Origin: an uncultured beta proteobacterium
GTDB lineage: Bacteria; Pseudomonadota; Gammaproteobacteria; Burkholderiales; SG8-39
Reading direction: 5' to 3'
Assembly (NCBI GenBank): GCA_963811085.1
Contig: CAWEPV010000010.1
Coordinates: forward strand, 35,399 to 99,398
Length of the DNA: 64,000 bases
Under the pieces are notes generated by a model. The model did not search any database. It had not been told where the DNA came from and was given only the letters and a program-made list of their open reading frames with translations. Each line of letters opens with the position of its first letter. The first letter of the stretch is position 1. A program made the translations under genes and the position numbers. This document shows, piece by piece, positions 1 through 64,000 of the stretch.

Positions 1-1
1 C

Positions 2-172
2 GCCCACCAGGCCGAGCGTCTCCCCAGCGCGGAGGGAGAAGCTGACGTCGTCGACCGCCTTGACCGTCGCTACCACCTTGCGAATCATCACCCCCTCGGT
101 CACCGGGAAGTGCATCTTGAGGTTCTTCACCTCGAGCAGCGGGTGCTGCGACGACGCCGGCCCCGCGCTCAC
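2..172 (-). CDS. Oligopeptide/dipeptide ABC transporter ATP-binding protein (OppF/DppF-like), 5' part only, runs off window
   Basis: GTG overlaps the upstream stop (GTGA); translation [13 protein letters not shown]...[21 protein letters not shown] is a typical OppF N-terminus. Confidence 0.85.
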
Positions 173-1167
173 GAGGCCACCTTGAGCATCCGTGCCAGCC
201 GGTTTCTCTCGAAGCAGGCGGAATTATGGCCGGGGCCCACCTGCTCGAGCTCGGGGTCTTCGTGCGCGCAGCGCTCCGCGGCGAAGCTGCAGCGCGGACG
301 GTAGGCGCAGCCCCTGATCTCGCGCGTCAGATCCGGCGGCTGGCCGTCGATCGGGATCAGCTTCTCCCCCCGCGGCCGGTCCATGCGCGGCACGCTGCGC
401 AGCAGCCCGAGCGTGTAAGGGTGCATCGGGCGATGGTAAATGTCGGCAGCGGTGCCGCTCTCGACGATCCGGCCGGCGTACATCACGTTGACGCGGTCGG
501 CGTAGCGCGCCACGACGCCCAGGTTGTGGGTGATGACGACCAGCGCCACGCCGAAGCGCTTGGTGAGGTCCTTCATCAGCTCCAGGATCTGGGCCTGGAT
601 CGTCACGTCGAGCGCGGTGGTCGGCTCGTCGGCGATGATCAGCTTGGGCTTGCACGACATGGCGAGCGCGATCATCACGCGCTGGCGCATGCCGCCGCTC
701 AGGTGATGCGGGTACTGGTCCAGGCGCCGGCCGGGCTCCGAGATGCCGACCATGCCGAGCAGTTCGACCGCGCGCAGCCTGGCCTGCGCGGGCGTCAGCT
801 TGAGGTGGAACTCCATCGTCTCGCACAGCTGCAGCCCGATCGTCAGCACCGGGTTGAGCGAGGTCATCGGTTCCTGGAACACCATCGCGATCTGGCCGCC
901 GCGCACGGCGTGCAGCCTCTCGTCGCTCATCGCCAGCAGATCCTCGCCGCGGAAGTGGATGCTGCCGCCCACCACGCGCCCCGGGGGATCCGGGATCAGG
1001 CGCAGCACGGACAGCGCGCCGACCGACTTGCCGCAGCCGGACTCGCCCACGATGCCGACCGTCTCGCCCTCCTCCACCGTGTACGAAACTCCGTCGACCG
1101 CACGCACCGTTCCGGCCGAGGTCTCGAACTGCGTGCGCAGATCCTTTACTTCGAGCAGCATCGCCAT
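169..1167 (-). CDS. Oligopeptide/dipeptide ABC transporter ATP-binding protein (OppD/DppD-like)
   Basis: Walker [17 protein letters not shown] signature, [12 protein letters not shown]-terminal HPYT and Cys-rich tail; start placed at [10 protein letters not shown]. Confidence 0.93.
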
Positions 1168-1256
1168 TCTTGTCTGTCTCTCGCTCGCCCTTCTGGAATG
1201 GGGCGTCGGGGCTGAACCGTAAGCGGCTTTTCGGCGCGCGTCAATCGCGCGACAGC

Positions 1257-2022
1257 TCAGTCGTCCCAGGCCTTTTCGGGCAGCGGCAGCCCGGCCAGGT
1301 CCTCGGGCGTGAGCTTGCCGTCGGGCTCGATGCCGAGCTCGCCCAGCAGCAGCATCAACTGGCGCGCGTGCTGCGCGGGGTGCCATGCGCTGCGCTCGAG
1401 CACCTCGTGCACGCGGTGGCGGCCGAAGTAGGTGTCCATCATCTGTCCACAGCTGCTGTCGGGGTAAGTCGCCCACCATTGCCGCACTGCGGCGCGTACG
1501 CCCTCGCCGTAGCTCGCGATGTCCGCGCTGGTGCGCAGCGTCTCTGCGGGCGGCTGCATGATCAGTTCGTAGGTCAGCTCACGGCGCTCCTGCATCGCTT
1601 CGACAAAGGCCTCGGGAATCCGGAACACGTGATGGGCGAGCAGCCGGATCGGCCGGTTGCGGTTGCGGAACGGCTGCTCGAGCCTGTCGGCCGGAATCTG
1701 GCGCACGTAGCGCGTCGCCGCGGAGAGCACCAGGTCGAGCTTGTCGATCAGCTGCTGCGGTGAGAGCTTGTCGTGCAGCTTGATGTCGAGCTCGAGAAAA
1801 CGCACCACGTCGGTCAGCGACTGCGCGAAAACGAACTCCTTGCCGCGCGCCACGATCGGCACGCTGCGCCCCAAGCTCGCGCAGCGCCTGCATTCCGGCG
1901 TCGTTGCCGTGCACGTTAATCGACTCGTAGTCGACCCCGTGCCGGGTGAGAAACTCCTTTGTTCTCAGGCAGCTCGTGCATCCCGGCTGCCAGAACACCC
2001 TGACGCGCTCGGCCGTCTCCAT
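1257..2022 (-). pseudogene. Glutaredoxin-like (CTSC) + DinB-like fusion protein, frameshifted near 1870 (real lesion or sequencing error)
   Basis: ORF 1579..2022 gives WQPGCTSCLRTKEFL...RELG; ORF 1257..1874 continues RSVPIV...LAHHVF...WHPAQHARQL; strong GGAGG RBS upstream of 2022. Confidence 0.75.
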
Positions 2023-2058
2023 AGTCCACCCTCCTCCAAATGCGAATTATGATCTCAT

Positions 2059-3063
2059 ATGGCCGCGAAAGACCCCATGCGCAGCTCCCACCGCCTGTGC
2101 GCGGCCCCCATGATGGACTGGACCGACCGGCACTGCCGCTATTTCCTGCGCCAGTGCGCGCCGCACGCGTTCCTGTACACCGAGATGATCACCACCGGCG
2201 CACTGCTGCACGGCGACGCCGCGCGCCACCTCGCGTTCGATCCGGCCGAGCATCCAGTCGCGGCGCAGCTCGGCGGCAGCGAGCCCGACGAGCTCGCTGC
2301 CTGCGCGCGCATGGTCGAGGGCGCGAGCTACGACGAGGTGAACCTCAACATCGGCTGCCCCAGCGAACGCGTGCAGCGCGGCGCCTTCGGCGCCTGCCTG
2401 ATGGCCGAGCCTGAGCTGGTGGCCGACTGCGTGCGCGCGATGCGCGAAGCGGTCTCGATCCCGGTGACGGTAAAGCATCGGATCGGAATAGACAAAAGCC
2501 AGGATTATTCTTTTGTTCAGCGCTTCGTCTCCATGGTTGCCACTGCCGGCTGCACGACGTTCATCGTGCACGCGCGCAACGCGGTGCTCAAAGGCCTCTC
2601 GCCCAAGGAAAACCGCGAGATTCCGCCGCTGCGCTACGAGGTGGTGCATCGGCTCAAGCGCGACTTTCCCGCGCTCGCCTTCGTCGTCAACGGCGGCCTC
2701 GCCGACTGGCCCGCGATCGAGGCCCAGCTCGCCGCGGTCGACGGCGTGATGCTGGGGCGCGCGGCCTACCACCAGCCCTGGCTGCTGGCCGAGGCCGACG
2801 CGCGCCTCTACCGCGCCGGCGTCCTGCCGAAAACCCGCGCCGAGGTCGCGCAGGCGATGGCGGACTACGCCGCGCGCCAGGTCGCCGGCGGCGTCGCGCT
2901 GCGCCATATCACGCGCCACATGCTCGGCCTGTACCACCATGCGCCGCGCGCCCGCCTGTGGCGCCGCATGCTGTCCGATCCCGCGCGCCTGGCGCGCAAC
3001 GACCCGGCGCTGCTGCTCGAAGCGCTCGAAACGGTCGAGTCCGGCCTGGAGCAGGCGGCCTGA
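2059..3063 (+). CDS. dusA: tRNA dihydrouridine(20/20a) synthase DusA
   Basis: APMMDWTDRHCRYF, NLNIGCPSERVQ, GLSPKENREIPPLRY motifs; start could be 2077. Confidence 0.93.
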   Translation: MAAKDPMRSSHRLCAAPMMDWTDRHCRYFLRQCAPHAFLYTEMITTGALLHGDAARHLAFDPAEHPVAAQLGGSEPDELAACARMVEGASYDEVNLNIGCPSERVQRGAFGACLMAEPELVADCVRAMREAVSIPVTVKHRIGIDKSQDYSFVQRFVSMVATAGCTTFIVHARNAVLKGLSPKENREIPPLRYEVVHRLKRDFPALAFVVNGGLADWPAIEAQLAAVDGVMLGRAAYHQPWLLAEADARLYRAGVLPKTRAEVAQAMADYAARQVAGGVALRHITRHMLGLYHHAPRARLWRRMLSDPARLARNDPALLLEALETVESGLEQAA

Positions 3064-3098
3064 TGCCGCGTATCATGCCCGCTGCCAAGGAGAATCCG

Positions 3099-3878
3099 AT
3101 GACCGCAAAGCTCAAGACTGTCGAATCGCCTTCGCTGCGCGACCGCGTGAGCGACGAGGAATGGCAGGTGCGTGTCGACCTGGCCGCGGCCTACCAGCTC
3201 GCGGCGCAGCTGCGCTGGACCGACCTGATCTACACCCATTTCTCGGCCCGTATCCCCGGCACCGAGCACCTGCTGATCAACGCCTACGGCCTGATGTTCG
3301 ACGAGATCACCGCCTCGAACCTGGTCAAGATCGACATCGACGGCGAGATCCTGGACGACCCGCTCGAATACGGCATCAACCAGGCCGGCTACGTGATCCA
3401 CAGCTGCGTGCACAAGGCGCGGCCCGAGATCGGCTGCGTGATCCACACCCACACTCGCGCCGGGGTCGCGGTCTCGGCGATGAAGTGCGGCCTGCTGCCG
3501 ATCAGCCAGCACGCGATGCGCGTGCACGGCGAGCTCACCTATCACGACTACGAGGGAATCGCGCTCGAGCTGGACGAGCAGACGCGCATGGCGCGCGACC
3601 TCGGAAAAACGTCCAAGGCAATGATCCTCAGGAACCACGGCCTGCTCGCGCTGGGCGAGAGTGTGCGCGAGGCCTTCGAGGTGATGTACTACCTCGACTG
3701 CGCCTGCCAGATCCAGGTCGACGCCGTGGCGGGTGGAATGGAGAACGTGCTCTTGATGTCCGAGCGCGCGGCCGCGACCGCCGACGAGCAGTTCCACCGC
3801 ACCGACCGCTCGGCGCAACACAAGGACTGGCCGGCGCTGCTGCGCCTGCTCGAGCGCAAAGGCATCCGCTACCAATAA
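3099..3878 (+). CDS. Class II aldolase/adducin family protein
   Basis: RVDLAAAY, THFSAR, CVIHTHT, ILRNHGLL motifs; AAGGAG RBS. Confidence 0.9.
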   Translation: MTAKLKTVESPSLRDRVSDEEWQVRVDLAAAYQLAAQLRWTDLIYTHFSARIPGTEHLLINAYGLMFDEITASNLVKIDIDGEILDDPLEYGINQAGYVIHSCVHKARPEIGCVIHTHTRAGVAVSAMKCGLLPISQHAMRVHGELTYHDYEGIALELDEQTRMARDLGKTSKAMILRNHGLLALGESVREAFEVMYYLDCACQIQVDAVAGGMENVLLMSERAAATADEQFHRTDRSAQHKDWPALLRLLERKGIRYQ

Positions 3879-3888
3879 GGAAAGAAAA

Positions 3889-4878
3889 ATGCTCGCAACC
3901 CGGTTCTCTTCTTTCGGCAGGCCCGACGCGGTCATCGAGCTCGTCGAGCAGCCCGACCCCGGCGAGCCCGGCGCGGGCGAGGTGATCATCGACGCCGAGC
4001 TGTTCCCGATCAATCCCGCCGACCTGCTCAACCTCGAAGGCCGCTACGGCTCGGCGCAGCCGACGCTGCCGCAGATCCCGGGCGCAGAAGGCGTCGGGCG
4101 CATCGCCACGGCCGGCGCCGGTGTGACTCACGTCAAGCCGGGCGACCGCGTGCTGTTGCCCGGGCCCGGGACCTGGCGCTCACGCCTCAAGGCGCCGGCC
4201 AAGGCGGTGTTCGCGCTGCCCGAGGGCATCGACCCGCAGCAGCTCGCGATGCTGCGCGTCAACCCGCCCACCGCCTGGCTGATGCTGCACGAGTACGTCG
4301 CGCCCAAGCCCGGCCAGTGGTTGGTGCAGAACGCCGCCAACTCGGGCGTCGGCACTTGCCTGATCCGGCTCGCGCGCGAAGTCGGTGCCAAGAGCGTGAA
4401 CGTGGTGCGGCGCGCCGAGCTCGCTGAGCCGCTGCGCGCCCTCGGCGCCGATGTCGTGCTGACCGACGGCCCTGATCTCGATACCCGCGTTCGCGCCGCG
4501 ATCGGCGGCGGCGCGCTGCCGCTCGCGATCGACGCGGTCGGCGGCTCGGCTACCCAGCGTCTGGCGCGCTGCGTCGACGACGGCGGCACGGTGGTCAACT
4601 ACGGCGTGCTGAGCGGCGAGGCCTGTATGGTCGACGGCCGCGAGACCGTATTCCGCGACGTCTGCCTGCGCGGTTTCTGGCTGCGGCGCTGGTTCATGCA
4701 GACCCCGCCGGAGAAGATCGGCGCACTCTACCGCGACCTCGCGACGCGCCTCGGCGACGGCCGCCTCGCGGTCGAGGTCGAGGAGGTCTACCCCATCCGC
4801 CGCATCAAGGAAGCCCTCGCCCACGCCGCGCGCGGCGGGCGCGGCGGCAAGATCCTGGTCTCGTTCGACGCCGCCTAG
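3889..4878 (+). CDS. MDR-family oxidoreductase, 2-enoyl thioester reductase (ETR)-like
   Basis: PINPADL, GAEGVG, VNPPTA, QNAANSGVG motifs. Confidence 0.85.
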   Translation: MLATRFSSFGRPDAVIELVEQPDPGEPGAGEVIIDAELFPINPADLLNLEGRYGSAQPTLPQIPGAEGVGRIATAGAGVTHVKPGDRVLLPGPGTWRSRLKAPAKAVFALPEGIDPQQLAMLRVNPPTAWLMLHEYVAPKPGQWLVQNAANSGVGTCLIRLAREVGAKSVNVVRRAELAEPLRALGADVVLTDGPDLDTRVRAAIGGGALPLAIDAVGGSATQRLARCVDDGGTVVNYGVLSGEACMVDGRETVFRDVCLRGFWLRRWFMQTPPEKIGALYRDLATRLGDGRLAVEVEEVYPIRRIKEALAHAARGGRGGKILVSFDAA

Positions 4879-4889
4879 CGGCGGGGGGT

Positions 4890-5660
4890 TCAGAAGATCG
4901 TGTAGGCGCCGTCGATCACGAAGCTGTCGCCGGTGTGGTAGGCGCTCGCGTCGCTCATCAGGTAGACCGCGATGCCGGCGAAATCCTCCTTCGCGCCCCA
5001 GCGCCGCAGCGGGATGCGCGGCATGACCGCGCCGGCGAACTTCGCATCGCCCATCGCGCGCGCGGTCATATCGGTCTCGATCCAGCCCGGCAGGATGGAA
5101 TTCGCGGTCACCTTGTAGCGCGCGAGCTCGACCGCCAGCGCGCGCACCACGGCGAGCATGGCGCCCTTGCTCGCGGCGTAGGCCTGGGCGCGGGCCGCGC
5201 CGTGCACCGCCGCGGTGCTCGCCATGCCGATGAGGCGCCCGCCGGCGTCGCCCGCCTTGGCGCGCGCCACCATGTGGCGCGCCGCGGCGCGCAGCGTATA
5301 GAACGCGCCGTCGAGATTGACCCCCAGCACGCGCTTCCACTCCGCGCTTTCGAGCTCGTGGAAGGGGCCGTGCTTCTGCGACACGCCCGCGTTGGCGAAG
5401 CAGCCGTCGATGCGGCCCATGGTCTTCAGCGCGGCCGCGAACGCATCCTCAACCTGCGCCTCGTCGGCGACGTCGCAGCGCTGCACCAGTACGCGCACCT
5501 TGTGCGCCCGCAAGACCTTCTCCGCCGCGGCGTTCTTGTCCGGGTTGCTGCCCCAGATGGCGAGGTCGCAGCCGGCCTTGGCCAGCCCTTCGGCCATCCC
5601 GAGGCCGATGCCGCCGTTGCCCCCGGTGACCAGCGCCACCTTGCCGCGCAGGTCGGTCAC
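4890..5660 (-). CDS. SDR family NAD(P)-dependent oxidoreductase
   Basis: TGGNGGIG, YAASK, NSILPGWIETDM; GTG start overlaps MFS stop. Confidence 0.9.
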   Translation of the reverse strand: MTDLRGKVALVTGGNGGIGLGMAEGLAKAGCDLAIWGSNPDKNAAAEKVLRAHKVRVLVQRCDVADEAQVEDAFAAALKTMGRIDGCFANAGVSQKHGPFHELESAEWKRVLGVNLDGAFYTLRAAARHMVARAKAGDAGGRLIGMASTAAVHGAARAQAYAASKGAMLAVVRALAVELARYKVTANSILPGWIETDMTARAMGDAKFAGAVMPRIPLRRWGAKEDFAGIAVYLMSDASAYHTGDSFVIDGAYTIF

Positions 5661-6880
5661 GGCGCGGCCTGCGCTTGCGCCTGCCGCGCCTGCCCGGGGA
5701 GCTGCAGCACGGTGGCGATGGTGAGCAGCAAGGCGACGAACACGGTGAAGAACACGCCCTGCGCCAGGTGCCGGTCGAGCAGCCAGCCATAGAACACCGG
5801 GGTGACCATCGCGCCCAGGTCGAGCCCCGAGTAGACGAACCCGTACACCTTGCCGGTCGAGCCGCGCGGCGTGGCGCCGCGCACCAGCAGGTCGCGTGAA
5901 GGGTTGGTAATGCCGGAGCAGAAGCCCGCCAGCGCCAGCACCGGCGCGAGCAGCGCGGGGGTGAGCGCGCCGAGCGCGAGCGATAGCACAAGCATCGCGG
6001 CGGCAAGCATGCCGCCGGCGGCGACCAGGTCGTGGCGCGCAGTGCGGGTGGCGACCCAGCCGCCGGCGAGGATGCCGGCCGCGCCGCCGAGCAGGAACGC
6101 TGTCAGCGCCGAAGAGGCGAGCGCGACCGGCGCGGCGTACAGCGCGCTGAGGCTCGCGACGCCGAAGGTCTGCATGCCGGTGAGCCCGACCGAGAACAGG
6201 AAGAAGAAGAAGAAGCACATCAGCACCGGCGCCGCGGTGAGCACCCGCACGTCGCCGGCCAGGCTCGGCGCCGGCGCGCCCGCCGCGGGGCGGCGCAGCT
6301 CGACCGATATCGCCTCGCGCTGCGTGAGCAGCACGCCGATCATGACGATGCCGAGCGAGGCGGCGGCGAGCAGCGCCGCGTGCCAGCCGTAGGCGGCGGA
6401 AATGCCGACGCAGAACAGCGGCGCGAGCGCCCAGCCGAGGTTGCCGCCGATGCCGTGGAAGCTAAAGGCGTAGCCCAGGCGCGCGCTGTCGACGCGCGCG
6501 TTGAGAATCGCGAAGTCGGCCGGGTGGAACACGCTGTTGCCCACGCCGGCGATGAGCGCCGCGACGAGCAGCAGCGGGTAGACGTGCGCCAGGCCCGCGA
6601 GCAGAATCCCGCCCGAGCACAGCGCGAGCCCGCCCACCAGCACGCGGCGCGCGCCGAAGCGGTCGACCGCGAACCCCGCCAGCGTCTGGCACACGCCCGA
6701 CATGACGTAGTACAGCGCCGAGGCCGCGCCGAGCTCGGCGTAGGACACTCCCAGGTCGGCCTTGATGAGCGGAAACAGCACCGGGATCACGAGCTGATAG
6801 AAGTGCGACAGCGAATGCGCACTCGCGATCAGGCCGATTACCTTGACGTCCTCGCGCAATGGGCGGGCGGCGGCGTGCAT
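5657..6880 (-). CDS. MFS transporter (Fsr-like)
   Basis: About 12 hydrophobic segments, DRFGARR motif A, GNSVFHP. Confidence 0.88.
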   Translation of the reverse strand: MHAAARPLREDVKVIGLIASAHSLSHFYQLVIPVLFPLIKADLGVSYAELGAASALYYVMSGVCQTLAGFAVDRFGARRVLVGGLALCSGGILLAGLAHVYPLLLVAALIAGVGNSVFHPADFAILNARVDSARLGYAFSFHGIGGNLGWALAPLFCVGISAAYGWHAALLAAASLGIVMIGVLLTQREAISVELRRPAAGAPAPSLAGDVRVLTAAPVLMCFFFFFLFSVGLTGMQTFGVASLSALYAAPVALASSALTAFLLGGAAGILAGGWVATRTARHDLVAAGGMLAAAMLVLSLALGALTPALLAPVLALAGFCSGITNPSRDLLVRGATPRGSTGKVYGFVYSGLDLGAMVTPVFYGWLLDRHLAQGVFFTVFVALLLTIATVLQLPGQARQAQAQAAP

Positions 6881-6884
6881 TCGC

Positions 6885-7655
6885 CTAGGCTACCGCAATG
6901 CGATCGACAAAGTGCGAAACGGCCGCGAGCGTCGCCTCGGGCTGGTCGCGGAACGGGCTGTGGCCGCAGCGCTCGAGCTCGACCAGCTCGCAGGGACCCT
7001 TGACCTTGAGCGCGGTCGCGCGCAGCTGCGCCATGGTGCCGTATTGGTCGTCGCGACCCTGGATCGCGAGCACCGGGCAATCGACGCCCGGCAGATATTC
7101 TTCGATGTTCCAGTCCAGGAACTCGGGGTCGAGCCAGACGTCGTTCCACAAGTAAAACGAGCGCCGCGGGTCGCGGTGGTACTTTCCCAGGCGCTGCGCC
7201 AGGTCGGTGGTCTCGAACTCGCGCTTGGCCTGCTCGATGCTGCGGATGCAGATCTCCTCGACGAACACGTGCGGCGCCATCAGCGCCAGCGCGCGCACAG
7301 GGTTGCCGGCGCCGGCGTAGATGAGCGCGATCGACGCGCCGTCGGAATGCCCGACCAGGATCGGCGCGCGGATTCCGGTCTCGGCCAGCACCGCCGGCAG
7401 CGCCTCGAGCGCCTCCTCGTGCATGAAGCGCACGCTGCGGCGCGGCTCCTCCAGCACGTCGGAGTGGCCGTAGCCGTAGCGGCTGTAGACCAGCGCCGGG
7501 CAGCCGGTGGCCTGCGTCACGCGCAGGGGGAAATCGCGCCACTGGCGGATCGAGCCGAGCCCTTCGTGCAGGAACACCAGCGCCGGCTTGCCCGGGTCGG
7601 CGGCTTCATGCCATTCGTATTCGAGCTTGTGCCCCGCGGCGGTGAGAAACGGCAT
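6885..7655 (-). CDS. Alpha/beta fold hydrolase
   Basis: FLHEGLGS, GHSDG nucleophile elbow, terminal GHSP. Confidence 0.88.
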   Translation of the reverse strand: MPFLTAAGHKLEYEWHEAADPGKPALVFLHEGLGSIRQWRDFPLRVTQATGCPALVYSRYGYGHSDVLEEPRRSVRFMHEEALEALPAVLAETGIRAPILVGHSDGASIALIYAGAGNPVRALALMAPHVFVEEICIRSIEQAKREFETTDLAQRLGKYHRDPRRSFYLWNDVWLDPEFLDWNIEEYLPGVDCPVLAIQGRDDQYGTMAQLRATALKVKGPCELVELERCGHSPFRDQPEATLAAVSHFVDRIAVA

Positions 7656-7692
7656 GCGCGCGAGAATATCATTCGCGCATAATGCGCGCTCG

Positions 7693-8592
7693 ATGCGCGC
7701 CGCGGCCTACCTGATCCTCATCGCCACCCTGATGCTCTGGTCCGGCAACTGGATCGTGGCGCGCGCCGTGCGCGCCGACATCGCGCCGGGCGTCGCCACC
7801 ATGGGGCGGCTCATGCTGGTGCTCACGGTGCTCTTGCCGCTGGTGTGGCGCACGCTGCCGGGCAAGCTGCGCGCGCTCGGGCCGCGCGACTGGCGGGTGC
7901 TCGCCGCGCTGGGCTTCTTCGGCGGCGGCCTGCACCTGGCGATGCAGTGGCTCGGGCTGCACTACACCACCGCCACCAGCGGCACGCTGTATCTCTCGAC
8001 CTCGCCGATCTTCATCCTCTTGCTCGCCGCGCCACTGCTCGGCGAGCCGATCCGGCGCCGACAGTGGATCGGCGTCGCGATCTCCTTCTGCGGCGTGATC
8101 GTGATCGCTACCCGCGGCAACCTGGAAGGCGCCGCAAACCTGTCGTTCAACGTCGGCGACCTGCTCGCGCTCGCCTCGATGGCGATGTGGGCGTCGTACA
8201 CCGTGTTCCTGCGCCTGCGCCGCGACGCGCTCAACACGCTCGAGTTCCTCACCGTGGTGTGCGTTTTCGGCATGTTCTGGATGACTCCGTGGGTGCTGTG
8301 GGAAATCGCGCACGGCACCCAGGTGCTGCTGTCAACGCCCGGCCTGCTCGCGGTGGCCTACTCCGCGATCGGCTCGCTCCTGCTCGCCTACGCCGGCTGG
8401 AGCTACGTCGTGACGCGGCTGGGCGCCGCGCGCGCCGGCGTCACCATGCACCTGATGCCCGCGTTGGGCGTGCTGATGGCGATGCTGTTCCTGGGCGAAG
8501 TGCCGCACTGGTTCCACTTCGCCGGCATGGCGCTGATCCTGACCGGCGTCGCGCTGTCCTCCTCGCGCGCGGACGCCGTCGCTCCCGCATGA
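7693..8592 (+). CDS. DMT/EamA family transporter
   Basis: LWSGNW start motif, two EamA-like hydrophobic repeats. Confidence 0.88.
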   Translation: MRAAAYLILIATLMLWSGNWIVARAVRADIAPGVATMGRLMLVLTVLLPLVWRTLPGKLRALGPRDWRVLAALGFFGGGLHLAMQWLGLHYTTATSGTLYLSTSPIFILLLAAPLLGEPIRRRQWIGVAISFCGVIVIATRGNLEGAANLSFNVGDLLALASMAMWASYTVFLRLRRDALNTLEFLTVVCVFGMFWMTPWVLWEIAHGTQVLLSTPGLLAVAYSAIGSLLLAYAGWSYVVTRLGAARAGVTMHLMPALGVLMAMLFLGEVPHWFHFAGMALILTGVALSSSRADAVAPA

Positions 8593-9215
8593 AGCCGGTC
8601 GCCTTCGACGCCGCGCTGCGCGCGCGCCTGACGCGCAATCTGGCCAGGAGCGAGCATGCGCCGCTGGCCGAGCGCGGCCTGAAGCGCGCCGCGGTGTGCA
8701 TCGTCGTCACCGACGACGGCCACGGCGAAGCTGCGCTGGTGCTGACCCGACGCGCCGAGCACCTGAGCACGCACTCGGGGCAGTTCGCGCTGCCCGGCGG
8801 ACGGGTCGAGCGCGGCGAGAGCACGCTCGATGCGGCGCGGCGCGAGGCGCACGAAGAGATCAACCTCGAGCTCGCGCCGGAGGATTTTCTCGGGCGCCTG
8901 GACGACTACCCGACGCGCTCGGGCTACCTCATCACCCCGCTGGTGGCCTGGTGCGGCGAAACGTCCCGCCTGGTGCCCAACCCGGTGGAAGTGGCGAAGA
9001 TCTACCACGTTCCGCTCGCCGATCTCGGTCGCCCGGGTTCGCCGGAGTTCGTTTCCATCCCCGAGTCCGAGCAGCCGGTGGTGCGCTACCCCCTGCTCGG
9101 CACCCTGATCCACGCCCCTACCGCGGCGGTGATGTACCAGTTCATGGAAGTCGCCCTGCTCGGGCGCGACACCCGCGTCGCGCACCTCGAGCAACCGGTC
9201 TGGGCCTGGCGCTAG
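8589..9215 (+). CDS. Nudix hydrolase, CoA pyrophosphatase type
   Basis: LTRR...HSGQFALPGG...ARREAHEEINL Nudix box; ATGA overlap with upstream gene. Confidence 0.88.
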   Translation: MKPVAFDAALRARLTRNLARSEHAPLAERGLKRAAVCIVVTDDGHGEAALVLTRRAEHLSTHSGQFALPGGRVERGESTLDAARREAHEEINLELAPEDFLGRLDDYPTRSGYLITPLVAWCGETSRLVPNPVEVAKIYHVPLADLGRPGSPEFVSIPESEQPVVRYPLLGTLIHAPTAAVMYQFMEVALLGRDTRVAHLEQPVWAWR

Positions 9216-9243
9216 GCTTCGGTTAGGTTTGTATGCTGGCACA

Positions 9244-9975
9244 ATGATCGAATCCATCCTGCTCACCGCGGCGCGCGTCGTCACGTTCGATAATCAACGC
9301 CGGCTGACCAACGCCAGTAGCTTCTTCTTCGAGCGCGACGGGCGCCTGTTCCTGGTGACGAGCCGGCACGTGATGAGCGATTCCTCGAGCAAGCACTTCC
9401 CGAACCGGATCGAAATCGAGCTGCACGTCGACCCGGACAACATGGCGCAGTCGATCGGGTTTTCGATCCCCCTCTACCGGGACGGCAAGAGCCTGTGGCG
9501 CCAGGGCCTCGACAGCGCGGGCGAGATCGACGTCGCGGTGATCGAGCTCGAGCGCGCCGCGCTGCCCGAAACGGCGGTCTACCGGGCGTTCACGCCCGCG
9601 CACCTGCCCGACTCGGGCAACCAGGTCGAGGTCGGCTCCTCGCTGCTGGTGGTCGGGTTCCCGCTCGGCTTTCACGACACGCTGCACCACATGCCGGTGG
9701 TGCGGCAGGCGGTGATCGCGTCCTCGTTCGGGCTGCGCTTCCAGGGCGAAGGCTATTTCCTCACCGACGCGCGCACCCACCGCGGCACCAGCGGCGCGCC
9801 GGTCGTACTGCGGGCGCCCGACGGGCAGCCGCCCGAGGGCGATCTGCCGTGGATCCTGCTCGGCGTGCATTCCGCGCGGCTGGACGTGGGCACGCGCGAC
9901 CTCAAGCTCGACGAGGCACTGGGCCTGAACTGCGCCTGGTACGCGGACATCCTGCTGACCCTCACCGAGAACTGA
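9244..9975 (+). CDS. Trypsin-like serine peptidase, no signal peptide
   Basis: Triad motifs VTSRHV, IDVAV, GTSGAPV. Confidence 0.8.
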   Translation: MIESILLTAARVVTFDNQRRLTNASSFFFERDGRLFLVTSRHVMSDSSSKHFPNRIEIELHVDPDNMAQSIGFSIPLYRDGKSLWRQGLDSAGEIDVAVIELERAALPETAVYRAFTPAHLPDSGNQVEVGSSLLVVGFPLGFHDTLHHMPVVRQAVIASSFGLRFQGEGYFLTDARTHRGTSGAPVVLRAPDGQPPEGDLPWILLGVHSARLDVGTRDLKLDEALGLNCAWYADILLTLTEN

Positions 9976-10168
9976 GCCCGGCGCCGGCGCTCTGCAGGTC
10001 GCGGCGCAGCAACTGCGCGACAGTCCGCGCGGACGAAATGCGCGCCGAAAGGGCGGCGGGCCAGACGTGCGCGGACTCTTCCATCGCCTTTGCCGCCCAT
10101 TGCAGCTGGCGTAGCGATTCCTCCAGCTCGTCGAATGCGGCGTCGATGTCGTTGGTTGAGCGTGGCAT
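9962..10168 (-). CDS. Small helical hypothetical protein (68 aa)
   Basis: ATG start with GAAGGA upstream; amphipathic-looking sequence filling the gap between genes. Confidence 0.45.
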   Translation of the reverse strand: MPRSTNDIDAAFDELEESLRQLQWAAKAMEESAHVWPAALSARISSARTVAQLLRRDLQSAGAGLSSR

Positions 10169-10375
10169 GGCGGGATCATCCTTCAGAGATTGAGCAAGGC
10201 GCCGACGCTGATCGCATCGGCGTGTGTTTCCGCTGTCTCATCTTTGCTTGTCGCAGCGGTGCGCTGTCAATCGAATTGCCGCGCTCGTCGCCGCCGGCCG
10301 ACGGTTTCCTGTCTCTTTTGCGCTATTTGGCTGCACCCTCTGTCGTCCGCTCACGACAGAAGTTAGGATTGCTTC

Positions 10376-11236
10376 ATGCACGGTCTCGCTCTAGCCGGCT
10401 CAGTCGCTCTGCTCAGCGCGCTGGCGCCCGGCACGAGCTTTCGCGACTGCAGCGTCTGCCCGGTGATGGTCGTGCTGCCGGCGGGCAGCTTCGAGATGGG
10501 CTCGCCGGCGAGCGATCCGGCGCGGACCGCGGACGAGCAGCCGCGTCACCGGGTCAGCTTCGTCCGCCCGTTCGCGGTGGCCAAATACGCCGTCACGCGC
10601 GGCGAGTTCGCGCGCTTCGTCGCCGAGTCCGGCTACCGCGTTGCCCCGGGCTGCCTGATCCGCAGGAGCGGCGGCTGGCGCGACGAGCGCCGCGCGAGCT
10701 GGCGCCGCCCGGGCTTCGCCCAGACCGACCAGGACCCGGTGGTGTGCATGAGCTGGAACGACGGCGAGGCCTACGCCGACTGGCTCAGCCGCAAAACCGG
10801 CCACGCGTACGCGCTGCTGACCGAGGCGCAGTGGGAATACGCCGCGCGCGCCGGGACCACGACGCCATACTACTGGGGCGCGCAGGCGAGCCGCGCCTAC
10901 GCCAACTACGGCACCGAGCGCTGCTGCGCGCCGGCGGCCGAGGGCAAGGACCGCTGGCTGCACACCGCGCCCTCGGGCAGCTTTCCGCCCAATGCCTTCG
11001 GCCTGTACGACATGCACGGCAACGCCTGGCAGTGGATGCAGGACTGCTGGCACCGCAACTACGACGGCGCGCCGGCCGACGGCAGCGCCTGGCTCAGCGG
11101 CAGCTGCGTCGACCGCGTCATGCGCGGCGGCTCGTGGAACTGCGGCACGTCGACCATTCGCGCCGCGGAGCGCGAGCTGCACGACCTCTCGGGCCGCTAC
11201 GCGGTGGTCGGATTCCGCGTCGCGCGCACGGACTGA
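10376..11236 (+). CDS. Formylglycine-generating enzyme (FGE-sulfatase/SUMF1) domain protein, probably exported
   Basis: FEMGS, PVVCMSWND, EAQWEYAARAG, NAFGLYDMHGN, RGGSW, GFRVAR; hydrophobic N-terminus. Confidence 0.88.
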   Translation: MHGLALAGSVALLSALAPGTSFRDCSVCPVMVVLPAGSFEMGSPASDPARTADEQPRHRVSFVRPFAVAKYAVTRGEFARFVAESGYRVAPGCLIRRSGGWRDERRASWRRPGFAQTDQDPVVCMSWNDGEAYADWLSRKTGHAYALLTEAQWEYAARAGTTTPYYWGAQASRAYANYGTERCCAPAAEGKDRWLHTAPSGSFPPNAFGLYDMHGNAWQWMQDCWHRNYDGAPADGSAWLSGSCVDRVMRGGSWNCGTSTIRAAERELHDLSGRYAVVGFRVARTD

Positions 11237-11239
11237 GCC

Positions 11240-12211
11240 CTACGGCGACGGACGCGCGCCGTCGTTGCGGCCGCGGCGCCATGTCGCCGGAGCGGCGCCG
11301 AACTCGCGCTTGAACGCGCGCGTGAACGCGGCAACAGAGGCGAAGCCCGCCGTTGCCGCGATCTTCTTGATCGCGTGGTCGGTATGCCGCAGCGAGTCCG
11401 CCGCGAGCCGCAGCCGCCATCGCGACAGGTACTGCATCGGCGCCGCGCCGGTGCAGCGCGCGAAGTGGTCGGCCAGGGCGGTGCGCGAGACGCCTACCGC
11501 GCGGGCGAGCGACTCGAGCGACCAATGCGATTCCGGTTTGCCGTGGATAAGCGCGAGCGCGCGGCTGGCAGTGCCGTCCCGCAATCCCGCGGTCCAGCCT
11601 TCGTGCCCTGGCGCAACGTCGAGGTAGGCGCGAATCGCGTCCACAAACAGCAGCTCCGAGAGCTTGCCGAGCACCGCGCCGGCGCCGGGCTGCGTCCCCG
11701 CGCGCGAATCGCGCACCGCGCGCTCAAGCAGCGCTGCCGCGCTGTCGGCGCCGAAACCGCAACGCAGCAGCTTCGGCAAGTGCAGCACGAGGTGCCCCGA
11801 AAGCACCTCGTCGCAGGCGAAGAAACCGCAGATGAGGCGTGTCCGGGCGCCGCCTCCCCCGTAGCGCACGCGCGCCATGCTTTCCGGCCGCGCGAGCTTC
11901 ACCGTCATGTCGGTCGTGATGCGCAACGGTTCCATGCCGGGCTGACTTGAGAGCAGGTGTACGTCCCCGTGGGGGACCAGGACGACCTCCCCGGCCCCGA
12001 CGGCAACCGGCGCCTCGTCCTGGATCTGAACGAAGCATTCGCCTTCCGGCACCAGGTGATAGGGAATGATCCTCTCGGCTCCCGGCGCCAGGCGCTCGGC
12101 GATTGCCGCGGGCGGCGGCGTCTGGATCGCCCACGGCGCCGTGAGCTCGACGTCGATATAGGCGAATCCGGTCAACCGGATCACGCGCAACAGCTCCGAG
12201 AGCGCATCCAT
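11240..12211 (-). CDS. AraC family transcriptional regulator (cupin_6 + HTH)
   Basis: MDALSELL start; WSLESLA...SRT...F; FTRAFKR. Confidence 0.9.
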   Translation of the reverse strand: MDALSELLRVIRLTGFAYIDVELTAPWAIQTPPPAAIAERLAPGAERIIPYHLVPEGECFVQIQDEAPVAVGAGEVVLVPHGDVHLLSSQPGMEPLRITTDMTVKLARPESMARVRYGGGGARTRLICGFFACDEVLSGHLVLHLPKLLRCGFGADSAAALLERAVRDSRAGTQPGAGAVLGKLSELLFVDAIRAYLDVAPGHEGWTAGLRDGTASRALALIHGKPESHWSLESLARAVGVSRTALADHFARCTGAAPMQYLSRWRLRLAADSLRHTDHAIKKIAATAGFASVAAFTRAFKREFGAAPATWRRGRNDGARPSP

Positions 12212-12321
12212 GGCAAGTGCGTTCCTGCGGTAGTTGGATCAAATCACGCGGCGAACGGGCTACGGTGCACCGCGCCGCGATTCTATATTGTTGCCCCCGT
12301 GGAACCGACCAAGGAGATCCT

Positions 12322-12876
12322 GTGAGCGCAACCCAGTCCGTGGTTTTGAGCAGCCAGGCGCCGCTGCGCGGTGCGTACAAGGCGCAGCCGGAAAAAGCGA
12401 TGATCACGAAGCATGTGCGAACGTCCTGTCCGCCGGGAACCGATCCGTTGCACGGCGTCGTGGTTCCCGGTGATGGCTACGGCGTCGAATGGCGCTTCGG
12501 CATCGACCGCGCCGTCGGCGGCTTGCACGATGCGCCGAACCCCGGAGAGATCCTGTGCGCGGCGCTTGCCGCGTGCCAGGACTCCACCCTGCGTATGGTG
12601 GCCGACCTGATGGGTGTCGCGCTGCTGCAGACCGAGGTCGAGGTGATCGGCCAAGTCGACGTCCGGGGCTGCCTGGCGATAGACCGCGCAACCCCGATCG
12701 GGTTTCAGGTCATGGAATGCAAGGTCCGTGTGCAGGTCGCGCCGGATACTCCGGCCGAGCAGGTGAAGAGACTGTTCGCGCAGTCCGAACGGCTTTGCAT
12801 CAACCTCGCCACCCTCCGTCAAGGCGTCCGAGTGCAGTCCCATTTCAGCCTCAAGGAACCGGTCGCGGCGGGCTGA
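12322..12876 (+). CDS. OsmC family protein
   Basis: PNPGEILCAALAAC and second Cys in ERLC; GTG after AAGGAG; divergent from AraC gene. Confidence 0.82.
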   Translation: MSATQSVVLSSQAPLRGAYKAQPEKAMITKHVRTSCPPGTDPLHGVVVPGDGYGVEWRFGIDRAVGGLHDAPNPGEILCAALAACQDSTLRMVADLMGVALLQTEVEVIGQVDVRGCLAIDRATPIGFQVMECKVRVQVAPDTPAEQVKRLFAQSERLCINLATLRQGVRVQSHFSLKEPVAAG

Positions 12877-13599
12877 TCAGGCGGCAGCCGCGCGGCACAG
12901 CGCCGCGCGCGCCAGCAGGCGGGTCGAATCGAGCGTCGGCAGCGGCGAGTTCGCGTCGCTCATGAGCAGGGGAATCTCGGTGCAGCCGAGCACCACCGCG
13001 TCGCAGCCCTGCTCCTTCATGCGCCCGACCACGCGCTGGAAATACGCCGCCGCCTCGGGCCGGAACACCCCGCACACCAGCTCGTCCATGATGATGCGGT
13101 TCATCTCGTCGCGCTCCGCCTGGTCCGGGCGCAGGCACTCGAGGCCGAACGCGGCCAGCTTTTGCGGATAGACCTCGCTCTCGACCAGCCAGCGCGTTCC
13201 GCTCAGACCGAGACGGCGGAACCCCCTCGCGACCGCCTGCTCGGCCACCACCTCCGCGATATGAAGCCAGGGCAGCGGCGAGCGCGGCAGCACCCAGGGC
13301 AGTGCCTGGTGGATCGTGTTGTCGGGGCAGATCAGGAACTGCGCTCCGACCTTGGCCAGTTTGTCCGCCGCGGAAAGCATCAGCTCGGCGACGCCGCGCC
13401 AGTCGCCGCGGTAGATGCATTCCATGTAATCCGCCAGCGAGTGCGTGTGCAGCGACACCTCGGGATGCGCGTGCGGCGCGCCCAGCAGCGCCGGTCCCTC
13501 GACGCAGATCGTGGTGTAGCACAGCGCGGCGCCTTCGGCCGAACAGGCGACGATGCCGATGTGCTGGGGCGCGATCGTCGGCTTGGCGTCTTGGTCCAT
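12877..13599 (-). CDS. Aspartate/glutamate racemase family protein
   Basis: ICPDNTIH and VLGCTEIPLL motifs. Confidence 0.88.
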   Translation of the reverse strand: MDQDAKPTIAPQHIGIVACSAEGAALCYTTICVEGPALLGAPHAHPEVSLHTHSLADYMECIYRGDWRGVAELMLSAADKLAKVGAQFLICPDNTIHQALPWVLPRSPLPWLHIAEVVAEQAVARGFRRLGLSGTRWLVESEVYPQKLAAFGLECLRPDQAERDEMNRIIMDELVCGVFRPEAAAYFQRVVGRMKEQGCDAVVLGCTEIPLLMSDANSPLPTLDSTRLLARAALCRAAAA

Positions 13600-13625
13600 G
13601 GCACAGCTCCTCTCAGACTCGCGTC

Positions 13626-14237
13626 TCAGACGAGATTCAACTGCCTGAAGCGCAGATACAGTTCGCGGCACGCCCAGGCGTCGGTGGCCGCGTAGGTGAT
13701 CTGCTGCGGCGTCAGGCGGCGCGCGGCCCAGTTCGTCGTTTTCGCGCCTTTGGGGATCCGCGTGCCGAGGAAGATCCCGGTCAGATTGCGAACGCCCGTC
13801 TGCTTCAGGCCGTGGCGCTTGGCAACCTTGCCCAGATCCACCACCGCCCTTTCCTCGAACTCGAACAGCTTCTTCAGGTTGCGCAGGTCGTCGGCCACCG
13901 ACACGCCCGCCTTTACGATCCTATCCGACGAAAAAATCTCCCGCATCGCAGCCGAATAGTCCTGCTGCTGGATCTGCAGCAGATATACCACGTCCGCGGT
14001 GGCGAACTGCACGACCGACGGCAGATAGCTCTCCCCGGGCCTGAAGGCGGGCCGCGTCTCGGTGTCGAAGCCGACCACGCTTTCCCCGCGCATGTCCCGC
14101 AGCGCGCGCTCCAGATCCTCCGGCGCCTCGACCAGGCACAGCGGCCCCTCGTAGCGCCTGATCGGCAGCTCGTTCATCGCCTCGCGCGAGATGCTGAGCG
14201 GGGTTTCGGTCGCAGGCGAATCCGCGGGATGGCTCAT
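13626..14237 (-). CDS. 3'-5' exonuclease (DEDDy, WRN/RNase D-like)
   Basis: VGFDTET, TNW...LT..QI.YAATDA. Confidence 0.88.
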   Translation of the reverse strand: MSHPADSPATETPLSISREAMNELPIRRYEGPLCLVEAPEDLERALRDMRGESVVGFDTETRPAFRPGESYLPSVVQFATADVVYLLQIQQQDYSAAMREIFSSDRIVKAGVSVADDLRNLKKLFEFEERAVVDLGKVAKRHGLKQTGVRNLTGIFLGTRIPKGAKTTNWAARRLTPQQITYAATDAWACRELYLRFRQLNLV

Positions 14238-15970
14238 CAGAGCACGCAACCGTAGTGCGCCGAGGAGACCAGGCGCACGTACTTGTCCATCACCGACCCG
14301 GGGCGCAAGGGCTCCCGCCGGGCGGGCTGCTTGCGCGCCGCCAGCCGGCGCGCGATCTCAGTCGCGTCCACGGCGAGATCCAGCGTGCGCGTGCGCGGAT
14401 CGATCACGATCGTGTCGCCGTCCTGCACGATCCCGATCGGACCGCCTCGCGCCGCCTCGGGCGAGATGTGACCCACCAGAACGCCGTGCGAGACGCCCGA
14501 GAACCTGCCGTCGGTGATCAACGCGACGTCCTTGCCCAGGCCCCGCCCCTGGAGCTGGATCGTCAGGTGCACCATCTCCGGCATGCCGGGCGCGCCGGCC
14601 GGACCAACGTTGCGCACCACCACCACGTCGCCCGGCACGATCGCGCCGGCGCGGATCGCGGCGAGCGTGTCGGCCTCGCTTTCGAACACTCTCGCGCGGC
14701 CGCGGAACGCGCCGCCCGCGAGCGTCTTGCCGGAGAGCTTCAGCACGCAGCTCTCGGGCGCGAGGTTGCCCTTCAATACGCTGATGTGGTTCCCCGGCGG
14801 CGCGACCGGGCGCGCCACGGGCCGCACGATGTCCTGCTCGCCGAGCGCGGCGAGCGCCGGCGCGTCGCGCAGGTTCTCAGCCACCGTCTTGCCCGTCACC
14901 GTCATAGCGCCGCCGTGCAGCAAACCGTGCTCGAGCAGCTCTTTCATCACCACCGGCACCCCGCCGATCTTGTGCAGCGACACCATCGCGTACGGCCCGT
15001 GCGGCTGCAGGTTCGCGATCAACGGTACCCGCTGGCCCGCTTGCTCGATGCGCTCGACCGTCAGCGGCACCCCGGCCTCGCGCGCGATCGCGAGCAGGTG
15101 CAGGTACATATTGGTCGAGCCGCCCATCGCGTAGGCGGTGACGATCGCATTCTCGAACGCCTCGAGCGTCATGATGTCGCGCGGGCGCAGCCCCTTCGCC
15201 ATCAGCCCGTACAGCGCGTCCACGCTCGCGCGCACGTGCGCCTTCACGTCGGCGTGGATGTCGCTTGCCGCGTCGACGTCCGCCGGCTGCGACGCGCCGC
15301 GCGGCAGCATCATCCCCATCGCCTCCGCGATCGTGCTCATCGTGTTGGCGGTGAACATGGCGCCGCAGGTCCCGCTGCCCGGCATGATCGCGCGCTCGAT
15401 CTGCAACAGCTCCTTGTCGCCGATCTTCCCCGCCTCGCGCGCTGCCTGCGCCTCGCCGTGGTCGAGGATCGTCAAATTGTTGCCCTTCGCCGCCCACGGT
15501 GCGAAATCCACATGCCCCGGCGAGCTCGTACCGGGATACACCACCAGCCCGAACGCATTGGTGCGCGCGAGCGGCATCATCGCCGCCGCCCCGCTCTTGT
15601 CGCAGCCCGAGATCACCACCATCGCCTGCCCGTGATGCGCGTAGTGCCCCGTCTCGAAGCAATCCGCCACCAGCTCGCGCGACACCAGGCTATACCCGGC
15701 GTTCGCGCTGCCCTGCGTCAGCGCATCCGACACCGCCGGCGCCCCCACCAGCAACCCCTGCCCGCCGCGCTCTCCGATCGTCTCCACCACCAGATCCGCG
15801 ATCCGTCGCACCCGGTTGTTGCAGCGGTGCGCGTTCGTATAAGGACTGCCCACCGTCACCACCGCATTCGTCTTTCCGGCCCGATCCGGATCGAACCCCG
15901 CCGCGCGCAGCTCCACCACGCGCAGGCTGACGCCAGTGTCGTTCCAGTAGCTCTTGTTCAGCTCAGACAT
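14237..15970 (-). CDS. Dihydroxy-acid dehydratase (IlvD/Edd family), divergent
   Basis: GCDKS, GTCGAMFTANTM, GGSTN, GPAGAPGMPEM, ITDGRFSG, VGHISPEA. Confidence 0.88.
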   Translation of the reverse strand: MSELNKSYWNDTGVSLRVVELRAAGFDPDRAGKTNAVVTVGSPYTNAHRCNNRVRRIADLVVETIGERGGQGLLVGAPAVSDALTQGSANAGYSLVSRELVADCFETGHYAHHGQAMVVISGCDKSGAAAMMPLARTNAFGLVVYPGTSSPGHVDFAPWAAKGNNLTILDHGEAQAAREAGKIGDKELLQIERAIMPGSGTCGAMFTANTMSTIAEAMGMMLPRGASQPADVDAASDIHADVKAHVRASVDALYGLMAKGLRPRDIMTLEAFENAIVTAYAMGGSTNMYLHLLAIAREAGVPLTVERIEQAGQRVPLIANLQPHGPYAMVSLHKIGGVPVVMKELLEHGLLHGGAMTVTGKTVAENLRDAPALAALGEQDIVRPVARPVAPPGNHISVLKGNLAPESCVLKLSGKTLAGGAFRGRARVFESEADTLAAIRAGAIVPGDVVVVRNVGPAGAPGMPEMVHLTIQLQGRGLGKDVALITDGRFSGVSHGVLVGHISPEAARGGPIGIVQDGDTIVIDPRTRTLDLAVDATEIARRLAARKQPARREPLRPGSVMDKYVRLVSSAHYGCVL

Positions 15971-16067
15971 GGCGTGCGCCAGCGATACTGAACACTTGTG
16001 TCAGGTTTCGATTATCGTGCACGATCGACCTCCCATTGGCCGAAAGCCTATCACCAGGAGAGGAGAC

Positions 16068-16397
16068 ATGATCAAGGTCAGCGTGATGTACCCCAACACA
16101 CCCGGCGCGCGGTTCGATCATGCGTACTACCGCGACAAGCACATGCCGCTGGTCAAGGCCCGGCTGGGCGACGCCTGCAAGTACTACACGGTCGACAAGG
16201 GTTTGGCCGGCGGAGCTCCGGGCACATCGGCGACTTACGTCGGCATGTGCCAGATCTTCTGCGATTCGGTCGAGAGCTTCCAGGCCGGCTTCGGACCTCA
16301 TGCTCAGGAAATCATGGCCGACATCCCGAACTACACGGATATACCGCCGGTGATCCAGATCAGCGAAGTCGTCGTCGGCCTGCCGGGCGGCCGCTGA
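16068..16397 (+). CDS. EthD family reductase
   Basis: MIKVSVMYP...FDHAYYRDKHMPLV...DIPNYTDI.P; AGGAG RBS. Confidence 0.88.
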   Translation: MIKVSVMYPNTPGARFDHAYYRDKHMPLVKARLGDACKYYTVDKGLAGGAPGTSATYVGMCQIFCDSVESFQAGFGPHAQEIMADIPNYTDIPPVIQISEVVVGLPGGR

Positions 16398-16439
16398 GCA
16401 GTTCCGCCCGGAGCTTGGCCTCACTTCAAGCGCTCGGCG

Positions 16440-16922
16440 TCACATCTGCTTGAGGATCTTTCGATAGATATCCCACAGCACGGCCTGTTGTTTGCTTCCG
16501 GGCCTTATGTCCAGAAACGTCACCGCGCTCAGCAACACACGTTTGCCCTTCCGAATGACCACCACACCCAGTGTGCCTTCGCCCACCGACATCAGGCCCC
16601 CGTTGCCGATGTCGGTTATCTTCACCAGCTTCACCCGGGAAGGCAGGCTCTTCGCAAAATACGCGCGAAGCGGACCCCTGGCATCCTGAACCCTAATGTC
16701 CATGTCGGCCATGCCATGCGGTCTTTCACTCCAGAAACAATGGTTGGGAGAGGCGGTGGGAAAGAGGCGTTTGCGATACAGTTTCTTGAGCTGACCGGCA
16801 CCGACCTGATTGCAGATATCAAGGTCCCCGCCGGGCTTCGCGGCGGCAGGGGCGGAAAAGCCGAGAAGCAGGCTGACGGACATCGCCAAAATTGAGCCGC
16901 ATTTCCAAGTTGCAGTTTTCAC
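16440..16922 (-). CDS. Exported hypothetical protein
   Basis: GTG after GGAGGGG RBS; signal-peptide-like N-terminus; two Cys in the mature part; atypical codon usage. Confidence 0.6.
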   Translation of the reverse strand: MKTATWKCGSILAMSVSLLLGFSAPAAAKPGGDLDICNQVGAGQLKKLYRKRLFPTASPNHCFWSERPHGMADMDIRVQDARGPLRAYFAKSLPSRVKLVKITDIGNGGLMSVGEGTLGVVVIRKGKRVLLSAVTFLDIRPGSKQQAVLWDIYRKILKQM

Positions 16923-17010
16923 CGTCCCCTCCTTTCAGTTACTCGATAATCTTCCAGCACAAGTCCTTGCGGATCACTTTGCCAACCCGGAACTCGAATA
17001 ATATGCCGCC

Positions 17011-17682
17011 TTGTCGCACTGCCAAAGCGTAATCGCTAGGCGCTTGGCTCAGATAGTTACACTATCCTGTATTGCCGCGGTCGCCGGGCTGCTGCTTGCC
17101 GAACGGTTCGCAAGACCGGTCGCGCACGCGATTCTCAAGCTCAGCGCAAGTTCGGCTTTCGTCCTTGTTGCGCTCTCGCTCGATGCGCCCGCCTCGGCCT
17201 ACGGCCGGTTGATCCTAGCCGCCCTGGCGCTGAGCTGGCTCGGCGATGCGGCGCTTCTGTCCAGGCGCCGGGGCGCCTTCCTGGCCGGTCTCGGTGCCTT
17301 TCTGATCGCTCATCTGTGCTTCGCGCTGGCCTTCTGCACCGGCGCGTTCTCGTTCGAGGGTTTCCTGGTCGCCCTTGCTCCCGCGCTCGGCGTCGGGATC
17401 GCCGTCGTGCGCTGGCTGTGGCCCCATCTCGGGGCGGCCTACAGGGGTCCCGTGACAGCCTACGTTGCCGCGATCCTCGTCATGTGCGCGACCGCGGCGG
17501 GCTACGGCGCCGCGACCGGCCGCTGGCAAGTGCTGCTCGGCGCCGTCATGTTTGCGGCCTCGGACGTCGCGGTGGCCCGCGACCGTTTCGTCGTCAAGAG
17601 TTTCCCCAACAAGGCCTGGGGATCGCCCGCCTATTTCGCGGCACAGCTGATTTTGGCCTGGTCCGTCGCGTCGGCGACGTGA
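17011..17682 (+). CDS. Lysoplasmalogenase / YhhN family membrane protein
   Basis: LSWLGD, FLAGLGAFLIAH, FAASD, YFAAQ motifs; start uncertain. Confidence 0.85.
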   Translation: MSHCQSVIARRLAQIVTLSCIAAVAGLLLAERFARPVAHAILKLSASSAFVLVALSLDAPASAYGRLILAALALSWLGDAALLSRRRGAFLAGLGAFLIAHLCFALAFCTGAFSFEGFLVALAPALGVGIAVVRWLWPHLGAAYRGPVTAYVAAILVMCATAAGYGAATGRWQVLLGAVMFAASDVAVARDRFVVKSFPNKAWGSPAYFAAQLILAWSVASAT

Positions 17683-17870
17683 CCCCGGGGCTAGACGCCC
17701 TGCGGGAGCTTGGAGGCCATCATCTTCCTGCGGTCGAGCTTGCGTCCGTCGACGATGAAGCTGCCGTCGCCAATGGCGTGACGGGTGCACTTTTCCTTGC
17801 GCGCGGGATCGACGTAGGCAGCGAGGCCTTGCTCGGGTTCAGTTTGCGCATGCGGCGACTCGTTGCATCG

Positions 17871-18257
17871 TCAGTCGGTGTATTCGCCCCTGCCCTTGGG
17901 GTATTCCTTCTCCCACTCCCGGCCGTTGGTCACGCGTACGCTCATCTCCTCGACCGTGCCCGGATCGAGGCAGCGCGCATTGACGCTGATGCCGTCCGGG
18001 TGCGAGCGCGGCACGTAGAACGATTTGATGCCGCACACCTTGCAGAACAGGTGTTTCGCCGTGCCGGTATTGAAGGTGTACGTTGCGAGCGAGTCGCCGC
18101 CGGAGAGCAGCTTGAAGCGCTCGACGGGAACGACCAGGTGCAGGTATCCCGACTTGGTGCAGATCGAGCAGTTGCACTCCGAGACCCGGATCTTCGCGGG
18201 TGCGGTCACCTCGAACCTGACCCGGCCGCAGTGACAACCTCCGGTATGAGTGATCAC
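17871..18257 (-). CDS. GFA family protein (CENP-V/GFA Zn-binding)
   Basis: GGCHCG, CNCSIC, HLFCKVCG, RSHP. Confidence 0.92.
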   Translation of the reverse strand: MITHTGGCHCGRVRFEVTAPAKIRVSECNCSICTKSGYLHLVVPVERFKLLSGGDSLATYTFNTGTAKHLFCKVCGIKSFYVPRSHPDGISVNARCLDPGTVEEMSVRVTNGREWEKEYPKGRGEYTD

Positions 18258-18292
18258 GCATCCTCCCGTTGTTCCGTGTATAAACTGTATCG

Positions 18293-19012
18293 TCAGCTCT
18301 CGCCGGCGGGAAGCCGGAAGGCGGGCGACCAGCCGAGCTCGCGACGAGCCTTCGCGCTCGTGACGGTGCCGTCTTCCTCGGCAACGTTGTAGACGCCGGG
18401 CCCCCCACAGGTCGTCGCACGGCGCGCGGCGTCGGCGGCGGCCTCGACGTGGACCGGCCCATGGGCCGGCGGGACCGCTGTCCAGGTGTTCGGCCCGTAC
18501 AGCCGGCCATAGCGCAGGACGACGCTTTCCAATCCGCAGCCCAGCACCAGCTGTTCCAGCTTGATCACTGAACCATACGACGCGCTGTCCAGCGGCGCCT
18601 CTTCCGCGTACGGCTGCGGCCCCGGAACGTAGGCAAAGGCGATGCTCTGGGCCACGATGCGCCGGGCACCCGAGGCGAGCGCCGCCGCAACGAGGTTGTC
18701 GGTCCCGACCTCGCGAATCCTCGCGTTGCGCGGACGCGCGGCCGCCATGCTCTCCGGAGTCGCCTGTTTGGGCAGGTCGGTGAGCTGATGGACGACGGCT
18801 TCCGGGTCGGCGGCGCCTACCGCTTCGATCAGCGCCTGCCGATCGAACACATCGACGACGACTGGATCGACCCCCAGCGACCGAAGTCGCGCCGCCCGCT
18901 CCGGCGAGCGCGTCATGCCGACGACACGCCAGCCGTCCTGCAGCAACAGCCCGCACAGGACTTCACCGATCGCGCCGCTTGCACCTGCGACGAATGCTTT
19001 GCGCGTGGACAT
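18293..19012 (-). CDS. NAD-dependent epimerase/dehydratase family protein
   Basis: GASGAIG, VVHQLTDL, LRYGRLYGP. Confidence 0.85.
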   Translation of the reverse strand: MSTRKAFVAGASGAIGEVLCGLLLQDGWRVVGMTRSPERAARLRSLGVDPVVVDVFDRQALIEAVGAADPEAVVHQLTDLPKQATPESMAAARPRNARIREVGTDNLVAAALASGARRIVAQSIAFAYVPGPQPYAEEAPLDSASYGSVIKLEQLVLGCGLESVVLRYGRLYGPNTWTAVPPAHGPVHVEAAADAARRATTCGGPGVYNVAEEDGTVTSAKARRELGWSPAFRLPAGES

Positions 19013-19030
19013 GAGTGTGAGTTCCCGGCG

Positions 19031-20098
19031 CTACATCTCGAGCGGCTTCCAGTAACCCGTGAGCTCGAGGTAGCCACGGCCGGCTTCTTTGCCGCCCTGC
19101 ATCGCGCGCACGGCGCCTTCCCAGTAGATGGCGCCGGTGCTGGCGCGCGAGTCGAGTTCCTGGTCGTTCATCAGGGGCTCGAGGTCCCACGATTCGGTGC
19201 CGGCGGTGACGCGCATGGCGACGGGGTATTCAACGTTGGTGCGCGGGGAGCGCCACGTGCGAAGCGGCGTGAAGGAAACATGAGCGGGGGTGAACACGGT
19301 CTTGCCCTGCTCGTTGTTGAGGGTGCCGCCGGCCCAGTAGACACCGCCGGTCTTGTTTCTAATTCGAAAGGCCATCAGGGCCCCGCCGCGCTCGAGGTTA
19401 ATGCCGCACCAGTCCCAGCCGGCGGCCTCGGGGGCGAGGTAGTCGCTCGACCACTCGTGGTCGAGCCAGGCGCTGCCGGTGACGGCTTCTCTGCCTTTGC
19501 CGCGCTCGATCGTTCCGCGCACTTCGAGCTGCGGACGGCTGTAGTAGTAGCTGGCCTCGCCCGGGCGCGGGCCCTTGCGGCTGTAACCGTCGTCGCCATC
19601 GAGCAGCAGCGGGGCGTGGGCGGTAAGGCTCAGATCGAGCGCGAATTCGCGCGCGGCAATGACGGTCCGATAGATGTCGCCTTCGAGCTTGAAGCGCCAG
19701 TCGTCGATCCAGGCGTCGGTGGTGGCCTCGGCCGCGCCGGCGAGGCCGAGTGCTTCGCGCGCGGCGCGCTGGTCGTCGCGTAGCCGCCCGAAGCTCGGAT
19801 CGGACAGCGCGGCGTGGGCGAACACGATCTGGCGCGGAGTGAAGGCGCTCGGGTTGTCGGTCGCGAACGGAAGGCGCGAGCGGAAGAACGTCACCTGGAA
19901 GCCGAGCGGCTCGCTGCCCGCGTCGAGCCAGCCGGTGGCGTACCACCACTCGGTGCGGAACTCCGGATGCGCACCGTGATCGCGAGGGAAATGAAGCGGA
20001 CGATCGGGAACGACCTGAGGAAAAGAGATTTCTTTCGCAACCAGGTCATGACCAAACCCAAGTAAAACCAAGCCCGATATGAAGTCCCTGCGCTTCAC
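19031..20098 (-). CDS. Lipocalin-like AttH/CrtC-family secreted protein, possible Tat substrate
   Basis: KRRDF N-terminus; FPRDHGAHPEFRTEWWY, WLDHEWSS, YWEGAV, GYLELTGY. Confidence 0.88.
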   Translation of the reverse strand: MKRRDFISGLVLLGFGHDLVAKEISFPQVVPDRPLHFPRDHGAHPEFRTEWWYATGWLDAGSEPLGFQVTFFRSRLPFATDNPSAFTPRQIVFAHAALSDPSFGRLRDDQRAAREALGLAGAAEATTDAWIDDWRFKLEGDIYRTVIAAREFALDLSLTAHAPLLLDGDDGYSRKGPRPGEASYYYSRPQLEVRGTIERGKGREAVTGSAWLDHEWSSDYLAPEAAGWDWCGINLERGGALMAFRIRNKTGGVYWAGGTLNNEQGKTVFTPAHVSFTPLRTWRSPRTNVEYPVAMRVTAGTESWDLEPLMNDQELDSRASTGAIYWEGAVRAMQGGKEAGRGYLELTGYWKPLEM

Positions 20099-22599
20099 CA
20101 GTCCTCCCGCACGGCGCGCACGGCGCCGATGCCCATCGCTTCGCGCCCGGAGAGGTAGGCGGTGAGCGCGGCGAGCGCGATCAGCACCGCGGTGAGTAAA
20201 GCCAACATTCCATAGGGAACGTGGGTCTCCATGCCCCAGTTGAACGACTGGCGGTTGACGACGTGGATCAGGATCTCGCCGATCGCAAAGCCGACCAGCA
20301 TGCCGGCGGCCGCGCCGAGAATGGCGAGCAGTCCGCCCTCGGTGGCGAGCATGGCGCCGATCTGGCCGCGCGTCATTCCCAGGTGCCTCAGCATGCCGAA
20401 CTCGCGCCGGCGCGCGAGCACGATCGCGCCCAGGCTCGAGGACAGGCCGAACATGCCCACCAGCACCGCCACAGCCTCGATCGCGTAGGTAATGGCGAAG
20501 CTGCGGTCGAAGATGCGAAGCGAGGCGCTGCGGATCTCGCCCGGGGTGGAAATCTCGAGCTCGCGCCCGCCGGGCAGCGCGCGCAGCGCGGCGATCGCAT
20601 TCTCGACCTTCGCCCCGGGTGCGACCCACAGCGCGGCGTCGTTCGCGCGCGCGTCGCCGGTAAGCTTCGCGTACTCGGACCGGTCGATGATGATCGCGCC
20701 CTGCTGGCGCGCGTAGTCGCGCCACACGCCGGCGACGACGAACGGCCGGCGCGCGCCGGCGAGCGGCAGCTCGATCTTCCTGCCCGGGCTGTAGCCGTAG
20801 ATCGCCTCCACCGCCTCGTTGATCCAGGCCGGCGGCGGATCGCCGGACTTGAGCGCGTAGCGCGGCCCGACCAGCGGGTAGGTCTTCACCACCCCGGCCT
20901 GCGGCAGGTCGCGCGCGAGCAGCGACACCGGCGGGCGGCTCGCATCGAGCGCGATGCGGGTGGTGCGCATGAACTCGGCGCGCGCGATCTGCGGCAGCGC
21001 GAGTACCTCGCGCTCGAACGCCGGATCGAGAAACGCGGTGTCGCCGCTCTGGGTGGTGCGGAAGTAGAAGTCCGCCGGCAGCACCCGGTCGAGCCAGTCG
21101 CTCACCGACTCGCGAAACGACGCCACCATGATCGCCATCGCGACCATGAGCGAGAAGCTGGCGACGATCGCCGCCAGGCTCACCATCGCCTGCCCCGGCG
21201 CGCCGCGCAGCTGCTCGAGCGCGAGCGCGGCCGGCACGCGCCGCGGCGGCGGCAGACGGTCGAACACCGCCTGCGCCAGGCGCGGCATGAGCGCGATCCC
21301 GCCCAGAAGCACGCAGGCGATCGCGGCGTAGCCGAACAAGGGCAGCCCGCCGACCGGCCCGAGCTCGATCATGCCCGCGCCGGCCGCGAGCAGCGCCAGG
21401 CCCGGCCAGGCCGACACCAGCGAGCCGAACATCGCCTGCTCGTCGCCCGCCTTCAGCGCGCGCGCGGGGGGGCGGCGCGCGGCGTCGAGCGCCGGCAGCG
21501 CCGCGCCGGCGAGCGCGATCGCGCTGCCAGCCGCGAGATACGCCAGCGCCATCCGCCAGTCGAACGCAAGCTCGGGCGACACGCCGCGGAAGAACCCGGC
21601 GCCGAGGTCGGCCCCGGTAAAGCGCAGCGCCAGCTTGGCCAGGCCCCAGCCGAGCGCGAGCCCGAGCGCGCTGCCCACCAGCCCGACCGCGCCCGCCTCG
21701 ATCAGTACCAGGCGCGCAATGCCGCGCCGCGGCAGGCCGAGCACGCGCAGCAGCGCGTGCTCGCCGCGCCGGCGCGCGACTTCGAGCGCCTGGGCCGAGA
21801 ACACCAGAAACCCACCGGTGAACAGCGCCACCAGCGCCAGGACGTTCATGTTGACCCGGTAGGCGCGCGAGGGATCGGCGCTTTCCGCCGCCGCCCTCTC
21901 CACCGGCACGACGAAGCTGCCCGCGGGCAACAGCGCGGCGATTCGTTCGCGCATCGCGGCGCGGTCGACGCCTTGCGCAAGGCGCAGGTCGATGCGGTTC
22001 AGCTCGCCCAGGCGCTCGAGGCGCCACTGCGCGGCCGCGACGTCGGTCAGCGCGACCTCGCCCGGCAGCGCCGCGGCCGGCAGCACGCCCGCCACCCGCA
22101 GCTCGACTCGCGCAAGACCCACCACCAGCGCGAGCCGGCCGCCCTTTTCGAGGCCCAGCGCGCGCGCGGCACTCGCCGAGAGCAGCACCCGGTCGGGCTC
22201 GAGCAGCGCCAGGCGTTCGCCCTGTCCGAGACCCGCGAACAGTTGCGGATGCATGCGCGCCGCGCGCAGCACGTCGAGTCCGAGCACCCGCAGCGTGCGC
22301 TCGGTGCCGGCGACGCCGGCGCGCAGATCGACGGCGGGGCTCGCCAGCGCGACCCCGGGCAGACGCGCGATGCGCGGGTACAGCGCCTCGGGAAAGCCGG
22401 TCCGCCCGCCGCGCACCTCGAGGTCCGCCGTGCCCGCCACTGCGCGCACCGCGGCGGCGAGCTCGTTGACCGCGGCGCGGTTGACCAGCTGCACGCCGAA
22501 AGCCAGCGCCACCCCGAGCGCGATGCCCGCCACCGACAGCGCCGCGCGCCCGCGCTGGTGCGCGAGGCGGGCGTTCAAGGCGAGGAACAGGCGCAGCAT
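20095..22599 (-). CDS. FtsX-like ABC transporter permease (duplicated MacB/FtsX architecture)
   Basis: GIALGVAL, RRGEHALLRVLG and RRREFGMLRHLG repeats; overlaps AttH gene start. Confidence 0.88.
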   Translation of the reverse strand: MLRLFLALNARLAHQRGRAALSVAGIALGVALAFGVQLVNRAAVNELAAAVRAVAGTADLEVRGGRTGFPEALYPRIARLPGVALASPAVDLRAGVAGTERTLRVLGLDVLRAARMHPQLFAGLGQGERLALLEPDRVLLSASAARALGLEKGGRLALVVGLARVELRVAGVLPAAALPGEVALTDVAAAQWRLERLGELNRIDLRLAQGVDRAAMRERIAALLPAGSFVVPVERAAAESADPSRAYRVNMNVLALVALFTGGFLVFSAQALEVARRRGEHALLRVLGLPRRGIARLVLIEAGAVGLVGSALGLALGWGLAKLALRFTGADLGAGFFRGVSPELAFDWRMALAYLAAGSAIALAGAALPALDAARRPPARALKAGDEQAMFGSLVSAWPGLALLAAGAGMIELGPVGGLPLFGYAAIACVLLGGIALMPRLAQAVFDRLPPPRRVPAALALEQLRGAPGQAMVSLAAIVASFSLMVAMAIMVASFRESVSDWLDRVLPADFYFRTTQSGDTAFLDPAFEREVLALPQIARAEFMRTTRIALDASRPPVSLLARDLPQAGVVKTYPLVGPRYALKSGDPPPAWINEAVEAIYGYSPGRKIELPLAGARRPFVVAGVWRDYARQQGAIIIDRSEYAKLTGDARANDAALWVAPGAKVENAIAALRALPGGRELEISTPGEIRSASLRIFDRSFAITYAIEAVAVLVGMFGLSSSLGAIVLARRREFGMLRHLGMTRGQIGAMLATEGGLLAILGAAAGMLVGFAIGEILIHVVNRQSFNWGMETHVPYGMLALLTAVLIALAALTAYLSGREAMGIGAVRAVREDW

Positions 22600-22633
22600 G
22601 GCGTGAGTGACCTGCCCTAACTATACTCACTCG

Positions 22634-23635
22634 GTGCTGCGTCTGATCGCCCTCGCGCTGTGTTTCGCTTTCGCGTCCGCTCGCGCGCAGGACGTCGCGC
22701 CGCACGCGATCGATATCCCGCCATGGTTCAGCCAGAGCTTCCTCGATCTGCGCGAGGACGTCGCCGACGCGGCGCAGGCCCACAAGCGCATGATGCTCTA
22801 CTTCGGCCAGGACGGCTGCCCCTACTGCGCCGCGCTGATGAAGACCAACTTCAGCCAGCGCGAGATCGTCGCCAAGGCGCGCACGAGCCTGTCGGCGATC
22901 GCGCTCAACATCTGGGGCGACCGCGACGTGACCTGGACCGACGGCAAGGTCAGGCGCGAGAAAGACTTCGCCGCGTTCCTGAACGTCCAGTTCACCCCTA
23001 CCCTGCTCTTTCTCGACGAGCGCGGACAGATCGTCGCGCGTCTGAACGGCTACTACCCGCCGCACCGCTTCGAGGCCGTGCTGGACTGGGTCGGAGGCCA
23101 TATGGAGAACAGGGTCCCGCTCGGCGAGTACCTGCAAAGCCACGTGCGCGACGCCGCGAGCGCGACACTGCACGATGAGCCGTTCTTCATCAAGGGGCCC
23201 ATCGACCTGCGCCGCGGCAAGAGCGCCAAACCGCTCGCGGTGCTATTCGAGACGCCCTACTGCGCCGGCTGCGACGAGCTGCACCGCGAAGGCTTCCAGC
23301 GGCCCGAGGTGAAAGCGCAGATCGCGAAGTTCGATGTCGCGCGGGTCTCGCTTTTGCAGCATGAAAAGATCATCGCCCCGGATGGGAAGTCCGTCCCCGC
23401 GTCCGAATTCGCAAGACTGCTCAAAATCACCTATACGCCCAGCATCGTCTTCTTCGACCGGCACGGGCGCGAGGTGTTCCGCATCGAGGCCTACCTGCGG
23501 CCGTTCCACCTCGCCGGCTCGTTCGAGTACGTGTCTTCCGGCGCCTACCGCAAGCAGCCTTCGTTCCAGCGCTTCCTGCGGGCCAAGGCCGAGCGCATGC
23601 GCGCGCGCGGCCAGGCGGTCGAGCTGTGGAAGTGA
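22634..23635 (+). CDS. Periplasmic tandem thioredoxin-fold protein (SoxW-like)
   Basis: Signal-like N-terminus; two domains with CPYC/FTPT and CAGC/YTPS; start may be 22607. Confidence 0.8.
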   Translation: MLRLIALALCFAFASARAQDVAPHAIDIPPWFSQSFLDLREDVADAAQAHKRMMLYFGQDGCPYCAALMKTNFSQREIVAKARTSLSAIALNIWGDRDVTWTDGKVRREKDFAAFLNVQFTPTLLFLDERGQIVARLNGYYPPHRFEAVLDWVGGHMENRVPLGEYLQSHVRDAASATLHDEPFFIKGPIDLRRGKSAKPLAVLFETPYCAGCDELHREGFQRPEVKAQIAKFDVARVSLLQHEKIIAPDGKSVPASEFARLLKITYTPSIVFFDRHGREVFRIEAYLRPFHLAGSFEYVSSGAYRKQPSFQRFLRAKAERMRARGQAVELWK

Positions 23636-23648
23636 GGGGGCAACCCTT

Positions 23649-25013
23649 TCATCGGTCGACGCCCCAGATCGTGTACCGTACCGCGACGACTGACGCGACC
23701 CCATAGGCCGCCATCCCGAGCGCGACGAGCGCGAATATGGTCCACGACGGCGCATGGGCGGCGGCAAGAATCCAGCCGCCGAGCGCGATCAGAACCAGCC
23801 TGAGCGTGCCGGCGAGCACGGGGCCGCCGACCTTGCCGGCGGCGAGCGACGAGAAATAGAGACAAAGCCCCAGTCCGAACAGCCCATAGCAGGGGCCTGC
23901 CCAGTGAAAGTAGAGCGCGGCCGAAGCGAGCACCTCTGGCGCCTGCGTAAAGCGAGCAGTCCACAAATCGGGCGCGACGGCCACGATGAGCCCGAGCGCG
24001 CCGAGCAGCGCGCTGGCGAGCGCGGCCGCGATCCAGGTCACGCACCGGGCGCGGGAGATCCTGTGCGCGCCGATTGCCATTCCCACCAGCGGCACCGATG
24101 CCACGCCGATGGCGAATCCGATGGGGATGAGCAGGAATTCGAGCCGGGTGCCGATACCGTAGCCGGCCAGAGCAGTGGTGCCGAATTGCGCGACCAGTCG
24201 GGTGAGAATCAGAATCGTGAGCACCGTCTGCAGCGGCGAGATGCACGCGAGCGCGCCAACTCTCAGAATGTCGCGCATCAGCTCGCGCCGCAGCGGGCTC
24301 GCGCGCAGCGACAGCCGGACCCGCGAGCGGCGCGATCGCAGGTAGCCATACAGAAACACCGCGCCCAGCGAGTACGCGAGCGCCTGGCCGACCGCGACGC
24401 CGGGCATGCCCAGGCGGAGAAACGGTCCCCAGCCGAGGCCGAGCGCGCCGCCAACCAGCGCCTGCAGCACGGAGACCGTAAGGAAAGTTGCCGCCGGCAC
24501 CGGCATGTTGCCCGAGCCGCGGATCACTGAGGCGAAAGTGTTCATGAGCCAAACGCCGAGCGAGCCGACGAAGGCGACGTTCGAATACGCGACCGCCTGC
24601 GCCAGCGCCTCGCCGCGGCCGCCGAGCGCTGCAAACATCGCCGGCCCCAGGACGAGCATCAGCGCCGAGTACAGCGCTCCCCCCGCCAGCCCGATCCACA
24701 GCGCGTGCACGGCAAGGGCGTTCGCGCGCGCGCCGTCGGCGGCACCGAGCGCGCGGCTCACGGCGGACGACACGCCGCCGCCCATCGCCCCGCCCGAGAG
24801 CATCATCTGCAGCATCACCATCGGAAATACGAGCGCCATTCCGGCCAGCGAGGTCACGCCGAGCTTGCCGACATAGGTCGTCTCGGCGATCGTCGCCAGT
24901 GCGGTGGCCAGCATGGCGACCATGTTCGGCAGCGCAAAACGCGCCAGCGTCGGCAATATCGCCGCCGCGAGCAGCGGGTCTTGAGATTTCGGAGTCAGCG
25001 CGACGCTTGACAT
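23649..25013 (-). CDS. MATE family efflux transporter
   Basis: About 12 TM segments, LARFALPN, RGSGN, AGYGIGTRLE. Confidence 0.88.
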   Translation of the reverse strand: MSSVALTPKSQDPLLAAAILPTLARFALPNMVAMLATALATIAETTYVGKLGVTSLAGMALVFPMVMLQMMLSGGAMGGGVSSAVSRALGAADGARANALAVHALWIGLAGGALYSALMLVLGPAMFAALGGRGEALAQAVAYSNVAFVGSLGVWLMNTFASVIRGSGNMPVPAATFLTVSVLQALVGGALGLGWGPFLRLGMPGVAVGQALAYSLGAVFLYGYLRSRRSRVRLSLRASPLRRELMRDILRVGALACISPLQTVLTILILTRLVAQFGTTALAGYGIGTRLEFLLIPIGFAIGVASVPLVGMAIGAHRISRARCVTWIAAALASALLGALGLIVAVAPDLWTARFTQAPEVLASAALYFHWAGPCYGLFGLGLCLYFSSLAAGKVGGPVLAGTLRLVLIALGGWILAAAHAPSWTIFALVALGMAAYGVASVVAVRYTIWGVDR

Positions 25014-25050
25014 AGGTGTATATGCACATACAATGTGTGCATATGCACCT
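25014..25050. promoter_or_regulatory. Double palindromic operator, probable MarR-family binding sites
   Basis: GTGTATATGCAC and GTGCATATGCAC within a larger inverted repeat AGGTG...CACCT between divergent MATE and MarR genes. Confidence 0.7.
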
Positions 25051-25071
25051 TTTGTCAAGCGGGAGAGCCCG

Positions 25072-25515
25072 ATGAGTTCTGAATCCGAGTCCGGACCGCA
25101 GCTGTGCAACTGCCTGGCGCTGCGCCAGGCGGCGCGCCAGGCGACCCAGCTCTACGACCGTCACCTCGCCGCGGCGGAACTGCGCACGACCCAGTTCTCG
25201 GTCCTGGTGAATCTCCGCCGTCTCGGTCCCATGACCATCAACCGGCTCGCCGCCGAAATGGTCATCGACCGGACGACGCTCGGGCGCAACATCCTGCCGC
25301 TCGAGCGCGACGGCCTGATCGCCATCCGGCAAGGAGCCACAGACAAGCGCCGCAAGGAGCTCGAGCTCACGAAGGCGGGATTCGAGCGCCTGCGCCGCGC
25401 GGCGAAGCTCTGGTCCAACGCGCAAGCGGACTTCGAGGCGCAGTTCGGCGCCGAGCGTGCCGCCGCGCTGCGGGCGGAGTTGCGCGAGGTAGCCTCAATC
25501 GGCTCCCGGCAATGA
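25072..25515 (+). CDS. MarR family transcriptional regulator
   Basis: [11 protein letters not shown]...[20 protein letters not shown]. Confidence 0.9.
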
Positions 25516-26045
25516 ACCAGGAATCGACCCTCGCCCGCTGGCGCGCAGAAGAAAGCGAAGTCGCCGCAAAGCTATCGGGCCAAGTCGGCTGGGCGCGCCC
25601 AGAACAGGTGGCCGGCCTGTCTGGCCTCGAGGTGTTCGAGGCGATGTTCGCCGGGCGCCTGCCCCGCCCCCCGATCGGCGACACGCTCGACTTCATGCCC
25701 ATCCGCATCGAACGCGGCCTAGCCGTGTTCCAGGGCCGGCCGCGCACGAAACACTACAACCCCATGGGCAGCGTGCACGGCGGCTGGTTCGCCACCCTGC
25801 TCGACTCGGCGGTCGGCTGCGCAGTGCATTCGACGCTGCCCGCCGGCAAGGGCTACACCACGCTGGAACTGAAGCTCAACATCGTCCGCGCGCTGACCGA
25901 TGCGGTGCCCTTGGTGCGCGCGGAAGGACGCGTGATTCACGCCGGGCGGCAGGTCGCCACCGCCGAAGGCCGGCTGGTGGGCGCGGACGACAAACTGTAC
26001 GCCCACGCCACCACGACCTGCCTCATTTTCGATCGTCCGGGCTAG
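25512..26045 (+). CDS. PaaI family thioesterase
   Basis: [11 protein letters not shown]...LDSA; ATGA overlap with MarR. Confidence 0.9.
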
Positions 26046-26878
26046 GCCGGCCGGTCGCCCGCCAGCGTGATCCGGTGCATCAGGCGCCGGTGGCCGTGAT
26101 AGTCGTTGACCGGGTTGTGCTGCGCACAGCGGTTGTCCCACAGCGCGATCGAGCCGGGTTGCCAGGCGAAGCGGCAGGTGAACTCGGGCCGGATCTGGTG
26201 GCGGAAAAGGTACTCCAGCAGCGGGCGCGACTCCTCCTCGCTCCAGCCGACGAAGCGCGCGCTGTGGGCGACGTTGACGTACAGCGCCTTCCTGCCGCTC
26301 TCGGGATGGGTGCGCACCACCGGGTGCTCGGCGTTGAATTCCTTCTTCTCGCCGCCGGTACCGCCGGACTTGATGCGGTCCTCGCGCGTGCGCGTGACAT
26401 CGGCGCGCGCCGAGGAATTGACCGCGCGCAGGCCTTCGAGCGTGCGCTTGAGGCCTTCCGAAAGGGTCTCGTAGGCGAGGTACATGTTGGCGAACTCGGT
26501 GTCGCCGCCGTAGGGCGGCAGCTCGCGCGCGAGCAGCATCGAGGCCATCGGCGGCACTTCGAGGTAGGAAGTGTCGGAGTGCCAGATGCCGCCGAAGTTG
26601 ACCGTCTCGTGCTCGAGCTTCTTGACCTCGATGATCTCCGGGAAGCCCTCGATGCCGCGCACGAACGGGTACTCGACCGGGGTGCCCCAGCCCCGCGCGA
26701 ACGCCATGTACTGCTCGGGGGTCAGGTCCTGGCCGCGGAAAAAGAGCACCAGGTGCTCGAGCCAGGCCCGGCGCAGCTCGGCCGCGGCACCGGCCGGCAG
26801 CGGCCGCGACAGGTCGACCCCGCTCACCTCGGCGCCCAGGGCGCCGGCGATGCGCCTGACTTGAATTCCGGAGGGCAT
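26042..26878 (-). CDS. TauD/TfdA family alpha-ketoglutarate-dependent dioxygenase
   Basis: [22 protein letters not shown] motifs. Confidence 0.92.
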
Positions 26879-26888
26879 GAATCAATTT
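26860..26888 (+). promoter_or_regulatory. Possible sigma-32 promoter for htpG
   Basis: Perfect CTTGAA -35, 15-nt spacer, weak -10 ATCAATTT (consensus CCCCATNT). Confidence 0.3.
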
Positions 26889-26923
26889 ATCATACGCGCC
26901 GCGATTCTTTGCAGGAGGCAGTC

Positions 26924-28792
<1,869 letters not shown>

Positions 28793-28850
28793 TCCGACGG
28801 ACCCGCTCTTGCGTCAATTGCTTGCTGATCCGGAGTGGCTCTTTCGCAAT

Positions 28851-28874
28851 GTCCGCTTTCGGCCAGAAGCAGAC
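28851..28874 (+). repeat. REP-like hairpin repeat, copy R1
   Basis: GTCCGCTTT-CGGCCA-GAAGCAGAC imperfect stem-loop; related to copies at 29965 and 31082. Confidence 0.55.
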
Positions 28875-29136
28875 TCTGGCATGTCGCCCTCGCCGCCCGA
28901 AGAATCGGCTCAACACTTCGCTTGCCTGTTGCCAGGCATAGCCGTGTCTCCAAAGGGATTTGGACCCTTTATGACCGAGTTCGTCCTGCTGCCCGAGGTT
29001 CTGCTTCAGGCGACAGATGACTGGTGGGCTCGCAGTTGTCAATTTGTGCTGCCACTCGCTCGTGCGCAAGAGCGCTGAGGCGCACCCGTGAAGTTAGTGA
29101 TGCTCTCATCGGGCGAAGGTATGCTACAAAACCGAT

Positions 29137-29931
29137 ATGGAATCGTGGCCGCAAGATTTGATCTATCGCCGTACTGCGTCCGGCGACAAGGCGTTGCTCT
29201 CGAACGATGCGAAAGTTCCCCCTGAGTACCGCCGGATTCTTGGGGTAATGGAAGGGGTAACACACGCGGATATCATCCGGGGACTCCTACGACAATTCCC
29301 GGATGAGCTGCTGGGAGACTGGCTGTCCGAGATGGAAGAGGTTGGATTTGTCGTTTCAGCTCCCGCTGACCCGACCCATGATCTCGACTTTACCGGCCCG
29401 ACGAGGAAGGCGCAGGTCGAACCGAGAGTCGTGACGCCGGACGATACAAATCGGCTCGAAAGGCAGGCGCTTGCAGCCCGCTCGGCGCTCAATCGTGCAG
29501 GCGCCTATCTCTCTCCGGACCGTCTCGCAAACCGCCAGCCGCTTGCCAAAGTCCCGGGCGAGATCGCGGTCCTGATCGTGGAAGACGACCCGGACCAGGC
29601 AGCTTTGGCCAACTTGCGGGTGAGCGCGGGAGGTTACTCCGTCCGTATCGCACGAGACTGCAAAGAGCTGGTTGCGGACATTGGCGCGCGCGCGGTTCCG
29701 GATTTAGTTTTGCTTGACGTCATGCTGCCGGACGGCAACGGTTTTGACATGCTGACGAGCATCCGGCGCCACCCGAAACTCGCCTTGCTCCCGGTCGTAA
29801 TGCTGACGGTGCTGGCCAAACCCGAAGAGGTGCGACGCGGCCTTAGCCTCGGCGCCGACGGCTACATCACCAAGCCCTACAGCAAGAGAGTCCTCACTGA
29901 GATCATTCGCAGCGTCCTCAAGCACGGCTAG
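29137..29931 (+). CDS. Orphan response regulator: uncharacterised N-terminal domain + C-terminal receiver domain
   Basis: REC motifs VEDD, LLDVMLP, MLT, YITKP; N-terminal ~90 aa resemble 57019..57309. Confidence 0.88.
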   Translation: MESWPQDLIYRRTASGDKALLSNDAKVPPEYRRILGVMEGVTHADIIRGLLRQFPDELLGDWLSEMEEVGFVVSAPADPTHDLDFTGPTRKAQVEPRVVTPDDTNRLERQALAARSALNRAGAYLSPDRLANRQPLAKVPGEIAVLIVEDDPDQAALANLRVSAGGYSVRIARDCKELVADIGARAVPDLVLLDVMLPDGNGFDMLTSIRRHPKLALLPVVMLTVLAKPEEVRRGLSLGADGYITKPYSKRVLTEIIRSVLKHG

Positions 29932-29964
29932 CGGGGCGAACGCAGCCGAAGGTTGGCGCACTAA

Positions 29965-29990
29965 CGTCTGCTCTGGGTCGAGAGCGGACG
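29965..29990 (+). repeat. REP-like hairpin repeat, copy R2
   Basis: CGTCTGCTCT-GGGTCG-AGAGCGGACG stem-loop. Confidence 0.6.
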
Positions 29991-30001
29991 CTCATGATCC
30001 G

Positions 30002-30187
30002 GTTGAGCCGCGACCCACACTCCAGCACGTCACACCCTGAACCGACGGCGCCGAGCGTAGCTGCTGGAACTGCACGCACTCGACGGGCTACGACGGTGAA
30101 CACCTGTGGTGCGAGCACCACCGACAGGTGGTTGTCGACCCGTGCGGCTGGTGGAAACGTGACGCGGGGTGCGATCCGAACGATTAG
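30002..30187 (+). pseudogene. Cys/Trp-rich microprotein copy A, with in-frame TGA at 30038 and no clear start codon
   Basis: Frame reads VEPRPTLQHVTP*TDGAERSCWNCTHSTGYDGEHLWCEHHRQVVVDPCGWWKRDAGCDPND*; homologous to 30722..30825. Confidence 0.55.
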
Positions 30188-30216
30188 TTCGCTTTAGATA
30201 TCTTCAGCTGAGCGCC

Positions 30217-30243
30217 AAAAACAAACGGAAGCCGAAGCTCCCG
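30217..30243 (-). terminator. Rho-independent terminator
   Basis: Minus strand CGGGAGC-TTCG-GCTTCCG followed by TTTGTTTTT. Confidence 0.7.
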
Positions 30244-30360
30244 ACTGGGGTTTCCGCCCGGCTGAATCAAGCTGCAAGTGAGTTCTGCTTCCGGGGACGC
30301 AGCACGAAATCCATCAGACCGTGGCCCGCGTCGTACGACCGGCAGCGAGTGGGCGTTGTC

Positions 30361-30522
30361 CTAATGCAGGGCGCGACCTAGACGTTGTAGCGCTCTTTCT
30401 GCTTCTTCTTCGAGGTCGTCCTCTGACATGACCGCAAGCGACATCGCCACAACACCGACCAAGCATCCAATCATCAGACAAACAATCACTATCCCAACAA
30501 TCGCTAACCCGATAGTGCTCAT
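30361..30522 (-). CDS. Single-TM microprotein (53 aa), below the ORF-track cutoff
   Basis: GGAGG RBS + ATG; MSTIGLAIVGIVIVCLMIGCLVGVVAMSLAVMSEDDLEEEAERALQRLGRALH. Confidence 0.6.
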   Translation of the reverse strand: MSTIGLAIVGIVIVCLMIGCLVGVVAMSLAVMSEDDLEEEAERALQRLGRALH

Positions 30523-30721
30523 TCTCACCCTCCAGTCTACGGTCGTTACGGATCTGCAAGGACCTAGACTGATAAGAGGAACGCAATGTTTGTGCCAAAA
30601 ATGCTAGAACTGGTCAATCAAACGATTAGAGGGAATCATTAAAGCGATCCGGAAATTCCGCCGTCGCCTTAGCCCGACATAAATAGAGGCCAATACTTTC
30701 CTTAGCGACGTCACTCAGGCG

Positions 30722-30825
30722 ATGCACTCGAGTGGCAATAGCGGCGTGCACCTGTGGTGTAAGCAGTGTCGGCTGGTCGTGATCGATCCCTGCGGTTGTT
30801 GGGCGCGCCGCGCGGGGTCGACTAG
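30722..30825 (+). pseudogene. Cys/Trp-rich microprotein copy B, 5'-truncated with a 1-nt deletion near the end
   Basis: HSSGNSGVHLWCKQCRLVVIDPCGCWARRAG aligns codon by codon with copy A. Confidence 0.5.
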
Positions 30826-31001
30826 GGAAGAGCCCGCACGGCTTCGCTCGCCCTCTTTTGCGCACGCTCAGCCACGATCTCATCGTAGCACTCGGCGCAC
30901 ACGGCCCGTTCTCCCTTTGCTCCAGGCAGTATTCGGAAGGTCGCGCGCGGCTTGGCGTGCTGGCCGTGAAAACAGTATTTCAGTGGATTGAGGTTCGTCA
31001 C
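30822..31001 (-). CDS. Putative Zn-binding microprotein (59 aa)
   Basis: GTG start; NLNPLKYCFHGQH...AVCAECYDEIVAERAQKR gives a C-x4-H...CxxC ligand pattern. Confidence 0.55.
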   Translation of the reverse strand: MTNLNPLKYCFHGQHAKPRATFRILPGAKGERAVCAECYDEIVAERAQKRASEAVRALP

Positions 31002-31081
31002 CGTATGTTGCCGATCATGCGCGCCGATTGCACGTGCGCAGATGCGACGATGATCGCAAACATAAGGAAGCATCTATGGTC

Positions 31082-31105
31082 GACCGCTTCGGGTCGAAAA
31101 CGGTC
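31082..31105 (+). repeat. REP-like hairpin repeat, copy R3
   Basis: GACCGCTTC-GGGTCG-AAAACGGTC; same GGGTCG loop as R2. Confidence 0.55.
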
Positions 31106-31158
31106 ATGCAACGGCGACGCGCGGACCGGAATAATTCGACTCTGACCCCGATTACCGA

Positions 31159-32802
31159 TTACGGTTCGAAGCGGTCGAGGACCTCGCCCGGGCCGGACTC
31201 GAGGCGCAGGTAGTCGGTGCCGTCGAACACCTGCTGGCCGTTGACCCACACCCCGGCGACGCCCTTGGGGCGGCGGATCACGCGCGTGCCGCCGCCGGGC
31301 AGGTCAGCGACGCGCTCGAGCGGCGACACGCCGACCGCGAGCGGATCGAACAGGAGCAGGTCGGCGCCGAAGCCCGGCGCGATGCGGCCGCGCCCGGCGA
31401 TTCGGTACTTCGTCGCCGGGTCGCTGGTGAGACGGCGCACGCCCTCCTCCAGCGTCAGGGTCTCGGTGTCGCGCACCCAGTGCCCGAGCAGGTGCAGGCC
31501 GAAGCCCGCGTCGCACAGGAAGATGAGGTGCGCGCCCGCATCCGACAATGCGACCACTCCCGCCGGGTGCCTGAGCAGCGGCGCGACGCCCGCGTCGTCG
31601 TTCTGGAACAACTTCGCCACCAGCGGCGTGTCGATTGGGAGATCGAAGAAATAGTCGAGCGGGTCCTTGCCCGCCTCGCGCGCGAGGTCGGTCAGTGGCG
31701 CCCCCGCGGCCTCGACCTTGCTCCAGTCGCCGTAGAACAGAATCCCCTTGCCCGGGTGCGCCAGGTTGTCGCGGAAGCACGCGCGGAATTCGGGGTCGGC
31801 GTAGATCGCGGGCAGATCCTCTGGTTTCGCCCGCCGCACCGCCTCAAACGCGTCGTGCGAGTACATCAGGTACGGGTCCTTGAGCGTGAAGTCGAACGAC
31901 AGCGGCTGGCAGCTGGTGTGGATATAGACTTCGTGCCCGCGCGCGATCGCCGCGGCGCATTTTTCGTAGTAGGTCAGCGCGCGGCCCGGGTCGGCGTGGT
32001 TGTGCATCGTCAGGACCGTGACCATGAAGGCCGGGCGGCCGGTGTCGGCAGCGATCGATTCCATAAACTCGGGCGTGGCGCGCGAGCCGGTCGCCACGAC
32101 GAACACGCCGCGCCGCGCCTCGCCCAGCGCGCCTGCGAGGATCTTCATCTCGTCGTCGGTGGCGATGGTCGATGGCATCGGCCGCCCGCCCCAGCCGCTG
32201 TGGTTGGGCGAGAACGACGAGGCGAAGCCGATCGCGCCGGCGTCGAGCGCCTCGCGCACCAAAGCCCGCATCAGCGCGATTTCGTCCGCGCGCGCCGCCG
32301 AGCGGGTCGAGGCCTCCTCGCCCATCACCGCGGTGCGGATGGTCGAGTGCTGCGCCAGCACCGCGACGTTGGCGTACAGGTGTGCGCGGCGCAGCTGCGC
32401 CAGGTACTCGGTGAAGGTCTCGAACTCCCAGCGCGTGCCCGAGAGCAGCGCCTCGAGGTCCATGCCTTCGACCACCGACAGGTTGCGCACCATCGTCTCG
32501 CGCATCGGCGCCGGGCACGGCGCGATGCCGAAGCCGCAGTTGCCGAGCACAACGGTGGTCACCCCGAGGGAAGGCGAAGGCGAAAGCGTCGGGTCCCAGG
32601 TCGCCTGCGCGTCGTAGTGCGTGTGCACGTCGACGATGCCGGGCATCAGCGCCAAGCCGTCGGCGTCGACGATTCGCCGCGCGCCCTCCTTCACCCGCCC
32701 GACCGCGGCGATGCGCCCGCCCGCGACCGCGACGTCGGCGCGCGCGCCGGGGCGCCCGCTGCCGTCGTACACCGTCGCGCCGCGAATCAGCAGGTCGTGC
32801 AT
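31159..32802 (-). CDS. N-acyl-D-amino-acid deacylase family amidohydrolase
   Basis: PGIVDVHTHYDAQ, GVTTVVLGNCG, SDAGAH, ADLLLFD. Confidence 0.9.
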   Translation of the reverse strand: MHDLLIRGATVYDGSGRPGARADVAVAGGRIAAVGRVKEGARRIVDADGLALMPGIVDVHTHYDAQATWDPTLSPSPSLGVTTVVLGNCGFGIAPCPAPMRETMVRNLSVVEGMDLEALLSGTRWEFETFTEYLAQLRRAHLYANVAVLAQHSTIRTAVMGEEASTRSAARADEIALMRALVREALDAGAIGFASSFSPNHSGWGGRPMPSTIATDDEMKILAGALGEARRGVFVVATGSRATPEFMESIAADTGRPAFMVTVLTMHNHADPGRALTYYEKCAAAIARGHEVYIHTSCQPLSFDFTLKDPYLMYSHDAFEAVRRAKPEDLPAIYADPEFRACFRDNLAHPGKGILFYGDWSKVEAAGAPLTDLAREAGKDPLDYFFDLPIDTPLVAKLFQNDDAGVAPLLRHPAGVVALSDAGAHLIFLCDAGFGLHLLGHWVRDTETLTLEEGVRRLTSDPATKYRIAGRGRIAPGFGADLLLFDPLAVGVSPLERVADLPGGGTRVIRRPKGVAGVWVNGQQVFDGTDYLRLESGPGEVLDRFEP

Positions 32803-32806
32803 CACC

Positions 32807-33496
32807 TCAATCGCCGGTGGGAGAGATACGGAACTCGAGCACGCCCTGCGCATTCATCAGGGCCTCCGAAAGCCGGCGCAGATTGTCCGGTTCGAGGGTG
32901 CGGATCATCATGCGGTATTCGAAGTGCCGCCCTTCGTCGGTCAGGCGGTAGCTGAGGTTGGCGATGGTGAAGTCGAATCCACCGACCAGCCTGCGCAGCT
33001 CAGCCGCCGACATCGGCGCCTCGCGCGCAAAGCGCAGCGTGAAGTGAGCGTAGGACTGGGTCGGCATCCGGCTCTCGAGCCAGCGGAACGCGGATAGCGT
33101 GCCGAGGGCCATCGCCGCGGCCAGCGCCGCGGGGAAATAAAAGCCGATCCCGACCAGCGTGCCGATCGCCGCGGTGACCCAGATCGACGCGGCAGTCGTC
33201 AGCCCGCGCACCGACAGGCCTTCCTTCATGATCACGCCGGCGCCGAGAAAGCCGATTCCGGTCATGATGCCCTGCGCCATGCGGGTGGGATCGATCGTCA
33301 CGCGCGCCGTGGCGTGCGGCCCGAACCACTGGCTTTCGTACACAGTGACGAGCATCAGCAGCGCAGAGCCAAGGCACACCAGCGCGTGAGTGCGGAAACC
33401 GGCCGGGCGGCCGTGGTAGCTGCGCTCCAGCCCCACCAGCCCGCCAAACACGAGCGCCACGATGAGGCGCAGCGTGATCTCCGGATAATCGCCCAT
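32807..33496 (-). CDS. MgtC/SapB family protein
   Basis: GLER...AGFRTH, GIGFLGAG, GLTTAASIW. Confidence 0.93.
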   Translation of the reverse strand: MGDYPEITLRLIVALVFGGLVGLERSYHGRPAGFRTHALVCLGSALLMLVTVYESQWFGPHATARVTIDPTRMAQGIMTGIGFLGAGVIMKEGLSVRGLTTAASIWVTAAIGTLVGIGFYFPAALAAAMALGTLSAFRWLESRMPTQSYAHFTLRFAREAPMSAAELRRLVGGFDFTIANLSYRLTDEGRHFEYRMMIRTLEPDNLRRLSEALMNAQGVLEFRISPTGD

Positions 33497-33532
33497 GCGA
33501 CGAAGTGTACGCCCGGTCGCGCCGGGCGCGGC

Positions 33533-34417
33533 CTAGGCGGCGCTGCGCTCCTCGTCCCCGCGGCCGTGAATTGGCCAGCTCGGATTGCGCAGCTGGAAGC
33601 GCGGGCGCGCGCCCTGCACGTCCTTGCGCGCCGCGATCAGCGCCGGCAGGGTCCCGACGTCCCGCCAGTAGGCCGGCTCCTCGTACGGCCGCACGCCGGG
33701 CAGCACGTTCTCGGCCAGGTCGTAGGCGAACACGCGATAGCGTTCGGGCAGGCGCGGCAGGACTTCGTGGCCGAAGTCGGTGCCGCCGCCCTGCTCCATC
33801 TCGCGCAGCGCCAGCGCCAGCACGCCGGGCTCGAACAGGTAGTTTCCCATCGACGCGTAGGCATGCCTCGGGTCGCCCGGCAGCGGCCGGGGCCGCTGCG
33901 GCTTTTCCTGGAACTCGCTCACCATTCCGTCGCGCCGCGCGACAATGACGCCGAAGGCGGGTGCGCACTCGATCGGCACCGCCACCGCCGCCACGCTCAC
34001 TTGCGACCGGCGCGCGCGGTGGAAGCCCGCCATTTGCCGCACGTCCATGCGATAAACGTGGTCGGCGGCGAACACCGCGACCAGGTCCGGCTTGGCGCGC
34101 TCTACCACGTCCAAATTCTGCTGGACCGCGGTCGCAGTGCCCGTGTAGCCGTGGCCGTCGCCCGAGTGCGGCAGCAGCACCTTGACGCGCGGTCCCCAGG
34201 CCGCAGCGATGTGCTCGATGACGGAGTCCGGCTTGTACTGGGCCAGGACGTAGATCGGGTCGACGCCCGAGTTGACCAGGTTGCTGAGGACGAAGTCGAT
34301 CAGGCGGTAGCCGCCGGCGAACCCCAGCGCGGGCTTGGCGCGCTCGCGCGTAAGCGGCTGCAGGCGCGAGCCTTCGCCACCCGCAAGAACGAAACCGAGG
34401 ATCCTCTCCGAGGCCAC
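33533..34417 (-). CDS. GlgC-like sugar-phosphate nucleotidyltransferase lacking the C-terminal beta-helix
   Basis: VLAGGEGSRL.PLT..RAKPA, ADHVYRMD, FQEKP, SMGNY, DFG, YWRDVGT; ends shortly after WPI. Confidence 0.8.
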   Translation of the reverse strand: MASERILGFVLAGGEGSRLQPLTRERAKPALGFAGGYRLIDFVLSNLVNSGVDPIYVLAQYKPDSVIEHIAAAWGPRVKVLLPHSGDGHGYTGTATAVQQNLDVVERAKPDLVAVFAADHVYRMDVRQMAGFHRARRSQVSVAAVAVPIECAPAFGVIVARRDGMVSEFQEKPQRPRPLPGDPRHAYASMGNYLFEPGVLALALREMEQGGGTDFGHEVLPRLPERYRVFAYDLAENVLPGVRPYEEPAYWRDVGTLPALIAARKDVQGARPRFQLRNPSWPIHGRGDEERSAA

Positions 34418-34514
34418 CTGACGCGCACCCTTAACCTGCGAGAGTAAACCGGCGCTCGCCCGACAAGTACGTGGCCCGTTGACCGTCGTCAACGGCGTGC
34501 CGATTACCGTCTGG

Positions 34515-35927
34515 CTAGAGCTGGAATGCCAGCCAAAGCAGCAAGCCCTCCGCGACGTCCCGCAACAGCCCCGGCGGCCGCGCGCGGTACGCCTCGGCGG
34601 CGTCGCGCTGGCGCGCGACCCACTGCGCGAAGCGCTCGATCGCGGCCGGCTCGTAGAACGCGATCATCAGCTCGTAGTTGAGGAACAGGCTGCGCTCGTC
34701 CAGGTTAGCCGATCCGGCGAGCGCGAGGTCGTCGTCGATCACCACGGCCTTGGCGTGGATCATGTGCGGCAGAAACCAGACCCGCGCTCCGGCCGCGGCG
34801 AGATCGCGCAGCGCGCGATGGCGCGCCATGTCGGCCAGCAGGTGGTTCGATTTCGCCGGCATCACCAGGTCGACCGTCACCCCGCGCCGCGCCGCGAGCG
34901 CGAGCGACATCAGCAGGGTCGAGTTGGGCACGAAGTACGGCGTCACCGCGAGGATGCGCCGTCGCGCGGCGAAGAAACCCGAAACGAGGAAGGTGTAGAC
35001 CGTGTCGTCGGCCTGGTCGGGGCCGCTCGCGATGAGCTGTCCCCTTGGCGCAAGCGACTCGGCCTGCCCCGCGGCCACCGCATCGGGGGCGGGCTGCTCG
35101 GTGGCGAAGGCCCAGTCAAGCTCGAACTGCTGCCGGCCCTGCGCGGCCAGCGGGCCGCGCAGGTCGAAGCTCAGGTCGATCCAGGGCCTGGTCTTGCGTG
35201 CCGGCGCAGCGCGGTCGTCGAAATATTCCCGCGCCAGGTTCCTGCCGCCGCACCACAGCCAGTCTCCGTCGGCGATCACTATCTTGCGGTGATTGCGCAG
35301 GTTGGTGCGCCCCCGCAGCGTCGAGCGCAGCGGCGGAACGAACAGCGCGGTCTGTACTCCCGCCTCTTTCAGGCGTCCGAAATCCGGCAGACCCGACAGG
35401 TAGGCCCCGATTCCATCCACCAGCAACCTCACCCGCACGCCGTCGCGCGCGCGGCGCTCCAGGTGCTCGGCGATCTCCCTGCCGACCGCGTCCTTGCCGA
35501 TGAGGAAAGTGCAGATCTCGAGCGTGTGCGCGGCGCCATCGATCAGTTCGCGCAGCGCCTGCAGTGCCTGCGCGCCGTCCTCGTGGATGTTCAGTTGCCG
35601 GTACGAGGCGGCGCCCGGCAGCGACATTGCCGCGGCGAGCTTGCGCAGGTGCACTTCGGCCGACTCCGGGTCGCCCGCGACCAGCGCCGGACGCGCCTGC
35701 CCTCCGGCGCCCTGGCGCGGGTCGATGATCTTGCGCGTGCCGAACACCATGTACAGCGGCAGCGCCACGTAGGGCAGCAGCAGCAGCGCGATGACCCAGG
35801 CGATCGCGGCCGAGGGGCGCCGGCGCTGGCGCAGCGTGCGCGAGCCCACCACGTAGATCGCCAGGCCGAGCACAACCAGCCCGCTGTGCAGCGTCAGCCA
35901 GTGGCGCTCGAGCAGCTCGGTCACCAT
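34515..35927 (-). CDS. Cardiolipin synthase / phospholipase D family protein
   Basis: Two HKD motifs (NHRKIVIAD, HAKAVVID), N-terminal TM helices. Confidence 0.9.
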   Translation of the reverse strand: MVTELLERHWLTLHSGLVVLGLAIYVVGSRTLRQRRRPSAAIAWVIALLLLPYVALPLYMVFGTRKIIDPRQGAGGQARPALVAGDPESAEVHLRKLAAAMSLPGAASYRQLNIHEDGAQALQALRELIDGAAHTLEICTFLIGKDAVGREIAEHLERRARDGVRVRLLVDGIGAYLSGLPDFGRLKEAGVQTALFVPPLRSTLRGRTNLRNHRKIVIADGDWLWCGGRNLAREYFDDRAAPARKTRPWIDLSFDLRGPLAAQGRQQFELDWAFATEQPAPDAVAAGQAESLAPRGQLIASGPDQADDTVYTFLVSGFFAARRRILAVTPYFVPNSTLLMSLALAARRGVTVDLVMPAKSNHLLADMARHRALRDLAAAGARVWFLPHMIHAKAVVIDDDLALAGSANLDERSLFLNYELMIAFYEPAAIERFAQWVARQRDAAEAYRARPPGLLRDVAEGLLLWLAFQL

Positions 35928-35949
35928 CCTGGGCTTTCGCGCCGCGTGC

Positions 35950-36990
35950 TCAGCGCGTGGCGCGCGCCTCGATCAGCTCGCGCAGCGCCGCGGGCAGGAC
36001 CGCGCGCAGCCGCTGCGACCATTCGCGCTCGCGCCGCTGCCAGATCACCCCGAGCCAGATGATCCCGAGGCCGATCACGGTCAGCGCGAACGGGAACACC
36101 AGGCTGTCGCGGAAAACGCGCCACGACAGGTAGCCGAGGTAGCCGGCAACTCCCATCCCGCCGAACACCGCGAACACTCGCCGCCCCAGCACCGCGCCGA
36201 CCAGGATCATCGCCAGATTGATGCCGCAGTAGGCCGCCTTGCCCAGCTCGCTGCCGGAATTGATCAGCGACAGCCCGCCCCAGAAGATGAGCACTCCGAA
36301 CAGATAGAGCCAGAACGCGTAGTCTTGCGAGAAGCGCGAGCGCAGGTCGACCCAGAACGCGAGCAGCACGGTTGCGAGCCCGAAGTAGAGCGAGATGAAC
36401 TTGCGGATCTCGAAGTCGTACAGGCCGGCGCCGAACAGGAACGGCACCAGGTCCATGCTCATGTACCACAGCGTGACCGCGATCGGCATCAGCATGAACG
36501 GGAAGCGATAGCGCCACAGCAGCGCCGCGCCGGCGGCGAGCGTACCGAACTCCATCATCAGCCAGCGGCCGTCGATGAACACGTGGTAGTCGCGGTAGGC
36601 CTTGGCCGCGCCCCAGTAGCCGAGCGCGGCCTGGGCCGAAAAGATCGCCAGCGGCACCATCACCACCGCCAGGGTGGCCATGATGCCGGCCGGAATCGAC
36701 AGCTGCTTGCGCTCGAGCAGCCAGTGCGTGAGCGCGAGAAACAGCACCAGGTAGCACAGCGCGGTTGCGAACCCGCCCCAGCCGCCGAGCGAGTTCCAGC
36801 CGAGCGTCATGAACAACGACATGGCGCCGATCGCGATCATGCCGCCGAGGTAGTAGAGCACGTGCACCGGCGTGAAACGCGGCCGCTCGTGCTCCTGGAC
36901 GAAGAACTGCAGCAGGCGCTCGGCCTGGCCGCGGTCGATTATCCCTGCCTGCACCGCCTCGCCCAGGCGCTTGCGGTCGTTGGCGTCCAT
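35950..36990 (-). CDS. Multi-pass membrane protein (DUF2157-like)
   Basis: AGII...QA N-terminus, LYYLGG, about 10 TM segments. Confidence 0.75.
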   Translation of the reverse strand: MDANDRKRLGEAVQAGIIDRGQAERLLQFFVQEHERPRFTPVHVLYYLGGMIAIGAMSLFMTLGWNSLGGWGGFATALCYLVLFLALTHWLLERKQLSIPAGIMATLAVVMVPLAIFSAQAALGYWGAAKAYRDYHVFIDGRWLMMEFGTLAAGAALLWRYRFPFMLMPIAVTLWYMSMDLVPFLFGAGLYDFEIRKFISLYFGLATVLLAFWVDLRSRFSQDYAFWLYLFGVLIFWGGLSLINSGSELGKAAYCGINLAMILVGAVLGRRVFAVFGGMGVAGYLGYLSWRVFRDSLVFPFALTVIGLGIIWLGVIWQRREREWSQRLRAVLPAALRELIEARATR

Positions 36991-37017
36991 GTCCGGATCA
37001 TACCGTCCGGGGGCGCG

Positions 37018-37536
37018 CTAGCGGCGCGAGAAGACCTGCTCCCAGTCGACGTGCGGATCGGGCGTGCGCGCAAGCGCCTCGCGTACCCAGGCCGCATGCG
37101 CCTGCTCTTCCTGCGCCATCTCGGCCGCCAGGTCGCGCAGGCGCGGGTCGGCCGCGCGGTCGAGCACCTGCTCGAAGAAAGACTGCGCGCGCAGCTCTGC
37201 GGCGAGCGCGATCTCGAGTGCGTCGTGCGGCGTCATGAGCTGGAACAGCAGGTCGTGGGCTGCGGTTTCGGGCGCGCCCGTATCCAGCCAGGCGAATTCC
37301 GCCGGCGCGGTCGGCGGCAGCGCCATGCCGTCGCACTCGCGTTCGAGCGCCTTGGCGTGCTCGCCCTCGAACCCGGCCAGATCGGCAAACAGCTGCGCGA
37401 CCGCGTCGTTGCCCTCATCGGCCATGCGCGCGGCGAATTCGCCGTAGCGCCGCGCCGCCTCGCGCTCGATTGCGAGCGCGTGGGCGTAAAGCGCCGCCAC
37501 GCCCCCGGCTCCGCCCAGATCCGCCAGCTCCCCCAT
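37018..37536 (-). CDS. Ferritin-like/rubrerythrin family protein
   Basis: AIEREAARRY, EGEH, AAE, EEQAH diiron pattern. Confidence 0.85.
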   Translation of the reverse strand: MGELADLGGAGGVAALYAHALAIEREAARRYGEFAARMADEGNDAVAQLFADLAGFEGEHAKALERECDGMALPPTAPAEFAWLDTGAPETAAHDLLFQLMTPHDALEIALAAELRAQSFFEQVLDRAADPRLRDLAAEMAQEEQAHAAWVREALARTPDPHVDWEQVFSRR

Positions 37537-37617
37537 CGCGCCCCTCCGCGCCAAGCGTCCCAGCCGAGACTAATACGCGCTCCGGCCGGGAGCGCCTTGA
37601 CCGGCGTCAAACGGGAT

Positions 37618-38157
37618 TCAGTCCACGCCGTGCAACGCCGCGCCGCTCGCGCCCGAATCGTGCAGTAGCTCCCAGTCTAGCCTCGGGTCGGGGGTGACCT
37701 GCAGCGCGCGCTCGATCTCAGCCACCCGCCGGTGCTCCTCGAGCGCGATTTCGACCGCCAGCTTGATTCCGACCGCGTCGCCGATGCGGTTGGCCGCCAC
37801 CAGAAAGAACTCCTCGGCGCGCCGCTCCGCCACGCAGGCGAGCGCGAGCGCGTCGCGCGGGGTCTGCGGCATGAGCGGGAAAGTGAGCTCCATGTAAGCG
37901 GGCGACGAGGTGAAGAACCAGGCGTATTGCCAGGGCGAGATCTCGGGCAGCTCGAGCCCCGCCGCGCTGCGCTCGAGAGTATCGAGGTGCGCTCGCTCGC
38001 TCCGCTCGAGCTTTCGAAACACGCTCTCCACGTGCTCTATCCCGAGGTCCTGCATCCAGTCGGCGAACTCGTGGTAGCGCGACAGCGCTTCGCGCTCGAT
38101 GGCGAGCGCGTGGGCGAACAATTCGGCTGCGGAGGCAGGAATGAGCTGCTGGGCCAT
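37618..38157 (-). CDS. Ferritin-like/rubrerythrin family paralogue with altered metal site
   Basis: AHALAIEREALSRY, ERAH; final motif is EEHRR rather than EExxH. Confidence 0.8.
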   Translation of the reverse strand: MAQQLIPASAAELFAHALAIEREALSRYHEFADWMQDLGIEHVESVFRKLERSERAHLDTLERSAAGLELPEISPWQYAWFFTSSPAYMELTFPLMPQTPRDALALACVAERRAEEFFLVAANRIGDAVGIKLAVEIALEEHRRVAEIERALQVTPDPRLDWELLHDSGASGAALHGVD

Positions 38158-38277
38158 GGGAGTGCTCCTTTCGGAAACGAACGGGAGAGCGGATTGCCCA
38201 CGACCGTAGCGCCACATTCTTAAAGCTCTATTAATCTCCGCCTGAAATTTGCTTGCACACTGTCGTGCGCCGGCGAC

Positions 38278-38985
38278 TCAGACAAACGCGGCGCCGAGCA
38301 GCCAGACGCCCCAGGCCGCGAGCGCTACGCCCACCGTGCGGTCGAACGCGCGTCCCAGCGGAAGCAGGCGCTCCGCCAGCACATAGGCCGAGATCGCGAG
38401 CGCCCAGGCGAAGCTCATCGCGCCGGCGACGAACAGCACCGTCATCACCAGCCAGCAGCAGCCGACGCACCACACCGCGTAGCGCAACCCCATGCCGAAC
38501 GCGCCCCCCAACCCGTCGCGCCACTCGTTCATCATGAAGCCGAGCGGCGAGCGGCAGTGCGAGACGCAGCTTGCTTTCGCCGGCGACCACTGCCAGGCCC
38601 CGGCCGCGATCAACAGCGCTCCGGCGAACGGGGTGCTGCTGAGGCGCATGCCCGCGCCGATCAGGCCGGTCTGCTGCAAGCCCCAGTGCGCGAGCGCGTA
38701 GACGACGCCCGCCGCGCCCCAGGCGCCAAGATAGCCGGCGAGGTAGGCGGCCGAGGCGAGCGGGCGCTTCGCCAGGCGCGCGTGCAGCAGGTACGAGGGC
38801 GCCGCCGCCGGCACCATCATGGCGGCCATCATCGCCGCCCACATGTTCGCCAGCATGCCGAAACTCATCTGCATGCCCGGCATCGCCGCATGCAACGACA
38901 TGCCGCGGCCGATCTGCACGAACCAGGCCCAGGCGAGCAGCCCGACCACGCCGATCGACGCGAGCGGCAGCGCCCGCCCGTTCAC
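38278..38985 (-). CDS. DUF2182 family membrane protein
   Basis: WAAMMAAMMVP, QWSPAK..C..HCRSP, CVGCCW. Confidence 0.88.
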   Translation of the reverse strand: MNGRALPLASIGVVGLLAWAWFVQIGRGMSLHAAMPGMQMSFGMLANMWAAMMAAMMVPAAAPSYLLHARLAKRPLASAAYLAGYLGAWGAAGVVYALAHWGLQQTGLIGAGMRLSSTPFAGALLIAAGAWQWSPAKASCVSHCRSPLGFMMNEWRDGLGGAFGMGLRYAVWCVGCCWLVMTVLFVAGAMSFAWALAISAYVLAERLLPLGRAFDRTVGVALAAWGVWLLGAAFV

Positions 38986-39578
38986 GCCGCGTACTGGAAC
39001 GGCGAGAAGAAGCCGTTCTTGCCCGAGAGTTCCCAGCTCATGCCGTGATCCTTGTAGCTCAGTTTCTTCGAGCGCGCGGTGACCGCGGGGTTCCCGGGCG
39101 CAATGCACAGCGGATGATTGGTGACCGTGATCTCCGCGCCGCCCTGTCCCTCGAGGGCCTCGATCGAGACTTCGGCGACGTCGGGAATGCTCAGGCTGCG
39201 CTGCTTGCCGGCGGCGGCGTACTTGATCGGCACGCTCGCCACGCCGAGGATCTTGCCGACGTGCGAAGCGAGCCGCTCCGGGTGCCCGCCCGCCTGGCCG
39301 GCGAAAATCTTGGTCAGAGCCCCTTTCTGCTTTTCGCTCGCACGCTCGTCGAGGTACACCGCGGCGTCCCATTTCACCTGCGCCATGTGGCCCGGCGAGC
39401 GCACGGCGAAAGCCACGTTGAGCCCATCCAGTGCCACGTCTTCGAACTTGCCCTTGTCGATGTGCCAGGCGATCAAGACGCCGCACTCGTCGTCTGTCGG
39501 TTTGCTAAGAAAGACGCAGGGGCACGCCGCTTCGCAGTTGCAGCTTTCAAAATAGGTTCCTTCGATCTTCCAGCTCAT
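38982..39578 (-). CDS. DUF1326 family protein
   Basis: W.I.G.YFESCNC...CPC, IF.GQAGG. Confidence 0.9.
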   Translation of the reverse strand: MSWKIEGTYFESCNCEAACPCVFLSKPTDDECGVLIAWHIDKGKFEDVALDGLNVAFAVRSPGHMAQVKWDAAVYLDERASEKQKGALTKIFAGQAGGHPERLASHVGKILGVASVPIKYAAAGKQRSLSIPDVAEVSIEALEGQGGAEITVTNHPLCIAPGNPAVTARSKKLSYKDHGMSWELSGKNGFFSPFQYAA

Positions 39579-39750
39579 GGCTCGTTCTCCTTTAGAGTTT
39601 AGAAAAAACGCGCCTTCATTTGACGCCCGCGCGGGCCGCCCGTGGTCGCGCTAAGCGGGACAAAAAGCGGGACAAGGCGGCCATGGCGTGCGACGGCTAG
39701 AGTAGAATTCCCTTCCTGAATCAACGCTTATCCCCTGCATCCATTCCGGT

Positions 39751-41415
39751 ATGGCCCCGCCCTCGAGCAAGACCCAGAACGCCCCCTCGGGGTCGAACTT
39801 CATCCGCCAGATTGTCGAGCACGATCTGGCGAACGGCAAGCACAAGAGCGTGCGCACGCGCTTTCCGCCCGAGCCCAACGGCTACCTGCACTTCGGCCAC
39901 GCGAAGTCGATCTGCCTCAACTTCGGCCTGGCGCGCGACTACGGCGGCGTGTGCCACCTGCGCTTCGACGACACCAACCCGGCCAAGGAGGAGCAGGAGT
40001 ACGTCGACTCGATCATCGACGCCGTGCGCTGGCTCGGCTTCGACTGGGGCGAGCACCAGTACTACGCCTCGGATTACTTCGACAAGCTGTACGGCTTCGC
40101 GCGCAACCTGATCGAACGCGGCCTGGCCTACGTCGACTCGCTCACCGCAGAGGAGATCCGCACCCACCGCGGCACGCTTACCGAGCATGGCAGAAACAGT
40201 CCGTACCGGAATCGCTCTTCTCAGGAGAGTCTCGATCTACTGGAAAGAATGCGCAAAGGCGAGTTTCCGGACGGCACGCATGTGCTGCGCGCCAAGATCG
40301 ACATGCAAAGCGGCAACATCAACCTGCGCGACCCGGTGATGTACCGCATTCGCCACGCCGGGCATCACCGCACCGGCGACACCTGGCGCGTCTACCCGAG
40401 CTACGACTGGGCGCACGGCGTCTCGGACGCGATCGAGCGCATCACGCATTCGATCTGCACGCTCGAGTTCGAGGACCACCGCCCGCTCTACGACTGGTTC
40501 AACGAGCGTCTGGCCGAGGCCGGCTTGCTCGAGCAGCCGCTGCCTCAGCAGATCGAGTTCGCGCGCCTCAATCTCACCTACGTCGTGCTCAGCAAGCGCA
40601 AGCTGATCCAGCTGGTGGACGAAGGCCATGTCGAAGGCTGGGACGACCCGCGCATGCCGACCCTGGTCGGCGCACGGCGGCGAGGCTACACGCCGGAGGG
40701 CTTCCGCCGCTTCGCCGATCGGATCGGCGTCGCCAAGGCGGATTCGTGGATCGACTTCTCGATCCTCGAGGACTGCATGCGCGAGCACCTGAACGAAGTC
40801 GCTCCGCGCCGCATCGCGGTGCTCGACCCGCTCAGGCTGGTGATCGAGAACTACCCCGAAGGCAAGGAAGAGCTGTGCGAGGGGCCGAATCATCCGCAGA
40901 AGGCCGACTGGGGCAAGCGCCCGCTGCCGTTCTCGCGCGAGCTGTGGATCGAGCGCGAGGATTTCGCCGAAACGCCGCCCAAGGGCTACTTCCGCCTCTA
41001 TCCCGGCAACAAGGTGCGCCTGCGCTACGCCTACGTCGTAGAGTGCATCGGCTACGACAAGGCCTCCGACACCGTGCGCTGCCGGGTGTTCGAGGACTCG
41101 CGCTCGGGCACGCCCGGCGCCGACGCCTATAAAGTGAAGGGCAACATCCACTGGCTGAGCGCGCAGCACGCGCATACGGCCGAGGTCCGCCTGTACGACC
41201 GGCTGTTCGCGACGCCCCAGCCCGAAGGCGTCGGCGACCTCAACCGTGAATCGAGCAAGGTCGTCACCGCCCAACTCGAGCCCGCCCTGCGCGAGGCCAA
41301 GCCGGAGGAGCGCTTCCAATTCGAGCGCCACGGCTATTTCGTCGCCGACCGCGCCGACGCGTCGGCCTTCAACCGCACGGTGACGCTGAGGGACTCGTGG
41401 ACCAGCGGGAAGTAA
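39751..41415 (+). CDS. glnS: Glutamine--tRNA ligase
   Basis: TRFPPEPNGYLHFGHAKSICLNF, THSICTLEFEDHRPLY, GWDDPRMPT, FQFER.GYF. Confidence 0.96.
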   Translation: MAPPSSKTQNAPSGSNFIRQIVEHDLANGKHKSVRTRFPPEPNGYLHFGHAKSICLNFGLARDYGGVCHLRFDDTNPAKEEQEYVDSIIDAVRWLGFDWGEHQYYASDYFDKLYGFARNLIERGLAYVDSLTAEEIRTHRGTLTEHGRNSPYRNRSSQESLDLLERMRKGEFPDGTHVLRAKIDMQSGNINLRDPVMYRIRHAGHHRTGDTWRVYPSYDWAHGVSDAIERITHSICTLEFEDHRPLYDWFNERLAEAGLLEQPLPQQIEFARLNLTYVVLSKRKLIQLVDEGHVEGWDDPRMPTLVGARRRGYTPEGFRRFADRIGVAKADSWIDFSILEDCMREHLNEVAPRRIAVLDPLRLVIENYPEGKEELCEGPNHPQKADWGKRPLPFSRELWIEREDFAETPPKGYFRLYPGNKVRLRYAYVVECIGYDKASDTVRCRVFEDSRSGTPGADAYKVKGNIHWLSAQHAHTAEVRLYDRLFATPQPEGVGDLNRESSKVVTAQLEPALREAKPEERFQFERHGYFVADRADASAFNRTVTLRDSWTSGK

Positions 41416-41609
41416 CTCCGCCGCGCAAGGCAAGCCCGCTGCAGGTCGCGGCGACGATGTTCTGGGCGCTGTTCGCCATCGGGCGCAAGGACACCTGGCA
41501 CAAGGACGGCGCGACGATCACTCTGTTCCAGGCGGTGGTCGGTGCGTTCGTCGGCATGATCGTCATCGTCGCGCTTCTGATCGTTCTCGTCATGCTCGCC
41601 ACGCGATGA
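41397..41609 (+). CDS. DUF2970-like small membrane protein
   Basis: ASPLQVAATMFWALFAIG...D and C-terminal TM helix. Confidence 0.7.
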   Translation: MDQREVTPPRKASPLQVAATMFWALFAIGRKDTWHKDGATITLFQAVVGAFVGMIVIVALLIVLVMLATR

Positions 41610-41953
41610 GCTCCGCCCGGCGGAGCCGCCTGTACCTGAGCAGCATGCTGGTCCTGCTGCTCGGGCTTTGCGCGGCCGCCGCGATCTACCTGACGGCGAG
41701 GGACGATGCGCACGGCGCGGTCGGCTACGAGGTGATCAACGGCGTCGCCTACCCGGTCGCGCCTGCGGACTCCAAGGCCTACCAGCGCGAGCTCGAGCGC
41801 TTCGGGGGCAAGGCGAACGTGCTCGCGGCGGAAATCACGCACTGGTTCGCCGACCTGTGGCAGGGTCGAAGGCTCGCGTACAGCGTGGCCTTCCTCAGCC
41901 TGCTCGCCTCGCTCGCGCTGTACCTTTACGCCAAATACCTGGAGGAAGAATGA
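41606..41953 (+). CDS. Hypothetical membrane protein
   Basis: ATGA overlaps at both ends; two TM segments flanking SKAYQRELERFGGKAN. Confidence 0.75.
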   Translation: MSSARRSRLYLSSMLVLLLGLCAAAAIYLTARDDAHGAVGYEVINGVAYPVAPADSKAYQRELERFGGKANVLAAEITHWFADLWQGRRLAYSVAFLSLLASLALYLYAKYLEEE

Positions 41954-42930
41954 TCCGCACGCTGCTCGCCGCCGCGCTCGCTTGCTGCGTCTCGCTCGCG
42001 GCGCACGCCTTCGACCTAGAGGGCCACCGCGGCGCGCGCGGACTGGCGCCGGAGAACACGCTGCCCGCGTTCGCGCGGGCGCTGTCGATCGGGGTGACCA
42101 CGCTCGAGCTCGACGTCGGGGTGACGCGCGACGGCGTGGTGGTGATCTCGCACGAGCGCGGCCTGACGCCGAACACCGCGCGCGGGCCGGACGGCAAGTG
42201 GCTGCAGGCGCCCGGGCCGATGATCCACGACCTGACCTACGCCGAGCTCGAGCGCTACGACGTCGGGCGGCTCAACCCGACGACGAGCTACGCGCGCAAA
42301 TTTCCGCACCAAGTGCCGGCAGACGGAGCGCGCATCCCGCGCCTGGCGGACTTGTTCGCCTTGGTGAACAAGGCGCGCAACGACGTGGTGCGCTTCAATA
42401 TCGAGACCAAGATATCGCCCGAGGCGCCGGACGAAACGCTGCCGCCGGAGCCGTTCGCGCGCGCGCTGCTTGCCGCCATCCGCGCAGGGGGGATGGAAAA
42501 GCGCTCGATGATCCAGTCGTTCGACTGGCGCACGCTCAAGGTGGTGCAGGCCGAGGCGCCGGATATCCCCACCGTTTACCTCAGCGCGCAGCGGCACTGG
42601 CTCGACAACATCCGCGCCGGCGATCCCGCCGGCTCACCCTGGACCGCGGGCTTGCGCTTCGCCGACTACGGCTCGGTGCCGAAGATGGTGAAGGCCGCCG
42701 GCGGCGCGATCTGGTCGCCCTACTTCGGCGACCTCGACGCGGCCAAGCTCGCCGAGGCGCATGCGCTGGGCCTCGAGGTGGTTGCGTGGACCGCGAGCAC
42801 GCGCGCGCAGATCGACGCCATCCTGGCGCTGAAAGTGGACGGACTGATAACCGACCGCCCGGATTGGGCGCGCGATGCGCTGCAGCATGCCGGAATCGCG
42901 CTGCCCACCCCCACGCCGGTCGCCCCCTGA
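41950..42930 (+). CDS. Glycerophosphodiester phosphodiesterase, exported
   Basis: Signal peptide; GHRGARGLAPENT, ELD, NIETK, QSFD, GLITD.P. Confidence 0.92.
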   Translation: MIRTLLAAALACCVSLAAHAFDLEGHRGARGLAPENTLPAFARALSIGVTTLELDVGVTRDGVVVISHERGLTPNTARGPDGKWLQAPGPMIHDLTYAELERYDVGRLNPTTSYARKFPHQVPADGARIPRLADLFALVNKARNDVVRFNIETKISPEAPDETLPPEPFARALLAAIRAGGMEKRSMIQSFDWRTLKVVQAEAPDIPTVYLSAQRHWLDNIRAGDPAGSPWTAGLRFADYGSVPKMVKAAGGAIWSPYFGDLDAAKLAEAHALGLEVVAWTASTRAQIDAILALKVDGLITDRPDWARDALQHAGIALPTPTPVAP

Positions 42931-42957
42931 TCGCGAACGGGTGTAAGGTTGGCGCAC

Positions 42958-43242
42958 ATGAGCAAGCGCAGCATTGACGTCGACGCCGCCAGGAAGCTGG
43001 TGGACGAAATCTCCGACAATCTCAGCCGGCTGCCGGCCGGCACCAGCCACGCCGCGCTGCGCGCGGAGGTGAACGAGCTGAAGGATATGCTCGGCACGGG
43101 CGGCGCCGAACCACCCGAGCTGGAAGTGAAAATGAAGTCGGTGCACGGCATGTTCGAACGCGCCAGCACCGAGCTGCAGGCCGACGGCGTGCGCGCCGGG
43201 ATGTTCCTCAGCGCCATAGGGCGAATGATCGGGCTCGACTGA
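42958..43242 (+). CDS. Small helical hypothetical protein
   Basis: Host-like codon usage; 94 aa; fills gap in a co-oriented run. Confidence 0.7.
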   Translation: MSKRSIDVDAARKLVDEISDNLSRLPAGTSHAALRAEVNELKDMLGTGGAEPPELEVKMKSVHGMFERASTELQADGVRAGMFLSAIGRMIGLD

Positions 43243-43244
43243 GC

Positions 43245-44663
43245 GTGGCCGCCGACCTGATCCGCCTCACGGCGACCGAGGTGGTCGCGCTGCTGCGCCG
43301 GCGCGAAGTCTCGCCGCTGGAACTGATCGACGCGCTCGGCGCGCGAATGGAGGAAGTCGAGCCCAGGGTAAACGCGCTTCCCGTGCGCTTCCTCGACCGG
43401 GCGCGCGAAACGGCACGCGCGTTCATGGCGCGCATCCCGCCGGCCGATCCGCCCGCGGGATGGCTCGCCGGACTTCCGGTCGCGGCCAAAGAGTTCAACG
43501 ACGTCGCCGGGCAGCCCACGACCTTCGGCTCGCCGATCTTCGCCGACGCGGTAGCGAAGGAGAACGACTACACCGTTGCCACGCTCGAAGCGAGCGGCGC
43601 GATCTTCGTGGCGAAGTCGAACGTGCCCGAGTTCGCCGGCTCGAATACCTTCAATCCGGTGTACGGCAAGACGCGCAACCCCTGGAACCTCGCGATGACG
43701 GCGGGCGGGTCCTCGGGCGGCGCGGCCGCGTCGCTCGCCTCCGGCACGCAGTGGCTGGCGATGGGCAGCGACCTCGGCGGCAGCCTGCGCATCCCCGCGA
43801 GCTACTGCGGCATCGTCGGGCTGCGGCCCTCGATCGGGCGCGTGCCGCGCGGCGCGGGGCTGCTTCCCTTCGATCCGCTCTGGGTCGAAGGGCCGATGGC
43901 GCGCAACGTGGCTGACCTCGCGCTGATGCTCGACGCGCAGAGCATTCCGCACCCGCGCGACCCGCTCTCGCTTGCGGCGCCGGCCGTGCCATTCACGCGC
44001 GCCCTGCGCGAGCCGAAGCCGCCGCGGCGCGTCGGCTTCACGCCCGACCTCGGCCTGTCCAGCGTCGACCCCGAGGTGGCCGACATCTGCCGCCGGGCGG
44101 CCGCGCGCTTCGCCACGCTCGGCGCGGCGGTCGAGGACGCGACGCCCGACTTCTCCGGATCGATCGAGGCCTTCCAGACCCTGCGCGCGGCGCTGTTCGG
44201 CACCCTGCGCGGCGAGCTGCTGCCGAAGGAGCGCGCGCGGATCAACCCGGCGATCGTGTGGAACATCGAAAAAGGCCTCGCCCTGAGCGCTGACGAGCTG
44301 CTGCGCGCTGAGCGCGAGCGCGCGAAGCTCTATCACCGCGTCGCCGCCTTCTTCGGCGAGTACGACCTGCTCGCCTGCCCGACGGTCGCTGTGCCGCCCT
44401 ACCCGGTCGAGCAGGCCTACCCGACCGAGATCGGCGGCAGGAAGCTCACCACTTATATCGACTGGATGTTCCTCACCTTCGTGATCACGCTCACCGGCTG
44501 TCCCGCGCTCTCGCTGCCCTGCGGGTTCACCAAGAGCGGCCTGCCGGTGGGGCTGCAGCTCGTCGGCCGCACGCGCGGCGACGCGGAGGTGCTGTGCGCC
44601 GCGCATCTGCTCGAGCGCGAGCTCGCCATCGCGCCGCAGTTGCCGGTCGATCCGCGCCCCTAG
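43245..44663 (+). CDS. Amidase signature family protein
   Basis: GGSSGG, GSDLGGSLRIPA, GLPVGLQLVG. Confidence 0.92.
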   Translation: MAADLIRLTATEVVALLRRREVSPLELIDALGARMEEVEPRVNALPVRFLDRARETARAFMARIPPADPPAGWLAGLPVAAKEFNDVAGQPTTFGSPIFADAVAKENDYTVATLEASGAIFVAKSNVPEFAGSNTFNPVYGKTRNPWNLAMTAGGSSGGAAASLASGTQWLAMGSDLGGSLRIPASYCGIVGLRPSIGRVPRGAGLLPFDPLWVEGPMARNVADLALMLDAQSIPHPRDPLSLAAPAVPFTRALREPKPPRRVGFTPDLGLSSVDPEVADICRRAAARFATLGAAVEDATPDFSGSIEAFQTLRAALFGTLRGELLPKERARINPAIVWNIEKGLALSADELLRAERERAKLYHRVAAFFGEYDLLACPTVAVPPYPVEQAYPTEIGGRKLTTYIDWMFLTFVITLTGCPALSLPCGFTKSGLPVGLQLVGRTRGDAEVLCAAHLLERELAIAPQLPVDPRP

Positions 44664-44670
44664 CGCGCGC

Positions 44671-45786
44671 TCACGCGAAGCTCAGGTCCGGCTCGAGCCC
44701 GAGCAGATAGCGCCCCACGGTTTCGAAGTGCGCGCGGCGGCCCTGCAGCTGCTGCGCGACCGCGTGCAGGTCGCGAAAGCGCCGCTCGAAGGGGTTGCGC
44801 TCGAACACCGCGCTGGCGCCGGCGGCGTGGTAGGCCGCGTCGCCCGCGGCGACCGCTTCCTGCATCGCGTGGCTCGCCGCGAGCCGGATCGCCATGCGCT
44901 GATCGAGCGTGAGCCGGTTCGCCTGCTCCACCTCGCGCCACACCTCGGCCAGCGTGCCAAACAGGTACGCGCGCGCCGCGCGCAGGCGCGCCTCGGTCTG
45001 CGCGAGATCGAGCTGGAACAGCGCGCTCTCGCGCAGCCTGGTCTTGTAGCCGCGCGGCGTCTTCTCCAGCGCGAGGGCCGCGAGCGCGTCGACCAGCCCG
45101 CGCGCGAGACCGATCGCGACGCCCGCGAATCCGGCGGCGTACATCGACCCGGTGGGCAGGCAATAGAGCGGCCCCTGGCAGCGGCGCTCGGACTGGTCGT
45201 CGCGCGAGACGCTGAACGCCGCCGGCACGAACAGGTCCTTCACCTCATAAGCGTCGCTTGCCGTGCCGCGCAGTCCGATCACATGCCAGATGTCGCTCAT
45301 TTGCGCCTGGTCGGCGCGAAAGAGCATGGTGCGCCCGATTGCTGCGCCCTCGATCGCGCAGTAGCCGCCGAGCCAGTTGGCGTGCCGGCCGCCGCTTGCG
45401 AAGGCGAACGAGCCCGAGATGCGCCAGCCGCGCTCCACCGGCACCGCGCGCGCGTTCGGTCCCGGTCCCCAGGCCAGCACCGCGCGCGGATCGCGGCCGT
45501 AGATTTCCCCGGCGACCTCGGGCGCGACGAAGGCTGCGACCATCGAGCAGACCGAGTTCTGGCACAGGCACCAGGCGGTGCTGGCGTCGTGGCGCGCGAT
45601 CTCGGACATCGTTTCGACGAAGCCGACGGGATCCTTCTCGCCGCCGCCGTAGGCCTTGGGCAGCAGCATGCGGAACCAGCCGCCCTCGTGCAGCGCCTCG
45701 AGCAGTTCGGGCGGCAGGCGCCGCTCCTTTTCGATGCGCTCGGCCGAGCGCGCAACCAGTTCGGTGAGCGAGCCGAGCCCGCTCAC
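44671..45786 (-). CDS. Acyl-CoA dehydrogenase-fold flavin-dependent monooxygenase (HsaA/C2-like)
   Basis: LLPKAYGG, FASG, WHVIGLRGTAS, ERRFRDLH. Confidence 0.85.
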   Translation of the reverse strand: MSGLGSLTELVARSAERIEKERRLPPELLEALHEGGWFRMLLPKAYGGGEKDPVGFVETMSEIARHDASTAWCLCQNSVCSMVAAFVAPEVAGEIYGRDPRAVLAWGPGPNARAVPVERGWRISGSFAFASGGRHANWLGGYCAIEGAAIGRTMLFRADQAQMSDIWHVIGLRGTASDAYEVKDLFVPAAFSVSRDDQSERRCQGPLYCLPTGSMYAAGFAGVAIGLARGLVDALAALALEKTPRGYKTRLRESALFQLDLAQTEARLRAARAYLFGTLAEVWREVEQANRLTLDQRMAIRLAASHAMQEAVAAGDAAYHAAGASAVFERNPFERRFRDLHAVAQQLQGRRAHFETVGRYLLGLEPDLSFA

Positions 45787-46655
45787 GAGCGCTCCGCGCG
45801 CGGCTGTGCCGGCTGCACCGCGTCGTAGCCGGGCGCGTAACGCACGTTGCTCTGCTCAGGGTCGCGGTTCACCAGCGGGCGGGCGTACAGCGGGTGGCGC
45901 ATGCTGCGCACCTCGTGCTCGAGCGTGAAGAGCTTGCGGCCGCTCGCGGGATCGACCAGGTCCCTGAAGCGGTACTGGTGCTGGTCGCTTTCCTCACTGA
46001 CCAGGCCGCGCTCGAGCAGCCGGCGGTAGGGTCCGGAGAAGTCGGCCAGGTACACCTGGATATGATGCCCGTCGTAGGCCAGCGGCTCGCGCTCGCTCTC
46101 CCGGTACAGGAGCACCTGGTCCGGCCCGACATCCACCCGCGCCGCGCCGTCCTCGAGCCGTGCCGGAGCGTCCATGATCTCGCGGTAGAAGCGCACGATC
46201 CCCTCGGCGGCTCCGGGCGGCACGTCGAGCTCGACGTAGGGCATTCCGAGCCGGATCCGGCCGAATCGCGGCTGTGGTTCGTGCACGCGGATCACGTTGC
46301 CCCACGGGCTCAGCGCCTCGACGAAGCCTTCGTGCTCGGCGAACGCGAAACGGGTGCCGTCGAGGACCTTCTTCGCGCGCGCCAGGCGCGCCAGCAGCGC
46401 CTCGCGGCCGGGGATCACGACGCCTACCCGCCCGCGCAGCACCTCCGGCTTCGAGGTCGGCAGGTGGAACTGGCAGCGCCCGACGTTGACCCACATGTTG
46501 TCGGTGCCGGTCATCAGGTAGGGGTCGCGCGTGAGGCCGAGCGCGCTGACGTAGAACGCGGTGGCCAGCTGCTGGTCCGGGATCCGGGTGTTGACGTGCT
46601 CCAGCGCAATCACGTTGCCCAGGTCTTCGGCGCTGCGGTCGTAGCTGTTTCGCAT
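45783..46655 (-). CDS. VOC/glyoxalase-like hypothetical protein
   Basis: LEHVN...FY..ALGL, QFHLP, HHIQVY, LEHEVRS; GTGA-coupled to the monooxygenase. Confidence 0.65.
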   Translation of the reverse strand: MRNSYDRSAEDLGNVIALEHVNTRIPDQQLATAFYVSALGLTRDPYLMTGTDNMWVNVGRCQFHLPTSKPEVLRGRVGVVIPGREALLARLARAKKVLDGTRFAFAEHEGFVEALSPWGNVIRVHEPQPRFGRIRLGMPYVELDVPPGAAEGIVRFYREIMDAPARLEDGAARVDVGPDQVLLYRESEREPLAYDGHHIQVYLADFSGPYRRLLERGLVSEESDQHQYRFRDLVDPASGRKLFTLEHEVRSMRHPLYARPLVNRDPEQSNVRYAPGYDAVQPAQPRAERS

Positions 46656-46702
46656 GGCGCGCAGATTGCCGCATGCCATGGCGCTTGGCAATCGGGCGGA
46701 AC

Positions 46703-47851
46703 CTATTTCACCGGCTGGCTGGAGTAGTAGTCGGACAGGCTCTCGATGACGGCGTCGCCGTAGGGCATGCTCATCGTATGCATCATCGAGCTCTTGCGGC
46801 GGTCGTCACGGTAAGCCCGCAGTGCCATGATGAGGTAGTCGCGGTCCTGACCGTTGATCTTCGGGAACGCCACGTTGGTATTTTCTGCCACCTCAGGACC
46901 ATGACAGCGGTTGCATTTTTCAGTCAGGTCCTGAACCAGAGTCTGCCCATTCTCGGCGGGTCCCGATTTCTGGATGGAATAGAACGCAGCGATATCCCCA
47001 ATCTGCTTTTCGCTCAACTCGCTGACGTAGAGACGCATGTTCGCGCGCTTGCGGGTGGTGCGGTAGGCCTTGATCGCGTCGACCAGATATCGGGGGTCCT
47101 GGGCGGCGAGCCGCGGCGTTGCCGAGTCGCCGCTCACCCCGGACGGGCCGTGACAGCCGCCGCACACCGCGCTCAAGGGCTCGCCCGCCTTCGGATCCCC
47201 GAACGGCGGCGTGCCGCGTTCGGCGGGAGCCTGCGACGCGAAGTACAGCGCCACGCTTTCCATCTGTACCCTGTTGAGACTGCGCAGCATCGGGTGCATC
47301 GGCGAGCGTGCGCGCTCGGCGTTGAGGTATTCCTGCATTGCGGCCACGAGGTAGCGCGGCTGCTGGCCGGCGAGCGTCGGGATGCCGGGAGTCGTGCTGT
47401 TGCCGTCGGCGCCGTGGCACTTGGCGCACTCGGCCGTCAATGTCTTGCCCTCTTCATAGGGCGAGAAGATGTGGGCCGGCCTGTCCGCGGTCCGGGCGAC
47501 GGGAGGCATGCTGGCGTAGTACGCGAGAACGTTGTGCTCCTGCTTCTCGGTCAGGCCCTCGGCGATCTTGGTCAGGACGACGTGAATGCGCTTGCCCTGC
47601 CGGTAGTCCTCCATCGCCGCGACGAGGTAGCGATAGGGTTGCGCCGCCAGGGTCGGGATTCCGGGCGCGATGCCCTTGCCGTCCATCCCGTGGCAACGCT
47701 TGCATTCGCTCTCGGCCACCACCTTGCCCGCGCCGAGGTCTGCGGCGGCCGGTACTCCTCCCGCCGCCTTGGATGCCGTCTCCTCCTTGTTCGAGCAGCC
47801 GATCAGAGCCACGCAAAGGACGAGACCCAGCAGAACGCGCGTGTCCATCAC
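46703..47851 (-). CDS. Tetraheme cytochrome c (four c4/c553-type domains), putative lipoprotein
   Basis: CKRCH, CAKCH, CGGCH, CNRCH, each followed by P.LA.Q...YL-type motif; lipobox-like LIGC. Confidence 0.9.
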   Translation of the reverse strand: MMDTRVLLGLVLCVALIGCSNKEETASKAAGGVPAAADLGAGKVVAESECKRCHGMDGKGIAPGIPTLAAQPYRYLVAAMEDYRQGKRIHVVLTKIAEGLTEKQEHNVLAYYASMPPVARTADRPAHIFSPYEEGKTLTAECAKCHGADGNSTTPGIPTLAGQQPRYLVAAMQEYLNAERARSPMHPMLRSLNRVQMESVALYFASQAPAERGTPPFGDPKAGEPLSAVCGGCHGPSGVSGDSATPRLAAQDPRYLVDAIKAYRTTRKRANMRLYVSELSEKQIGDIAAFYSIQKSGPAENGQTLVQDLTEKCNRCHGPEVAENTNVAFPKINGQDRDYLIMALRAYRDDRRKSSMMHTMSMPYGDAVIESLSDYYSSQPVK

Positions 47852-47898
47852 AGACCTCCCGAGATGCCAGATTGCATTTTACTCCGTCGCACGGCTGA

Positions 47899-49884
47899 TC
47901 ACGCGAGCCCCACGCTTCCCGTATAGCCGATGATCACCAGGATCAACAGGATCAGGCCGATGCTGATGAGCGTGAAGCCGAGGATCTTGGAGCCGATCGT
48001 CATCGGGCGCGACGGAACGTCGACCAAGCGCTTCTCCAACTCCCCGGACTCGAGCAGGCGCTTGTATTCGGCTGCGTGCTCGCGCTTGAATTCCTCCAGC
48101 GACACGGCACCGGTGAACATCACGATGTCGAGCGGGAACTTGTCGGGACGGAAGTGGTTGTTGAAGAAGTGCACCGTGAACAGGAACACAGCCGCGAGGA
48201 TCGCCTCCTCCCCGTGAACCAGGGTCGCGATGTTGAACACCCAGCCCGGAAGCACCGATGCAACCTGTACCGGGAACCACAGCGTCAGCCCGCTGCCGCC
48301 GATGATCGCAAAGCCCCAGAAGACCGCCCAGTAGTCGAATTTCTCCCAGTAGGTCCAGCGGTCGAAGGCCGGCCGCGGCCCCTTGCCGAAGAACCAAGTG
48401 AACATGAGGACCATGTCCGCGAGGTCCTGCCAGCGCGGCACGAGCGAATTGGGCCCGAACCACTGGAACTCCTTGCCCTTGCGGGCGATGTGCAGCAGGA
48501 AGTAGACCAAGTGCACCGCGAATATCGTCAGGAAGATCGACGCGAACGAACGGTGCATGATCGCCGCGACCTTGGGGCTGCCGAGCCAGTGCATGACGAC
48601 CGGCGCCCACGGGCTGCTGCCGTAGAGCACCGACATCCCGGTCAGCACCAGGCCCATGACCGACATCGCGAGCATCAGGTGCGCGAGGCGCCAGACCGGG
48701 CCGAAACGCTGGATGTACTTGCCCTCGTCCGCCGCGGCTTCGGCGGTCTTGACGTACGGCCGGCTTTTGCGCTCCTTGCGGTCCTTGTACTCGCGGTAGA
48801 ACCACAGCGCCATGTGCGTCCAGAAGAACGCGAACACGCCGAACAGCAGGGCGGCCATAAAGTGCCCCGCGAACCAGAGATACGGATAACGCTTGTAGTC
48901 GTGGGCGTTGCCGTGCGGCTCGAAGGTGGCGAAGCCCGCCGACGCGTCCTTGTGGCACTGCTGGCAGGTCTTCACCCGGTTCGTCGGGTACACGGTCGAA
49001 TGCGGATCGTTGACCCGCTTGATGCCGTGGCTGCCGTGGCAGTCGAAGCATTTGGCCGTGTAGCCATAGCCCAGCGCGGTGATCTGCCCGTGGTAGGTCG
49101 CGAGGTAGGTCTTCAGGTTCTCCACGTGGCACTTGCCGCAGTTCTTGGTGATCATGACCCTGACTGACGCGCTCTTCGGCGATTCGATGTCGTGCATGGT
49201 GTGGCAATCCACGCACACCGGCGCCGACTGAATGCCATACTTCAGCACCAGCTCGCCGTGGATGGACGTGCCGTACAGGGCGCGCTCCTCGGTGTGGCAC
49301 TTGCCGCAGATATTGGGGACCGTGAGCCGCCACTTTTGCCACTCCGGGCTGCCCTTGGGAAAGACCGCGTGCGCGTCGTGGCAGTTGTAGCAGGTCGCGT
49401 TGGTGCGCGACTGGTCCGCACGGCTCGGCCGGGCGTGGATCGACTTCATGTAGCCCTTGATCTGCGCGACCACGACCCCAAGCCGCGCGAACTCCTTGGT
49501 CTTGCCTTCGCGCTGCGCCTTGGCCCAGAGGTCCTCGTGGCACTCCACGCAGCTGACCTTGCGCTGCACGCCCGGCCGGTGCGGGATCTCCTTGATGTCC
49601 TTGTGGCACTCCACGCACAGCCGCTTGCCGTGCACACTCTTGCCGAAGCGCTCGGGGTTGACGAACAGCGAGCGCATCTTCCCGTCCGGGCCGGGCATCT
49701 GGAACCCTTCGCTACCGTGGCAGCCAAGACAGATGTCGTTGGTGGGTCGCTCATCGGCCTGATCCGACGCCTGGGCCTCAGCTGCCGCGGCGGGAGCGAC
49801 CCCCGGCAGCGGCAGGCCCGGCACGCCGGCCAGGCAGGCCGCGCCCGCAAGTGCCCAAGCCGCTATCTCTTGCCTTATTTGCAT
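47899..49884 (-). CDS. Nonaheme cytochrome c fused to FdnI/HydC-type cytochrome b (CbcL-like)
   Basis: Nine CxxCH motifs; membrane domain with RLAH, MHR, WEKFDYWAVFWG, VHGEEA, VHFFNNH. Confidence 0.88.
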   Translation of the reverse strand: MQIRQEIAAWALAGAACLAGVPGLPLPGVAPAAAAEAQASDQADERPTNDICLGCHGSEGFQMPGPDGKMRSLFVNPERFGKSVHGKRLCVECHKDIKEIPHRPGVQRKVSCVECHEDLWAKAQREGKTKEFARLGVVVAQIKGYMKSIHARPSRADQSRTNATCYNCHDAHAVFPKGSPEWQKWRLTVPNICGKCHTEERALYGTSIHGELVLKYGIQSAPVCVDCHTMHDIESPKSASVRVMITKNCGKCHVENLKTYLATYHGQITALGYGYTAKCFDCHGSHGIKRVNDPHSTVYPTNRVKTCQQCHKDASAGFATFEPHGNAHDYKRYPYLWFAGHFMAALLFGVFAFFWTHMALWFYREYKDRKERKSRPYVKTAEAAADEGKYIQRFGPVWRLAHLMLAMSVMGLVLTGMSVLYGSSPWAPVVMHWLGSPKVAAIMHRSFASIFLTIFAVHLVYFLLHIARKGKEFQWFGPNSLVPRWQDLADMVLMFTWFFGKGPRPAFDRWTYWEKFDYWAVFWGFAIIGGSGLTLWFPVQVASVLPGWVFNIATLVHGEEAILAAVFLFTVHFFNNHFRPDKFPLDIVMFTGAVSLEEFKREHAAEYKRLLESGELEKRLVDVPSRPMTIGSKILGFTLISIGLILLILVIIGYTGSVGLA

Positions 49885-49958
49885 TTCCGTTCCCTGAGCT
49901 CCGGCAGTCGTTCTTTTGGCGGATCGCATCCGCGCCTAAGACTTTGTCAACATTGGAG

Positions 49959-50000
49959 GTTATAAAGACAAGCCTCCCTCGCCGATTTGACCTAGATCAG
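49959..50000 (-). promoter_or_regulatory. FNR-type class II promoter for the CbcL-like gene
   Basis: TTGAC-CTAG-ATCAG at 49987..50000 and minus-strand TATAAC at 49964..49959 give a box centre of about -41.5. Confidence 0.6.
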
Positions 50001-50100
50001 GGCGCTGTAAGATATGCTGTGTCAAATTTGCAAATGCAGGCTACTTTGTAACCCGGCGGCGCGCCGGCGAAGGCGCCTCGCACAACGTGGAGGTTGCGCA

Positions 50101-50427
50101 ATGAAGATCTTAAAGAACATGCTGGCCGTTGTGGCCGTTGTGACCTTTGCCGCGCTTAGCCCGAGCGCGACGGCCGTACCGACGGGAAAGACGATCGAGT
50201 TTAACGGTGGGCCGATGGGCACGGTCCATTTCAGCGGCAAGGTACATGCCGACGCGGGGCTCAAGTGCAACGCGTGCCACACCAAGATTTTCAAGATGAA
50301 GAAGGGCGGGGACAAGATCACGATGGCCGCGATCAACAAGGGCGAGTTCTGCGGCACCTGCCACAACGGGGAAAAAGCGTTCAAGTCTTCCGACCCGAAG
50401 AACTGCAAGACCTGCCACAAGAAGTAA
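50101..50427 (+). CDS. Periplasmic triheme c7-type cytochrome
   Basis: Signal peptide; CNACH, CGTCH, CKTCH; ITM..I..G.FC motif; GGAGG RBS. Confidence 0.9.
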   Translation: MKILKNMLAVVAVVTFAALSPSATAVPTGKTIEFNGGPMGTVHFSGKVHADAGLKCNACHTKIFKMKKGGDKITMAAINKGEFCGTCHNGEKAFKSSDPKNCKTCHKK

Positions 50428-50442
50428 TCCCGCGATCCTGAC

Positions 50443-50465
50443 CGGCCCCGGGTGCGCCGGGGCCG
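50443..50465. terminator. GC-rich hairpin between convergent genes
   Basis: CGGCCCCGG-GTGCG-CCGGGGCCG; no U-tract. Confidence 0.5.
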
Positions 50466-51260
50466 TCAGCCGAGCAGGCGCTGGGCGGCCTCTCCTCTCT
50501 CTGCGACCGCGCGTGGCGGCCGCGAGAGCCACATCTGGTACATCGACACGAGCCACATGTAGACGAACGACAGCGCCATGAGGGCGCCGGCGAAGATCAC
50601 GACTCCGGCGAAGGGATGGTACAGCTTGGTGAAGTACCACGAGCTGACGTCAAGCACCAGCGCCAGGAACGGCGCCGCCATGACGGTGCACTTGAACCAC
50701 ACCGGGCGCAGGAAAGCATGGCTGAAAATGAGCCCCATAATGAAGAAGACGAACGTGAGGCCGAAAAGGTGAATGTGCGACACGCGCACCAGCGTGAATA
50801 TTCCGGTGCCGGTGTCGATTTCGGTCACTTTCTTCAGGTTGTCGTAGCCGTTTAGGTTCGGCAGGTGCGGGTTGCTGCCGTCGTGGCAGGCCATGCAGCG
50901 CTGGTCGAGTACGGGCTTGATCGTGTTTTCGTACTGCGCACGGTCCGAGCCGCGCTCCACCCAGGTAATGATCTGGTTCATCTCGTCGTGCGGAAGCATG
51001 CTCGACATCGGTCCGCGCAGCGCGGCTTCGAGGCGCGAAGTCTTGCCGCTGCCGCTGTAGGCGACCACGATGTCCTGGTAGGTCAGGATCAGCGGATTCC
51101 CCCCCGCGCGCCCGGCGTAGCTGTGATACAGGTAGATCCCCGCGAACAGATACGCCAGTGCAAGCACCAGCAGTGCGCACGTATAAAGGACGCGCAGGCT
51201 GTAGGGCAGCTCCGAATAATGCAGATAGAAGCGGTGTACGGGGGTGGGCGCATCAGTCAT
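50466..51260 (-). CDS. Membrane-bound monoheme cytochrome c-like protein
   Basis: CMACH in a soluble loop; N-terminal TM plus about three C-terminal TMs with VSHIHLFG. Confidence 0.75.
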   Translation of the reverse strand: MTDAPTPVHRFYLHYSELPYSLRVLYTCALLVLALAYLFAGIYLYHSYAGRAGGNPLILTYQDIVVAYSGSGKTSRLEAALRGPMSSMLPHDEMNQIITWVERGSDRAQYENTIKPVLDQRCMACHDGSNPHLPNLNGYDNLKKVTEIDTGTGIFTLVRVSHIHLFGLTFVFFIMGLIFSHAFLRPVWFKCTVMAAPFLALVLDVSSWYFTKLYHPFAGVVIFAGALMALSFVYMWLVSMYQMWLSRPPRAVAERGEAAQRLLG

Positions 51261-51309
51261 CTTCGATTCCTCTCGTTCTTACAGACCGGAGCGCCGTGGC
51301 GCCCAGCTG

Positions 51310-52548
51310 TCACTGGCACGGCAGCGTCACGTACACGACCGGGCGCGCGCGCTGGCTGGCATAGTAGGCCGCCAGTGCGCCGATATCCGCCGGGGTCAGC
51401 AGCGCCGTCATTGCCGACATGATGTCGCTCTTGCGCTTCCCGGTCTGGTAGGCGCGCAGTGCCTGCTCCAGGTAGTCGAAGCGCTGTGCCGCGAGCGCCG
51501 GGATGCGCGGGTCCTTGCTGTTGCCGTTGTCGCCGTGGCAGCGATCGCAGCGTGCGACCCACTGCGACGGTGAAAGGGGTGCGCGCACGTTGGCCGGTCG
51601 CTTGGGCTCCAGCGAAGCGTAGTACGCCGCCAGATTCTTCGTCGCGCCATCGTCGAGCCCTCCCGCAATGCCGCTCATCGCCGGATCGCTCCGTGCGCCG
51701 CTCTTGTATGCGTGCAGCGCCTTCACAAAATACTCGGCATCCTGGCCGGCGAGGCTCGGCGTGGCGGGATTTCCGCTGATGCCGCGCTCGCCGTGGCAAC
51801 CGACGCACGCCTCAGCGTCTTTCTTGCCCGCCTCCCCGTCCCCTTTGGCCGGCGTGTTCGCGCGGGCGGGCTTCTGCAGGGCGAAATACAGCGCGAGCGA
51901 CTTGATCTCCGAGTCATTGAGCGAGTCGACCATCGACTTCATCGTGTCGTCCTTGCGCTGCCCGTTCTTGTAGGAGAACATTGTCGCGGCCAGGTATTTG
52001 GGATCCTGGCCGACGAGGCTCGGCATGCCAGGCGTGCTGCTGACACCGTTGTCGCCGTGACAGCCGGCGCAACCGGCCGCCGCCGCAGCGGCGGTCTGAA
52101 GCGTGGAGCCCTTGGCGGCCGCGGCAGCCGCTCCGCGCAGCGGCACCGGCCGCGCCGGCTCGAGGCTCGCGTAGTAGGCCGAGACCTGGACCAGCGCCTT
52201 GTCGCTGAGGAACTTCACCGCCCGCGCCATGGCTTCGTTGCTGCGCTTGCCCGTCTTGTAGGCGTTCAGATCGAGATAGACGTAGGCCGCGCGCTGACCC
52301 GCGATGTGGGGAATTCCGGGAATCGTGCTCTGCCCGAGCAGCCCGTGACAGACCGCGCACGATCCTTCGGCGACGGCCTTGCCTTCTGCGATATCCTCGG
52401 TGCCCGCGTACACGGCCCGGAAATCATCGCCCTTGCGCGCCGTCACCGTCGTCACCTGGGCGGCTGCCAGCGAAACGTAGGCCGCGAGCGCAAAGCCTGC
52501 GCAAGCGGCAAACAACGCCCGGATTGCAGCATGACTACTGCGCTTCAT
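51310..52548 (-). CDS. Periplasmic tetraheme cytochrome c (four c4/c553-type domains)
   Basis: Signal peptide; CAVCH, CAGCH, CVGCH, CDRCH, each with a downstream axial-type Met. Confidence 0.9.
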   Translation of the reverse strand: MKRSSHAAIRALFAACAGFALAAYVSLAAAQVTTVTARKGDDFRAVYAGTEDIAEGKAVAEGSCAVCHGLLGQSTIPGIPHIAGQRAAYVYLDLNAYKTGKRSNEAMARAVKFLSDKALVQVSAYYASLEPARPVPLRGAAAAAAKGSTLQTAAAAAAGCAGCHGDNGVSSTPGMPSLVGQDPKYLAATMFSYKNGQRKDDTMKSMVDSLNDSEIKSLALYFALQKPARANTPAKGDGEAGKKDAEACVGCHGERGISGNPATPSLAGQDAEYFVKALHAYKSGARSDPAMSGIAGGLDDGATKNLAAYYASLEPKRPANVRAPLSPSQWVARCDRCHGDNGNSKDPRIPALAAQRFDYLEQALRAYQTGKRKSDIMSAMTALLTPADIGALAAYYASQRARPVVYVTLPCQ

Positions 52549-52641
52549 GAACCTTTCCTCTGCAACGAAAGATTGGATGTTCGACTCGCGTAGTTTAACT
52601 TCTAAAAAGCCGCCAGCCTAACGGGCCCGGGGAAAGCGCGG

Positions 52642-52655
52642 TTGATGCAAATCAA
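52642..52655. promoter_or_regulatory. Perfect FNR/ANR/DNR box
   Basis: TTGAT-GCAA-ATCAA, about 95 nt upstream of the tetraheme start. Confidence 0.75.
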
Positions 52656-52751
52656 ATCGAACCCGCGTCAGGGGCCGGAGGATTGTACGACAGTAGAGCG
52701 CGGCGCCCGGCAATCGGGCGATAATCCCGCCGCCAAAGGAGGAGTCAGCGC

Positions 52752-53207
52752 TTGAACGCCACCGCAATCCCCGAGGGCTTCCGCGCCCTCAACCTGCCGC
52801 GCAATCCCTTCATAGAGGCCAACGGCCCCCTGTACGGCCGGCTCGAAGGCGGCAGTTTCGTCATGGGATTCCTGTGCCAGACGAAGCACTGCAACCCGAT
52901 GATGGTGTGCCACGGCGGAATGGTGGCGACGCTGGCCGACATGCTGCTGCTGCTCGGCACCAACATCCAGACCGGGCTCGGCCAGTTCCTGCTCACCGTG
53001 AGCCTGGATGTCGATTTCGTCGCCCCGGTGAAGTTGGGCGACTGGCTGGAAGGCCGCACAGAGGTACTGCGCGCCGGCAAGAGCATCATCTTCACTCAGG
53101 GGCGCATGACGGTGCGCGGAGAACCCGTTGCGCGCGTCAACGCCGTGCTCAAGCCGAGCGGCAAGCCGCTCGCGGATTTCACTCCCGGGCGCTATTTCAG
53201 CGAGTAA
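52752..53207 (+). CDS. PaaI family thioesterase
   Basis: HCNPMMVCHGG...LAD; TTG start after AGGAGG. Confidence 0.85.
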   Translation: MNATAIPEGFRALNLPRNPFIEANGPLYGRLEGGSFVMGFLCQTKHCNPMMVCHGGMVATLADMLLLLGTNIQTGLGQFLLTVSLDVDFVAPVKLGDWLEGRTEVLRAGKSIIFTQGRMTVRGEPVARVNAVLKPSGKPLADFTPGRYFSE

Positions 53208-53211
53208 GGCG

Positions 53212-54303
53212 ATGGCCTCGCCCCGCTCTCATCGCGTCGCGGTCATCAAGGGCGACGGCATCGGGCCCGAGCTAGTCGACGCCGCCCTGCTCGTTCTCGA
53301 GGCGGCAAAGGAAGCGCTCGGCTTCGCACTCGAGATCGACCTGCGCGAAGGCGGCGCGGAGTTCTACCGCAGGACAGGCGCGAGCCTCGCGCCCGAGTCC
53401 TTCGAGGCGATCAAACGCGCCGATGCCGCGATGAAGGGCCCGGTGGGCCTGCCCGAGGTGCGCCTGCCCGACGGCACCGAGGCGGGGCTGCTCGGCGGCG
53501 TGCTGAGGATCGGGCTGGACGCCTACGCCAACGTGCGCCCGGTGCGGCTCCTGCCCGGCGTCGAGGCGCCGCTCAAGGCGAATGCGGGAGAAATCGACTA
53601 CGTGGTCGTGCGCGAGAACACCGAGGGCCTGTACCTGTCGCGCGGCAAGGGCGTCGGCACGAGCGAGGCGATGGCCGACACGATGCTCGTCACGCGCAAA
53701 GGCGTCGAGCGCGTCGCGCGCTACGCCTTCGAGCTCGCGCGAAGGAGGAGCGGCGCGCCCGAGGACGGCAAGCGCCGCGTCACCTGCGTCGACAAAGCCA
53801 ACGTACTGGCCTCGCTGGCGTTCTTCCGCCGCGTCTTCGACGAAGTCGGGGAAGCCTACCCCGACGTCGAGCGCGAGTATCTCTACGCCGACGCCGCGGC
53901 GCAGGCGCTGGTGCTGCACCCGCAGCGGCTCGACGTTCTGGTGATGGAGAACTTCCTCGGCGACATCCTTTCCGACCTCGGTGGCGCCACAGTCGGCGGG
54001 ATCGGCCTGTGCCCGTCGGGCAACATCGGCGATCGCCATGCGTATTTCGAACCGATCCACGGCAGTGCGCCCGACATCGCCGGTCAGGACAAGGCCAACC
54101 CCGTATCGCAGGTGCTTTCCGCCGCGCTCATGCTCGATCACCTGGGCGAGCGCGGCGCCGCCGAGCTGATCCGGCGCGCAGTCGACGCGGCGCTCGCGCA
54201 GAAGAAACTCGTCCTGAGCCGCTTCGGCCAGCCCGAAGCCGGCACCAGACACGCCGCCGAAACCCTCGCCGCCACCGTGCGCGCGCTTGCACCGCGGCAA
54301 TAG
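53212..54303 (+). CDS. Isocitrate/isopropylmalate/tartrate dehydrogenase family protein
   Basis: GDGIGPE, VRENTEG.Y, VDKANV, N..GDILSD, EPIHGSAPDIAG. Confidence 0.92.
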   Translation: MASPRSHRVAVIKGDGIGPELVDAALLVLEAAKEALGFALEIDLREGGAEFYRRTGASLAPESFEAIKRADAAMKGPVGLPEVRLPDGTEAGLLGGVLRIGLDAYANVRPVRLLPGVEAPLKANAGEIDYVVVRENTEGLYLSRGKGVGTSEAMADTMLVTRKGVERVARYAFELARRRSGAPEDGKRRVTCVDKANVLASLAFFRRVFDEVGEAYPDVEREYLYADAAAQALVLHPQRLDVLVMENFLGDILSDLGGATVGGIGLCPSGNIGDRHAYFEPIHGSAPDIAGQDKANPVSQVLSAALMLDHLGERGAAELIRRAVDAALAQKKLVLSRFGQPEAGTRHAAETLAATVRALAPRQ

Positions 54304-54350
54304 ATGCTCCTAGCATCCTCCGCATGCCGGTCAATCAGAAGTTAACCCGC

Positions 54351-54566
54351 ATGCCAGTGCCAAGCGTCGACCGCGCAGTGCTGATGCGGATTGCCCTGGG
54401 AAGTTTGGTCGGCCTGGTTGGCGGTGCGGCGCTTGGCGCTTTCACCGGAGGAATCGCCGCGCTATTTGCTCCAGAGGAGTTTTCCAGCACGGGACTTTTA
54501 GAATTTGTTCTTATCATGGCCGGCGCTGGTACTGTCGCAGGCTTGATCCAGGGGTCGCTGCATTGA
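54351..54566 (+). CDS. Small two-TM Gly-rich hypothetical protein
   Basis: Hydrophobic GxxxG-rich helices; start uncertain (54324 or 54351). Confidence 0.5.
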   Translation: MPVPSVDRAVLMRIALGSLVGLVGGAALGAFTGGIAALFAPEEFSSTGLLEFVLIMAGAGTVAGLIQGSLH

Positions 54567-54610
54567 GCGCGAAGCGTATAACAGCACCGCCTTGGGCATA
54601 AGGAAGAGCG

Positions 54611-55117
54611 ATGAACACGCGAATTACCGTCCTGCTTTTGGCTTTGGCCGCCACTTTCGGTGGCACTGCCCAGGCGACGCCGCTGGATGAGCTTGGCGGA
54701 ACGCCGGTGTCCAAACTCGAGTTCGGCAGTTTCAAGCTCGAGGTTGCGCTCACGTCAATCAAGGACTGGCCCTCCCCCGTTGAAGGCGCGAGCGTGTCGT
54801 ACAAACGCGATCCGGACCAAATCGAAATACTCATCGCCTTAAGGGAAGTCCCCACTGATTCGTTTCGCACCGCGTGTGCCAAGACCGTTGCGCGAGTGCG
54901 CAAGTTTTTGTATGTGGACGCCAACGGAGTCGCTCCGATGGGACGGTCGTTCTTGGGCTCCTACTATCGGGGCCTGTGGAAGGGAGCTCAACGGGAAGCC
55001 GCGCTGCGCGCATTGGACACCGATACGCTGATACGGGTGGATGTCGTCGGACGGGGGAGTTGCCAAGCCGCGCTGATTAAGGCTCCAATCACGTTTGATG
55101 CGCTATCCCCGAGATAA
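54611..55117 (+). CDS. Exported hypothetical protein
   Basis: AAGGAAG RBS, signal peptide ending AQA, two Cys. Confidence 0.65.
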   Translation: MNTRITVLLLALAATFGGTAQATPLDELGGTPVSKLEFGSFKLEVALTSIKDWPSPVEGASVSYKRDPDQIEILIALREVPTDSFRTACAKTVARVRKFLYVDANGVAPMGRSFLGSYYRGLWKGAQREAALRALDTDTLIRVDVVGRGSCQAALIKAPITFDALSPR

Positions 55118-55246
55118 AACCAACAGGACAAGAAATGGCGGACACCCTTACGCTGCTCGGCTTCATCTACCCGGAATACGGCCCCGCAGACGCGACCAGC
55201 ACCACGATGACGCTGCACCAGGTCAGGTTCGCCGCGCGGCACGGCC

Positions 55247-56041
55247 ATGGCGGCTGACGCGCGACCGGGCCGGCTCGCCGGACGCGCCGCGCTCGTCACC
55301 GGTGCGAGCCGCGGCATCGGGCGCGCGATTGCGCTGCGCTACGCCGAGGAAGGCGCGGATCTGTTTCTGACCGCGACCAACGAGGCGAAGCTGGAGGAAA
55401 CGCGGCAGCTCGCCGCGGCGCACGGCGGCAAGGTCGTCACGCACCTGGCCGACGTGAGCGGGCGCGCCGCAGTCGAGGCGATGGTCGGCGAAGCGGTGAA
55501 GAAACTCGGGCGCATCGACGTGCTGGTCAACAACGCGGGCGTGTACAAAGCGGCGCGCCTGGTCGACACCACGCCCGAGGACTTCGACCGCATCATGAAG
55601 GTCAATCTCTACGGCGCGTTCAACGTGATGCAGTTCGTGCTGCGGCACATGCAGGCCAGGAAGAGCGGCAAGGTGGTTAACATCGCGTCCACCGCAGGCA
55701 AGTGGATGTCGATGAACCAGAGCGCCTACAACGCCTCCAAGCACGCGCTGGTGGGGCTGACGCGCTGCGCCGCGCTCGAGATGGGGCCCTTCGGCGTGAA
55801 CGTTAACGCGATCTGCCCCGGCTTCGTCGAGACCGACATGCTGGAAGAGTTCCGCGCCCACGGCGAGATCCTCGGCATGCCGTTCGACAAGGTGAAGGAG
55901 GCGGGCCTCGCGCGCGTCCCTTTGAAGCGCTTTCTCAAACCCGAAGAGATCGCACAGCTCGCGATCTATCTCGGTTCGGGCGAGTCCGACGGCATGACCG
56001 GCCAGTCGATCCTGCTCGACGGCGGCATGCTGGTGGTTTGA
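55247..56041 (+). CDS. SDR family NAD(P)-dependent oxidoreductase
   Basis: TGASRGIG, NNAG, YNASK, NAICPGFVETDM. Confidence 0.92.
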   Translation: MAADARPGRLAGRAALVTGASRGIGRAIALRYAEEGADLFLTATNEAKLEETRQLAAAHGGKVVTHLADVSGRAAVEAMVGEAVKKLGRIDVLVNNAGVYKAARLVDTTPEDFDRIMKVNLYGAFNVMQFVLRHMQARKSGKVVNIASTAGKWMSMNQSAYNASKHALVGLTRCAALEMGPFGVNVNAICPGFVETDMLEEFRAHGEILGMPFDKVKEAGLARVPLKRFLKPEEIAQLAIYLGSGESDGMTGQSILLDGGMLVV

Positions 56042-56044
56042 GCG

Positions 56045-56260
56045 CTACTTGCGCGCGGCCTTCTTCGCCGCCTGCCGTTCCTTCTCCAGGCGAGTGACCT
56101 TTTCCAGCTCGCGCTGCTTCGCTTCCCGCCGCGCTTTCACTTCCTGCAGGCGCTCCTCCTCCGTCGGCGGCTCCCAGTCGAGGAACTTGGGTCGCGAGCG
56201 GCGGAAGTATTCGGCGGAAGACTCGGTCTGCCGCGCCTTGGCCTTGTTCGCTTTGCTCAC
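56045..56260 (-). CDS. Small highly charged hypothetical protein (71 aa)
   Basis: GTG overlapping the upstream stop; Lys/Glu/Arg-rich coiled-coil-like sequence. Confidence 0.6.
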   Translation of the reverse strand: MSKANKAKARQTESSAEYFRRSRPKFLDWEPPTEEERLQEVKARREAKQRELEKVTRLEKERQAAKKAARK

Positions 56261-56451
56261 GCGCGCCTCGGCCACGACGCCCGCTTGACCGCTTCGCCCG
56301 CGCGCTTCGGCTCCGGCTCCGGCGGGCGGCTCGCGGTATACGCGCCCCTGACGGTGCGCACCGCGGCGCCGGCCGCGACGGGCCGCGCGTCGCATTCCAG
56401 GACGCCGCACCAAAATGCCGAACGCGTCAACTTTTCGTCGCTCGCATCCAT
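56257..56451 (-). CDS. Small hypothetical protein (64 aa)
   Basis: ATG after GGAGGGGAG RBS; stop coupled to the next gene. Confidence 0.5.
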   Translation of the reverse strand: MDASDEKLTRSAFWCGVLECDARPVAAGAAVRTVRGAYTASRPPEPEPKRAGEAVKRASWPRRA

Positions 56452-56530
56452 CTCCCCTCCCCCTTCGGCCAGCTTACAGCTACTCTAGACCTTTTTTCCG
56501 CATCCCGAACAACTTTTCCCGAGGTACTGC

Positions 56531-57022
56531 ATGCAATCGCTCACCGTCCTGGGCAGCGCCGTCGGCGATCTGCTCAAGTCGCGCAAGCACACCCTTGCGG
56601 TGGCAGAGTCCTCCGCCGGCGGCCTGATCAACGCTTCGCTGGTCGCCGTTCCGGGCGCCTCCGCCTACTATCTCGGCGGCCTGATCGTCTACACCTACGC
56701 CGGGCGTGAAGCGCTGCTCGGGATCGGCAATGAAGACATGAAGGGCCTGCGCTCGGCGACGGAGCCCTACGCGCTGCTCATGGCACGCCGCGTGCGCGAT
56801 AAGCTCGGCGCCACCTGGGGCCTGGCGGAGACCGGCGCCAGCGGGCCGAGCGGAAACCGCTACGGCGACGCGCCGGGACACGCGTGTATCGCGGTCAGCG
56901 GGCCGGTGGAAGCGGCGGTGACGCTGGAGACGGGGCGCGACGCGCGCGAGGCGAACATGTGGGCCTTCGCGCAGCGGGCCATCGAGCTGCTGCAGCAATG
57001 CCTGCGCGAGGCGGGCGGCTAG
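56531..57022 (+). CDS. CinA/PncC family protein
   Basis: AVAESSAGG, PGASAYY, ETGASGP. Confidence 0.88.
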   Translation: MQSLTVLGSAVGDLLKSRKHTLAVAESSAGGLINASLVAVPGASAYYLGGLIVYTYAGREALLGIGNEDMKGLRSATEPYALLMARRVRDKLGATWGLAETGASGPSGNRYGDAPGHACIAVSGPVEAAVTLETGRDAREANMWAFAQRAIELLQQCLREAGG

Positions 57023-57309
57023 TGCTTGCCGAGCAGCTCTGAAATCTTGAAACTGCCGGTGAAATCGAGGTCGCTCTCGGGCGCGGCCGGCGATGATTCA
57101 AGCAGATGCAAGCTTTCGAGCTGCACCAGCCAGTGTTCGATCTGCGCGTCGCCGAAGTCACGCAGCAAAGCGCGGATCGAATCGGGGTGGGTATCTTCGG
57201 CGATCATTCCCAGGATGCGCCGGCACTGCACCGACAACCCGGGATTTCTCTCTTCCCAGGCTTTCTGGCCGGCCTCAGTCCGCCGATAGATTCTGTCGCT
57301 CGTTGCCAT
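57019..57309 (-). CDS. Hypothetical protein; standalone homologue of the N-terminal domain of 29137..29931
   Basis: Shared IYRRT..G, RRILG, TH.D.IR.LLR.F.D, WL..(L/M)E, DLDFTG. Confidence 0.8.
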   Translation of the reverse strand: MATSDRIYRRTEAGQKAWEERNPGLSVQCRRILGMIAEDTHPDSIRALLRDFGDAQIEHWLVQLESLHLLESSPAAPESDLDFTGSFKISELLGKH

Positions 57310-57467
57310 TCACCCCCCGAACCCCGCAACCCCCTTTAGATCCGCTTGACATGCTTGCACCGCGGCGGCCCGCGGGGCAAGAGCTTTAATGGATTTTTAC
57401 GCAATAGTTTGACAGCACTATCTGGAGTAGCATCGCTCGGGGGGCTCAAGCGAGAGGAGGCCACAAC

Positions 57468-59120
<1,653 letters not shown>

Positions 59121-59133
59121 AGGAGGAGCGCCG

Positions 59134-59382
59134 ATGCAGATTCTGCCCCATGACCTCGACCACGAATTTCCCGAGTTTTCCGGCCGGATGCACGATCTCA
59201 GGGTGCGCGACCCGAAGCTCGGCAACCTGTTCGAGCAGTACGACAGGGTGAACGGCGCCATCGTCGACATCGAGGAAAACGACAAGCTGTTCCAGGACGC
59301 GGAATTCGAGGAAATGAAGAAAAAGCGCCTGCGCATCAAGGACGAAATCTACTCCGCCCTTCGCGCCCACAGGCCGGACTAG
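59134..59382 (+). CDS. YdcH/DUF465 family protein
   Basis: HEFPE, KKKRLRIKDEI; GGAG RBS. Confidence 0.85.
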   Translation: MQILPHDLDHEFPEFSGRMHDLRVRDPKLGNLFEQYDRVNGAIVDIEENDKLFQDAEFEEMKKKRLRIKDEIYSALRAHRPD

Positions 59383-60119
59383 CGCAGCAGCAGCGGGACG
59401 CCGCTCAGCGCCAGCGTCAGGCACACCAGGCGGCGAAACGACGTCTCGGCGAGATCCAGCGTGACGCGATCGCCGATCCAGATCCCCGCCAGCATCGGCG
59501 TGAGAGCCGCGGCGAACAGCCACCAAGATTCCGCGCTGAACTCGCCGGCCAGCCAGTAGCCGACGCCGCGCGCGAGGCTGAGCGCCAGCAGCATCGCCGA
59601 CCCCGTCGCGCGGAAGGCTTCCCGGTTCAGGCGCCGCGTGTCGAGGAACATGGCGTAGAACACGCTCGCCATGGCGCCGAACATGGCGCCCACCGCGCCG
59701 GAGAGCGCGGCCGCGAGCGGTCCCAGGATGCGCGGCGCACGGACGCTCCCGCGCAGCGAGTAGGCCGCGTACAGCAGCACCGCCACGCCGAGCGCCCGCG
59801 AGAGGATGCGTTCCTCGAGCGAGGCGAAAAGCAGCAACCCCACCGCCACGCCGATTCCGCACCACGGAAGGAAAGCGAGGAACGCGGCGCGATCCACGTG
59901 GCGTCGCTCGCGCCCGAGAATCGCGAGCGACGAGGTGAACCCGAGCAGCGTCCACACCGGCACCAGCGTCTTGATCGGCACCACCAGCGCGAGCAGCGGC
60001 ATGCCGATCGCGCCGCCGAAGCCCGTGCTGCCGCGCAGGCCGTAGGCGAGCAAAATCACGCCCACACAGTAGCCCAGTTCCCAGGCCGATAGGCCCGCCA
60101 GGGCGTCAATCGCGCTCAC
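59379..60119 (-). CDS. Sulfite exporter TauE/SafE family protein
   Basis: G.TGFGG, FRAT motifs; about 8 TMs. Confidence 0.82.
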   Translation of the reverse strand: MSAIDALAGLSAWELGYCVGVILLAYGLRGSTGFGGAIGMPLLALVVPIKTLVPVWTLLGFTSSLAILGRERRHVDRAAFLAFLPWCGIGVAVGLLLFASLEERILSRALGVAVLLYAAYSLRGSVRAPRILGPLAAALSGAVGAMFGAMASVFYAMFLDTRRLNREAFRATGSAMLLALSLARGVGYWLAGEFSAESWWLFAAALTPMLAGIWIGDRVTLDLAETSFRRLVCLTLALSGVPLLLR

Positions 60120-61450
60120 GACCCCGCTCGAAGGCCCAGCCGATGCGCAGCGCCGTCGCCTCGTCGTTGCCGCGGCAGGCGATCTGGAGCGAAGTCGGCA
60201 TCCCCGCCGCACCAGTGCCATTGGGCAGCGCGAGCGCGCACCACTCGATCAGGTTGAAAGGCCGGGTGAAACCGGCGGCGGTGCCCGACTGGTCGATCGC
60301 CGCGACCGGCGGCGCAACAGTCGCGGTAGTCGGCGTGAGCAGCGCGTCGACCTCGGCCAGCGCCGCGTTGAATTCGTGCTTGAGGCGGTCCTTTTCGCGC
60401 AGCGTCAGCAGGTAGTCCTTCGCGCTCATGCCGCGCCCCACCTGGATGCGCGGGCGCACGTCGTCGTCCACCGGAAGCGACAGTTCGTCCACCAGCTCGC
60501 CGACGAAAGAATAGCCCTCGGCGCCGATGATGCGCCCCACCACTGCGCCCATCTCGGCGAAGCCGCGCGGCAGCGGCAGGTCGACAATCGTCGCGCCGAG
60601 CCCCGCCAGCAGTTCGAGCGAGGCGTCGTAGGACGCGAGCACTTCGGGCTCGCAGCCCTTGCGCTCGGCGGCCGGCATGCGCGCCAGGCGCAGCCCGCGC
60701 ACGCCCGCCTTGAGCCGCGGCGATGCGTCGTCGCCCGACAGCACGTGGTACAGCAGCGCCACGTCCTCCACCGAGCGCGCCATCGGGCCCGGCGTGTCGA
60801 GCGTGGCGCTGAGCGGCAGCACGCCGTGGCAGCTGACGCGGCCGATGGTCGTCTTCAGGCCCGTGATCCCGCACCAGGACGAGGGAATGCGCACCGAGCC
60901 GCCGGTATCGGTGCCGATACCCCAGGGCGCCATTCCAGCGGCTACCGCCACCCCGGTGCCCGAACTGGAGCCGCCGGGCGCGCGGTGAGTCTCGGCATCC
61001 CATGGATTCCACGGCGTTCCCATGTGGCGGTTGGTGCCGAAGCTGCCCATGGCGAACTCGACCGAGTGCGTCTTGCCGAGCACGATCATGCCCGCCGCGA
61101 GCATGCGCCGCACCAGCGTCGCGGTCAGCGGCGAAACGCGCTTCTGCCACACCTTCGAGCCGCCGGTCGTGATGCGGCCCTCGATGTCGACGATGTCCTT
61201 CACCGCCACCGGGATGCCGTGCAGAGGCCCGACCGCGTGCCCGGCGCGCCGCGCGGCATCCGAGCGCGGCCGCCGCTGCCCGCGCATCGTCGGCGTAGAC
61301 GGCGACGAAGGCATGCAGCTTGCCGTCGTCGCGCGCGATGCGCCCGAGCAGGCCGTCGAGCAGCGCCGCCGAAGTCAGCTCGCCCGAAGCGAGCGCGTCG
61401 CGCAGGCGGTGAACCGGAAGCGAGCGGGGGTTGTCGTAAGGAGATGGCAT
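60106..61450 (-). pseudogene. Amidase signature family protein with a +1 frameshift near 61265 (possibly sequencing error)
   Basis: N-terminus MPSPYDNP...HAFVAVYADDARAAA in one frame; GPLHGIPVAVKD, GGSSSG, GTDTGGSVRIP in another. Confidence 0.8.
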
Positions 61451-61474
61451 GGGTTGCATATTACAATGTACCCG

Positions 61475-62128
61475 ATGGCTGACTGCTGCGGATCCGCCGC
61501 CTGTGACCTGCAGAGCGCTCACCAGCGCGCCACGCTGAAGATCGTCCTCGTTATCAACGCGGTCATGTTCGTGGTCGTTCTCGCCGCGGGGCTGCTCGCG
61601 GGCTCGACCGCGCTGCTGGCCGATTCGCTCGACAACTTCGGCGACGCGTTCACCTACGCGCTCAGCCTGTGGGCCGTTTCGCGCGGCGAGCGCGCCAAGG
61701 CCCGGGTGGCACTGTTCAAGGGCGTGCTGATCCTCAGCGCGGGGCTGTTCGTGCTGGCGCAAGTGGCTTACCGCGCCTTCGTTCCGTCGCTGCCGCTGTA
61801 CGAAGCGATGGGCGCCGTGAGCCTGCTCGCGCTCGCGGCCAACGGCACCTGCGTCTTGCTGCTGCAGCGGCACCGCGACGAGGACGTCAACATGAGCTCG
61901 GTGTGGGCATGCGCGCGCAACGACATCGCCTCCAACCTCGCGGTGTTCGTCGCCGCCGGCGGCGTATGGCTCACCGGCTCGGCCTGGCCCGACCTGACCG
62001 CGGGGCTAGCGCTCGCGGCGCTGCTGCTGTGGTCCGCGGTGCGCGTGGTGCAGGCTAGCGCAGGTTCGCTTCGAGAAACGCACGCGTCCGGCCGTTGGCA
62101 AGCTCGCGCATCGCAGGAACGTCGGTAG
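61475..62128 (+). CDS. Cation diffusion facilitator (Co/Zn/Cd efflux) membrane domain
   Basis: MADCC start, ALLADSLDN..D, DVNMSSVWACARND. Confidence 0.85.
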   Translation: MADCCGSAACDLQSAHQRATLKIVLVINAVMFVVVLAAGLLAGSTALLADSLDNFGDAFTYALSLWAVSRGERAKARVALFKGVLILSAGLFVLAQVAYRAFVPSLPLYEAMGAVSLLALAANGTCVLLLQRHRDEDVNMSSVWACARNDIASNLAVFVAAGGVWLTGSAWPDLTAGLALAALLLWSAVRVVQASAGSLRETHASGRWQARASQERR

Positions 62129-62756
62129 CCGCGCCTTCGCGCGCGAACGCGTGTCCGGTATCCGGGTAGACGTGCATGCGTGACGAGCGGGCTGGCGCCC
62201 AGCGCGTCCCGCAGCCGCGCGCGCACCGCCTCGGGCGTCCACGGATCGCTCTCGCCGATATGCATGAGCAGCGGCTTCGCTCAGCTTCGCCGCCTCGTCC
62301 AGGTGCGATCTCGATGCCGACGCCGTAGTAGCTGACGTTGCAGTCGGCACCGCCGCGCGTCCCGACCAGGTAGGCGAGCTTGCCGCCCAGGCAATAGCCG
62401 GCGGTGGCCACCCGTCCGCTGCACTCCTTGGCCGCGTGCAGCTGCTCGACCAGCCCGGCAATGTCGCGCACCGCAAGATCGACGTCCAGCCGGCCGCCGG
62501 TCTCGAGCGCCTGCTCGCGATGCCCGGGCGTTTCAGGATCGAGCACGATGCCCGGCTTCAGCCGCCAGTAGACATCCGGACACACCGCCATGAAGCCCTG
62601 CGCCGCCCAGTACTCGGTGATGCGCCGCATGAACCGGTTCACGCCGTAGACTTCCTGCAGCAGGACGAGCGCCGGAGCGGGAAGCTTGCCTGGCAGCGCG
62701 ACGAAGGCGCCGAAACGGCCGCCGCCATGGGCATCGAAATTCCTCTCTTCGGTCAT
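62055..62756 (-). pseudogene. Dienelactone hydrolase family protein with three single-base insertions (possibly sequencing errors)
   Basis: LQEVYGVN, GYCLGG; segments SHLDEAAKL and MHIGESDPWTP lie in other frames; returns to frame at HVYPDTGHAF. Confidence 0.8.
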
Positions 62757-62831
62757 CGTATCCTCCTTCGTTCGCAGTCTACCGGCGCCCGGGCGATAAT
62801 TGAGTGAAACGCCGAACAAGGGAGCAAGTGC

Positions 62832-63521
62832 ATGCGCTACGAACTCTACTACTGGCCGTCGATCCAGGGCCGCGGCGAGTTCGTCCGCCTCGCGCTCGAG
62901 GACGCGGGCGCCGACTACATCGACGTCGCCCGCCGGCCGCGCGGCATGGCGGCGATGATGCGGCTGATGGAAAGCACGGCGCAACCGCCGTTCGCGCCTC
63001 CCTTCCTGCGCGCCGGCACGCTGCTCATCGGTCAGAGCGCGAACATCCTGCTCTACCTCGGGTCCCGCCTCGGCCTGGCGCCGAAGAGCGAGCCCGGGCG
63101 GCTGTGGCTGCACCAGCTCCAGCTCACGATCGCGGACTGGGTGGTCGAGGCGCACGACGTGCATCATCCGATCGGCAGCGGCCTGTACTACGAGCAGCAG
63201 AAGCGCGAGGCGAAGCGCCGCGCGGAGGACTTCCGGATAAATCGGCTGCCGAAGTTCCTCGATTACTTCGGCGCACTCGCTGCGCAAAAGCGTCGTGCGC
63301 GGATCTCCTACGTCGATCTGTCGCTGTTTCAGATGATCGCGGGGCTGCGCTACGCTTTCCCGCGCGAGATGGCGAGGCTGGAGCGCCGCCGCGCCTGGGC
63401 CGCGGCGCTGCACGACCGTATCGCGGCGCGCCCTCGCCTCGCCGCCTACCTCGCCTCGCCGCGGCGCATCCCGTTCAACGAATCCGGGATATTCCGCCAC
63501 TACTCCGAGCTCGACCGATAG
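62832..63521 (+). CDS. Glutathione S-transferase
   Basis: LYYWPSIQGRGEFVRLALE, FAPP, QSANIL, SYVDL. Confidence 0.92.
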   Translation: MRYELYYWPSIQGRGEFVRLALEDAGADYIDVARRPRGMAAMMRLMESTAQPPFAPPFLRAGTLLIGQSANILLYLGSRLGLAPKSEPGRLWLHQLQLTIADWVVEAHDVHHPIGSGLYYEQQKREAKRRAEDFRINRLPKFLDYFGALAAQKRRARISYVDLSLFQMIAGLRYAFPREMARLERRRAWAAALHDRIAARPRLAAYLASPRRIPFNESGIFRHYSELDR

Positions 63522-63532
63522 ATAATCCGCGC

Positions 63533-64000
63533 ATGACGCAGACGAACGGTGGCGCGGCCGCGCCGGTGCGAGCCAGCGTCGTGGTGCTGGGCATGGCGGA
63601 TTTCGCGCACAGGCGCGCGGGGGAGCAGGCCACTCTGCGCGCCCAGCTCGAGGCGCTCACCGGCGTGGCGCTGCAGCCGCTCGCCCCCGCTCATCGAATC
63701 GTGCTCGATGCCGACGACGCGCTCGCGGTGGCGGTGCTGGAGGGTCCCATTGCGGCCATGGCGCTCGCCGAGCGAGCGCGCGCGGCGGCCGGAGAGCTGC
63801 CGCTGCGCGTCGGCGTCGACTACGGCCATCTGGCCGGCGTCGAGGACGCGGAGCGCGGCCCCTGCCTGGCGGGCGACGGCCTCGACAGCGCGCTCGCGCT
63901 CGCCGAGCAGGCTGACCCAGGCGCGATACTCGTCGCGTCCCGTTTTCGCGCGGCGCTCGAAGCCTCGACGGCGGCGGCCGGCGCGGCGCGGGCGCAGCGC
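63533..64000 (+). CDS. Degenerate class III nucleotidyl-cyclase-like domain protein, runs off window
   Basis: Open frame to the window end: ASVVVLGMADF...LRVGVDYG...LAGDGL..A..LAEQADPGAILVAS. Confidence 0.6.
   Translation, partial: MTQTNGGAAAPVRASVVVLGMADFAHRRAGEQATLRAQLEALTGVALQPLAPAHRIVLDADDALAVAVLEGPIAAMALAERARAAAGELPLRVGVDYGHLAGVEDAERGPCLAGDGLDSALALAEQADPGAILVASRFRAALEASTAAAGAARAQR

Follow-up and report, generated by a model that had tools for sequence, protein, structure and literature searches.

Palindromic sites in a decaying low-GC islet between htpG and an amidohydrolase gene

Between htpG and a convergent amidohydrolase gene, a betaproteobacterial genome (G000) carries a segment of low-GC DNA in which short palindromes stand among small genes. 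The question that this locus raises is whether it captures genes in place, in the manner of a cassette array, or holds a piece of foreign DNA that brought its palindromes along. The 64,000-nt stretch analysed here (the window) had first been read from its letters alone, and this sequence-only reading proposed REP-like recombination sites, acted on in trans, that accumulate small genes.

The islet and its cargo

The segment of lowered GC described between the two genes is borne out: the islet (Table 1) has a GC of 0.59, the 2 kb on either side 0.68 and 0.70. The islet is real foreign DNA. Comparison with relatives finds empty sites in five genomes of the same genus (G010, G002, G008, G016 and G001): in the first four, the stop codons of htpG and the amidohydrolase gene abut (...CTCGAG TAG followed directly by TCA...), and in G001 a gap of 14 nt separates the genes. 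A near-empty allele is found in the metagenome contig X3, which joins 28787 to 31130, a joint whose support (one contig, 90% likeness, a 30-nt side) counts against the reading preferred below. The htpG gene of G000 ends in ARADS* (last five codons and stop), that of relatives in ...LLE*. The 9-bp direct repeat that brackets the islet could alternatively be due to chance (~0.02, an estimate) or to microhomology. Terminal inverted repeats were rejected, since only the two outer palindromes align and their score of 24 is within the shuffle maximum of 26 (mean 14.5). A right end held in common with G006 and G013 was rejected as well, the shared stretch being the native spacer.

Table 1. Features of the islet and its borders, in window positions
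Feature	Position	Strand	Remarks
htpG (Hsp90)	26924..28792	+	Pfam HSP90, 433 bits; start is the likely one
9-bp direct repeat CGCGCGGAC, left copy	28778..28786		At islet junction
Imported low-GC islet	28787..31126		2,340 nt
Class-B site GTCCGCTTT-CGGCCA-GAAGCAGAC	28851..28874	+	Copy 1; left bracket of response-regulator module
Orphan response regulator	29137..29931	+	N-terminal domain of ~140 aa, unknown, plus REC; Pfam Response_reg, E 1.2e-22
Class-A site GTCTGCTCT-GGGTCG-AGAGCGGAC	29966..29989	+	Copy 2; right bracket of response-regulator module
Cys-rich small gene fragment (C.NC.HSTGYDG.HLWC...PCGWW)	30041..30186	+	Without start codon
Terminator-like stem and T run	30226..30243	-	Downstream of 55-aa ORF
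55-aa ORF	30361..30528	-	One predicted membrane helix
Second Cys-rich gene copy, degenerate	30722..30826	+	
83-aa Cys-containing ORF	30822..31073	-	Function unknown; weak Lar-like PHROG match, E 0.003
Weak class-A site GACCGCTTC-GGGTCG-AAAACGGTC	31082..31105	+	Copy 3; 21 nt inside right junction
9-bp direct repeat CGCGCGGAC, right copy	31118..31126		At islet junction
Native spacer AATAATTCGACTCTGACCCCGATTAC...	31127..31158		Adjoins amidohydrolase gene, outside islet; common to G006, G013 and near-empty X3 allele
Amidohydrolase	31159..32853	-	Pfam Amidohydro_3, E 1.9e-28; convergent with htpG

The response regulator is the sole clearly intact cargo gene, and the remaining cargo is debris. The regulator is 75% identical in amino acids to a paralogue at C13:1266338-1267129, and its GC3 is 0.71 vs 0.92 in the flanking genes. 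Contigs X1 and X3 contain a joint from 29887 back to 29137, which may be a chimera of paralogous regulators. The Cys-rich small gene, present as a fragment and a degenerate second copy, belongs to no Pfam or PHROG family; only four homologues were found, and intact versions of 66-89 aa occur in islands of G012 and G015. A G015 island also has a stretch homologous to the 83-aa ORF. The 55-aa ORF, without a Pfam or PHROG family at E up to 0.01, is overlapped by an identical 168-nt metatranscriptome contig (30309-30476), a weak hint of expression, at contig level and without readable 3′ ends. Pfam and PHROG assign no function to the small ORFs of the islet. A domain search of the islet finds no integrase or transposase, as had been noted before.

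The palindromic sites

The three hairpin sequences of the sequence-only reading are present where it placed them. Their family was modelled (covariance model R1) from 93 sites of other genomes, none of them from G000. Copy 1 (28846-28879) matches the model with 36.0 bits (E 1.7e-8), copy 2 (29961-29994) with 33.4 bits (E 1e-7) and copy 3 (31077-31110) with just 16.2 bits (E 0.02 within the window and 1.2 over the whole genome); the first two are strong members and the third is a weak one. The next-best match in the window is partial (E 0.26). As all three sites score higher on the + strand, their same orientation holds too. That they form one family is correct in that R1 matches all three, but copy 1 is of class B (core CGGCCA) and copies 2 and 3 are of class A (core GGGTCG). 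Their placement at both borders needs correction: the outer copies are subterminal, 64 and 21 nt inside the junctions that the 9-bp direct repeat marks. A fourth, degenerate hairpin claimed at 28800 was rejected, as it has no R1 match, a fold z of 0.11 against shuffles and no alignment to an A site. When folded as DNA, copy 2 adopts the expected hairpin (-9 kcal/mol, z -3.2), copy 3 partly does (z -2.1) and copy 1 does not (z -0.8). Copy 1 is a singlet without an A partner upstream, and its core matches the B sites of Lysobacter.

Family members are palindromes of 24-34 nt in two classes, A with core GGGTCR and B with core CGGCCA. Inverted arms of 9-12 bp, (AAT)GTCCGCTTT / AAAGCGGAC(ATT), surround this conserved, asymmetric 6-bp core. 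The stems show no covariation (score 0.083 vs 0.080 for shuffles), which proves neither that they act as hairpins nor that they are protein sites. The family occupies more than 147 loci and, among the 80 matches listed, genera of Alpha-, Beta- and Gammaproteobacteria. Within the genus of G000, 9 of 16 genomes have a site, with 0-7 copies per genome. Exact-pattern matches on both strands number 3 in G044 and 11-32, clustered, in each of G041, G042, G043 and G045. Further sites of relatives fall in local GC below 0.62 in 13 of 18 cases (9.5% of G000 windows are that low). The order B...A is found in all four islands examined, namely the window, L203, L205 and Telluria L181. Plasmid carriage was rejected, since none of 72,556 plasmids has a copy of either query, the island or one Lysobacter A-B junction. 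Rfam 15 offers no match beyond a chance-level PhrS (E 0.67).

G000 itself has about six R1 sites. A consensus scan at up to 3 mismatches gives seven, with none in the reversed control, and all seven are intergenic, within 200 nt downstream of a gene end. All G000 sites are singlets, and no partner sites were found at the far borders of other G000 islands. That the hairpins are chance palindromes of a GC-rich genome can practically be dismissed. This view would suit the weak copy 3 and the supposed copy at 28800, but it is already refuted for copies 1 and 2 by their R1 E-values of 1e-7 to 1e-8. Reversed patterns, moreover, give no match in any of the 46 genomes scanned, and the chance expectation for three of six genome sites inside 2.25 kb is ~2e-5.

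Exchange of cargo and origin of the islet

Other loci show that the DNA between two such sites can be replaced, copied into other arrays or absent, and that the breakpoints fall at the sites. One example is a second locus in this genus, where G015 and G004 share the flanks and the A/B pair; the cargo enclosed measures 438 nt in the former and 815 nt in the latter and is unrelated. G011 carries different DNA beside the B-class site, up to the contig end, and G012 has no cargo. Between G015 and G004 the flank-side arms are alike at 10/12 and 9/9 positions and the cargo-side arms at 6/11 and 7/9 (hand count). A third locus, at which the convergent genes of G014 and G012 abut, is occupied in G010 by 1.19 kb of DNA. 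This DNA starts at the stop codon with an A-class site, and its B-class site lies 507 nt short of the right end. G000 has this locus on two contigs, and 78 nt separate a B-class site there from the gene on the right. Lysobacter has arrays of co-oriented small-gene modules with at least 10 A-35 nt-B junctions, spaced about 370-610 bp apart. In an inter-locus comparison of 16 segments of at least 150 nt, four are homologous up to points 0-7 nt away from a site edge, on either side and in both loci. Of 52 sites examined, 35 could be scored, and at 31 of these the module ORFs and the A site are on opposite strands. The unrelated cargo of G015 and G004 and the ends of the Lysobacter homologies support the earlier notion of a hairpin family that delimits exchangeable cargo.

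The palindromes might instead be ordinary REP/BIME-type 3′-end elements, native to the donor DNA, that act as mRNA stabilisers, terminators or protein-binding sites and have no recombination role. Module borders would then coincide with the sites since these sit at gene ends, and cargo would turn over by general recombination. Such an origin is possible, if somewhat doubtful. It would account for the position of all seven G000 copies within 200 nt past a gene end, for the marked preference (31:4) for one orientation with regard to the gene upstream, for the absence of a nearby recombinase and for alphaproteobacterial MAGs, where 2-5 tandem copies stand 5-22 nt after the stops of ABC-binding-protein, GAF-kinase and VKOR genes. 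Terminator prediction, in contrast, flags only 30226-30246 (-) and none of the three sites, and no T run follows any of them. The sequence, including the 6-nt "loop", is nearly identical across proteobacterial classes, which a mere stem-loop would not need. The two discrete core classes keep a fixed order, cargo is replaced exactly within a resident pair with the cargo-side arms diverging more, and in this genus the very few copies (0-7) are confined to foreign DNA.

On balance, we favour the reading that the islet is a decaying, horizontally acquired block from a pool of modules bounded by palindrome sites, with the sites as relics rather than docking sites. The sites arrived with the DNA, because none of 12 htpG loci of relatives carries one. 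A single block would have landed in the short spacer between the convergent genes, leaving the 9-bp direct repeat and giving htpG a new stop codon. This block may be a small remnant, now in decay, of a pool of gene modules that have dyad-symmetric sites as their borders. It would comprise one intact module, B(28851) - response regulator - A(29966), and a second stretch of debris that ends in the weak A site (31082). An array that captured genes in situ is not supported, in view of the site-free loci of the relatives, of junctions of the islet's own, with 9-bp repeats outside the hairpins, and of a single intact cargo gene. From the proposal of sites acted on in trans that accumulate small genes, the cargo-delimiting family, the empty sites and the lack of a nearby recombinase thus survive, but capture at htpG does not.

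Several observations count against the preferred reading. The response regulator and its A site share a strand, an arrangement seen in a minority of cases. Copy 1 fails to fold as a hairpin and copy 3 does so marginally, the stems lack covariation, the htpG loci of relatives (12 of 12) are free of sites, and the 9-bp repeat may be due to chance or microhomology. Aligned directly, classes A and B agree at 19/24 positions, and aligned in inverted sense at 20/24, so either relative orientation is possible. The palindromes of the alphaproteobacterial MAGs follow ordinary genes in a REP/BIME-like manner. The roughly 5 kb around the arrays contain no recombinase, and ordinary homologous recombination, acting in the flanks or on the repeats, could account for the exchange.

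Palindromes that lie in foreign DNA and mark the borders of small-gene swaps in relatives hint at a gene-shuffling system without a nearby integrase. Because no recombinase is encoded nearby, any enzyme must act in trans. Exchange may take the form of conservative recombination with the 6-bp core at its centre, catalysed by a recombinase whose gene lies elsewhere, as for dif modules or integron cassettes; alternatively, RecA may act on the repeats. Going further, we tentatively consider that the palindromes might be recombination sites of a widespread, undescribed, integrase-independent cassette system, in which a recombinase from another locus, perhaps one with a housekeeping role, would use the two site classes with their fixed 6-bp cores. 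In such a system, small genes for immunity-like proteins, regulators and membrane peptides would be inserted, excised and shuffled at convergent-gene junctions and chromosomal arrays of Lysobacter, this genus, Telluria and many Alphaproteobacteria. Searched as a text string, the site motif returns unrelated primers only, and the accessible parts of the literature on REPs and islands and on palindromic integrase-independent cassettes hold nothing on this palindrome family. Taken alone, the window is of modest interest, a decaying imported islet with one extra response regulator. If the sites are true exchange points, this would explain small low-GC islets between convergent genes, provide a sequence tag to find them, (AAT)GTCCGCTTT-GGGTCR-AAAGCGGAC(ATT), and make the protein that acts at the 6-bp core a tractable question.

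Comparison with known systems

Like REP, BIME and REPIN elements, the sites are short intergenic 3′-end palindromes that occur as singlets, doublets and clusters with a bias in gene orientation (as described in the available portions of PMC3116915 and PMC3337134). They differ from these elements in having no RAYT association and a low copy number, in a sequence common to several classes instead of lineage-specific, and in bracketing exchangeable genes. Mobilisation as REPs/REPINs by a RAYT (Y1 transposase), or an origin as the ends of an IS200/IS605-like or DUF559-nuclease cassette, is highly unlikely. The sites are palindromic and intergenic, with doublets in Lysobacter, and G000 has two Y1_Tnp genes, but no R1 match falls within about 1.5 kb of these or of nine DUF559 genes, and the site-rich genomes G041, G042, G043 and G045 have no Y1_Tnp. 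Both the RAYT and the DUF559 link were rejected on these grounds, and the search for a RAYT flanked by the same motif, like the label "REP-like" in the RAYT sense, came to nothing. REPs are expected in tens to hundreds of dispersed copies; here copy numbers run from single figures to tens, with about six in G000 and 0-7 in its congeners. As for inverted doublets, the A-35 nt-B junctions of Lysobacter pair sites that align in both directions, and G000 has singlets only.

Variable segments that lie between conserved genes are also flanked by short inverted repeats in the neisserial intergenic mosaic elements (dRS3/NIME) and in "minimal mobile elements", where exchange would follow DNA uptake and proceed by recombination. 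The palindrome family brackets variable segments with inverted repeats in the same way; its sequence, taxa and array structure are different.

Like integron cassettes and CALINs, the arrays are co-oriented and hold small, mostly unknown low-GC ORFs with a structured repeat after each; they occur without an adjacent integrase and have single cassettes in common with otherwise unrelated arrays. Could the sites be unusual attC and the islet a CALIN served by the genome's own integrases? G000 encodes three full-length IntI genes elsewhere (469-477 bits, cut-off 265), the co-oriented small-ORF arrays resemble cassette arrays, and CTAAC precedes copy 2, with GTTGAGC 12 nt after it. Even so, the idea strikes us as very improbable and was rejected, the palindromes being unlike the resident attC sites, which are 83-89 nt long (CTAACGT...GTTAG). 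The palindromes lack R″ (RYYYAAC) and R′ (GTTRRRY) boxes, in agreement with the sequence-only reading: only copy 2 has the 5′ CTAAC, its GTTGAGC is complementary just in AAC/GTT, and the family consensus is flanked by AAT...ATT. Unlike the long, single imperfect hairpin of attC (57-141 nt), the islet sites are near-perfect palindromes of 24-34 nt. They also occur in Alphaproteobacteria and in genomes with no IntI above the cut-off (0/4 among G041, G042, G043 and G045; genome completeness not given). The attC sites of Xanthomonadales belong to the aadA/aadB class, according to the accessible sections of PMC8352920.

In Acinetobacter plasmids, dif modules are bounded by pdif sites of the form XerC-6 bp-XerD (PMC13141974, in the part available). 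The palindromes are like pdif in length (about 28 bp) and in layout: the family alignment shows a pair of arms, each of roughly 11 bp, on either side of a 6-bp spacer, and the sites bracket modules. As in dif modules, one or a few accessory genes lie between a site pair, modules shuffle between arrays, two site classes or orientations alternate along the array, and the recombinase is, here by inference, encoded elsewhere (PMC13141974, same portion). In contrast to pdif, the arms bear no likeness to dif: that of G046, CGCATAATGCATATTATGTAAAAT, is AT-rich and unrelated, dif-like sequence accompanies no site, and a likeness to dif was rejected. A search of G000, G010, G045 and G058 finds no dif site at up to 3 mismatches to a dif consensus. 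The sites are chromosomal, with no plasmid copy of the island or the Lysobacter A-B junction, and every second "module" is merely a spacer of ~35 nt. Because the arms are nearly symmetric, unlike those of pdif, polarity comes from the core alone. If the wider proposal holds, the system would be the chromosomal equivalent of integrons and dif modules, using a site chemistry of its own; and if the sites are true exchange points, they would offer many proteobacteria a third route by which arrays of small accessory genes are built and reshuffled in the absence of a linked integrase, beside integrons and Xer-dependent dif modules.

The island behind htpG and its cargo

The segment between htpG (identified by a Pfam HSP90 match) and the convergent amidohydrolase is an insertion and, as the sequence-only reading had noted, is lower in GC than its surroundings, which have 0.68 and 0.70 in the adjoining 2 kb on either side. 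A comparison of same-genus genomes, proposed in that reading, found both empty sites and different cargo. In five congeners the two genes are directly adjacent, with the junction ...CTCGAG TAG|TCA... in four (G010, G002, G008, G016) and 14 nt between the stops in the fifth (G001). Other congeners (G003; G006/G014; G004/G015/G011) hold different DNA 3' of htpG, and the position is therefore a hot spot. A near-empty allele from a salt-marsh metagenome run (X3), represented by a single contig (90% likeness, 30 nt on one side), joins 28787 to 31130. According to this allele, the "right end" common to the island genome, G006 and G013 is native spacer, and the true junctions lie at a 9-bp direct repeat whose chance occurrence is put at about 0.02 by our own estimate. 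G013, an unpublished genome, has only about the first 45 nt in common with the island. At 31148 the native spacer carries a 7-nt tandem duplication, CGATTAC, missing in the X3 allele, G006 and G013.

Features of the island and related loci (G000, genome of the window; C, contig; R1, covariance model of the palindromes; L188 and L190, other loci)
Feature	Location	Remarks
Island	window 28787-31126	2,340 nt; GC 0.59; between htpG and convergent amidohydrolase
Direct repeat CGCGCGGAC	28778-28786 and 31118-31126	9 bp; true island junctions, placed via X3 allele
Palindrome copy 1	28846-28879	R1 match, 36.0 bits; core CGGCCA
Palindrome copy 2	29961-29994	R1 match, 33.4 bits; core GGGTCG
Palindrome copy 3	31077-31110	R1 match, 16.2 bits, marginal; E 1.2 genome-wide; core GGGTCG
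Orphan response regulator	29137-29931	REC domain; single clearly intact gene of island
Cys-rich small-gene fragment 1	30041-30186	without start codon
Cys-rich small-gene fragment 2	30722-30826	
55-aa membrane ORF	in island	terminator-like stem behind
83-aa ORF	in island	
Other Cys-rich copies	L188:1894-2094; L190:15468-15737; G000:C3:349648-350411; G000:C13:1404924-1405013	
Integron integrase genes	G000:C3:485771-486715; G000:C13:102696-103640; G000:C3:2153-3094	TIGR02249, 469-477 bits, full-length

The response-regulator gene has a GC3 of 0.71, vs 0.92 in neighbouring genes, and its protein has a paralogue, at 75% identity, encoded at another place in the genome; full paralogues occur at C13:1266338, C11:399037 and C3:143146, and a gene at about 57034-57297 (minus strand) of the window shares its N-terminal domain (42% identity over 88 aa). 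Metagenome contigs of runs X1 and X3 join 29887 back to 29137, either because the gene may exist in tandem or as a circle or because the contigs may be chimeras of paralogous regulators. The Cys-rich fragments and the 55-aa and 83-aa ORFs match no Pfam or PHROG family. Small ORFs of the Cys-rich family (66-89 aa; FTPW...C.TC.H..GYDG.HLWC..HRLV..PC..WERGAGCD) recur in low-GC islands of the genus, mostly broken in G000; the family as a whole matches no Pfam or PHROG entry and just 4 homologues were found in a large protein collection. Two broken copies lie in a further low-GC island (L026, G000:C3:349200-355000), whose neighbours are a tRNA-like sequence and the gene for a tyrosine recombinase of ~430 aa and which is probably an integrative element; a search of it found no site of the palindrome family.

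The palindrome family

The three hairpin sequences reported at 28851, 29965 and 31082 are present, and the covariance model called for (R1, built from 93 sites, all from other genomes) recovers them, two strongly and one marginally. The view that they form one family holds to that extent, but copy 1 belongs to a different class (B, core CGGCCA) from copies 2 and 3 (A, core GGGTCR, in both copies GGGTCG). A "degenerate" copy claimed at 28800 finds no support in the model scan, alignment or folding, and no further R1 match in the window is better than E 0.26. Genome-wide, R1 finds about six sites and a consensus scan seven at ≤3 mismatches (reversed control, 0). Among the three copies only copy 2 folds well as a free DNA hairpin, and none is followed by a T run.

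When one genome per species was scanned for exact matches to the pattern, at least 147 loci were found. The matches listed include Alphaproteobacteria (Pseudolabrys, Henriciella, Brevundimonas, Rhizobium, Sphingomonas and others), Betaproteobacteria (Telluria, Ramlibacter), Gammaproteobacteria (Lysobacter, Dyella, Rhodanobacter, Pseudoxanthomonas, Stenotrophomonas, Luteimonas, Pseudomonas and others) and a few other phyla. In a set of 165 matches, 120 have the core GGGTCA or GGGTCG, and the flanks are AAT...ATT. Stem covariation is no greater than in shuffles, so the palindrome is conserved as sequence; one stem position has 15 C.A mismatches vs 3 compensated pairs. Conservation of this kind would be expected if the palindrome were a young repeat or a protein site with dyad symmetry.

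An attC identity, already doubted in the sequence-only reading, was rejected: the integron attC sites of G000, which encodes three integron integrases, are 83-89 nt long with CTAACGT...GTTAG ends. Low-GC cassette stretches with classical attC sites adjoin these integrase genes. No IntI scored above cut-off in the four site-rich genomes (G041, G042, G043, G045); PMC8352920 places the attC sites of Xanthomonadales in the aadA/aadB class. A suggested RAYT/HUH gene flanked by the motif did not materialize, as neither of the two Y1_Tnp genes of G000 has a site beside it and the site-rich genomes contain no Y1_Tnp, and the RAYT link was rejected. So were a link to DUF559 (9 loci tested, no site) and a likeness to dif at the sequence level. 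Rfam holds no family for the sites, a literature search with the motif as a text string returned nothing but unrelated primers, and two queries of a plasmid collection found no copy of the island or of one Lysobacter A-B junction.

Module boundaries in the genus and in Lysobacter

Within the genus the distribution is sporadic, with sites in 9 of 16 congeners (0-7 per genome; reversed controls 0). The 18 additional sites of related genomes include 13 with a local GC below 0.62, vs 9.5% of G000 windows. At one locus G015 and G004 have both flanks and both sites in common and enclose unrelated cargo of 438 and 815 nt. The arms that face the flanks are better kept (10/12, 9/9) than those that face the cargo (6/11, 7/9), small numbers counted by hand. 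In G011 the place is taken by other DNA; G012 lacks both cargo and second site. The convergent genes of a third locus are directly adjacent in G014 and G012. In G010 they are separated by 1.19 kb of inserted DNA, which starts with an A site at the stop codon of the left gene and contains a B site 507 nt short of its right end; in G000 a B site lies 78 nt away from the gene on the right, and 5-13 kb separate the pair in G004, G015 and G007. Handedness is the same in all four bounded islands examined (window, L203, L205 and Telluria L181). Three pieces of the htpG island, its Cys-rich gene, its 83-aa ORF and the stretch 30225-30818, reappear alongside sites of the family in further islands of G010, G012, G015 and G000.

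In Lysobacter, low-GC stretches, one directly behind glmS, contain arrays of at least 10 co-oriented junction units (A, ~35 nt, B) spaced ~370-610 bp apart, in the order B, cargo, (A-spacer-B, cargo) x n, final A on the site strand. Crude ORFs lie on the strand opposite the A site in 31 of 35 scorable cases (52 A sites examined); DUF695, DUF6714 and an OmpR-type regulator were recognized in the cargo, together with a weak match to Imm41, the majority of ORFs having no family. No recombinase was found within ~5 kb of the arrays. Four of 16 inter-locus homologies (≥150 nt) stop 0-7 nt from the site edges at both ends of both loci, with unrelated neighbours; one of these is a 1.47-kb module of which a single genome carries two copies, 96% identical. 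In Lysobacter soli (L175 9125-9222, G045:C22) an array begins right after the terminator of glmS, and its terminal A site together with 17 nt matches at 41/41 positions the array end L192 9601-9641 of another Lysobacter species (G046), at a separate locus.

That the palindromes are REP/BIME elements is an alternative still alive: three alphaproteobacterial MAGs have 2-5 copies in tandem, 5-22 nt behind ordinary genes, a placement that looks like classical REP/BIME behaviour. Because A and B agree at 19/24 positions in direct and 20/24 in inverted alignment, no inverted (REPIN-like) doublet status is claimed for the junctions.

Origin of the island and comparison with known systems

None of 12 htpG loci in relatives has a site, and the window sites thus arrived with the block, which has its own junctions and just one intact module (B, response regulator, A). 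What is present at htpG is a relic of a gene pool made up of such modules. Of the proposed cassette-like capture array, what stands is that the family appears to bound exchangeable modules elsewhere; active capture at htpG is contradicted by the siteless loci of relatives, the block's own junctions and the single intact module. A recombinase would act in trans on the sites that bracket modules, and exchange at the repeats via RecA is a possible alternative. The family is read as module-boundary exchange sites, with a putative enzyme and chemistry, because it comes closest in function to integron cassettes and in architecture to the dif modules of Acinetobacter plasmids (PMC13141974), to which it is likened in its 9-12-bp arms, conserved asymmetric 6-bp core, two core classes, bracketing of modules and putative enzyme supplied in trans.

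Follow-up and report, generated by a model that had tools for sequence, protein, structure and literature searches.

Gene content and boundaries of the cassette

The window, i.e. the whole stretch of 64,000 nucleotides that was analysed, contains a cassette of five contiguous genes encoding heme c proteins, bounded by the two copies of a 12-bp direct repeat:

46687..46698, no strand: left copy of the 12-bp direct repeat GGCAATCGGGCG, bounds the cassette
46703-47851, minus strand: c4A, 382 aa, 4 CxxCH; four class-I (c4-like) cytochrome c domains, putative lipoprotein
47899-49929, minus strand: nonaheme c/cytochrome b fusion, 676 aa, 9 CxxCH; CbcL-like/MtoC-like
49987..50000, no strand: FNR-like site TTGACCTAGATCAG with 2 mismatches, between the fusion gene and c7
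50101-50427, plus strand: c7-type triheme (c7), 108 aa, 3 CxxCH; periplasmic, signal peptide
50466-51260, minus strand: mem1h, 264 aa, 1 CxxCH; inner-membrane protein of four helices carrying a monoheme c domain in the periplasm
51310-52548, minus strand: c4B, 412 aa, 4 CxxCH; periplasmic, four His/Met c4-like domains
52642..52655, no strand: perfect FNR/ANR-type box TTGATGCAAATCAA, located in the cassette 94 bp before the c4B start
52709..52720, no strand: right copy of the 12-bp direct repeat, bounds the cassette

The open reading frames and motif counts agree with a preliminary description of this DNA, in which five contiguous genes with 4+9+3+1+4 CxxCH motifs (sum 21) were reported. The density of CxxCH motifs in the 6-kb cassette is far above chance: of the 23,241 stop-to-stop frames with 80 aa or more across the genome, only 22 hold two or more motifs, and four of these 22 are located in the 6 kb of the cassette. 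The genes are not all co-directional. The c7 gene lies on the plus strand, convergent with mem1h and divergent from the fusion gene, and the other four lie on the minus strand, so that the cassette comprises at least three transcription units. A 100% identical database entry for the fusion has 661 aa, which would place the start of its gene near position 49884.

The cassette is a discrete indel, a 6-kb accessory block. In two genomes of the same genus (G115 and G011) the site is empty, the flanks being 42 bp apart and the 12-bp repeat being present in a single copy, and the 3.78-Mb host genome holds only the two copies of the repeat. The GC content of the cassette is 63.9% versus 67.3% for the genome. 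In a search for related loci, seeded with a 12-row alignment, all five genes were found together in 2 of the 80 loci recovered (the two closest relatives) and four of the five in 24, while c4B directly preceded mem1h in 77. The recurrence of the genes in other genomes, on which the preliminary description had made its module depend, is thus only partly borne out, most clearly for the c4B-mem1h pair and hardly for the set of five, c7 being present in only two of the 80 loci. Relatives of c7 in metagenomes numbered 278. Our literature search returned no description of the five-gene cluster or of the c4B-mem1h pair.

The tetraheme cytochromes and the membrane protein mem1h

The c4B-mem1h pair is the most conserved unit of the cassette, and was found in at least 593 species genomes, mostly MAGs from soil, groundwater and sediment. 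In c4B, Pfam identified four Cytochrom_C/CBB3 stretches; the orthologous ORFs contain four CxxCH motifs in 73 of 73 cases, and M107, M291, M377 and M380 are invariant in an alignment of 38 sequences, in which M203 reaches a conservation of 90% or more. The other tetraheme, c4A, is 39% identical to c4B, has four Pfam Cytochrom_C stretches (102.6 bits) and shows at its N-terminus what looks, by eye, like a lipoprotein signal (LIGC). Three of its four domains have a distal Met; as read from the sequence, domain 1 has no obvious one. The designation of both proteins as c4-type tetrahemes was therefore appropriate, both being c4-like with conserved Met. Their best NCBIfam match was PdsA (NF049874), with 106.1 bits for c4A and 117.4 bits for c4B, under the cut-off of 330, and both showed a weak match to ccoP.

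The membrane protein mem1h, which the preliminary description had passed over, is the most conserved and the least understood part of the cassette. It had no match in the Pfam and NCBIfam model sets scanned (a Pfam set that did not include the PF27139 model), and it is assigned to PF27139 (Aq_1264_TM) by the precomputed Pfam column (120 of 120 among the matches listed) and by Atlas clusters at 0.99. Neither a function nor a paper was found for PF27139 in the literature search. In 43 aligned sequences C122, C125, H126 and H164 are invariant, and conservation is 90% or higher for H162, M85, W100, K190 and D204. The AF2 model of mem1h has a pLDDT of 93.6; with this model Foldseek gave 0 matches in the PDB at E <= 1e-3, and the best hits of VIA-align in its wide mode reached a Z of 9.3, all of them generic four-helix bundles, for which about 13 is advised, a result that does not show that the predicted fold is new. 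The predicted complex of mem1h and c4B scored 0.00 in two runs, which counts neither way.

We also looked at the surroundings of the pair. Of the 40 related loci in which the sequence extends for 7 kb or more on each side of mem1h, 17 contained genes resembling mtoA plus mtoB, 20 the fusion and 30 either of these. Each of the 6 sampled genomes in which a window-type mem1h was found (E <= 1e-120) also has MtrB/PioB. Nevertheless, the link of mem1h with Mto is not a general one: of the 33 sampled genomes that contain a PF27139 relative of any kind, only 10 have MtrB/PioB and 23 have none, one family had a PF27139 relative in 8 of its 11 genomes and MtrB in none of the 11, and distant mem1h relatives stand alone among housekeeping genes.

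The nonaheme fusion, c7 and the Mto pathway

In 14 aligned sequences the c part of the fusion contains, besides its nine CxxCH motifs, nine invariant His residues (H100, 117, 165, 187, 224, 246, 280, 301 and 339) and no invariant Met, and the PF01292-like membrane part contains four (H417, H459, H572 and H587). Nine CxxCH, nine further His and four membrane His is the architecture published for CbcL, which supports the earlier naming of a CbcL-type fusion. The C-terminus scored 24.1 bits against Pfam Ni_hydr_CYTB (cut-off 30.1), and the scores with the FdnI models of NCBIfam were far under their cut-offs. Four hydrophobic segments were predicted by the Kyte-Doolittle method (threshold 1.6); an AF2 model displayed six long helices, but its pLDDT of 46, obtained with a shallow 14-row alignment, makes it unusable. 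A sequence search of the PDB gave one weak match, 28pb_A (E 3.6e-4 with the single sequence, 2.4e-4 with a profile). In the Atlas, a look-alike cluster of the fusion (620 aa, Thermodesulfobacteriota) appeared at 0.95, which we record as a lead only. The nonaheme cytochrome of Ferrigenium straubiae was not equated with the fusion, as it has a single transmembrane helix and other neighbours (bioRxiv 10.64898/2026.01.22.701106).

The small cytochrome beside the fusion was rightly described as a c7-type triheme: it has three CxxCH motifs and exceeds the cut-offs of the c7 domain models (Cytochrome_C7, PF14522, 65.4 bits, cut-off 24.8; TIGR04257, 77.3 bits, cut-off 40). It stays far below the cut-off of the Geobacter PpcA equivalog NF043011 (25.3 versus 120 bits), and the label 'Geobacter-style' is thus justified for the CbcL-like architecture of the fusion and not as a statement of membership.

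Judging from gene order, the nearer known relative of the fusion is the Mto pathway of iron-oxidising Betaproteobacteria and not Geobacter, because the genes of its relatives immediately precede monoheme-mtoA-mtoB, as has been described for mtoC. In two loci (L091 and L092) the gene row consists of a fusion (53% identical, 8 CxxCH), a monoheme cytochrome (119 and 124 aa), the MtoA decaheme and MtoB (MtrB/PioB), and in a third (L093) all these parts are found inside 14 kb. In Gallionella capsiferriformans ES-2 mtoC (Galf_2006), predicted to encode a nonaheme inner-membrane cytochrome, is located upstream of mtoD-mtoA-mtoB (PMC3770913); the name 'nonaheme MtoC' is used in PMC5566968, and mtoC is listed as a putative inner-membrane quinone oxidoreductase in PMC8805035. 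The connection was also visible at the genome level. In an order-level sample of 401 genomes, MtrB/PioB was present in 16 of the 20 genomes with a full-length fusion versus 42 of the 381 without one, and in 8 of the 16 genomes holding both the two were at most 10 kb apart. The fusion was directly followed by a c4 tetraheme in 20 of the 29 loci that hold it.

Candidate outer-membrane partners and host metabolism

The host genome encodes two MtoA/MtoB pairs, located at 348.9-355.7 kb of contig C11, a different contig from that of the cassette. The decahemes scored 282.2 and 277.5 bits with the DmsE/MtrA family (cut-off 192.2) and the porins 381.9 and 382.5 bits with MtrB/PioB (cut-off 240.05). 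The search for MtrAB or MtoAB elsewhere in the genome, proposed in the preliminary description, was therefore successful, and its statement that the terminal partner is unknown no longer stands for the genome as a whole, as both pairs lie above curated cut-offs and share the FNR box of the cassette. No outer decaheme of the MtrC/OmcA type was found at cut-off among the proteins scanned. The host genome further contains RuBisCO and ccoN (cbb3 oxidase), and neither menA nor MqnA/D was found in it (the genome is rated 100% complete), parallel to Sideroxydans ES-1, for which menaquinone genes are likewise described as lacking (PMC13390432).

FNR boxes and transcription

Perfect boxes (TTGAT-N4-ATCAA) occur nine times in the 3.78 Mb of the genome, compared to about 0.2 expected by chance (our own estimate from base composition). 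Of these nine, one each is found ahead of c4B, MtoA1 and MtoA2, and a fourth ahead of a gene for an SdhA/FrdA-like flavoprotein; a gene for a CRP/FNR-family regulator adjoins MtoA1. The box upstream of c4B is the sole perfect one in the window, and the closest relative (L005) has a box with one mismatch at the same -107 position. FNR-like sites with at most two mismatches number 15 in the window versus 5.45 expected, and the site between the fusion gene and c7 is weak when taken alone. Upstream of c4B elsewhere, boxes were found at 12 of 76 loci versus about 4.3 expected, a modest enrichment. The perfect box fits the low-oxygen conduit proposed earlier. We rejected the idea that it serves the divergent thioesterase gene, since it lies inside the cassette and is missing from the empty-site genomes; by the same token the box travels with the cassette.

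In a salt-marsh metatranscriptome (X11), each of the five genes was matched by contigs from the RNA library, the individual pieces showing 0-11 differences. One of them (52455-52666) spans the FNR box, which does not suit a promoter at the box unless there was read-through or DNA in the library. Most of the flanks (45000-46584 and 52925-54500) had no cover, which we did not count as evidence. Pieces from a further run (X19) were mostly 95-99% identical, with loose ends and an odd joint, probably represent conserved parts of relatives, and were set aside.

A possible route of electrons

Direction aside, we think it rather likely that the cassette encodes the inner-membrane and periplasmic half of an extracellular electron transfer (EET) system of the Mto/Mtr type, and it probably links the quinone pool and the periplasm to outer-membrane iron-handling cytochromes at low oxygen. 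What was computed here is the gene content, the conservation of heme ligands, the synteny, the co-occurrence across genomes, the indel and the pattern of FNR boxes; each electron-transfer step, its partners and the direction we infer. The outer-membrane half would be formed by the two MtoA decaheme/MtoB porin pairs encoded elsewhere in the genome, and the same FNR-type low-oxygen signal appears to turn on the cassette and both pairs. The inner half would consist of two units. In one, the fusion may take the place of MtoC and connect the quinone pool, through the membrane, with low-potential hemes of the periplasm, with lipoprotein c4A and, in this lineage, also the c7 triheme as putative periplasmic partners. 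In the other, soluble c4B and mem1h may form a membrane-docked, probably high-potential His/Met branch.

The presence of RuBisCO and cbb3 oxidase together with the absence of detected menaquinone genes tilts the direction slightly towards electron uptake. Electrons of Fe(II), minerals or reduced humics would then enter via MtoAB and could follow two branches, one from c7 via the fusion to ubiquinone and one from the c4 tetrahemes via mem1h toward the cbb3 oxidase. If the topology is FdnI-like, electrons moving inward have to work against the membrane potential, so that donors well below ubiquinone are needed, which Fe(II) at neutral pH may not be. A more specific proposal, which we put forward tentatively and hold to be doubtful, is that c4B and mem1h form a new inner-membrane redox module that acts as the missing acceptor for Mto-type electron uptake from iron or minerals (a coupling site of cytochrome c with quinone or with oxidase) in soil and sediment Proteobacteria without CymA/ImoA, spread among Alpha-, Beta- and Gammaproteobacteria in mobile EET islands, with H162-x-H164 at the periplasmic end of helix 2, K190 and D204 as a quinone or metal site beneath heme c.

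The same proteins could instead carry electrons outward, as in Geobacter, with the fusion oxidising quinol, c7 and the c4 tetrahemes relaying its electrons to MtoAB, and Fe(III), Mn(IV), humics or electrodes being reduced in anoxia. This is possible but on the whole unlikely. In its architecture the fusion matches the published CbcL, from which the c7 cytochrome PpcA receives electrons (PMC9129911), Mto/Mtr conduits are said to be reversible (PMC10734462), and the c4-like diheme PdsA, of which the family gave the best, though sub-threshold, NCBIfam match to both tetrahemes, is a periplasmic shuttle to MtrA in Aeromonas (PMC8805035). Anaerobic respiration also fits FNR control, including the box before the SdhA/FrdA-like flavoprotein gene. 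However, the menaquinone pathway was not found in the host genome, and ubiquinol would be a poor donor if the bis-His hemes of the fusion are as low in potential as those of CbcL (-194 mV; PMC9129911). In addition, RuBisCO and cbb3 suggest that the host is lithoautotrophic and microaerobic, and the proteins scanned include no MtrC/OmcA-type outer decaheme at cut-off.

Cytochromes of the c4 type with His/Met ligands are classic donors to cbb3 oxidases. The cassette might thus work without extracellular substrates, as a low-oxygen branch from quinol to cytochrome c that bypasses bc1 and supplies electrons to c4-type carriers and to the cbb3 oxidase or the enzymes of denitrification. Besides this textbook role, the weak ccoP match of both tetrahemes, the agreement of an FNR box with microaerobic respiration and the 23 of 33 sampled genomes that have PF27139 relatives and lack any MtrB/PioB are in line with such a branch. 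Against it stand the strong co-occurrence of the fusion with MtrB/PioB, the frequent position of the fusion next to mtoAB, the many loci in which a window-type c4B-mem1h pair lies beside decaheme and porin genes, and the perfect FNR boxes common to the cassette and both mtoAB operons, and we consider it improbable.

If the cassette is indeed half of an Mto/Mtr-type system, it touches on an acknowledged gap, the path from MtoAB to the inner membrane; the whole electron chain through the periplasm has been called unknown in neutrophilic iron oxidisers (bioRxiv 10.64898/2026.01.22.701106). The cassette offers a compact and testable set of candidates, consisting of a quinone-linked fusion of the MtoC/CbcL type and the conserved tetraheme/PF27139 pair, tied here to mtoAB by the FNR signal. 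These would provide marker genes for EET capacity in uncultured soil Burkholderiales, which are abundant, and in Bradyrhizobium-like Alphaproteobacteria, and a first function for PF27139, a Pfam family that has none.

Comparison with known systems

Compared to known systems, the cassette probably represents an Mto-type electron-transfer system in a new form. With CbcL of Geobacter sulfurreducens (GSU0274) the fusion shares, going by the published description (PMC9129911), nine bis-His c hemes and, putatively, a six-helix membrane domain of the diheme-b type, and a c7-type triheme is the likely partner in both, PpcA in the case of CbcL. Unlike the host of the cassette, in which no menaquinone genes were found, Geobacter uses CbcL as a menaquinol oxidase; moreover, the neighbours of the fusion here are c4-type tetrahemes and Mto genes, and the host proteins scanned include no outer-membrane conduit of the Geobacter type.

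A quinone-active inner-membrane protein, a small class-I or c4-like cytochrome in the periplasm and a porin-embedded decaheme are likewise combined in NetBCD-PdsA-MtrCAB of Aeromonas and Vibrio and in ImoA(CymA)-MtoD/PmcA-MtoAB of Sideroxydans ES-1. In contrast to the PdsA systems, the tetrahemes here are doubled, have four hemes and score far under the PdsA cut-off, and the inner-membrane parts are neither NapC/NirT- nor NrfCD-like as in the NetBCD and ImoA systems. As to PF27139, named after Aquifex aq_1264, mem1h is assigned to it by database and Atlas, but its subfamily differs from the rest in being fixed beside a tetraheme c4 and often near mtoAB.

The likeness to MtoC concerns the number of hemes, the placement in the inner membrane and the gene position, the latter in relatives of the fusion and not for the gene in the window; it is a likeness by description, and the cited text on MtoC mentions no cytochrome b domain. 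Unlike mtoC, the fusion gene here lies outside the mto operon, in a separate cassette together with c7, two tetrahemes and mem1h.

Gene content and boundaries of the cassette

The cassette comprises the following five heme-protein genes (window coordinates):

46703-47851, minus strand: c4A, tetraheme c4-like cytochrome; ORF of 382 aa, 4 CxxCH
47899-49929, minus strand: nonaheme/cytochrome-b fusion; ORF of 676 aa, 9 CxxCH
50101-50427, plus strand: c7, triheme cytochrome; ORF of 108 aa, 3 CxxCH
50466-51260, minus strand: mem1h, monoheme membrane protein; ORF of 264 aa, 1 CxxCH
51310-52548, minus strand: c4B, tetraheme c4-like cytochrome; ORF of 412 aa, 4 CxxCH

A motif count on the ORFs gave the same 21 heme motifs (4+9+3+1+4) as the preliminary description, and the five genes are indeed adjacent but not on a common strand: c7 lies on the opposite one, running towards mem1h and away from the fusion gene, which implies three or more transcription units. 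Genome-wide (3.78 Mb), two or more CxxCH motifs occur in only 22 of 23,241 stop-to-stop frames (minimum length 80 aa), and four of these 22 are in the cassette. A database entry with 100% identity to the fusion has 661 aa, versus 676 aa for the ORF. The flanking genes are metabolic and unrelated (encoding an amidase, an acyl-CoA-dehydrogenase-like protein, a 4HBT thioesterase, an Iso_dh dehydrogenase, an SDR protein and CinA).

The five-gene block is a discrete cassette, a clean 6.0-kb indel that was moved or lost. In two genomes of the same genus (L094, L095) the left and right flanks, 81-83% identical at the nucleotide level, are only 42 bp apart. Perfect 12-bp direct repeats mark the two ends of the 6.0-kb block (46687-46698 and 52709-52720); the genome contains only these two copies and the empty sites one. 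In a further locus (L005) the cassette occupies that site too, accompanied by only one copy of the repeat. The GC content of the cassette is 63.9% versus 67.3% for the genome, and no mobility gene (integrase, transposase) was found inside the block.

The membrane protein mem1h and conservation of gene order

Local Pfam and NCBIfam searches gave no match for mem1h, which is placed in PF27139 ('Aq_1264_TM') by the protein database and the Atlas. The family counts 4061 proteins at E <= 1e-3 (out of 6130 candidates), in 697 clusters at 50% identity. Among 43 diverse members C122, C125, H126 and H164 are invariant, and H162, M85, W100, K190 and D204 are conserved in at least 90%. The AF2 model (pLDDT 93.6) has four transmembrane helices and, on the periplasmic side, a helical domain with the heme site; neither Foldseek nor VIA-align returned a specific solved structural relative. 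Distant relatives in small-genome Burkholderiales families (L085-L090) have housekeeping genes around them, at most one monoheme cytochrome and no multiheme gene nearby, so that PF27139 would have a wider role than the cassette setting.

A scan of one genome per species yielded 593 confirmed mem1h relatives, of which the best 80 loci were kept. Nearly all of these 80 are from MAGs of soil, groundwater and sediment, labelled Burkholderiales, Casimicrobiaceae, Sterolibacterium, Bradyrhizobium, Pseudolabrys, Xanthobacteraceae and Sulfurifustaceae. Gene order was counted by tblastn (E <= 1e-10, query cover of at least 50%, best non-overlapping assignment) in these loci and in the 40 among them with at least 7 kb on either side of mem1h.

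Gene order around mem1h in the best 80 of 593 loci, and in the 40 full-flank loci
c4B directly upstream of mem1h: 77/80; 38/40
Second tetraheme, c4A-type: 41/80; 20/40
Fusion present: 29/80; 17/40
Fusion then directly a c4 tetraheme: 20/80; 12/40
Four genes together: 24/80; 13/40
All five genes: 2/80; 2/40

The refuting condition of the preliminary description, that the five genes do not co-occur in other genomes, thus applies in part: the c4B-mem1h pair is nearly constant, and the complete set is rare and, among the best 80 loci, confined to L005 and L006, which are the closest relatives. At looser settings (E <= 1e-5, 40% cover) the 40 full-flank loci contained MtoA- and MtoB-like genes (decaheme and porin, respectively) in 17 cases, the fusion in 20, both in 7 and at least one of them in 30; some low-identity MtoA matches overlap the heme domain of the fusion, so that only the figure for MtoA with MtoB is meaningful. 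A decaheme and a porin (656 to 921 aa) adjoin c4B-mem1h in L013, L017 and L020, with no further four-heme ORF among the ORFs listed.

The mem1h identities of 60-91% over three proteobacterial classes in the best 80 loci suggest transfer between these classes. In loci labelled Alphaproteobacteria (Bradyrhizobium, Pseudolabrys, Xanthobacteraceae, Stellaceae; L014, L015, L025, L028, L033, L035, L037, L040, L043, L047, L053, L057 and others) mem1h is 64-73% identical to the betaproteobacterial copy, as near as many Burkholderiales copies are, which suggests that the module may have moved across classes, mis-binning being possible for these labels.

The soluble cytochromes

The c7 protein passed the c7-type domain models TIGR04257 (77.3 bits, cut-off 40) and PF14522 (65.4 bits, cut-off 24.8), and scored only 25.3 bits against the Geobacter c7 equivalog (cut-off 120). 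Its 278 database relatives, of about 105 aa each, are metagenome-derived, and the few named ones belong to Betaproteobacteria and Nitrospiraceae. c4A and c4B are paralogues (39% identity) with four class-I domains apiece; their best NCBIfam match was the periplasmic diheme shuttle PdsA, far under its cut-off. Four CxxCH motifs are present in 73/73 orthologous c4B ORFs, and all four c4B hemes look His/Met-ligated, since the CxxCH motifs and one Met per domain are conserved in 38 orthologues. Read by eye, the N-terminus of c4A carries a putative lipoprotein-type signal (LIGC).

FNR-type boxes and RNA-library contigs

The cassette contains, 94 bp before c4B, a perfect FNR-type box, TTGATGCAAATCAA, which is the sole perfect box in the window. 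The genome contains nine perfect TTGAT-N4-ATCAA boxes versus about 0.2 expected (our estimate from base composition), three of which precede c4B and two mtoA-like genes:

C10:88040 (window 52642): before c4B
C11:348707: 210 bp upstream of MtoA1
C11:352106: 312 bp upstream of MtoA2
C11:362771: before a gene for an SdhA/FrdA-like flavoprotein
C3:306243, C3:465024, C10:122263, C11:899469 and C13:756205: remaining five boxes

The closest relative keeps a box with 1 mismatch at the same position before c4B. Boxes upstream of c4B in related loci numbered 12/76 versus about 4.3 expected, a modest enrichment in a set in which many c4B genes are not first in their operon.

RNA-library contigs of sequencing run X11 fall on all five genes (0-11 differences per piece), those of X14 on four and those of X20 on two; such contigs are silent on level, strand and ends, and DNA carry-over is possible. 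One X11 contig (52455-52666), free of differences, covers both the start of c4B and the FNR box; should it derive from RNA, some of the transcription would begin upstream of the box or come from read-through on the other strand. Near-identical DNA was found in five salt-marsh metagenome runs (at least half of the sampled words) and one soil run, one of which may be the source sample.

Decaheme/porin pairs and other multiheme genes of the genome

The search for MtrAB/MtoAB advised in the preliminary description turned up two DmsE/MtrA-family decahemes with an MtrB/PioB porin after each, all over curated cut-offs. They form tandem MtoA/MtoB-like pairs (311 aa + 692 aa and 321 aa + 763 aa; L001, C11:343000-359000), with a gene for a CRP/FNR-family regulator divergently upstream and cytochrome c maturation/assembly genes downstream. 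The genome, rated 100% complete, also has ccoN and a gene for the large subunit of RuBisCO, and a search of it for menA and MqnA/D found none of them.

Two other loci were seen. At C2:408000-426000 (L002) two very large multiheme frames (1146 aa with 41 CxxCH and 961 aa with 24 CxxCH) adjoin a 788-aa protein without family match and a CcmH/CycH-like gene; they recall the 'PCC3' clusters described in iron oxidisers (PMC5566968). At C11:849000-860000 (L003) another nonaheme cytochrome, of 451 aa and with 28% identity to the c part of the fusion, precedes a cytochrome b encoded on its own (223 aa, PhsC/HydC-like under cut-offs); genes for a response regulator, a sigma-54 activator and a histidine kinase flank the two. 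The pair amounts to a paralogue of the fusion in split form and under different regulation.

The fusion and its association with MtrB/PioB

The c part of the fusion has nine CxxCH motifs and nine further invariant His residues. The C-terminal part, with invariant His 417, 459, 572 and 587, aligns to the Ni_hydr_CYTB/FdnI models with scores under the cut-offs; four segments of the fusion pass the hydropathy threshold, and its AF2 model, of low confidence (pLDDT 46), has six long helices. One order-level sample of 401 genomes was searched three times (for PF27139, MtrB/PioB and the fusion).

Occurrence in 401 genomes
Any PF27139 relative: 33/401
MtrB/PioB: 58/401 (47 over cut-off)
Fusion in one frame (E <= 5e-165): 20/401
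Split c and b forms: 6 more genomes

MtrB/PioB was present in 16/20 fusion genomes versus 42/381 others, and within 10 kb of the fusion in 8 of the 16 genomes having both. The link with PF27139 was weaker (10/33 genomes with a relative versus 48/368 without), and in one family mem1h occurred in 8/11 genomes and MtrB in 0/11; all 6 genomes with a window-type mem1h (E <= 1e-120) had MtrB/PioB. As related genomes are not independent, these figures are counts, not tests. In the split forms the c part and the b part occupy neighbouring frames (G279, G300, G371, G245, G311 and G314), and fusion variants of about 737 aa (e.g. P0169) carry an extra C-terminal class-I cytochrome c.

Proposed role and relation to known systems

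The best-supported reading is that the cassette provides one half of an Mto-type extracellular electron transfer system, the part in the inner membrane and periplasm, under FNR-type low-oxygen control. The fusion and c4A, here also with c7, would make up a quinone-linked unit, and c4B with mem1h a membrane-docked high-potential unit. A purely internal low-oxygen respiratory branch is a third option besides the two directions of flow through such a system; it fits the wider distribution of mem1h but not the tie of the fusion to MtrB/PioB. As for direction, our analysis tilts to electron uptake, because the apparently ubiquinone-only host, with RuBisCO and cbb3, resembles Sideroxydans ES-1, described as being without menaquinone genes (PMC13390432). 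Outward flow stays alive as an alternative, with a precedent in CbcL and with Mto/Mtr conduits being stated to be reversible (PMC10734462).

The fusion appears to match the published architecture of Geobacter CbcL, for which six helices, two b hemes, nine bis-His c hemes and donation to the c7 cytochrome PpcA are given (PMC9129911). In Gallionella ES-2 the multiheme gene Galf_2006 is described as lying ahead of those for a c-type cytochrome and MtoA/B (PMC3770913); its product was termed 'nonaheme MtoC', an inner-membrane cytochrome (PMC5566968), and mtoC a putative inner-membrane quinone oxidoreductase (PMC8805035). The same layout is seen in L091 and L092, where fusion kin (53% identical, 8 CxxCH) is followed by a monoheme, a decaheme and a porin, and L093 has all these parts inside 14 kb. 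Given this agreement, the fusion is regarded as MtoC-like by position and heme count. We found no literature on the cassette, on the pairing of c4B with PF27139 or on the link of this pair to mtoAB, to which gene maps in supplements may add. The fusion is of a type noticed before in genomes (MtoC, CbcL), and the c4B-PF27139 pair and the cassette are new within the known Mto/Mtr scheme.
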